Shown here piece after piece: positions 1 to 31,018 of a stretch of DNA of 31,018 nucleotides. The stretch's first letter is position 1. Each line of letters starts with the position of its first letter. The notes below the pieces were generated by a model. It did no database searches. It saw only the letters and a program-made list of their open reading frames with translations, and had not been told where the DNA came from. The stretch is from positions 1 to 31,018 of the forward strand of contig JAZJZK010000058.1 in NCBI GenBank assembly GCA_040389905.1, in the 5' to 3' direction. A program made the position numbers and the translations under genes. The stretch comes from Gemmatimonadota bacterium. GTDB taxonomy: Bacteria; Gemmatimonadota; Gemmatimonadetes; Gemmatimonadales; Gemmatimonadaceae.

Positions 1-50
1 ATCGCCTCTGTGTGCCCAGGCATCCCCCACATGCCTTCCTTCGCTTGACT
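1..50 (-). rRNA. rrl: 23S rRNA, 5' end only (continues beyond the left edge)
   Basis: Reverse complement reads AGTCAAGCGAAGGAAGGCATGTGGGGGATGCCTGGGCACACAGAGGCGAT, matching the conserved 23S start (GGTCAAG...GGATGCCTTGGC...GCGATGAAGG). Confidence 0.92.
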
Positions 51-234
51 ACAAAAACGTCAAGCAGATATACGCGCGTTGCTATCGCAATCTACCTATT
101 ACCAATCCGCTGCTTCTCATTTCGTGGCATGCCACGACGATCACACCGGCTCGGTAAAGATTCCATTTCCCACGATTTGCCGCCGGCCAAAAAGACCATA
201 CAAAAAGGCCGACGACCCATCCTCTGTCCTTCAC

Positions 235-246
235 TTTTCAAACAGC
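235..246 (-). promoter_or_regulatory. boxA-like rRNA antitermination element
   Basis: Minus strand GCTGTTTGAAAA resembles rrn boxA (GCTCTTT(A/G)A(C/A)AA). It lies just downstream of the P2 promoter, in the 23S leader. Confidence 0.65.
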
Positions 247-282
247 GATCCGCGTTTCAGAAACTCTCGCGGTGAGCCTTGC

Positions 283-311
283 ATTGTAAACGGGCGATGA
301 TGCGCCTGCAA
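283..311 (-). promoter_or_regulatory. sigma70 promoter (rrn P2-like) for the 23S rRNA gene
   Basis: Minus strand TTGCAG-17 nt-TACAAT, pointing at the 23S gene. Confidence 0.8.
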
Positions 312-380
312 GTGCATCAGCCCCATCACTTTCGTTCCCAACCTCTCGACCGAAAAAACAACGATTCGAGAAGGGTCGTA

Positions 381-409
381 ATTCTACCCGATCGCACCCG
401 CCGATTCAA
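381..409 (-). promoter_or_regulatory. sigma70 promoter (rrn P1-like) for the 23S rRNA gene
   Basis: Minus strand TTGAAT-17 nt-TAGAAT, 98 nt upstream of P2, like tandem rrn P1/P2. Confidence 0.8.
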
Positions 410-434
410 GTGTATCACCGCTTACCTTCCCTCC

Positions 435-1598
435 ATGCAATCGGCCACCGTCTCCACAAAAGGCGCTCGGCGTTGGGACGCCGGACACCCCTGGATCTAT
501 CGCAGCGACCTCATCGACCGCCCGACTGGCGACGCCGGCGCCGTCAGCGTCCGCGACCAACGCGGAAAGCCACTCGGCGTCGCCCTCTGGAGTCCGACGT
601 CCGAAATCTCACTCCGCTTGCTCGATCGCAACCCCGACGCACGCATCGATGGCGATTGGTGGAACGCCGCCATCGGACGCACGATCGCACGACGTAGCGG
701 ACTCGACGCCGACGCCTCGGCATACCGACTCGTCCACGGAGAGGGAGACGGACTCCCCTCCCTCGTCGTCGACAAATACGGCCAGTGGCTCGTCATCCAG
801 CTCATGAGTGCCGGCCTCGAACGATTCCGCAACGAGATCGTCGATGCCCTGACGGCGCATGTACAACCAACCGGCATCCTCGCGCGCAACGACGTCTCGC
901 TGCGAACAAAAGAGGGACTGGGTACCGACGTCGAATTGTTAGTAGGAAGCGTACCGGACGAAATCGAGATACACGAACACGGCATCCGCTACCTCGCAGC
1001 GCCGTGGCGTGGACAGAAAACCGGGGCATTTCTCGACCAGCGCGAGAACCGCGCACTCGTCGGTCGCATCGCACGCGGCAGAGCACTCGACTGCTTCAGT
1101 TACCACGGCTCCTTCGCACTGCACCTCGCGAAAAAAGCGGACTCCGTGATCGCGCTCGACTCCTCGGGGCACGCACTCACGCGCGCCGACGAGAATTTTC
1201 GACGCAACGGCTTCACGAATGGTCAGTTCCTCGAGGCGAATGCGTTCGAATACCTGAAGGCGACGGAGCGTGAGCGCGTTCGCTTCGATACGATCGTGCT
1301 CGACCCGCCAGCCTTTGCAAAAACGCGCGCGTCACTCCCCGCCGCAGTTCGCGGCTACAAGGAGATCAACCTTCGTGCGATGCGACTGCTGACGCCTGGT
1401 GGCCTGCTCTTCACCGCAAGCTGTTCCTTCCACATGACGAAGCCACTCTTCCTCGAAATGCTCGAGGCCGCGGCAGCCGACAGTGGACGCCGAATGGCCC
1501 TTCGCGAAATCCGAGGACAACCGGTGGATCATCCGGAGTTGCTCACGGTACCGGAAACAGGGTACATCAAGGGCGCGCTGCTCGAGGCAATGGACTGA
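435..1598 (+). CDS. rlmI: Class I SAM-dependent rRNA methyltransferase, RlmI (23S m5C1962) family
   Basis: N-terminal PUA-like GHPWIY, then GEGDGLPSLVVDKY, GQKTGAFLDQRENR, LDCFSYHGSF, IVLDPPAF and TASCS motifs. Start trimmed to ATG 435 because the longer ORF runs through the rrn promoters. Confidence 0.88.
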   Translation: MQSATVSTKGARRWDAGHPWIYRSDLIDRPTGDAGAVSVRDQRGKPLGVALWSPTSEISLRLLDRNPDARIDGDWWNAAIGRTIARRSGLDADASAYRLVHGEGDGLPSLVVDKYGQWLVIQLMSAGLERFRNEIVDALTAHVQPTGILARNDVSLRTKEGLGTDVELLVGSVPDEIEIHEHGIRYLAAPWRGQKTGAFLDQRENRALVGRIARGRALDCFSYHGSFALHLAKKADSVIALDSSGHALTRADENFRRNGFTNGQFLEANAFEYLKATERERVRFDTIVLDPPAFAKTRASLPAAVRGYKEINLRAMRLLTPGGLLFTASCSFHMTKPLFLEMLEAAAADSGRRMALREIRGQPVDHPELLTVPETGYIKGALLEAMD

Positions 1599-1640
1599 GG
1601 AACCGCTCGCATGCTGACGCGTGCTTGACGGCTACAACAC

Positions 1641-2417
1641 TCAGCGGGCCTGGCAAATCGGGCAAAAATATGTCGATCGCCCGGCCTGAGAAATTCGCTC
1701 AATCGGCGTTTGACACACGCGACATGGGTGTCCTTCACGATCGTACACATCGAGCGTGATCGTATCGTCGTCCGTGTAGCGCGAGCCAGTGGCGCGTTTC
1801 AGGACGGCGGCGATCGCGCTGCGGAGTTTTTTCACCTGCGTCGCCGAGAGTGCGTTGCTTGCTGCACGCGGATCGATCTTCGCACGCCACAGTGATTCCG
1901 CCGCATAGATGTTGCCGAGCCCCGCGACGAGCTTCTGATCCAACAGTGCGGGCTTGATCGGTCCCTTGCGTTTCGAGAGCGCGACGCCGAGGTGTTGCGC
2001 CGTCCACCCCTTGTCCGATGCGTCAGGGCCAAGACCGAGATCGAGCTCCGCTCCGGCGGGATGCAACTCGATGGTACCCAGCGCCCGCGAGTCAACGAAG
2101 GCGAGTCGTGATCCATCCGCGAACTCCAGCACGCCGCGCGCGAATCGAGGCAGTTCGTCGCTCGCCTGGCCGAATGCCCAGTCGCCATTCATGCGAAAGT
2201 GCGCATGCAGAACCCGTCCGTCCGCGAGATGCAGGAGCTGATGCTTCCCGCGGCGCTCGACGCGCGCGATGACCGCGCCCGCGAGACTGCGGAGCTTCGC
2301 GGGCGACAGCCGCTTGCGAAACGACGGATGCAACAGTCGCGCGTTGACGATCGTTCTGCCCGTTGCGTGGCGGCGGAGAGCCGTCATCGCGGCTTCGACT
2401 TCTGGAAGTTCCGGCAT
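1641..2417 (-). CDS. mutM: Formamidopyrimidine-DNA glycosylase / AP lyase
   Basis: N-terminal PELPEVE, RRGK, LLDQKLVAGLGNIYAAESLW (H2TH) and C-terminal CRVC...CPIC zinc finger. Confidence 0.95.
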   Translation of the reverse strand: MPELPEVEAAMTALRRHATGRTIVNARLLHPSFRKRLSPAKLRSLAGAVIARVERRGKHQLLHLADGRVLHAHFRMNGDWAFGQASDELPRFARGVLEFADGSRLAFVDSRALGTIELHPAGAELDLGLGPDASDKGWTAQHLGVALSKRKGPIKPALLDQKLVAGLGNIYAAESLWRAKIDPRAASNALSATQVKKLRSAIAAVLKRATGSRYTDDDTITLDVYDREGHPCRVCQTPIERISQAGRSTYFCPICQAR

Positions 2418-2432
2418 TCGCGTTCAGCTCGA

Positions 2433-2462
2433 TTGACAAGGCGCTGACAAGATACGCAGAAT
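2433..2462 (+). promoter_or_regulatory. sigma70 promoter for the CDF gene (probably leaderless transcript)
   Basis: TTGACA-18 nt-CAGAAT, ending 7 nt before ATG 2470, with no SD. Confidence 0.55.
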
Positions 2463-2469
2463 CACCCTG

Positions 2470-3375
2470 ATGCTCACGCCGGTACACTCGAACGCGGTCG
2501 TCCCTCCCCCGTCGGACCCCACGCGCTCGAATGGCGTGCGGCGAGCGCTCATGCTGGTGCTTCTGCTCAACGCACTGTCGGCAGCGCTCAAGGTGAGTGT
2601 GGGAGTGCGCACCGGCGCACTCACGGTTGTTGGCGCCGCGCTCGAATCGGTGCTCGACATGCTGAGCAATGTCGTCGCGATCCTGGCCATTTCCATTGCC
2701 TCCCGCGCACCGGACGACGATCACCCCTATGGTCACGAAAAGTTCGAGACCCTCGGTACACTCGGCATCGTGGTCTTCCTGAGCATCACCTGCTTCGAAC
2801 TCCTCCGCCAGAGTGTCATGGAGATGTTCGGTCAGCGCAGCGTTCCCCTTGCTGGGCGGCTGGACGGACTGTTGCTGATCGCCTCGCTCGTCATCAACGT
2901 CCTCGTGGTCCACTACGAACGCAAACGTGGCCGGGCGCTCGGAAGCACTTTGCTGATGGCGGATGCGTCGCACACCGCGGGCGACATTCTTGTGACGGCG
3001 CTCGCCATCACATCACTCGTCCTTTCGCACCTCGGTTATTCGGCGGCCGATGCCGCACTCGGCATGGTGGTCGCGTTGATCATCGCGTGGAGCGGATACG
3101 GAATTCTTCGCAGCTCCATCCCGATCCTCGTCGATGCCCGCGCGGTGGACGCGGACCGCCTCGCCGAAATTGTCAGGACGATTCCCGGCGTGCTTGGCGT
3201 GCGAGCGGCCCGTTCGCGCCGCACTGCGTCCGGTCACCTGTTTGCCGAAGTCACGATTCTCGTAGACGGCGCGACCTCGGTAACGGACGCCCACAACTTC
3301 ACGGACGAAGTGGAGCTGGCCATCGCACGCGAACTGGGAACTGCTGAGGCGATCGTACACGTCGAACCAGCATAG
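2470..3375 (+). CDS. Cation diffusion facilitator (FieF-like) metal transporter
   Basis: Multiple TM helices, PDDDHPYGHEKFE and ADASHTAGD motifs, and a C-terminal dimerisation domain ending IVHVEP. Confidence 0.92.
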   Translation: MLTPVHSNAVVPPPSDPTRSNGVRRALMLVLLLNALSAALKVSVGVRTGALTVVGAALESVLDMLSNVVAILAISIASRAPDDDHPYGHEKFETLGTLGIVVFLSITCFELLRQSVMEMFGQRSVPLAGRLDGLLLIASLVINVLVVHYERKRGRALGSTLLMADASHTAGDILVTALAITSLVLSHLGYSAADAALGMVVALIIAWSGYGILRSSIPILVDARAVDADRLAEIVRTIPGVLGVRAARSRRTASGHLFAEVTILVDGATSVTDAHNFTDEVELAIARELGTAEAIVHVEPA

Positions 3376-3524
3376 CCCGCTCGCTGGCGCTCGCTTGACG
3401 GGGAACGACAGTCGCAAGCTCAATCCGTCAAGCGGCCAAAGGCCGCGGGCTGTCGAGCGCCGAAAGGCGCGGACCGTCAAGCGAGCGCTAGCGAGCGAGC
3501 TGTCCAGCGGCCAACGGCCGCGGG
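3375..3524. repeat. REP/BIME-like array, family A (CYGTCNAGCG-hairpin-GCGRG units)
   Basis: One inverted unit (3375-3401) plus four tandem 24-26 nt units (3425, 3450, 3474, 3500). 3375-3401 and 3474-3500 form a 25/27 inverted repeat. Confidence 0.8.
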
Positions 3525-3526
3525 CT

Positions 3527-3577
3527 GCAAGTCCCTGTTATACAGGGACTTGCGCGGGTCGGTGAAAGTTCTAGCTT
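3527..3577 (+). promoter_or_regulatory. Perfect 12-bp palindrome overlapping a candidate sigma70 promoter
   Basis: GCAAGTCCCTGT-TAT-ACAGGGACTTGC (3527-3553) overlaps TTGCGC-16 nt-TAGCTT (3550-3577) upstream of the 3626 ORF. Confidence 0.5.
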
Positions 3578-3625
3578 AGATGCGTCTGCAAAAACAGATG
3601 CGTCCCCAACAAAAAGCTCGCCCGC

Positions 3626-4399
3626 ATGCCTCTGCGACCATCGCGTTCGCTCAAGACCGAGTATGCGTGCTACCTCGACGAGCGTATCGAGGAGTACAAG
3701 GAGTCCGTCTCCAGAAATGTGCTCCTCTCGATCGGAGACGAGGCGGTCACCTTCATCGCGAAACAGCCGCAGTTCGAGTTGACCGAGCTGGTTCTCTGCG
3801 ACGAAGTGAACAAGATCATCTCGAAGCGTCTGCGCCTGCCGTCCTACTCTGCATGGCGGAAGACCCGTTTGAAGCTGCTCGAGGAGCTGCGTCGTCCGGA
3901 GCACTGGGGATTGAGCCGAGACGACCTGGTGGTCCGTGCAGTGGAAGCAGTGGGAGGCGACTCTCGTGTGCTCGTGGCGGGAGCCGGTGTCGAAACACCG
4001 GCGCTGTATCTCGCCGCAAACGGGTGCGACGTCACTGCCCTCTCGGATGCCGACGCGGTTCAGCGCGTGATGGACGCGGCGGAAGAGGCGGGGCTCGGCG
4101 AGCGCGTGCACGTGAGTGCCTCGGCGCTCAATGCGTTCACGCCCGACGCTCCGCTCACGGCGGTGATCTACACGTCCGCAGCATTCAGAGGCCTGAGCGC
4201 CTCCGAGCGGACACGCGTCATTGAAGTCCTTCAGAGCGCGACAGCCGATGGCGGCGTGCACCTGGTGGAAACAATCGCTGCCGGAAAGCGCACCGCGGTC
4301 TCGCTGGACGAGTTGCGAAAGCGTTACCGCGGCTGGGATGTCACCATCGACGACGCGACGTCGAACTCCTTCCTCGCGCGCAAAGGGATTGCGGACTAA
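3626..4399 (+). CDS. Hypothetical protein: helical N-terminal domain plus degenerate class I methyltransferase-like fold
   Basis: Good coding-like composition. VLVAGAG...LYLAANGCDVTALS and DGGVHLV resemble Rossmann methyltransferase motifs but are degenerate. Confidence 0.7.
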   Translation: MPLRPSRSLKTEYACYLDERIEEYKESVSRNVLLSIGDEAVTFIAKQPQFELTELVLCDEVNKIISKRLRLPSYSAWRKTRLKLLEELRRPEHWGLSRDDLVVRAVEAVGGDSRVLVAGAGVETPALYLAANGCDVTALSDADAVQRVMDAAEEAGLGERVHVSASALNAFTPDAPLTAVIYTSAAFRGLSASERTRVIEVLQSATADGGVHLVETIAAGKRTAVSLDELRKRYRGWDVTIDDATSNSFLARKGIAD

Positions 4400-4496
4400 G
4401 TAGGCGGTAAATTTGTTTCGGAACGACACACTGTGTTCGATTCGTGACGTATCCATGTGACACACGAGACTATCCAGCATCGCGCATTTGTTCGCG

Positions 4497-4520
4497 TAAG
4501 TCTTTTATTTACAACACTTA
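4497..4520. promoter_or_regulatory. IHF-like binding site
   Basis: TAAGTCTTTTATT (4497-4509) has one mismatch to YAANNNNTTGATW and sits within a TAAGT...ACTTA palindrome, just upstream of a sigma54 motif. Confidence 0.55.
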
Positions 4521-4537
4521 AGTGAATTCTCACACAG

Positions 4538-4553
4538 TGGCACTGTAGCTGCT
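4538..4553 (+). promoter_or_regulatory. sigma54 (-24/-12) promoter
   Basis: TGGCACTGTAGCTGCT fits TGGCAC-N5-(T)TGCW with exact GG-N10-GC spacing, in an AT-rich island with an IHF-like site and TGT...ACA elements upstream. Confidence 0.65.
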
Positions 4554-4566
4554 TTAGAGGTGTTCG

Positions 4567-4591
4567 GCCCCCGACCGTTCCGGGGGCTTTT
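4567..4591 (+). terminator. Terminator-like hairpin
   Basis: GCCCCCG-ACCGTTC-CGGGGGC followed by TTTT. Confidence 0.5.
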
Positions 4592-4613
4592 CCTTGTCCG
4601 AGCATCTCTGTAT

Positions 4614-4760
4614 ATGAAGCACGACACTGAAGTCCAGACCGGCGAACCCGTCGGTATCGTCATCTCGCGAGGCGCAGAGCCGGAAACGCTGCCGAGATTC
4701 AGCGCGTTCGTATGGGCGCCGAGCCCTGACGATATCGAGATCGAGATCAAGGCCGCGTAG
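4614..4760 (+). CDS. Small hypothetical protein (48 aa)
   Basis: MKHDTEVQTGEPVGIVISRGAEPETLPRFSAFVWAPSPDDIEIEIKAA. GC-rich third positions, fills the gap between the promoter and the peptidase gene, no clear SD. Confidence 0.6.
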   Translation: MKHDTEVQTGEPVGIVISRGAEPETLPRFSAFVWAPSPDDIEIEIKAA

Positions 4761-4807
4761 TTCGAAAATTCGCTGGGCCCGGTACGCGCCTTGCCCCCGT
4801 TGGCGGC

Positions 4808-5830
4808 GTGTCCAGATCTCGAGAATGGGAACACGAGCGCGAACAGCTCCTGGGAAGTCGCATCTCGGAGCTCGGCCTTTCAATTGCCGGAAGCCGAGTC
4901 GAGCAGCTCGTCATGCGATTGCACGGTGAGCTAACCGCGCGAGGTCTCGCCTTTCGGCCGCTCGTGTACCTGAGCGACGAATGGGGTTGTCCCGACGGTA
5001 CTCCGCTGATCGGCGTGCCGTTCTATCTGGCCCACCGCGGACTCGAGATGCTCGAAGCAGAGCATGCGGGATCTGTCGAAGGGGATGACGAGGCGATGCG
5101 TTATCTCCGTCATGAGGCGGGGCATGCGATCAACTATGCCTTCCGACTCCACGAGAAGCCGGAGTTTGGCACACTCTTCGGCGACTATGCGCGGCCGTAT
5201 CGCGATCACTTTCCCGCCAACCCGATGTCGCGCGGCTTCGTGCGACACATCCTCGGATGGTATGCGCAAAAGCATCCAGACGAAGACTTCGCTGAAACGT
5301 TCGCGGTCTGGTTGACACCTGGACTCGACTGGAAAACCGAGTATGCCGATTGGCCGGCGCTCGCGAAGCTCGAATGGGTCGACCTGACGATGCGAGAGGT
5401 CGCCGACCAGAATCCAGAGTCGCCTGCAATCACGGACGATGACGTTCCGGTGGATACGATGCAGTGGACCGTCGCGGAACACTATGAAGAGCCAGAACCG
5501 CTTGCCGTCGGCGATGGACGACAGTTCGACAACGATCTGCGTCGGATCTTCGGCCCGGCGCAACTCGCTCCACTGGGAGAGGCGGCGGCGGGCTTCCTCG
5601 CGAGGCACGAGGGCGAGCTCGTTGCGCGTCTCGCGTATTGGGCGGGGCTCGGTGCCGCGGAAGTTCGTTCACTGCTCTTCAGCCTTCGCCAACGTGCGGC
5701 CACGCTCGACCTTCGAGTCGTCGGACTCGAGGCGACGACGCTGATCGAGCTCACCGGATTCGGAACGGCCGTGTTGCTGCACTGGCGCTACACGCATGAC
5801 GCCGACTCACTTCCTCACACAACGGCCTGA
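4808..5830 (+). CDS. Putative zinc-binding metallopeptidase
   Basis: LRHEAGH (HExxH) plus YAQKHPDEDFAETFAVWL. Its stop overlaps the ATG of the next gene (TGATG). Confidence 0.85.
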   Translation: MSRSREWEHEREQLLGSRISELGLSIAGSRVEQLVMRLHGELTARGLAFRPLVYLSDEWGCPDGTPLIGVPFYLAHRGLEMLEAEHAGSVEGDDEAMRYLRHEAGHAINYAFRLHEKPEFGTLFGDYARPYRDHFPANPMSRGFVRHILGWYAQKHPDEDFAETFAVWLTPGLDWKTEYADWPALAKLEWVDLTMREVADQNPESPAITDDDVPVDTMQWTVAEHYEEPEPLAVGDGRQFDNDLRRIFGPAQLAPLGEAAAGFLARHEGELVARLAYWAGLGAAEVRSLLFSLRQRAATLDLRVVGLEATTLIELTGFGTAVLLHWRYTHDADSLPHTTA

Positions 5831-6825
5831 TGAACATCGCCCTCCTCCACGGCGAGGACGCCGTCGAGCCGCCAGAGGATCCTGTACTCGCCCAGATCGA
5901 GGGCGCATTGCGCGCGCTCGACCACGCGGTCACGCGCGTCGCCGTGGGTACCGATGTGAAGCACGTCATCGACGGTCTCGCCGCTGTGGAACCGGCGATC
6001 GTCTTCAACCTGACCGAGTCGTTCGACGGAAAGAGCGCGCTCGACTCGAACCTTGCCGCCCTGCTCAACCTTCTCGGGTATCGGTACACTGGATCGAGTC
6101 CGTCGGGGCTGGTCATGTGCGGCGACAAGAGCCTCGCGAAGAAGGTGCTCCGCTTCCATGAGATCCTCACCCCGCAGTTCGCCACGGTGTATCGCGGCGC
6201 GCTCGATCACGTCGGGGACCTCGGCTTTCCGCTGATCGTGAAGCCTCCGCAGGAAGACGCATCGATTGGCATCACCTCGAAGAGTGTCGTTCGCGACATT
6301 CGTGAGCTCTTCAATACGATGGACTCGCTGCAGCGGGAGTTTCAGTCGCCGGTGCTCGTCGAGGAGTTCATCGACGGCCGCGAGTTCTATGTCGGGATCC
6401 TTGGCAATTCGTCGCCGCTCGCGTTGCCGGTGATGGAGCTCGACTTCACCGGCTTTCCGGCGGACCGGCCAAAGGTCGCGAGCTGGGAAGCCAAGTGGGG
6501 AGACGGCGGCACCGGAGGCGCCGAAGAAAGCGGTGCCGAATTCGCTGGAACCAAGTCGGTTTTCCCGACGGACGTGTCGGCGCCATTGCTCGAGCGAATG
6601 CAGGCGGTCGCCATCGAGGCATTCAACGCACTCCGGCTTCGCGACTATGGTCGTGTCGACCTGCGCGTGACGCCGGATGAGCGGATCTTCGTCATCGAGG
6701 TGAACCCAAACTGCTATCTCGAGCGGACGGCCGAATTCTCACGAGCGGCGGAGAAGTCCGGCCTGGCGCACGACGCGCTGATCGGCAGGATCGTGGAGTT
6801 GGCACAGGGCCGCTACACACGGTGA
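5830..6825 (+). CDS. ATP-grasp ligase, D-Ala-D-Ala-ligase-like but non-canonical
   Basis: DKSLAK, FPLIVKP...ASIGI, VEEFIDGREF and GRVDLR...IEVNPN motifs. Lacks the GGxSxE(H/R)EVS N-terminal motif of true Ddl. Confidence 0.88.
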   Translation: MNIALLHGEDAVEPPEDPVLAQIEGALRALDHAVTRVAVGTDVKHVIDGLAAVEPAIVFNLTESFDGKSALDSNLAALLNLLGYRYTGSSPSGLVMCGDKSLAKKVLRFHEILTPQFATVYRGALDHVGDLGFPLIVKPPQEDASIGITSKSVVRDIRELFNTMDSLQREFQSPVLVEEFIDGREFYVGILGNSSPLALPVMELDFTGFPADRPKVASWEAKWGDGGTGGAEESGAEFAGTKSVFPTDVSAPLLERMQAVAIEAFNALRLRDYGRVDLRVTPDERIFVIEVNPNCYLERTAEFSRAAEKSGLAHDALIGRIVELAQGRYTR

Positions 6826-6833
6826 CCGAACGA

Positions 6834-6863
6834 AAGAAGCCGGCGCGATTGCGCCGGCTTCTT
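6834..6863. terminator. Hairpin terminator between convergent genes (probably bidirectional)
   Basis: Perfect 13-bp stem AAGAAGCCGGCGC-GATT-GCGCCGGCTTCTT. Confidence 0.8.
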
Positions 6864-6882
6864 CGTGCTCGGAGAGCGAGAA

Positions 6883-7014
6883 CTACTTCTTGCCCTTCTT
6901 CGCAGCCTTCTTCGCACCCTTCTTCGCGGCCTTCTTTGCGCCACCCTTCTTAGCTGCGCCCTTCTTCGCGGCGCCCTTCTTCGCGGCCTTCTTTGCAGCC
7001 TTTTTTGCGGCCAT
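6883..7014 (-). CDS. Histone H1-like Lys/Ala-rich small basic protein (43 aa)
   Basis: MAAKKAAKKAAKKGAAKKGAAKKGGAKKAAKKGAKKAAKKGKK. GGAG SD 6 nt upstream, synonymous codon variation among repeats, terminator downstream. Confidence 0.85.
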   Translation of the reverse strand: MAAKKAAKKAAKKGAAKKGAAKKGGAKKAAKKGAKKAAKKGKK

Positions 7015-7149
7015 GGTAATCTCCAGTGAAGGAGGTAAACGCCCGATCGAACCCCCGGTGGTTCGTACGAGCCAGTGGTTGGACGCCGAAGCGCCTTCCC
7101 CACCGTGGCACGATCTCATGGTAAGACCGTGACATCATGCGGCGCCGAC

Positions 7150-8526
7150 CTACACGGCGTCGCTCAAGCTTGTGAAGTTGAAGTCGCGCACCTTCATCGG
7201 CGGAACGACGACGGCCTGCCCTGGCCCTCCATCCTCGCTGGCACTCACGCGCACCGGCGTACCGAGCGCTTCGAGGTTGTTGAGCATGAAAATCGGCGAA
7301 TCGTTGAACCGCAAGTTCTTTACCGCTTTGGTGACTTTGCCATTCTCGATAAGAAATGTACCATCGCGCGTCAGTCCCGTGAAGAGAATGGTGCGTTGAT
7401 CGACCGGTCGAAGATACCAGAATCGTGTGACGAGCAGCCCTCGCTGCGTCGACGCGATCATCTCTTCGACCGACGACGAGCCGCCACTCATGCGAAATGA
7501 ACCGCCGTTTGCGGTCGGCGCGACACCCGTCTTCTGCGCCCAGTAGCGATCGTAGAGCAACGTCTTCACGACGCCATTCTCGATGAAGACACTCTTCTGT
7601 GTCGGGAGGCCTTCGCCCGTAAATGGAGTGCCGGCTACGTCCGGGTCGAATGGATCCGACTCGATGGTGACGCGTTCGTCGACGATCTTCGTGCCGATCT
7701 TGTTTCCGCCGCCGGGCTTCGACATGAACGAGCGCCCTTCATCCGCGGCGCGGGCGTTGAACGCGAAGGCGAGAAACTGCACAAGATTCGCGGCGGCCGT
7801 CGGCTCGAAGACGACTGTGTAGCGCCCCGGCTCGATCGCCGACGGGTTCTTGGATGCTCGCGCTTTCTCCGCTGCCCGTGCACCGAGCGATGCGGCGTCG
7901 ATGCGTGACCAGTCGTGGTGCGACGCGCCTGCCCAGCCAGAGCCTGAACCATCCGGCGTGCGAACGGTCGTCGTGAGAGCGGCGCCCGTAGAACGTGCGT
8001 ACGCGAACAACCCATTGGTGTTCGCGACCGCCGTCGAGCCGGCACGCGTGTCGAGGTACCCCGTCGATACCAGTCCGCTCTGTTTCGCGGGCGCCGTGAT
8101 GGCGCGAACCGATTCGGCGCGACCCTGCGGATCGAGCGCCGCCGTTGCCTCGCTCCAATTGCGGCCGGGCTGATACTGCTGTGGCGTGAGCTCGGGCAGA
8201 AACTCCGGGTCAGGCGGTGCCAGCTTCGCGAGCCGTTCCGCCGTTTCGACGGCGTGACGGAGTCCTGCGTCGTCGAGCGCATTGGTGGTGCTGGTTGCCG
8301 ACCGATTTCCAACGTAGGCGGTAACCGTGACGCTCGTATCGTAGTTATCGCCGCCAGTGGACACCTGGTTCACGGCGAAGCGCGTGTTGCCTCGGCTGCC
8401 ACTGCCAATGTTGATTCGCGCCGCCGATGCCGCGGTGACGAAGCCGAGTGCGCGCTTCGCGATCGCTTCACTCTCGTCGCGCGAGAGATACCGCGCGGAC
8501 TCGAAGAGGGAACGAAGCTCGCTCAC
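7150..8526 (-). CDS. TldE/PmbA family protein
   Basis: NTRFAVNQ, EPGRYTVVFEP, IENGVVK and TGLTRDGTFLIENG motifs. GTG start overlaps the tldD stop (GTGA). Confidence 0.9.
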   Translation of the reverse strand: MSELRSLFESARYLSRDESEAIAKRALGFVTAASAARINIGSGSRGNTRFAVNQVSTGGDNYDTSVTVTAYVGNRSATSTTNALDDAGLRHAVETAERLAKLAPPDPEFLPELTPQQYQPGRNWSEATAALDPQGRAESVRAITAPAKQSGLVSTGYLDTRAGSTAVANTNGLFAYARSTGAALTTTVRTPDGSGSGWAGASHHDWSRIDAASLGARAAEKARASKNPSAIEPGRYTVVFEPTAAANLVQFLAFAFNARAADEGRSFMSKPGGGNKIGTKIVDERVTIESDPFDPDVAGTPFTGEGLPTQKSVFIENGVVKTLLYDRYWAQKTGVAPTANGGSFRMSGGSSSVEEMIASTQRGLLVTRFWYLRPVDQRTILFTGLTRDGTFLIENGKVTKAVKNLRFNDSPIFMLNNLEALGTPVRVSASEDGGPGQAVVVPPMKVRDFNFTSLSDAV

Positions 8527-10145
8527 GCTTTCCGCCCGGTGTTGATGACGTTCACGTTGCGGAAGCGACTGGGCACGCATCCATGGCTCACCGCATTCGA
8601 CTGGCTCGGTTGTCCCTTGCCATCGTTGAACGCGCCCCCAAGGAAGTAGCTCTTCTTGCCGCCGATCATGTCGAGCGAGCCCCAGAACTCGGGCGTGCGG
8701 AGCTGATACGCAACGTCCTTCAGCATGCCCACGATCTTGCCGCCCTTGATTTCGTAGGCGAGCTGGCCGCCGAACTGTGCGTTGTAGCGCTGCTGGTCGA
8801 TCGAGAAGCTGCCGTCGCCCATGATGGCGATGCCTTTGTCGGTTGCCGCGACGAGATCCTCGAAGCTCAGATCCTTCTCGCCAGGCTGCAGCGACACATT
8901 CGGCATGCGCTGAAACTGCACGTCGGACCATGACTGGCTGTAGGAGCACCCGTGCGAGCGCGCCGTCCGTCCACTCTTGTTGTAGTAGTCGGACAACCAG
9001 AGCGCCTGCTCGCGCGTCGTCTGGTAGTCGACGAAGATTCCGTTCTTGATGATGTCGAAGGTCTCCGGCTTCACACCCTCGTCGTCCCATCCCACCGCGG
9101 ACAGCGATCCTGGTTGATCGCGATCACCGCGGATGTTCATCAGTGCCGATCCGAACTTGAGCTTGCCGAGGACGGTCTCGGGTGGCGCGCAGAACGACGT
9201 GCCGGCGTAGTTCGCCTCGAAGCCCATCGCGCGATCGAGCTCGGTGGGGTGCGCAACCGATTCGTGGATCGTGAGCCACAGGTGGCTGGGGTGCAGCACG
9301 AGATCGTAGCGTCCGACCTCGACGGGCTTCGCGCTGATCTTTTCGACCGCTTCGGCCGCCCACTTGGGTGCGTTCTCGACGAGTCGCGCATCGCGCACGT
9401 GCTCATAGCCGCGACCCATTGGCGCAATCTCGTTCGAGGCGCGGGTCTGGAAATCGCTGCCGTCGGACGACACGGCCGTCGCGGTGAGTGAGGGCTGTGT
9501 GCGATAGATCGTCTGTACGATGTAGCTGCCGTCCGACGACGCGAAGGTCTTCTCCTCGCGCAAGAAGAACATGCTCGAGTTGACGAAGCGGGCTCCGCCT
9601 TTCATCGCCGCCGCGTTCGCACCCAACAGCAACGCCACCTTGTCCTCGATGGCAACGGTGAAGGGATCGATTTCGATTTGCGTCTTCCACGTGCCATTCG
9701 GCACGGGCGTGACGGGGGCGAGTGTCACGGGTCGTACGAGCGTGACGCTGTTCGCGCGCGCCTGCGCCGCGGCCTGCTTCGCGACGCGCGCCACCTCGTC
9801 GCGAGTGACATCGCGGCTCGCCGCGAATCCCCACGCACCATTCACGAGTGCACGAACACCAAAACCCTGCGTGTCATTGTCGACCAAGCCCTGGACGCGC
9901 TGTTCACGGGTGAAGAGCGCTTGCGTGCGATTGCGAGCGAAGCGGACGTCCGCGTACGTGGCACCGGCCGCGCGTGCTGCATCGAGGGCGACGTGCGCGA
10001 GGTCTTTTGTGTCGGGCTCGGCGTGCCGCGACGAAGCGGCCGACCAGGTTGCCGCGCGGGCAACGTGGGGCACTGCGACGAGTGCAGTGACCGCCGCGGC
10101 GGCCGTTGATGTCGTCTTGACGAACTCTCTGCGGGAAGAACCCAC
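8523..10145 (-). CDS. tldD: TldD family metalloprotease with twin-arginine (Tat) signal peptide
   Basis: SSRREFVK plus hydrophobic stretch and VARA, GFGVRALVNGAWGFAAS, catalytic HESVAH, C-terminal KGQPSQSNAVSHGC. Confidence 0.9.
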   Translation of the reverse strand: MGSSRREFVKTTSTAAAAVTALVAVPHVARAATWSAASSRHAEPDTKDLAHVALDAARAAGATYADVRFARNRTQALFTREQRVQGLVDNDTQGFGVRALVNGAWGFAASRDVTRDEVARVAKQAAAQARANSVTLVRPVTLAPVTPVPNGTWKTQIEIDPFTVAIEDKVALLLGANAAAMKGGARFVNSSMFFLREEKTFASSDGSYIVQTIYRTQPSLTATAVSSDGSDFQTRASNEIAPMGRGYEHVRDARLVENAPKWAAEAVEKISAKPVEVGRYDLVLHPSHLWLTIHESVAHPTELDRAMGFEANYAGTSFCAPPETVLGKLKFGSALMNIRGDRDQPGSLSAVGWDDEGVKPETFDIIKNGIFVDYQTTREQALWLSDYYNKSGRTARSHGCSYSQSWSDVQFQRMPNVSLQPGEKDLSFEDLVAATDKGIAIMGDGSFSIDQQRYNAQFGGQLAYEIKGGKIVGMLKDVAYQLRTPEFWGSLDMIGGKKSYFLGGAFNDGKGQPSQSNAVSHGCVPSRFRNVNVINTGRKA

Positions 10146-10390
10146 GCAATACCCTGAGCACTCGTGACTGCGATGCGCCGATCGGACGACGACGCAATAC
10201 TACGCACAATACTAATGTGCAACTTGCGCGAATATAGGAACGAGTGAAAACGCACGCAATAGTGAAAGAAGCGATCTCGACGCATCGTGATCTGGCGCAC
10301 GTTTCGTACGCACCAAAAGTCGCGCGCACTTCCCACACTGGTGGTGAGTGGCGAGTTTTCTCCTCGAACTCATTGAACGAGAGAGGCATC

Positions 10391-11419
10391 GTGAGAGCGT
10401 TGGTGAAGATGACCGCTGCGGCTGGATTCGAGCTGCGTGACGTCGCGCAGCCGTCGATTCGCGATGATGAAGTGCTCATCAAGGTGCGACGCGCAGGCGT
10501 GTGCGGAACCGACGTGCATCTCTATGACTGGGATGCCTGGGCACAGGGCCGCTGCCGTCCGCCATTCACCGTTGGTCACGAGTTCGCCGGCGACGTCGTG
10601 CAGGTCGGCTCGCTCGTCTCCGATGTCCGCGAGGGCGATCGCGTCACCGCGGAAGGACATATCGTGTGCGGCCGCTGTCACCTCTGCCGCACCGGCAACG
10701 CGCATGTCTGCCCCAACACGAAGATCATCGGCGTCGATCGCGACGGGTGCTTCGCGGACTTCATCGCGATGCCGTCGTCCAACGTGTGGCATCTCGACGA
10801 TTCCGTTCCGTACGAAATCGGTGGCATTCACGATCCCATGGGCAACGCGTTTCACACCGCGCTCGTCGGCACGGAGATGTCTGGCAAGACGGTACTGGTG
10901 ACGGGGTGCGGGCCGATCGGGATTTTTGCCGTCGGCATCTGCAAGGCGGCGGGTGCGTCGCGCATCATCGCGAGCGACGTGAACGCCACTCGATTGGCGC
11001 TCGCCTCGACGATGGGCGCCCACGATGCGGTCACGCCGCAGCAGGCGGAGGACGCGGTGCGCGCCGCTACGAAGGGACTCGGTGTCGACGTGGTCCTCGA
11101 GATGTCGGGAGTACCTGCAGCCATCCATCAAGCGTTCGCGCTCGTGCGCGTTGGCGGCCGCGTGCAGATGCTCGGCATTCCGGCGCGACCAATGGATGTC
11201 GACTTCGCCACGGAGATCATTTTCAAGGGAATCACGGTGTACGGCGTCGTCGGGCGCCGCATGTACGACACGTGGATCCAGATGACACAGTTCCTTCGTT
11301 CGGGGCAGTTCGATCCCACGCCGGTGATCACGCATCGCTTTCCACTCGAGCAGTTCGACGATGCGATCGCGGCGATCAAGGGTGGGTCGGCCGGCAAAGT
11401 TGTCTTTGAGGTTTCGTGA
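10391..11419 (+). CDS. tdh: L-threonine 3-dehydrogenase
   Basis: GVCGTDVH, GHEFAG, CGRCHLCRTGNAHVC and GCGPIG motifs. GAGAGG SD before GTG 10391, adjacent to kbl. Confidence 0.95.
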   Translation: MRALVKMTAAAGFELRDVAQPSIRDDEVLIKVRRAGVCGTDVHLYDWDAWAQGRCRPPFTVGHEFAGDVVQVGSLVSDVREGDRVTAEGHIVCGRCHLCRTGNAHVCPNTKIIGVDRDGCFADFIAMPSSNVWHLDDSVPYEIGGIHDPMGNAFHTALVGTEMSGKTVLVTGCGPIGIFAVGICKAAGASRIIASDVNATRLALASTMGAHDAVTPQQAEDAVRAATKGLGVDVVLEMSGVPAAIHQAFALVRVGGRVQMLGIPARPMDVDFATEIIFKGITVYGVVGRRMYDTWIQMTQFLRSGQFDPTPVITHRFPLEQFDDAIAAIKGGSAGKVVFEVS

Positions 11420-11430
11420 TCCCTTCCTCG

Positions 11431-11513
11431 GCAACTGCTCGAACGCGGATTGGGCGGATGGAGCGGATCAGATCTGATCTGCCGAATCCGCCCAATCCGC
11501 GTTCTTCAGTTGC
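11431..11513. repeat. Palindromic intergenic repeat, family B (GCGGAT at 9-nt period)
   Basis: Perfect 19-bp inverted repeat GAACGCGGATTGGGCGGAT (11441-11459) / 11486-11504, plus outer GCAACTG/CAGTTGC. Confidence 0.8.
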
Positions 11514-11530
11514 GGTTTTCACAAATACTC

Positions 11531-12736
11531 ATGTCCATCAACTCTGATTTCGAAGCCGGACTTAAGCAGCGACTGCAGCAACTGCGCGACGATCGCGTCT
11601 ACAAGCGACTCAACTATCTCGACTCGCCGCAGGCGGCGCGCGTGCAGATGGAGGGGCGCGGTGAAGTTCTGATTCTCTCATCGAACAACTACCTGGGCCT
11701 CTCCGCCGAGCCCTCGGTCATCGACGCGGGCATTGAAGGGCTGCGAAAGTACGGCGCCGGCACAGGAAGCGTTCGATTCATCTGTGGAACCTTCACGATC
11801 CATCGCGAGGTCGAGGCCGCGCTGGCGCGGTTCGTCGGTACCGAGGCATCCATGTCCTTCGTCTCCGCGTGGAACGCGAACGAGGGGTTGACCGCGACGG
11901 TACTCGAGGACGGCGACTTCGTATGCTCCGACGCGCTGAATCATGCATCGATCATCGACTCCATTCGACTCGCCAAGGCGATCACGAAGTGCCAGACCGC
12001 GGTCTACAAGCATGCGGACATGGACGATCTTCGATCGAAGCTCGAGGGAGCCAAGGGTGCGAAGCGCCGCATGGTGTGGAGTGATGGCATCTTCTCGATG
12101 GAGGGATCGATCGCACCGCTTCCCGACCTCGTGCAGATCTGTCGGGACCATGACGCCATCCTCGTCATCGATGATTCACACGCGACGGGTGTGCTGGGCC
12201 AAACGGGACGTGGAGTCGCCGAGCACTACGGAATGCTCGGGGAGATCGACATCATCACCTCGACACTTGGCAAGGCATTGGGTGGCGCCGCCGGCGGCTT
12301 CGTTGCCGGCTCGGCGGCGTTGTGCGATTACCTCACCCAGCGCTCACGCCCGCAGTTGTTCTCCAACGCGTTGCCGCCGACTGTGGCCGCGAGCGCATTG
12401 GCGGCGGTCGAGTTCATCGAGGCACATCCGGAGCGTGTCCAGCAGTTGCGTGACAACGCCGCGTATTTCCGCGGGCAGATCATCGAGGCGGGATTCAAGC
12501 CGCTGGCCGGCGAGACCCCAATCATTCCGATCATCGTCGGCGAGACGGCAGCCGCTATCCAGATGAGCGACATGCTACTGGACGAAGGCGTGTTCGCGAC
12601 GGGGTTTGGATTCCCCGTGGTACCGAAGGGCGAAGCGAGGGTGCGTTGTCAGGTATCGGCGGCACATTCGCGCTCGGACCTCGACGAGGTGGTGGCAGCG
12701 TTCGTCCGCGTCGGGCGCAAGCTGCAGCTGATCTAG
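11531..12736 (+). CDS. kbl: Glycine C-acetyltransferase (2-amino-3-ketobutyrate CoA ligase)
   Basis: SNNYLGL, SVRFICGT, DALNHASIID, DDSHATG and TLGKALGG (PLP Lys) motifs. Downstream of tdh. Confidence 0.93.
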   Translation: MSINSDFEAGLKQRLQQLRDDRVYKRLNYLDSPQAARVQMEGRGEVLILSSNNYLGLSAEPSVIDAGIEGLRKYGAGTGSVRFICGTFTIHREVEAALARFVGTEASMSFVSAWNANEGLTATVLEDGDFVCSDALNHASIIDSIRLAKAITKCQTAVYKHADMDDLRSKLEGAKGAKRRMVWSDGIFSMEGSIAPLPDLVQICRDHDAILVIDDSHATGVLGQTGRGVAEHYGMLGEIDIITSTLGKALGGAAGGFVAGSAALCDYLTQRSRPQLFSNALPPTVAASALAAVEFIEAHPERVQQLRDNAAYFRGQIIEAGFKPLAGETPIIPIIVGETAAAIQMSDMLLDEGVFATGFGFPVVPKGEARVRCQVSAAHSRSDLDEVVAAFVRVGRKLQLI

Positions 12737-12876
12737 CAGACCGATGGCGAACGGATAGCGGACAGCGGCGTGCGCTTCTATAGTAGTTAGTGACCCAGCG
12801 GGCGGCGTCTTCGTCCGAAGCATGAGCCCGAGCGCCGGCGGTCGGGCCCCGCTCTCTTCTCTCGAGGTTTGTGTTT

Positions 12877-13548
12877 ATGCGACTCCTCCGCGTCCTGACT
12901 GTGGCTGTTGGTCTCGCCACCCTGTTGTCCCAGCCCAGCGCTGCGCAGGGTGACAGGCTCTTCAAGGACTCGTGGTTCTGGGGCATCAAGGGTGGCGGCT
13001 TGCTCTATTCGTCGGAGGTCGCGACGAATGCGAGCGCGCCGGTGATCGGCGGCGAATGGTTGATCACGCGGTCCACCGGCGGCCTCTACCTGAGCTTCGA
13101 CCAGGCATTCTTCACGACGCAGGGCGGGTACCTCGATCGCGACCCGGACAGCACGCGTGCGTTCATTAGAAAAGTCGACCTGGAGAACCTGCGTCGATTC
13201 ACCATTGCCGGGATGGTCTTCCCCGCGCAGTCTCGCACGCTGCACCCCTACGTCGGATTCGGACTCACACTGAATCAGATCGCGAGCGCGGCGCTGGCGG
13301 GCCCGATCGCGACCTCGCGCTTCGGCATTGCGCAAGACAGCATTCAGGCTCGCAAGGCGGCCTTCTCACCGATTCTGATGGGCGGAGCGCAGTATCGTCT
13401 CCCACGCGCGTCGGTCTTTGCGCAGGTGTCGGCGTCACCGTCGCAGCGCTCATTCTTTCTATCGAGCAGCGGCTCCACGTCGGTGAACCTGTCCCTGGAA
13501 GTCGGCGCGCGATACAACGTGGGGAGTGCGATCGACCGCCAGCGATAA
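12877..13548 (+). CDS. Secreted protein, probable small outer-membrane beta-barrel
   Basis: Signal peptide MRLLRVLTVAVGLATLLSQPSAA, amphipathic beta strands (PYVGFGLTL, GGAQYRL, LEVGARYN), GAGG SD. Confidence 0.75.
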   Translation: MRLLRVLTVAVGLATLLSQPSAAQGDRLFKDSWFWGIKGGGLLYSSEVATNASAPVIGGEWLITRSTGGLYLSFDQAFFTTQGGYLDRDPDSTRAFIRKVDLENLRRFTIAGMVFPAQSRTLHPYVGFGLTLNQIASAALAGPIATSRFGIAQDSIQARKAAFSPILMGGAQYRLPRASVFAQVSASPSQRSFFLSSSGSTSVNLSLEVGARYNVGSAIDRQR

Positions 13549-13565
13549 GAATGGAACAGCAATTA

Positions 13566-13638
13566 ACCACGGAGGACACGGAGGACTGCGTGAGTGCGGT
13601 CCTCCGTTTTTCTCTGTGTCCTCTGTGTCCTCTGTGGT
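13566..13638. repeat. Palindromic intergenic repeat, family C (CACRGAGGA at 9-nt period)
   Basis: ACCACGGAGGACACGGAGGAC ... CTCTGTGTCCTCTGTGTCCTCTGTGGT between convergent genes. Confidence 0.8.
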
Positions 13639-13652
13639 AAAAAGCAGCTCAG

Positions 13653-14345
13653 TTACTTGTCGTCATTGGCTCGCGACCAGGGGCGACGCGGAAAATGCCT
13701 CGGCGTCGCGGAGACGAACGGATCTTCCTTCACAAAGAATCGCAGCGGCCACTCGGCGGCTTTGCTGATTCCGATCCGCGGCGTTACGACGACCTGTGCG
13801 TCGTCGATCGACTCGCCGGCGCGAATGATCACCGGGCCTGTCCGCAGCGACGTCCCGCTCATGGTCCCGTCGATGCCCATCGCGAGGCATAGCTTTCCGG
13901 GCCCGTTGGTCAGGTCACGATCGGTCCGAACGCGCGGGCGACGCCGCCGCATCAACTCCACACCCTGGATCGGCGCGACCGCGCGAACGAGTACGGCACT
14001 TCCATGGCCCGCCTCGCGCGTAACTGCGTTGACGCACCAGTACATGCCGTAGATGAGGTAGACGTATGCCGCTCCGGGTGGCCCGAACAAGTGCGCCGTT
14101 CGGCGCGTGAGCCCCGCAGCCGCGTGGCATGCAGGGTCCTCGGGCCCGGTATACGCCTCCGTCTCGACGATCCGCGCGCGCGTCATACCGTCTGGCGTCG
14201 TACACTCGAGCACCGCGCCAAGTAGTTCGCGCGCGACGATCTCCGTTGGACGGTCATAGAAGCACTTCGGGAGTGGCGCGCGCAAACGAGAACGCCGCGC
14301 AGTGTGCGCGGCGTCTCGTGTGCCTCGTTCGATTCCGCCGCTCAT
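13653..14345 (-). CDS. mpg: DNA-3-methyladenine glycosylase (MPG/AAG family)
   Basis: IVETEAY, DPACHA, YVYLIYGMY, NGPGKLC and PRIGI motifs. ATGA overlap with the upstream NYN gene. Confidence 0.93.
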   Translation of the reverse strand: MSGGIERGTRDAAHTARRSRLRAPLPKCFYDRPTEIVARELLGAVLECTTPDGMTRARIVETEAYTGPEDPACHAAAGLTRRTAHLFGPPGAAYVYLIYGMYWCVNAVTREAGHGSAVLVRAVAPIQGVELMRRRRPRVRTDRDLTNGPGKLCLAMGIDGTMSGTSLRTGPVIIRAGESIDDAQVVVTPRIGISKAAEWPLRFFVKEDPFVSATPRHFPRRPWSRANDDK

Positions 14346-16396
14346 TTCTTCGCGGTTGCCTTCTTCGCAACAGGCGGCTTTTTCGTCGCGGGCGCGGGTG
14401 GAGTCTTTGCCTTGGACTTCACCGGCGCGTGCTTTTCGGGAGCAGCTTTCGCGACGGCCACCTTGGCGGGCGCCGCTTTCTTCGCGGCGGCCTTCTTGGC
14501 GGCGACTTTCGACACCGGCGTCTTGACGGCCGTTGTCTTGGTCACGGCTTCCTTGGCGACGGCCCCCTTGATCGCCGGTTCCTTCGCGGGCGCGGCTGGC
14601 TGGACCGGCGCCGCTGCGGGTGCTTCGGCGACGGATGCGACCGGTGCCGAGGACGGAGCTGCGGGAGCAGGAGGTGCGACTGGCGGCGCCGCAACCGCTG
14701 GCGTCGTAACGGCGGGCGCCGCCACACTCGCGCTCGAGGATGGCCCCACCACCCCAATGCTCAGCAGATCTGCTGGAGGCGCAGCCGGACGTCCGGAACG
14801 ACCTCTCGGCCCACTGACACCACGCGGACCCATTCCACGCTGCACTGGCGGCGCCGCAACCGGTGCCGGCGCGTTCGTGATCGCCGTTTTCGCGAGCTGA
14901 TCGGCGACCGACTCCGCTTCCGCCACGCGGGCGATCTCGAAGTCGTCGCCGCGACGACGAAGGTCGATGACGTCGTTGTCATGCGCATCCTTGAGAATGC
15001 GCGGAAAGTTCCGATCGCTCAGGCTCTCGCTATCGCGACCGAGGAGTTCGCGCGCCTTGGCTCGCACGACACTCGCGCGAACGGCGGCGTCACCCGACAC
15101 GAGGTCCTTCACCGTGCGCCGAAGCAGGTCGAACGCCTCATCCCGGGTCAGACGCTCACCCGTGAGGCCGATCGGATCGGCGGCGACGGGTACTGGTTCT
15201 GTGCGCTCGGGCCGCGGCGTCCGATCGGGGCGCGGGCCGCGATCTGAACGCGGTGCCGGCGGCGGAGCCGAGACGGATGCGTTGATCGGCGGAGCCGCCG
15301 GCGCGAGCGTGGAAACCGGTGCGAGCGTCGCGACAGGCGTGGGCACCGCTGTGGTGCTCGCGACGGCCTGCTCTTCACCATCGAGACCAGCCTCGGTGGG
15401 CTTGTCGCTGCGCGGGCGATCATCCCGATCGCGTCCACGGCCGCGGCGACCGCGGCGTCCGCGGCTGGGACCCTTCTTCTCTTCCCCGGCAATCGCGGGC
15501 ACCTCTGTGCGCGCTGCCTCATCGGCTGCCGCATTCTCCGCGTCACGCGCGTCGCCCTTGGCGCCGCTCGGTAGACCGATTTCGAGTTGGCCATTCTCGA
15601 GCTTCGTGGCGGACAGCAAGCCGCGCTGCACCGCATCCTGGACGAAGCGGGAGAACTTGGCCATGCCGAGATCCTTCTCATCGAACGAACTGTCGATTTC
15701 CTGCATGACCTGCTTGAGGCGGTCGGACCGCATGACGTCGCCGTTGCGCTTCATGCGGTTGACCGACTCGGTAACGAGCTCCCACGGGTCCCACTTCTTC
15801 GCGGGCTCGTCCTCGTTGTTCTTCACCAGGCCGGCGAGTGCATTGTAGCTGTAGTACTCGTCGCAGTTCATCACGAGCAGATCGCTCGACGACTCGCGAA
15901 TACCGACGCCGATGACGTACTTGCCGTATTCCTTGAGCTTCATGACGAGCGACGCGAAATCGCTGTCGCCGGACAACAGGATGTACGTGCCGATCTCGGG
16001 ACGCGTGAAGACGAGTTCCATGGCATCGACCGCGAGGCGGATGTCGGTGGCATTCTTCTTCGACGACCCGTAGGCCGGCGCCATGATCATGTCGATCGAC
16101 GATTCGGCCAACGGGACGATGTACTGTGGGTAGCGGCGCCAGTCGGCGTAGGCGCGCTGCACCGCGACCTTGCCCTTGATGATATCGGAGCCGAGCAGGG
16201 TGCGAAGCTCTTTCCCGAGGTCGGAGCGGATACCCATCGTGACATTGTCGAAGTCGATGAGCAGCGCTGCGTTCGGGGCGTGCATTGGTGGTGCGTAGCT
16301 GGGCCCCGACATGTGAGGTGCGGTGGCCTGCGGGCCGCGGTGGATGAGCGCTGCGCCGGTGCGCGACGACACATTCCGCGAATTGCGTGGGTTCAT
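14342..16396 (-). CDS. NYN (LabA/DUF88) domain protein with OST-HTH/LOTUS-like domains and low-complexity P/A/K tail
   Basis: LLIDFDN, KNATDIRLAVDA and LLSGDSDF motifs, plus LKQVMQEIDSSFDEKDLGMAKFSRFV (LOTUS-like). Start placed at ATG 16396; uncertain. Confidence 0.88.
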   Translation of the reverse strand: MNPRNSRNVSSRTGAALIHRGPQATAPHMSGPSYAPPMHAPNAALLIDFDNVTMGIRSDLGKELRTLLGSDIIKGKVAVQRAYADWRRYPQYIVPLAESSIDMIMAPAYGSSKKNATDIRLAVDAMELVFTRPEIGTYILLSGDSDFASLVMKLKEYGKYVIGVGIRESSSDLLVMNCDEYYSYNALAGLVKNNEDEPAKKWDPWELVTESVNRMKRNGDVMRSDRLKQVMQEIDSSFDEKDLGMAKFSRFVQDAVQRGLLSATKLENGQLEIGLPSGAKGDARDAENAAADEAARTEVPAIAGEEKKGPSRGRRGRRGRGRDRDDRPRSDKPTEAGLDGEEQAVASTTAVPTPVATLAPVSTLAPAAPPINASVSAPPPAPRSDRGPRPDRTPRPERTEPVPVAADPIGLTGERLTRDEAFDLLRRTVKDLVSGDAAVRASVVRAKARELLGRDSESLSDRNFPRILKDAHDNDVIDLRRRGDDFEIARVAEAESVADQLAKTAITNAPAPVAAPPVQRGMGPRGVSGPRGRSGRPAAPPADLLSIGVVGPSSSASVAAPAVTTPAVAAPPVAPPAPAAPSSAPVASVAEAPAAAPVQPAAPAKEPAIKGAVAKEAVTKTTAVKTPVSKVAAKKAAAKKAAPAKVAVAKAAPEKHAPVKSKAKTPPAPATKKPPVAKKATAKK

Positions 16397-16707
16397 TCGA
16401 TCTCTTGCGTCATTCGACGCATGGCGTGTGAGCGGACGTGCCTGTGTAGAGTCGGCAGCGCCCGTGCTCGCATCGCAGCGGAACCAGGCGTGCCGTCTTT
16501 GGCCGCCGGTCCAAGCGTGGAGCGATTGTTCGCGGTGCGGCGGTACACCGGCTCGCCCCACTGCACGGACGTGCAGTCAAACCAGGGCGGCACCGATCAC
16601 CTCGTCACCGAAATTGATTGGTCACCCCTGTCGCCGCGGGCTCGCGAGCTCGCGCCAACCTGAATGGCCGTATGTAATGTACGGTGCTGTTGCCGGGAAA
16701 GACAGCG

Positions 16708-16771
16708 GACGGCCCGCTCGCTCGCGCTCGCTTGACGGGTGACGGCCCGCTCGCTGACGCGCGCTGGACGG
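16708..16771 (-). repeat. Family A REP-like units (2 copies)
   Basis: Minus strand CCGTCAAGCGAGCGCGAGCGAGCGGG (16713-16738) and CCGTCCAGCGCGCGTCAGCGAGCGGG (16746-16771). Confidence 0.75.
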
Positions 16772-16785
16772 GAACAGCGGACCCG

Positions 16786-17208
16786 CTACTCGCCCATTGC
16801 CTTGAAGATCACTCGCTTCGGCCGCTGGCCATCCCACTCGCCGTAGAAAACCCGTTGCCAGGGGCCGAGGTCCAGCGCGCCCTTCGTCACAGGGACAATG
16901 ACCTCGTGACCCATCACGAGCGAGCGAAGGTGGGCTGCGGCGTTGTCTTCGCCGGTGCCGCGATTGTGCCGGTAGGCATCAGCGTCCCACGGCGCGATAC
17001 GCGTGTCCAACCACTCGAGGATATCGGCCCACAGACCGGGTTCGTGGTCGTTCACGAACACCGACGCCGAGATGTGCATCGCCGACACGAGCACCATGCC
17101 GTCCTCGATCCCCGCGGCGGCCCGGCAGCGCTCGACGTCGTCCGTGATGTCGATGATCTCCTGACGTTTCGACGTCCTGAACGTGCGGTAGCTGGTGGCG
17201 GTACGCAT
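16786..17208 (-). CDS. yjbQ: YjbQ / UPF0047 family protein (secondary thiamine-phosphate synthase family)
   Basis: MHISAS, YRHN...DNAAAHLRS and LDLGPWQRVFYGEWDGQR motifs. Confidence 0.93.
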   Translation of the reverse strand: MRTATSYRTFRTSKRQEIIDITDDVERCRAAAGIEDGMVLVSAMHISASVFVNDHEPGLWADILEWLDTRIAPWDADAYRHNRGTGEDNAAAHLRSLVMGHEVIVPVTKGALDLGPWQRVFYGEWDGQRPKRVIFKAMGE

Positions 17209-17253
17209 GCTGATCGTTTCCTGGGCAGATGGAGGGTGGCGGAGCGGCTGTTG

Positions 17254-17355
17254 CCGTGGAGCGAGCAACGCGAGCGGGCTGTCAAACGAGCGAAGCGAGT
17301 GGTTCGTCCAGCGAGCGCCAGCGAGCGAGCCGTCCAACGAGCGTGAGCGAGTGGG
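17254..17355 (+). repeat. Family A REP-like tandem array (4 copies)
   Basis: Four 25-26 nt units starting at 17254, 17279, 17304 and 17330, e.g. TCGTCCAGCGAGCGCCAGCGAGCGAG. Confidence 0.75.
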
Positions 17356-17413
17356 CAGCAGAGGCTATGTTTCCGAAAGAAACCTCTCCCCGCCGCGCCC
17401 GTAAGGAGTGTCC

Positions 17414-18646
17414 GTGAAGCAGGTTGGCTTTCGCGCTCGTCTGTTCCTGATCCTGCTGGGCTTCGCTCTCATTCCGACGATTGTCCTTTCGGCGGCGTGG
17501 GAGCTTACGGTTGTCCGCGCGTTGCCCCTACTGGGGACACTTCCCGCTATGGAGCGGATCGCGCAAACGGGGAACCGGGCCGTAACGGCAGCACGCGCCG
17601 CACCGCTGGATGATGGGCAGCGTGCGGCGCTCAGCGAGCATCAACGGGCGCTTTCGGAAGGGCTGTTGCGTGCGAAGCAGTTGGAGTTTCTCTGGGCACA
17701 TCGCGCACCGGTCGTGGCGGGCGCGGTGGCCCTCCTGGTTTCGATTCTTCTCACACTGGTCGCATCGCGAGTGGCGGGACATCTCAGTCGAAATCTCAGT
17801 CGCCCACTGAGTGAGTTGGTGGGCTGGACCGCGACGATTGAACGCGGCGAGCCGCTGCCCGAGGGCCCCCCGCGCCGCGGTGCCCCGGAGTTCGTGCTGC
17901 TGCGCAATCGCATGCGCGAGATGTCCATCGAGCTGCGTCTGGGACGCGCCCGCGCGTTGGAAGCAGAGCGCGCGACCGCACTCCGTGAATCAGCGCGGCA
18001 AGTCGCGCACGAACTCAAGAATCCGTTGACGCCGATTCGATTCGCGATCGCGCGGCTACGGCGCGAAGCACCGGAAAGCCTGGCAGAAACGATCGACGTA
18101 CTCGAAACAGAGTCCCGCCGGCTCGAAGAAATGGCACGGAGCTTCGCACAATTCGGCCGCCTCCCCGAGGGCCCGCGCGCACAGGTCGATCTCGGCGAAC
18201 TTGCGCGTTCGGTGTCGCGCAGCACGATCTCCTCCGGGCGAGCCCTCGACATCACCATCGACGAAGGCGTGCCGATGGTCCCCGGCCATGTCGATGCCCT
18301 CGGACGGGCGCTTACCAATGTGCTCTTGAATGCGGTGGAAGCCAGTTCGACCGATGCACCGCTCGCCGTCACGGTGCGGCGTGCGGAGCGCGGTGGGCGC
18401 GAGATGGTGGAGGTGGCCGTGCACGACGAGGGAACTGGCATTCCGGCGGCACGGCTCGATCGCATTTGGGAGCCGTACGTCACCCACAAGGCCGGTGGCA
18501 CAGGGCTTGGGCTGGCGATCGTTCGCCAGACGCTCCTCGCGCACGATGGTGCCGTCGAGGTGGAAAGTGAACCAGGTCGCGGAACGACGCTCCGGCTGCT
18601 GCTGCCCGTGGATGCGCCGCCGCTCGATTCCAAAGGAGTGTCATGA
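17414..18646 (+). CDS. Sensor histidine kinase (NtrY-like H-box)
   Basis: Two TM helices, HAMP-like linker, ARQVAHELKNPLTPI, NVLLNA, DEGTGI and GGTGLGL. AAGGAG SD before GTG 17414. Confidence 0.93.
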   Translation: MKQVGFRARLFLILLGFALIPTIVLSAAWELTVVRALPLLGTLPAMERIAQTGNRAVTAARAAPLDDGQRAALSEHQRALSEGLLRAKQLEFLWAHRAPVVAGAVALLVSILLTLVASRVAGHLSRNLSRPLSELVGWTATIERGEPLPEGPPRRGAPEFVLLRNRMREMSIELRLGRARALEAERATALRESARQVAHELKNPLTPIRFAIARLRREAPESLAETIDVLETESRRLEEMARSFAQFGRLPEGPRAQVDLGELARSVSRSTISSGRALDITIDEGVPMVPGHVDALGRALTNVLLNAVEASSTDAPLAVTVRRAERGGREMVEVAVHDEGTGIPAARLDRIWEPYVTHKAGGTGLGLAIVRQTLLAHDGAVEVESEPGRGTTLRLLLPVDAPPLDSKGVS

Positions 18647-18924
18647 TGGTCAGCCCCATTCTCATTCCCGTCATTTTCGTGTCGTCGATTCCCATTATTG
18701 CGATCGGCTACCCGCTCGCGCGTGCGATCGCGTCGCGGCTCGAACGACAGCCAGTCGGCTCGGGAGTGCCGAGCGATGTCGCACTCCGGCTCGAACGTAT
18801 GGAGCAGGCAATCGACACGATCGCCGTCGAGATCGAGCGGATCTCCGAAGGCCAGCGGTTCACCACCAAGCTGCTCTCCGACCGCGCCACTCCGGACGCC
18901 CCGTCCGGGGGCGAGCGGGGCTGA
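18643..18924 (+). CDS. Small membrane protein with C-terminal coiled coil
   Basis: N-terminal hydrophobic helix, then RLERMEQAIDTIAVEIERISEGQRFTTKLL. AAGGAG SD, ATGA overlap with the kinase gene. Confidence 0.8.
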   Translation: MMVSPILIPVIFVSSIPIIAIGYPLARAIASRLERQPVGSGVPSDVALRLERMEQAIDTIAVEIERISEGQRFTTKLLSDRATPDAPSGGERG

Positions 18925-18930
18925 CCACCC

Positions 18931-20310
18931 GTGTCCAGCGTACTGATTGTCGATGACGAACCGAACATCCGCAGGATGATCGGGGCGTTGCTCTCGAGCG
19001 AGGGGTACGAGGTGCGCGACGCCGCCGAGGGGGCAGTCGGTCTGGCGCGCGTTGCGGAGAGCTGCCCCGACGTCGTGCTGCTCGACCTGATGGTTCCCGG
19101 AGAGCTGGATGGGCTTGCGACGCTCGCGCGACTGCGGGAACTCGTGCCTGATGTTCCGGTGATCATGATGTCCGGCAAGGCAGGCCTGAGCGACGCCGTC
19201 CGCGCCACCAAGCTCGGCGCGTTCAACTTTCTCGAGAAGCCTCTGTCGCCCGAGGGCGTGTTGCTTGCGCTTGCCTCGGCGCTCGAGCTTCGTCGCGTTC
19301 GCCGCGAGGCGCGAACGCTCCGCGAGGATCTCGGGCTGGCCGGTCAGATGATCGGTGCCAGTGTGGCGATCGATCGCGTCCGCGCCCTGATCGCGCGCAT
19401 CGCGCCGACCGATGCGCGGGTCCTCGTGACCGGAGAGTCGGGCACGGGGAAGGAACTCGTGGCGGCCGCGATTCATTTCGGGAGTGCGCGGCGTGACCGG
19501 CCATTCGTACGCGTCAACTGCGCCGCGATCCCGCGCGACCTCGTGGAAAGCGAGATGTTCGGCCACGAGAAGGGATCGTTCACCGGTGCGACCGATCGGC
19601 GCATCGGGAGATTCGAGCTCGCACACACGGGTACGCTTTTTCTCGACGAAGTGGGCGACCTCGGCCTCGAGGCGCAGGCGAAGCTGTTGCGGGCGATCGA
19701 AGCGCGGGAAATCGAGAGAGTCGGCGGCGCAAAACCAATCCGCGTCGACGTACGCATCGTGAGCGCGACCAATCGCGACCTCGCACGCTGCGTGTCCGAC
19801 GGAACCTTTCGTGAGGATCTCCTCTTTCGCCTGAACGTGATTCCGATCGAGGTACCTCCGTTGCACGAGCGGCCGGACGACATCCCCGCGCTGGTGGCGC
19901 ATTTCTCCGCCATGCATCACGCGCGAACCGGCCGTCGTGCACCGACGTGGACGGAGGGAGCGCTCGCCCTGCTCGTGGGCTACCGGTGGCCCGGCAACGT
20001 GCGTGAACTCGCGAACATCGTGGAACGTCTCGCCATCCTGCACGCCGGGTCGGATGTGGATGAGCGTCACGTCCGCGCCGTCCTTCCCGTCGATGGCGGG
20101 TCGCGCCGCCAGGAGGAACCGCTGCCCGATCCGGCGCTCCTCGATCAATCGCTTTCGGATACGCTCGATGCGCATGAACGCACACTGATCGTCCGCGCAC
20201 TGTCCGCCGCCGGCGGAAACGTCGCCGAGGCGTCGCGACGACTGAAGACGGACCGCGCCAATCTTTACCGGCGGATGCGGCGCCTCAACATTCCGGTGGG
20301 CGATGAATAG
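18931..20310 (+). CDS. sigma54-dependent response regulator (NtrC/NtrX family)
   Basis: Receiver domain (VDDE...LLDL...KP), Walker A GESGTGKE, GSFTGA loop, FLDEV, WPGNVREL, and Fis-type HTH. Confidence 0.95.
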   Translation: MSSVLIVDDEPNIRRMIGALLSSEGYEVRDAAEGAVGLARVAESCPDVVLLDLMVPGELDGLATLARLRELVPDVPVIMMSGKAGLSDAVRATKLGAFNFLEKPLSPEGVLLALASALELRRVRREARTLREDLGLAGQMIGASVAIDRVRALIARIAPTDARVLVTGESGTGKELVAAAIHFGSARRDRPFVRVNCAAIPRDLVESEMFGHEKGSFTGATDRRIGRFELAHTGTLFLDEVGDLGLEAQAKLLRAIEAREIERVGGAKPIRVDVRIVSATNRDLARCVSDGTFREDLLFRLNVIPIEVPPLHERPDDIPALVAHFSAMHHARTGRRAPTWTEGALALLVGYRWPGNVRELANIVERLAILHAGSDVDERHVRAVLPVDGGSRRQEEPLPDPALLDQSLSDTLDAHERTLIVRALSAAGGNVAEASRRLKTDRANLYRRMRRLNIPVGDE

Positions 20311-22018
20311 CCCGTCGCGGCTCGCGATCCTCCTCGCGATCGTCGCGATCGGCACCACGCGCGCGGCGGGGGCACAGCAGCGCGACACGATCGCAGATCG
20401 GACCGTGCTGCCGCGCGACGTCGCGCGTGAAGTGGTCGCGCTGTTCAATGCGACGCGAGCGTTACGCGCGGTAGACCGGTTGGTGATCGATAGCGGCCGC
20501 ACCGTCACCGGCGACGTCGCGGTGCTCAATGGCCCGGTGATCGTCGCGGGACATGTGACTGGCCGAGTCCTGGCGATCAATGCGGACGTGATCCTGCGGA
20601 CGGGAGCACGCGTGGACGGCGATATTCTCGTTGTTGGCGGCGAGATCGAGGAAGCGAGTGGCGTGAGGATCGGTGGCGAGACGCGTGTGTACCACCCGCC
20701 GCTCCGATATTCACAGTCCGGCGACGAGCTGGTGGCGGAGTTGAATGGCACGGCCGACGAACAGTGGTGGAGGCGCCTCGAGCGACGCGGACGCAGCAAC
20801 TTCAACAGCTTCGAGCTTGCCACGGCCGGCGTCTACAATCGGGTCGAAGGGTTGCCAGTGCGCATTGGTCCGGTGCTCTATCGCGATCAAGGCTGGGGCC
20901 ACGTGCGTTTCGACGCGACGGCCATCGTCCGCACTGGCAGTAGTTTTTCAGGTCCGGAGCCGGACGTCGGCCACGATGTGCGTGGCGAAGTCCGAGTTGG
21001 ACGCCGCTTCGGCGCGACACTGGGTGGGCGCCTGTTCGACGTGGTGGAGGGCGTGGAGCAGTGGCAGCTGAGCAACGCCGAAGTCGGGCTCGCGACGTTC
21101 ATGTTTCACCGTGATTACCGCGACTATTTCGGCCGTCACGGCGGACGTATCTTCGGCGCATTGCGCGCCACCGAAAGCGCGGACCTGACGCTGAGCTACG
21201 GCGACGAGCGGTGGAACTCGCGTGTCGTGCGCGACCCGCTGACGATCTTCAAGAACGAGTTGCGCTGGCGCGACAATCCGTCGGTCGACGATGGACGCTT
21301 TCACGTCGCGAATCTCACGCTGCGCGTCGATACGCGAAACGACGTGTACAACCCATGGGCGGGCTGGTACCTGCTCGCTGATTACGAGCGCGGTACCGGG
21401 CAGATCGATCATCTCGGAGCCAGCTCCGTTGGGGTGCGTGCATCGACGGTCGGTCCCACGCGATATCAGCGCGCCTTCGTTGACGTCCGTCGCTACAACA
21501 GGCTCGGCCCCAGCAATGCGCTCAACCTGCGCGTCGTGATGGGAGGTTGGGTCAGTGGAGACGCGTTACCGTTGGAGCGGCGGTTGTCGATCGACGGACC
21601 TGGAACGGTGCCGGGCTTCGACTTTCGCGTCACCGGCGGAACGGATGTCGGCACGTGTGGCCTCGGGCCCGCCTTACCGGGTCGTCCCGCGCAGTGTGAA
21701 CGGATTTCGCTTGCGCAGCTCGAGTATCGCAATGACATCCGCATTTCCTCGACGGCCGGTGCGCCGGGCGAGCGGCGCACGCGCTTTCGTGCGGATGGCG
21801 CCTGGGTGTTTTTCGCGGATGCGGGACGCGGGTGGACGGTGAACGCCCCGGGGAGTCCTCTGAACATCGGCCGGCACGACCTTCCGCCGCTCTCCTCGTA
21901 TCGAACCGACATCGGTGGCGGGCTGGATTTCGACCAGATCGGGATCTACCTCGCAAAGGCGATTTCGGTACCGACGGAGGACCTCAACGTCTTCTTCCGC
22001 GTTCGGCACCGCTTCTAG
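20303..22018 (+). CDS. Outer-membrane protein: bactofilin-like beta-repeat N-terminus plus Omp85/BamA-TamA-like barrel
   Basis: Signal peptide, repeats VTGDVAVLNGPV / VTGRVLAINADV / VDGDILVVGGEI, YNRVEGL, DTRND, FADAGRGW, terminal Phe. Confidence 0.75.
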   Translation: MNSPSRLAILLAIVAIGTTRAAGAQQRDTIADRTVLPRDVAREVVALFNATRALRAVDRLVIDSGRTVTGDVAVLNGPVIVAGHVTGRVLAINADVILRTGARVDGDILVVGGEIEEASGVRIGGETRVYHPPLRYSQSGDELVAELNGTADEQWWRRLERRGRSNFNSFELATAGVYNRVEGLPVRIGPVLYRDQGWGHVRFDATAIVRTGSSFSGPEPDVGHDVRGEVRVGRRFGATLGGRLFDVVEGVEQWQLSNAEVGLATFMFHRDYRDYFGRHGGRIFGALRATESADLTLSYGDERWNSRVVRDPLTIFKNELRWRDNPSVDDGRFHVANLTLRVDTRNDVYNPWAGWYLLADYERGTGQIDHLGASSVGVRASTVGPTRYQRAFVDVRRYNRLGPSNALNLRVVMGGWVSGDALPLERRLSIDGPGTVPGFDFRVTGGTDVGTCGLGPALPGRPAQCERISLAQLEYRNDIRISSTAGAPGERRTRFRADGAWVFFADAGRGWTVNAPGSPLNIGRHDLPPLSSYRTDIGGGLDFDQIGIYLAKAISVPTEDLNVFFRVRHRF

Positions 22019-22020
22019 CG

Positions 22021-22656
22021 ATGATTGGAGCTGGCCGGACACTCGCGCTGCTCTGGGGTTGCCTGCTCTCCGTTGCCTCGGCAGCCGGGGCACAATCCAG
22101 GCGTCCAGCCCTTTCCATCGAGCCACCGGGAGCAGGCAGTTCGGGCGCGCTCGTTTCGGCGACCAGTCTCTTTGCGGACCAGTCGATGCGCGACCTGCTT
22201 CGCAGCGGCTTCCCGGCGTCGTTGCACTACCGGTTGGAGCTGTGGCGCGCAGGCGGATTGTTCAATGACCTCGAGTCGAAGGTGGAGTGGGAAGTCATCG
22301 TCCAGTACGATCCCTCCGCGCAACGCTACCTCGTTGCACGGCGGCAGGGCGGCAAGCTCGAAGAGGTCGGGACCTTTGCCACGCTCTCGACGGCACAGTC
22401 GGTGATCGAGCGGCCAGCGCGGATCATGTTGATCCCCGAGCGGGCCGGGTCACGGTACTACTACATTCTCGTGCTGGACATCGAGGCGCTGTCGGTGAGC
22501 GACATGGATCAACTCGAGCGCTGGCTGCGCGGCGTGAAGGGAGGAACCGCGGCGTCGGCCGTTGGAAACGGAATGCGAACGCTCATGCTGCGGATGCTCG
22601 GTGGGGAGAACAAGCATCTCTCGGCGCGCAGCGAGTTCTTTGTCGCCGAGAAGTAG
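22021..22656 (+). CDS. Secreted protein, DUF4390-like
   Basis: Signal peptide, LLRSGFPASLHYRLELWR and VQYDPSAQRY. Position in an NtrY/NtrX-like operon fits DUF4390, but the family assignment is tentative. Confidence 0.6.
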   Translation: MIGAGRTLALLWGCLLSVASAAGAQSRRPALSIEPPGAGSSGALVSATSLFADQSMRDLLRSGFPASLHYRLELWRAGGLFNDLESKVEWEVIVQYDPSAQRYLVARRQGGKLEEVGTFATLSTAQSVIERPARIMLIPERAGSRYYYILVLDIEALSVSDMDQLERWLRGVKGGTAASAVGNGMRTLMLRMLGGENKHLSARSEFFVAEK

Positions 22657-22667
22657 AGACTGCAGAA

Positions 22668-22758
22668 TGTCATCCCGAGCGAAGTCGAGGGATCTGCACG
22701 TGCCGCCTGTGTACGTGGTGCAGACCCGCTCGACTCGCTGCGCTCGCTCGGGGTGACA
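22668..22758. repeat. Palindromic intergenic repeat, family D (TGTCAYCCCGAGCGA... hairpin)
   Basis: TGTCATCCCGAGCGAAGTCGAGGGATCTGCACGT ... ACGTGGTGCAGACCCGCTCGACTCGCTGCGCTCGCTCGGGGTGACA forms a long imperfect hairpin. Confidence 0.8.
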
Positions 22759-22866
22759 GCCTTGAAACTAGAGGCACGAAGCAAGAATGCGTTTTCTTCA
22801 AAGAGTCCATGGCGAGATCCTACTCTCGCGCCCTCACTGAAGAAATCAAAGTTTTCTTCCGTTGAA

Positions 22867-22885
22867 ATCCGCTCAATCCGCGTTC
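22867..22885. repeat. Orphan half copy of family B repeat
   Basis: ATCCGCTCAATCCGCGTTC is 18/19 identical to 11486-11504. Confidence 0.65.
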
Positions 22886-22956
22886 AATGTGCCGGCGCGC
22901 CACTGCATGGCGGCACAGACTGCTCGGCCATTGCGCGCCGACAACAAAAAAGACAG

Positions 22957-23571
22957 CTATTCAATCGCTGTCCCTATCGGTTCCACTCGGCGCGCATCGG
23001 GATGCACTCGATGCTCCAGCGCCTCGAGTTGATGGAGAATCGCGTCACCGTAGAACGTCTTGATATAGCGGGCCTGCGTTTGCGTGAGACGCCGAACCGC
23101 CCAAGAGAGATGCACGAAGTGCGGCTCGACGGGATGCGTCAGCGGGTGCATGCCGATTTCGTGCGGCAGTCGATTCCCCTTGCGCGTATTGCACGGGGAA
23201 CAGGCGGTCACGACGTTCGTCCATTCGTTCTTGCCGCCGCGCGACATGGGGATGACGTGGTCGCGGGTCAGTGACTCGCGCGGACGCAGTTCCATGACCG
23301 GGCGACCGCAGTACTGGCAGCGATAGTGATCGCGGGCGAACAGGAATGTGTTCGTCACCTGCCGCCGAAAACGGCGCGGCACGTGGATGAACTTCGTGAG
23401 CCTGATGACTTGCGGACGCGGCATAGAGAGCCGTTCAGATCGGACCAGCCGGTCTGTCTCGGCCTCGATGATCTCCGCCTTCCCGTCGATGACGAGGCGG
23501 AGCGCCCGACGCATGGGGACCATGGTCAGGGGTTCGAACGACGCGTTCAGTGCCAGGCATCCGACGATCAA
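22957..23571 (-). CDS. HNH endonuclease (McrA-like family)
   Basis: LNASFEPL, RDHYRCQYCG and TRDHVIPMSRGGKNEWTNVVTACSPCNTRKG. TTG start after a GGAGGG SD. Confidence 0.9.
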   Translation of the reverse strand: MIVGCLALNASFEPLTMVPMRRALRLVIDGKAEIIEAETDRLVRSERLSMPRPQVIRLTKFIHVPRRFRRQVTNTFLFARDHYRCQYCGRPVMELRPRESLTRDHVIPMSRGGKNEWTNVVTACSPCNTRKGNRLPHEIGMHPLTHPVEPHFVHLSWAVRRLTQTQARYIKTFYGDAILHQLEALEHRVHPDARRVEPIGTAIE

Positions 23572-23594
23572 TCGTCCCTCCGGCGTTCTTACCG

Positions 23595-23623
23595 AAGTTA
23601 CGGTGCTGCCGGAGTGCATACAA
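23595..23623 (-). promoter_or_regulatory. sigma70 promoter for the HNH gene
   Basis: Minus strand TTGTAT-17 nt-TAACTT, ending 23 nt upstream of the TTG start. Confidence 0.55.
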
Positions 23624-23641
23624 GTGAATAGCCGAAGATCG

Positions 23642-24979
23642 CTATGGCGCCGCGAGCCACTCCTGAAGGCGATCCGCACTTTCCTGCACGCGACGCGGCA
23701 GCCCGTGGTCCTCGTCGACCAGCATTCCGTTGCGAACGAGGACCCTTCCCGCGACGACGGTGAGCGACGCCTGCGTCCCAGCAAGCCCGAAGATCGCCGC
23801 GGCAATTGGATCATGAACAGGTGCACGGTGTGCAGGCAGCGGGAACGCGGTGAGGTCTGCGGCCTTGCCGACGTCGAGGGTGCCGATCTCGTTCTCGAGC
23901 CCCAGCGCCGTGGCGCCACCGAGGGTTGCGAGCCGGAGGGCACTCGCGGAGGTCACAGCACCGTGGTGCAGTTCGCGCGCATTCGCGACGAGCGCGGCGA
24001 GGCGTGCCTCGTCGAGGAGATCCATGCGATCGTTGCTGGCCACGGAATCCGTGCCGAGTCCAACACGGACCGATGCGCGCAAAAGCGCGGCAAGCGGTGC
24101 GATCCCATGACCAAGCTTGGCGTTCGAAGCGGGACAGTGCGCGACTGCGGCGTCGTGCGCCTGGATTGCCGCGATGTCTTCGGCGTCAACCCGCACGCAA
24201 TGAATCAACAACGGATGAAGCTCGAGTATCCCCAGGTCATCGAGGAGTGCGATCGGTGTCCGTGCGCGCGCTGGCGTCTCGATGCCACGGGCACTCAGTG
24301 CCGTCGCAAACGCTCCACGCCCCTCGGTGACAAGTGCGGATTCGAGGTCACTCTCCGCGATGTGGACGGCGATCGGAAGGCGCATCGTCCGCGCAAACGC
24401 GCCGGTGGCGCGAAAGAGCGCATCGGAGACCGTGTAGGGTGCATGCGGAGATACGCCCACGCGTACGAGCGCGGTCGCGCGCGTGAGCATCTCGGTCACG
24501 CGGGCTTCAAGTCCCGCGATGGCCTCGGCGCACTGTGCGGGGTCGGGGCCGAACACCTCGCGATAGCAGATGCCCCGCACGCCACGCTCGAGCATCGCAT
24601 CGAACCCCGCTCCGGTATCACCCGTATCTGCAAACGTCGTAATGCCCGAGCGCAGCCCTTCTTCGACGCCCAGTCGCGCAGCATCCAACAGCATACGTGG
24701 CGACATCACGGCACGGCGCGCAAAGGTGAGGCGCAGAATCCATTCACGGAATGCCAGGCCGTCGAGGAAACCGCGCATCGCGGTGAGTTCGAGGTGGCAG
24801 TGGGTGTTCACCAGGCCGGGCATCAACAGCGCCTCGCCGAGGTCGACGTCCTCTCCTCCTTCGGGCGCCGTTGCGCGCGGACCTCGGTAGACGATGCGTC
24901 CCTGCTCCTCCACGACCGTTCCGTCCGGAATGGGCGCAACCGAAACAGGGCAGACCCATCGTGCGTGGTACCGGACCAT
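23642..24979 (-). CDS. Metal-dependent amidohydrolase (MtaD/SsnA-like deaminase family)
   Basis: PGLVNTHCHL, SPHAPYT, HIAES, HCPASNAKL, LGTDS and GKAADL motifs. Start overlaps the PHP stop. Confidence 0.9.
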   Translation of the reverse strand: MVRYHARWVCPVSVAPIPDGTVVEEQGRIVYRGPRATAPEGGEDVDLGEALLMPGLVNTHCHLELTAMRGFLDGLAFREWILRLTFARRAVMSPRMLLDAARLGVEEGLRSGITTFADTGDTGAGFDAMLERGVRGICYREVFGPDPAQCAEAIAGLEARVTEMLTRATALVRVGVSPHAPYTVSDALFRATGAFARTMRLPIAVHIAESDLESALVTEGRGAFATALSARGIETPARARTPIALLDDLGILELHPLLIHCVRVDAEDIAAIQAHDAAVAHCPASNAKLGHGIAPLAALLRASVRVGLGTDSVASNDRMDLLDEARLAALVANARELHHGAVTSASALRLATLGGATALGLENEIGTLDVGKAADLTAFPLPAHRAPVHDPIAAAIFGLAGTQASLTVVAGRVLVRNGMLVDEDHGLPRRVQESADRLQEWLAAP

Positions 24980-25737
24980 CAGAAGGTCGCGCCGGTACGA
25001 GACCCGTGACGCGCCGGATCGTAGAGCGCATCGTCCGCAACGCCGAGGCTTCTCGTCAGCGCGAGTGGAACGAGGATGTTGCCGACCTGGTCGCGCCGGT
25101 GGCCATCGGATCCGAGCGAGAGGCGCACGCCAGACTGCGCCGCGCGTTGCACCAGACGGTCGTGCGGCTGATAGCGCGCGGATACCTCGAACGCGATGCC
25201 CGCCGCGAGCAGCGCTTTTACCGCACGTTCCTCGAGCGCCTCGGTCCACAGCTCGTGAGGATCCAAGCTTCGCAGTGGAAGTGGAACGAGGGTCGGATGC
25301 GCGAGCACGTCGACGGGCATTTCGAGGGCCAGCGCCTCGATCGATGCGACCTGCGCTTGCATGTAGGTCGCCACCGATACGCCGTGCGGAAGCGTCGTCG
25401 AGAACGAACGGAAGAAGGTGCCGTCGCGAAGACGAATGGAGTGCAACGACCCAATGCGGTGAGTGAAGCGCCGAACGACATGCTCTGGCAGTTCGCGCCA
25501 CAACCGGTCGTGCCAGCAGAACTCTCCCCCGCGCAGGACATCATGCTGCTCCAGATCGTCCAGATACGCCTCGATGGCCGCGATGGAGTCGACGGTCGTG
25601 GGCGCATCGCGCGAGATGTGATCGGAGACGGACACCCGCACACCAAGTTCTACTCCACGCGCCGCGACCTCGTGCACGGTCATCACTCCGTCCGAGTGAG
25701 TCGAGTGCGCGTGGCAGTCCGTGGGCAACCAGCTCAT
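24979..25737 (-). CDS. PHP domain phosphoesterase (HisK/YcdX-like)
   Basis: DCHAHSTHSDG, SDH, IGSLH, LAHP and GSDGH motifs. Confidence 0.9.
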   Translation of the reverse strand: MSWLPTDCHAHSTHSDGVMTVHEVAARGVELGVRVSVSDHISRDAPTTVDSIAAIEAYLDDLEQHDVLRGGEFCWHDRLWRELPEHVVRRFTHRIGSLHSIRLRDGTFFRSFSTTLPHGVSVATYMQAQVASIEALALEMPVDVLAHPTLVPLPLRSLDPHELWTEALEERAVKALLAAGIAFEVSARYQPHDRLVQRAAQSGVRLSLGSDGHRRDQVGNILVPLALTRSLGVADDALYDPARHGSRTGATF

Positions 25738-28088
25738 CGCGGCGGTGGGATTCGAAATGGGTTCGTATCCCGACGGGCGCGATTCGTATCCACCGCGGGA
25801 CGGGACGTGTCGCGCGGAGGACGCGTGGTGTCGCGCGGCGGGTTGATGCGGGGGATCGGCGTCGCGCCAGGTGTCAATCGCTGTGGACGGGAAAACACCG
25901 TCGAATCAGGTATGCGCGGCCGCGTCGTGTCCGGAGTGGGCGCCACCGGATATGGCGACGTCGTGGGGGGCCGGGTGGTCGCGCCGAATCCCGTGTCCGG
26001 GAATTGCACCACGGGAGGTGTGCACGTCTGCGAGGGATCTGTACCGGCGATGAAATACTCCGTGGCTTGTGCGCACCCCGTTGTCCAAAGCAACCCCGAT
26101 ACGGGATCGATTTGCCGTACGACAATTCCATCGGGGCGTGGCCAGTCAGGCGGCGCCGGCTTGCGGCGATACACCTCGCGCATGAAGGCGGTCCACGCGG
26201 GCGCGGCGAGCACGCCACCCTGCGCATTGCCCTTGATCTTCTGCGGTTTGTCGAGCCCCATCCAGACGCCGGCCACGAGGTCGGAGGTGTATCCGATGAA
26301 CCACACGTCCGCCCCGTCGTTCGTCGTTCCCGTCTTGCCGCCTGCGGGATAGTTGAACAGGCTGCCGACCGAACCTGCCGCCGTGCCGCGACGGATCACG
26401 TCCTTCATCATGCTGACCATGATCCACGCCTCCTCCGGCGACATGACGGGCACACGATTGACGGTGGGCTCCCAGAGCACGTCACCCTTCGCGTTCTCGA
26501 CGCGGATGATCGGCGTCGGGCTCGCGCGCGTGCCGAGCGTCGCGAAGGCCGAATAGGCAGCAATCATCTCGATGGGATAGACGTCCGCCGCACCGATGCT
26601 GATCGACGGATAGGGGGGAATGGGAGTCGTCAGCCCGAACTTCCGCGCCATGTCGATGACGCTCTGTGGACCGAGCTCCATGCCCACCTTGATGGCGATG
26701 ATGTTGCGCGACTGGTAGAGACCGCGACGCATCGGCATCGGACCTTCGAACTTGCCGTCGTAGTTCTGCGGAGTCCAGTCGCTTCCATCTGCCTGCGGAA
26801 CGGTGACCGGCGAATCGTCGACAATGTAGGACGGCGGCTTCCCGTTCTGTACCGCGTCCGCATAGACCACCGGCTTGAAGGTGGATCCGGGCTGCCGAAG
26901 CGCCTGAATGGCACGATTGAACTTGGAGTCGTCGAAGTCACGTCCGCCGACCAACGCGCGAACGGCGCCGGTACGCGGATCCATCGCGATGAACGAGCCC
27001 TGGAGGTACGGAGAATTCGCGGCAGCCGCCTCCCCTGCTCGCTCCGCCGCGCGCGACAGATACGACTCGAATGAGACATGTGTGTAATTGCCGAACTTCC
27101 CGGATTCGATCGCGCGCATCTGGTTCTCGAGCGCTCGTTCCGCGGCGGACTGGAGGTCGACATCGAGCGTCGTGAAGACCTTGAGTCCCTGCTCGTACAG
27201 CTTCTGCCCGAACTGGGTCTCGAGTTGCTGCCGAACCCACTCCACGAAGTATGGGGCGACATCTCCCGCTTCAGACTTGCGCGCGAGCTGCAGGGGATAG
27301 GCCTTCGCGAGACTCGCGTCGGCGTCGCTGATGGCACCCTGCGAGCGCATGACCTCGATGACGGTATTGCGGCGCTGAATCGCGCGCTCGGGAAACCGGC
27401 GGGGATTATATCGTTCCGGTGCCTTTGGAAGGCCGGCGAGAAGCGCCGCCTCGGGAAGGTTGATGTCGCGCGCAGACTTGCCGAAGTACCGCTGGGCCGC
27501 GGTTTCGACGCCGAATGCGCCATTGCCCAACGAGATCTGATTCATGTAGAGCTCGAGGATCTTGTCCTTCGAGTACTTGGCTTCGATCGCGCGGGCGACC
27601 TTCATCTCCTTCAGCTTACGTACGAGCGATTTTTCACGCGACAACCGCTCGGGAAAGATGTTGCGCGCGAGCTGCATCGTGATCGTCGAGAAGCCCTCGG
27701 CAAAGCTCCGGACCTTGATGTCCGCCCAGAGCGCGCCCGGAATGCGTAGAAAGTCCACGCCTTTGTGCGAATAGAAGCGCTTGTCTTCATTCTGGACCAC
27801 GGCGTTTTTCAGGATCTCGGGAATCTGGCCGATCTTGAGCAGCGTGCGCCGCTCGAGGCCGAGCTCGGCGACGAATCGCCCATCGGCAGCATAGAGCTTC
27901 GAGGTCTGCCGAGGTTGATACTCGTCGAGTACTTCGACCGATGGACACGCGCCCGCTCGACAGACCAGCGCCCAGCTCGCGTACCCGAAACCTGCTCCGA
28001 ACGAAACGAGAAAAGTCAGCGCCACGGCAAGCCCGCGGGACAAACGCGGGTTCTTGCGGCGGAAATTCTTCGAGAACGGGAAATCCAT
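25734..28088 (-). CDS. Class A penicillin-binding protein (PBP1A family)
   Basis: TM anchor, transglycosylase EDKRFYSH and STITMQLARN, transpeptidase STFK, SRN and KTGT motifs. Confidence 0.95.
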   Translation of the reverse strand: MDFPFSKNFRRKNPRLSRGLAVALTFLVSFGAGFGYASWALVCRAGACPSVEVLDEYQPRQTSKLYAADGRFVAELGLERRTLLKIGQIPEILKNAVVQNEDKRFYSHKGVDFLRIPGALWADIKVRSFAEGFSTITMQLARNIFPERLSREKSLVRKLKEMKVARAIEAKYSKDKILELYMNQISLGNGAFGVETAAQRYFGKSARDINLPEAALLAGLPKAPERYNPRRFPERAIQRRNTVIEVMRSQGAISDADASLAKAYPLQLARKSEAGDVAPYFVEWVRQQLETQFGQKLYEQGLKVFTTLDVDLQSAAERALENQMRAIESGKFGNYTHVSFESYLSRAAERAGEAAAANSPYLQGSFIAMDPRTGAVRALVGGRDFDDSKFNRAIQALRQPGSTFKPVVYADAVQNGKPPSYIVDDSPVTVPQADGSDWTPQNYDGKFEGPMPMRRGLYQSRNIIAIKVGMELGPQSVIDMARKFGLTTPIPPYPSISIGAADVYPIEMIAAYSAFATLGTRASPTPIIRVENAKGDVLWEPTVNRVPVMSPEEAWIMVSMMKDVIRRGTAAGSVGSLFNYPAGGKTGTTNDGADVWFIGYTSDLVAGVWMGLDKPQKIKGNAQGGVLAAPAWTAFMREVYRRKPAPPDWPRPDGIVVRQIDPVSGLLWTTGCAQATEYFIAGTDPSQTCTPPVVQFPDTGFGATTRPPTTSPYPVAPTPDTTRPRIPDSTVFSRPQRLTPGATPIPRINPPRDTTRPPRDTSRPAVDTNRARRDTNPFRIPPPR

Positions 28089-28168
28089 GAGGGAACGTTA
28101 ACGCTCGGCGAGGGGGCTGACCAACGTGCCAGCTGACACGAGTGTTCACCTCTGTCTAGTTTTGTGCC

Positions 28169-29485
28169 ATGGACACGACAGGCGTACTCGAAGAGCTGGA
28201 GTGGCGGGGGCTGGTCTATCAGCGTACCGAGGGGGTGGCCGACCTCCTTTCGAAGGAGGGAGCGTCCGCATACATCGGATTCGACCCCACGGGAAGCAGC
28301 CTGCACGTGGGCAGCCTCCTGGTCATCATGATTCTCGTGCATCTGCAGCGCCATGGGCATCGCCCGGTCGCGCTCGTTGGTGGCGGCACGGGCATGATTG
28401 GCGATCCCAGCGGGAAAACCGTTGAACGCCAGCTGCTCACACCGGAAATCGTTGCGGCGAACACGGCTGCTATTCGGGCACAGCTCGAGCGCTTTCTCGA
28501 CTTCGACGGACCGAGCGCCGCGCGCATGCGTGACAACGCCGCGTGGCTGACGCCGCTCGGCATGGTGGAGTTTCTCCGTGATACGGGAAAGCACTTCACC
28601 GTGAACTACATGCTCCAGAAGGATTCCGTCCGCTCGCGGATGGACGCCGGCATTTCGTTCACTGAGTTCTCGTACATGCTGCTCCAGGCGTACGATTTCC
28701 TCGAGTTGCGCCGGAGGGATGGTGTGACGCTCCAGCTTGGCGGAAGCGACCAATGGGGCAATATCACAGCGGGGATCGAGTTGATTCGCCGCGTGGACGG
28801 CGTGGAAGCCCACGGATTGACCATTCCACTCGTGACCAGCTCGACGGGCGCGAAGTTCGGAAAGACGGAGGCGGGCGCCGTGTGGCTGGACGCCGAGCGG
28901 ACATCGCCGTACGCGTTCTACCAGTTCTGGCTCGCGACGGAAGACCGGGACGTGGGCCGGTATCTCCGCTTCTTCACGCTGTTGGACCGGCCTGAGATCG
29001 AAGCACTCGAGGCCGGGGCGATCGCGGCTCCGGAACAGCGCATCGCCCAGCGTGCGCTGGCGCGGGACGTCACGCGTCGCGTGCACGGAGACGTCGCGCT
29101 TCAGGCTGCGGAACAGGTGTCCGGTTTCTTTTTCGGCGGGTTGGATCCGAATGAGTTGACGGAGGCCGCGTTCGCGATCTTGAGAGCTGATTCGCCGTTC
29201 GCAGACGTGTCGGCGTCGGCAATCACCAGCGACGCGGATAGCGGTGCCTTCGACGTGCTCAAGCTGCTGACGGCCTCCGGCCTGGCTGCGTCGAACGGCG
29301 CCGCGAAGCGACTGCTGGAGCAAGGCGGAGTTTCCGTCAACAAGCGCAAGGTGGCGGCGTCGGAGCGCAGCATCGCGCGCGACGCTGCGCTGTTGGCGGG
29401 CGGACACATCGTGATTGGCAAGGGAAAGCGCGATCACGCGCTGCTGCGAGTTGCGTTCACCGAACCCAACGATGCCGTGGTCTGA
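28169..29485 (+). CDS. tyrS: Tyrosine--tRNA ligase
   Basis: GFDPTGSSLHVGS, YMLLQAYDF, GGSDQWGNI, KFGKT and C-terminal S4-like domain. Confidence 0.97.
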   Translation: MDTTGVLEELEWRGLVYQRTEGVADLLSKEGASAYIGFDPTGSSLHVGSLLVIMILVHLQRHGHRPVALVGGGTGMIGDPSGKTVERQLLTPEIVAANTAAIRAQLERFLDFDGPSAARMRDNAAWLTPLGMVEFLRDTGKHFTVNYMLQKDSVRSRMDAGISFTEFSYMLLQAYDFLELRRRDGVTLQLGGSDQWGNITAGIELIRRVDGVEAHGLTIPLVTSSTGAKFGKTEAGAVWLDAERTSPYAFYQFWLATEDRDVGRYLRFFTLLDRPEIEALEAGAIAAPEQRIAQRALARDVTRRVHGDVALQAAEQVSGFFFGGLDPNELTEAAFAILRADSPFADVSASAITSDADSGAFDVLKLLTASGLAASNGAAKRLLEQGGVSVNKRKVAASERSIARDAALLAGGHIVIGKGKRDHALLRVAFTEPNDAVV

Positions 29486-29502
29486 TTGAGCTTCGGCTTC
29501 AG

Positions 29503-29532
29503 TTGACGGTAGTCGCCGGGCCGCGCTAAACT
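29503..29532 (+). promoter_or_regulatory. sigma70 promoter of the ankyrin gene leader
   Basis: TTGACG-18 nt-TAAACT. Confidence 0.7.
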
Positions 29533-29537
29533 TCGTT

Positions 29538-29668
29538 GGCGCGCAGGACGCCCCCCGTCCGCGGGAAGGACCGAGTCCACCTGGGCAGTCAGCGCACGAC
29601 AACGGTTCACGCGAACCTCCTTTCGCCCGACGAATGCGGACCCCGGGCACTCTTCAAGGAGGCTCGTC
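29538..29668 (+). ncRNA. Candidate structured cis-regulatory 5' leader RNA (unassigned family)
   Basis: Nested stems, an anti-SD/SD hairpin and GTCCGC/GCGGAC long-range complementarity; see findings. Confidence 0.6.
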
Positions 29669-30922
29669 ATGCCCGTTCGTCACCTTCCCGACCGTCCTGA
29701 TGTAGAGCAACTCCGGCATCAGGCCAAAGACCTGCTGAGGGAGTTCCGCGGGGGAAACCCGGCTGCAATCGCCGATTTCGCTGACCATCATCCAGAGCGA
29801 ATCGCTGCCGCGACCGCAAAGCTCGCCGACGCGCAGTTGGTGCTTGCCCGCAGCTATCAGTGCTCGAGCTGGCCGCTGCTCGTGGGCGTCTGTCATGCGA
29901 TCGCCTCGATGACATGCGAGGACTTTGCTGCGCTTCGCGAGGTTGTAACGGCACATCCGTCGCTGCTCGGACGGCCGACAGATTCAGCTCAGTTCGGATG
30001 GCGTGTCGCGGTGACGCACGCGGCGCAGGAGGCGATGGTCCTGATCATTGAGAGACTCAGCCGGAACGGTTTCAGGAACTTCGACGCGGTCGTAGCGGAC
30101 CGCGAACAGCGCCACTGGCTTGACACCGTTCGCGTACTCGGAAGGCTCGGCGCTCGATTCCCGCGCGACGCGATCGGCGGCGCTTTGGAAGTGCTCGATG
30201 GTTCCAACATCGCGTTCATGGTGGAGATTGCCGGCGATATCAGGGACGAGAACGGCGAATGGCGGTCGCGAGCTGCCCTCACGCTCGAGACGTATGCACG
30301 AAATCCCGCTGGCAAACACCGTATTCTCGAGACGATGGTCGATCAGGGCATTCCCTTTCCTGACACTCCCACGATGGCGGTTCATCGAGGGCGGCTCGAC
30401 CTGCTCGAGCAGCATCTCGTTCGCGATTCTCGTTTACTCGTGCGGACGTTCGCGCACTGCGACATCTGGCCCTCGGACCTGGGCTGTCACGCGGATGAAT
30501 CGCTGGCGCTGCATGGAGTGCCGCTGGCCGGCGCGACACTCTTGCACATGGCTGTGGACTACGAGGAGATCGATGTCGTGCGCTGGCTGCTCGACCACGG
30601 CATGGACGTGAATGTCCGTGCCGATGTCGATGCGGACGGCTTTGGTGGGCACACGCCGCTCTTCAACTGTGTGATCACGTGGAACGCAGGCCACCGCGAT
30701 ACGTCGATCACCACGTTCCTGCTCGACCGCGGTGCGGACCCGAACGCCATGGCGTCCATTCGGAAGGGGCTGGCCTTCGCGAAGGACCCCTCCGTCCACG
30801 AATACCGAGACGTAACGCCGGTGGAACTCGCGCGCCGATTCCATGAGCCGTCGTATGTCCACAAACCATCGGTCAAGATCATCGAGGAGCGCGGCGGACG
30901 CGCGGGTGAACGCGTTAACTGA
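29669..30922 (+). CDS. Ankyrin-repeat protein with N-terminal LPDRPDVEQLRHQAKDLL helical domain
   Basis: TLLHMAV...LLDHGMDVN and GHTPLF...LLDRGADPN ankyrin repeats; strong AAGGAGG SD. Confidence 0.88.
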   Translation: MPVRHLPDRPDVEQLRHQAKDLLREFRGGNPAAIADFADHHPERIAAATAKLADAQLVLARSYQCSSWPLLVGVCHAIASMTCEDFAALREVVTAHPSLLGRPTDSAQFGWRVAVTHAAQEAMVLIIERLSRNGFRNFDAVVADREQRHWLDTVRVLGRLGARFPRDAIGGALEVLDGSNIAFMVEIAGDIRDENGEWRSRAALTLETYARNPAGKHRILETMVDQGIPFPDTPTMAVHRGRLDLLEQHLVRDSRLLVRTFAHCDIWPSDLGCHADESLALHGVPLAGATLLHMAVDYEEIDVVRWLLDHGMDVNVRADVDADGFGGHTPLFNCVITWNAGHRDTSITTFLLDRGADPNAMASIRKGLAFAKDPSVHEYRDVTPVELARRFHEPSYVHKPSVKIIEERGGRAGERVN

Positions 30923-30966
30923 GTAGTGGAGCGTTGCGCCACTATTGATAGCGCCTGTTGCCCAGT

Positions 30967-30981
30967 TGTCACCCCGAGCGA
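30967..30981. repeat. Truncated family D repeat arm
   Basis: TGTCACCCCGAGCGA is the exact reverse complement of 22744-22758. Confidence 0.7.
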
Positions 30982-31018
30982 GAGACTGTGTGAAAACCCG
31001 GCTGTGAATAGTAGATTG
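30982..31018. mobile_element. Probable IS terminal inverted repeat (IS1182/IS5-like end), element truncated by the window edge
   Basis: GAGACTGTGTGAAAAC abruptly replaces the rest of the repeat and resembles IS1182-type ends. No transposase is visible. Confidence 0.45.

Follow-up and report, generated by a model that had tools for sequence, protein, structure and literature searches.

The described system closest to the leader analysed here is the Escherichia coli rpsO operator, whose product, S15, is reported to recognise the rpsO pseudoknot alone and to shut down its own production (PMC3985624). In that operator (PMC4137082 and PMC3616713) and in the present leader, a pseudoknotted 5′ leader lies at the translation start, two hairpin domains dock onto each other, and the gene's own product is the repressor; for the present leader, docking and repression are proposed. 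The conserved structure of rpsO/S15 leaders overlaps the translation start, and so does that of the present leader, in which helix P5 covers the Shine–Dalgarno (SD) sequence. The two systems differ in that rpsO is a ribosomal-protein gene, whereas the genes found here encode ankyrin, LRR, DUF1835 and other proteins; in that the sequence and the seven-helix, two-pseudoknot fold of the present leader are unrelated; and in that binding is shown for S15, whereas the binder proposed here is a detachable 70-aa domain with many partners and up to five copies per genome. The leader most likely works like the rpsO/S15 operator without being a member of that class.

A further likeness, as an analogy only, is to the corrinoid (cobalamin) riboswitches, whose L5–L13 kissing loop likewise connects a domain on the 5′ side with a hairpin on the 3′ side, close to the expression signals (PMC10327014). 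The present leader differs in having neither an Rfam match nor B12-related genes, and its kissing strand lies in the loop above the anti-SD helix, not in the SD itself. "Protein binding candidate" motifs, as defined in a 50-genome survey (PMC11109978), are 5′ UTR motifs whose gene product likely binds its own mRNA, which is also what we propose; that class usually precedes recognised nucleic-acid-binding proteins, whereas the domain encoded here has neither a named family nor a known fold.

The original prediction regarded the RNA as undescribed, and the database comparison agreed. Rfam 15 returned no match up to E 10 over positions 29503–29870 and none at the gathering score in nine diverse member loci. 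For the motifs of Weinberg et al. 2010 that carry no Rfam number (Rhodopirellula-1, Solibacter-1, Soil-1, Gamma-cis-1 and Desulfotalea-1), the initial alignment rows were unrelated, and the four core words of the leader were absent from the eight supplementary files searched, in which alignment gaps could mask a word. The main texts of PMC5737381 (Weinberg et al. 2017) and PMC11109978 contained neither "ankyrin" nor DUF1835, and their supplements could contain a prior listing; term searches of the main text of PMC2864571 and of the supplements of PMC8632094 and PMC2864571 were negative. No published description was found in the open-access literature, judged by titles and abstracts. The sequence comparisons point to a genuine family of regulatory RNAs that the catalogues searched do not list and that is linked to a domain without a name.

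Locus and fold of the leader

The window, i.e. the whole stretch of 31,018 nucleotides that was analysed, carries the leader between tyrS and a gene for an ankyrin-repeat protein (Table 1), and all elements named in the original prediction were present in the sequence where it had placed them. The predicted promoter was the sole such site found in 500 nt, with shuffles giving 0.0, and the transcription start is predicted just 5′ of P1. Of 98 family members, 63 have a TTG..xAxxxT pattern 5′ of P1, and in 62 of these it ends 4–10 nt before P1; among 221 control windows, 9 contain the pattern. The distance from the end of P5 to the start codon was 0–8 nt in all 98 parsed members. The search for intrinsic terminators yielded no terminator-like site within 29300–29800. 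On the minus strand, the open reading frames at 22957–28088, presumably encoding an HNH endonuclease, an amidohydrolase, a PHP-domain protein and penicillin-binding protein 1A, are divergent from tyrS.

Table 1. Coordinates of the leader, its helices and the adjoining features in the window.
Feature	Position	Strand	Remarks
tyrS	28169-29485		5′ neighbour of the region; Pfam tRNA-synt_1b
Sigma70-type promoter	29503..29532	+	TTGACG 29503-08, 18 nt, TAAACT 29527-32
Whole structured 5′ leader RNA	29538..29668	+	No Rfam match; covariation; covariance model R1
P1 hairpin GGCG/CGCC	29538-41 / 29549-52 (29538..29552)	+	Loop holds PK1 5′ strand
Pseudoknot PK1 CAGG/CCTG	29544-47 / 29580-83 (29544..29583)	+	Covariation
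P2 (CC/GG)	29554..29564	+	7-nt loop presenting kissing strand GTCCGC 29557-62
P3 hairpin GGAC/GTCC	29568..29578	+	3′ of nearly invariant A
Optional P4 hairpin GGTTC/GAACC	29604-08 / 29613-17 (29604..29617)	+	Mainly window's subfamily
Anti-SD strand of P5	29612..29622	+	Pairs with 29656-29666, one A.C mismatch
P6 GCCCG/CGGGC	29625..29648	+	Loop presenting kissing strand GCGGAC 29636-41
Shine–Dalgarno AAGGAGG	29656..29662	+	Within P5
417-aa gene	29669..30922	+	N-terminal domain, unnamed middle, ankyrin repeats aa 282-360
N-terminal four-helix basic domain, unnamed	29678..29890	+	aa 4-74; conserved R9, R16, K20, R61, W68

Covariation was analysed in a sequence-only alignment of 53 deduplicated leaders (A3), which was also the basis of the covariance model R1; L056 (deletion) and L102 (insertion) were left out of the latter. 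The hold-out alignment (A5) comprised the window and 41 members outside the training set. P1 and P6 were parsed per sequence in 98 members, with shuffled and/or swapped partners as controls. In MAFFT alignments P1 was ~64% paired and the two hairpins spanned 57–74%, values that are low because loop lengths shift the register. In A3, 89.5% of cells were paired and 21 of 31 pairs changed on both sides, compared with 10.0 in shuffles; none of 500 shuffles scored as high, in a control that treats the sequences as unrelated. Such shuffle controls are blind to relatedness, and many of the loci are close kin. By these comparisons, window positions 29538–29668 are a member of a conserved RNA family with two covariation-supported pseudoknots.

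The 5′ domain departed in part from the original prediction. The outer stems drawn there (29541–44/29592–95 and 29547–53/29583–90) were paired in 43.3% of cases in relatives and were replaced by P1 and PK1. The 4-bp P1 stem was found in 91 of 98 members, compared with 35.9 for shuffled and 61.3 for swapped partners. PK1, which had been overlooked although the kissing pseudoknot had been recognised, was 96.7% paired in A3 and 84.9% in A5, with compensatory changes at 4/4 pairs in both. A CCCG/CGGG stem had been assigned to a region that does pair, but the actual stem (P2) has 2–3 bp and a loop of seven nucleotides that presents GTCCGC. It was 95.3% paired in A3, varied as TC/GA, AC/GT and CGC/GCG, and included the top MI-APC pair. 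The GGAC/GTCC hairpin (P3) stood as proposed, being 100% paired in the 53 leaders with 3/4 pairs compensatory.

The 3′ domain and its contact with the 5′ domain were largely as foreseen. The 7-bp core of the anti-SD/SD helix P5 was 92.3% paired in A3, with both sides changed in five of seven pairs. The inner stem P6, 74.3% paired in A3, where it is misregistered, was found in 88 of 98 members by the per-sequence parse, compared with 57.3 for swapped partners. The kissing helix GTCCGC/GCGGAC was 99.1% paired in A3 and 98.8% in A5, and covaried with compensation at 6/6 pairs (variants GTTCGC/GCGAAC, GTCCAC/GTGGAC, GCCTGC/GCAGGC, ACCCGC/GCGGGT, TTCCGC/GCGGAA, GTCTCG/CGAGAC and ACTCGC/GCGAGT). As this helix is absent from R1, selection by the model gives it no advantage. 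Its sequence conservation reaches 92–100% per position although any pairing would suffice structurally, which is expected of a recognised surface. G–U pairs are tolerated within the helices of A3, all seven helices are mutually compatible and able to form simultaneously, and the linker between the two domains varies in sequence and in length (14–40 nt). In a block alignment (n = 98), a blunt test for helices with shifting register, no other family-wide helix with at least four stacked pairs at 80% was found besides the kissing helix.

The leader had also been described as almost fully pairable. The stems are indeed present, but the single-sequence fold of the window leader (-59 kcal/mol) is at chance level (z = -0.84; 38 of 200 shuffles as good), and folding energy was rejected as evidence. 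In the nested ensemble, the probability of anti-SD/SD pairing exceeded 0.5 in 58% of 98 members and was 0.15 in the window, and the SD was paired 0.82 of the time on average over the 98. Given this modest anti-SD/SD pairing, closure of the SD would depend on docking.

P4 was present in 64 of 94 close homologues, compared with 8.4 expected from linker shuffles, a count that may be inflated by common descent; after deduplication it was found in 15 of 31 (3.1 expected), with three GATTC/GAATC changes, and outside the window's subfamily in 11 of 51 (4.0 expected). It competes for the outer anti-SD strand of P5. The computed energies were -19.7 kcal/mol for full P5+P6 and -14.6 for P4+P6, to which the remaining 5-bp P5 core adds 1.6.

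The N-terminal domain and the reach of the family

The domain (~70 aa) has at least 2,179 relatives among 50% cluster representatives. Its structure model comprises four helices with a mean pLDDT of 84.6. No solved relative was found by sequence (best E 0.027) or with Foldseek (best E 4.1), and these comparisons with solved structures gave no match to a known RNA-binding domain fold. No curated family was reached with the window's domain, and the ESM Atlas returned matches only to unnamed clusters, under 0.9. Pfam PF20066 (Glyoxalase_8, "glyoxalase superfamily protein") is weakly similar to some members and a possible distant relative: it matched 7 of 46 domain sequences in alignment A2 (best E 5.5e-4) and not that of the window. 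Family searches for PF20066 genes, in 251 genomes and 5 records, and for PF08874 gave no match, not even in controls, and carry no weight. Lysine or arginine occupies the equivalents of R16, K20 and R61 in 94–95% of N-terminal copies, and W68 is invariant. The domain carries a net positive charge in 89% of 95 proteins, compared with 3% of 88 for the rest of the protein. Several proteins contain tandem or split copies; the basic residues of helix 1 are mostly missing from the eight copies that are internal repeats.

The earlier suggestion that this helical module occurs on unrelated proteins was borne out. Its fusion partners include ankyrin, ankyrin+ClpN, LRR, DUF1835, TIGR03067 and T2SSF+T2SSE ATPase, as well as unnamed families of 180, 300 and 412 aa. 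At L310:1-1503 (-) in G420, a single reading frame follows the RNA and encodes the domain, T2SSF and a secretion ATPase of type II/IV. The window protein was rejected as a Dot/Icm ankyrin effector: it scored 11–19 bits against NCBIfam AnkH, AnkG, AnkY and AnkX, whose cut-offs are 500–1400, and the similarity was limited to the ankyrin repeat.

The leader had been proposed to accompany homologues that share the N-terminal domain, as a portable pair of RNA and domain, and the surveys agree with both points. A query with the first 80 aa gave 160 loci, the best 80 of which came from Gemmatimonadota, Acidobacteriota, Planctomycetota, Armatimonadota, Rhodothermales and Ca. Cybelea records. A search of the window's own phylum found domain genes in 43 of 201 genomes and added more distant ones. 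The leader was upstream of the domain gene at 128 of 130 loci (one ended by a contig edge, one, L095, without leader). This count leaves out the window and G182 (unpublished); some records enter it twice, and most of its loci are closely related.

Scanning the window's own genome with R1 gave four strong copies, all preceding the domain (partners ankyrin, ankyrin+ClpN, TIGR03067 and another ankyrin type), and one weak partial match. In 150 own-phylum genomes there were 74 matches, in 43 genomes, and 69 preceded the domain; among the 38 matches independent of the protein collection, 33 did so, two of them at broken genes with weak domain scores. The five own-phylum exceptions were two truncated RNAs (L214, L222) and the three weakest matches (25–32 bits). 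All 14 RNA matches in Planctomycetota, from 10 of 150 genomes, and all four in plasmid records preceded the domain. In Acidobacteriota the domain occurred in 18 of 151 genomes, and the 18 regions held 12 strong and two weak RNA matches, one copy that was diverged by eye, and three without. With a DUF1835-branch protein as query, the RNA was directly upstream at 59 of 60 metagenome loci, all outside the R1 training set, and the 60th was ended by a contig edge. Exact look-up of ten DUF1835-branch proteins led to Pseudomonas (aeruginosa, fluorescens and syringae groups), Variovorax, Thalassospira, Halomonas and Halopseudomonas, and the RNA was also found on Azospirillum, Methylosinus and Gemmatirosa plasmids. 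By sequence matching, the carriers thus include Gemmatimonadota, Acidobacteriota, Planctomycetota, Armatimonadota and Pseudomonadota, Pseudomonas among them.

The spread is patchy; the phylum of G204, for example, gave one carrier in 150 genomes, G204 itself. Common upstream neighbours were not found (one pair among 59 loci), and integrases or the like were not shared. In viral contigs, the first query gave one chance match without the domain (L001) and the second none, while a pattern search gave eight, including a full RNA with domain (L234) and a truncated RNA (L230). The DUF1835 branch was reached from L228 (OQ572412.1, 19892-23074), a record named "Pseudomonas phage Y11" and marked unverified that contains the RNA and a DUF1835 gene. 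Over the part that was compared, it shows 99% similarity to L237, a locus of P. aeruginosa type, and it is possibly host DNA in a phage assembly.

Proposed mode of action

We favour, with a probability of about 0.55, a portable autoregulation module in which the domain would bind its own leader and lock the SD-hiding fold. The kissing helix would dock the 5′ domain onto the P6 loop and keep P6 and P5 shut (OFF), and the first domain of the encoded protein would bind this docked state and block initiation. When the protein is scarce, the RNA would open (ON) by breathing or, in the window's subfamily, via P4, which would occupy the outer anti-SD strand and favour the ON state; a surplus of protein would shift it back to OFF. 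RNA and domain would together form a self-limiting cassette that has been grafted onto repeat proteins and enzymes. We prefer this reading because the RNA follows the domain alone, across partners without a common pathway. At the level of sequence, the fold, the promoter position, the coverage of the SD, the coupling to the domain and the basic face of the domain are established. Against autoregulation, basic helices likewise bind DNA or membranes, L056 has an intact gene without an anti-SD, and L095 and L185 have intact domains without the RNA. A small molecule could just as well be what a conserved pocket binds.

A metabolite, ion or signalling nucleotide might indeed bind the P1/PK1/P2/P3 core, with docking opening or shutting the SD helix and the domain doing a separate job such as targeting or oligomerisation. 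This riboswitch, which the original prediction had suggested by the term riboswitch-like, would suit the compact, doubly knotted core with its nearly invariant nucleotides, an RNA that begins at the predicted transcription start, the alternative fold P4 in one subfamily, and the precedent of a regulatory kissing loop in corrinoid riboswitches (PMC10327014). We consider it unlikely, and less likely than autoregulation, because the N-terminal domain is the sole feature common to the downstream genes, whose partners have no evident pathway in common. Riboswitches usually precede several unrelated gene types; here, no full-length RNA was seen before a gene lacking the domain, and the clear exceptions were truncated RNAs.

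Since the leader adjoins the N-terminal domain, C-terminal swaps carry both, and linkage alone explains part of the coupling. The leader could accordingly be a static or physically gated damper, responding to temperature, Mg2+ or a general trans-acting protein, that travels with the domain by adjacency only. C-terminal replacement fusions do keep leader and domain together, and the SD is mostly paired even in the nested ensemble. A damper, however, needs neither two covarying pseudoknots nor a kissing sequence conserved across phyla, and drift should have uncoupled RNA and domain more often than observed, which makes this explanation rather improbable.

Expression data were available for L237. 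Summed RNA-seq depth in X24 was ~115 just upstream and ~225 where the leader ends and the gene begins. It was highest across the leader plus the gene's initial 300 nt, beyond which it fell gradually, about tenfold, to ~16 by 900 nt into the gene. X24 is one unstranded run and shows coverage, neither start nor mechanism; it revealed no transcript start at the leader and no sharp drop in depth 3′ of it. Together with the absence of terminator-like sites from the window region, the latter speaks against a transcription attenuator. In X22 and X23, 148 of 150 and 13 of 14 reads, respectively, fitted in part only, which makes these runs uninformative, and X14 consisted of contigs. The depth peak, strict cis adjacency and the tandem or split domain copies would fit a lasting ribonucleoprotein, or a nascent domain that holds on to its own message in cis as a means of localisation or assembly; pairing of the SD would then be incidental or a lock for a single round. 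We regard this as very doubtful, as there is no processing site or terminator to free an RNA and the fall in depth is gradual.

A self-cleaving ribozyme or a DNA-level element (operator or recombination site) is scarcely credible: nested pseudoknots are typical of small ribozymes and the distribution is patchy with up to five copies per genome, but there is no Rfam ribozyme match, the element has a fixed place, 3′ of the promoter and 5′ of the start codon, the SD is part of a helix, G–U pairs are tolerated, and no neighbours such as integrases are common to the loci.

Returning to autoregulation by the domain, a tentative and speculative extension is that these proteins are one-component translational regulators in which the fused partner (ankyrin, LRR, DUF1835 or ATPase) serves as sensor for the RNA-plus-domain feedback. 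With an idle partner, the domain would keep its own mRNA shut; with the partner on its target, the domain would release the mRNA and synthesis would rise to demand. Since the paralogues of a genome have the kissing-helix sequence in common, they could regulate one another as a small regulon.

If the autoregulatory reading holds, the leader represents a new variant on autogenous translational control. As a regulatory RNA it is uncatalogued and intricately folded, with members in several phyla, among them Pseudomonas species that are tractable, and it offers a testable role for an unnamed domain of at least 2,179 protein clusters. If the domain binds the RNA, the two would be a new case of RNA–protein recognition without a known fold. 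They would also make up a natural feedback cassette (~130 nt plus 70 aa) that could be plugged into synthetic circuits to set protein dosage. If a small molecule binds instead, the leader would define a new class of riboswitches whose gene set is unusual.

Diverged, truncated and clustered copies

The most diverged leaders, with kissing pairs ACCCGC/GCGGGT and GTCCGA/TCGGAC, precede an unnamed ~180-aa family (L191, L192 and L195). An A+T-rich diverged copy in Vibrio campbellii (L298:2300-2500, NZ_CP050465.1) is visible by eye and was missed by R1, so the range of the family is underestimated. Besides the intact domains without RNA at L095 and L185, diverged ones were found at L141, L193 and L194.

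The short leader at L056:1419-1503 still has P1, P2, P3 and P6 as well as the kissing helix, but neither the linker nor the anti-SD nor the 3′ strand of PK1, and it is followed by an intact 430-aa gene; unless it is an assembly error, it is a natural test of the OFF helix. At L214:230-320 (G085), the RNA ends just after P4 and runs straight into a gene without a start codon, which we take to be PilC-type; the junction reads like a deletion scar or an assembly join. The gene after an intact or partial RNA is frameshifted or deleted at L179, L205, L220 and L273, and from such sequences decay of the RNA-plus-domain module seems common. The maximum number of copies per genome was five RNA matches, in G096, and G107 (C6:237945-264625) carries three RNA-plus-domain genes within 27 kb of one contig.
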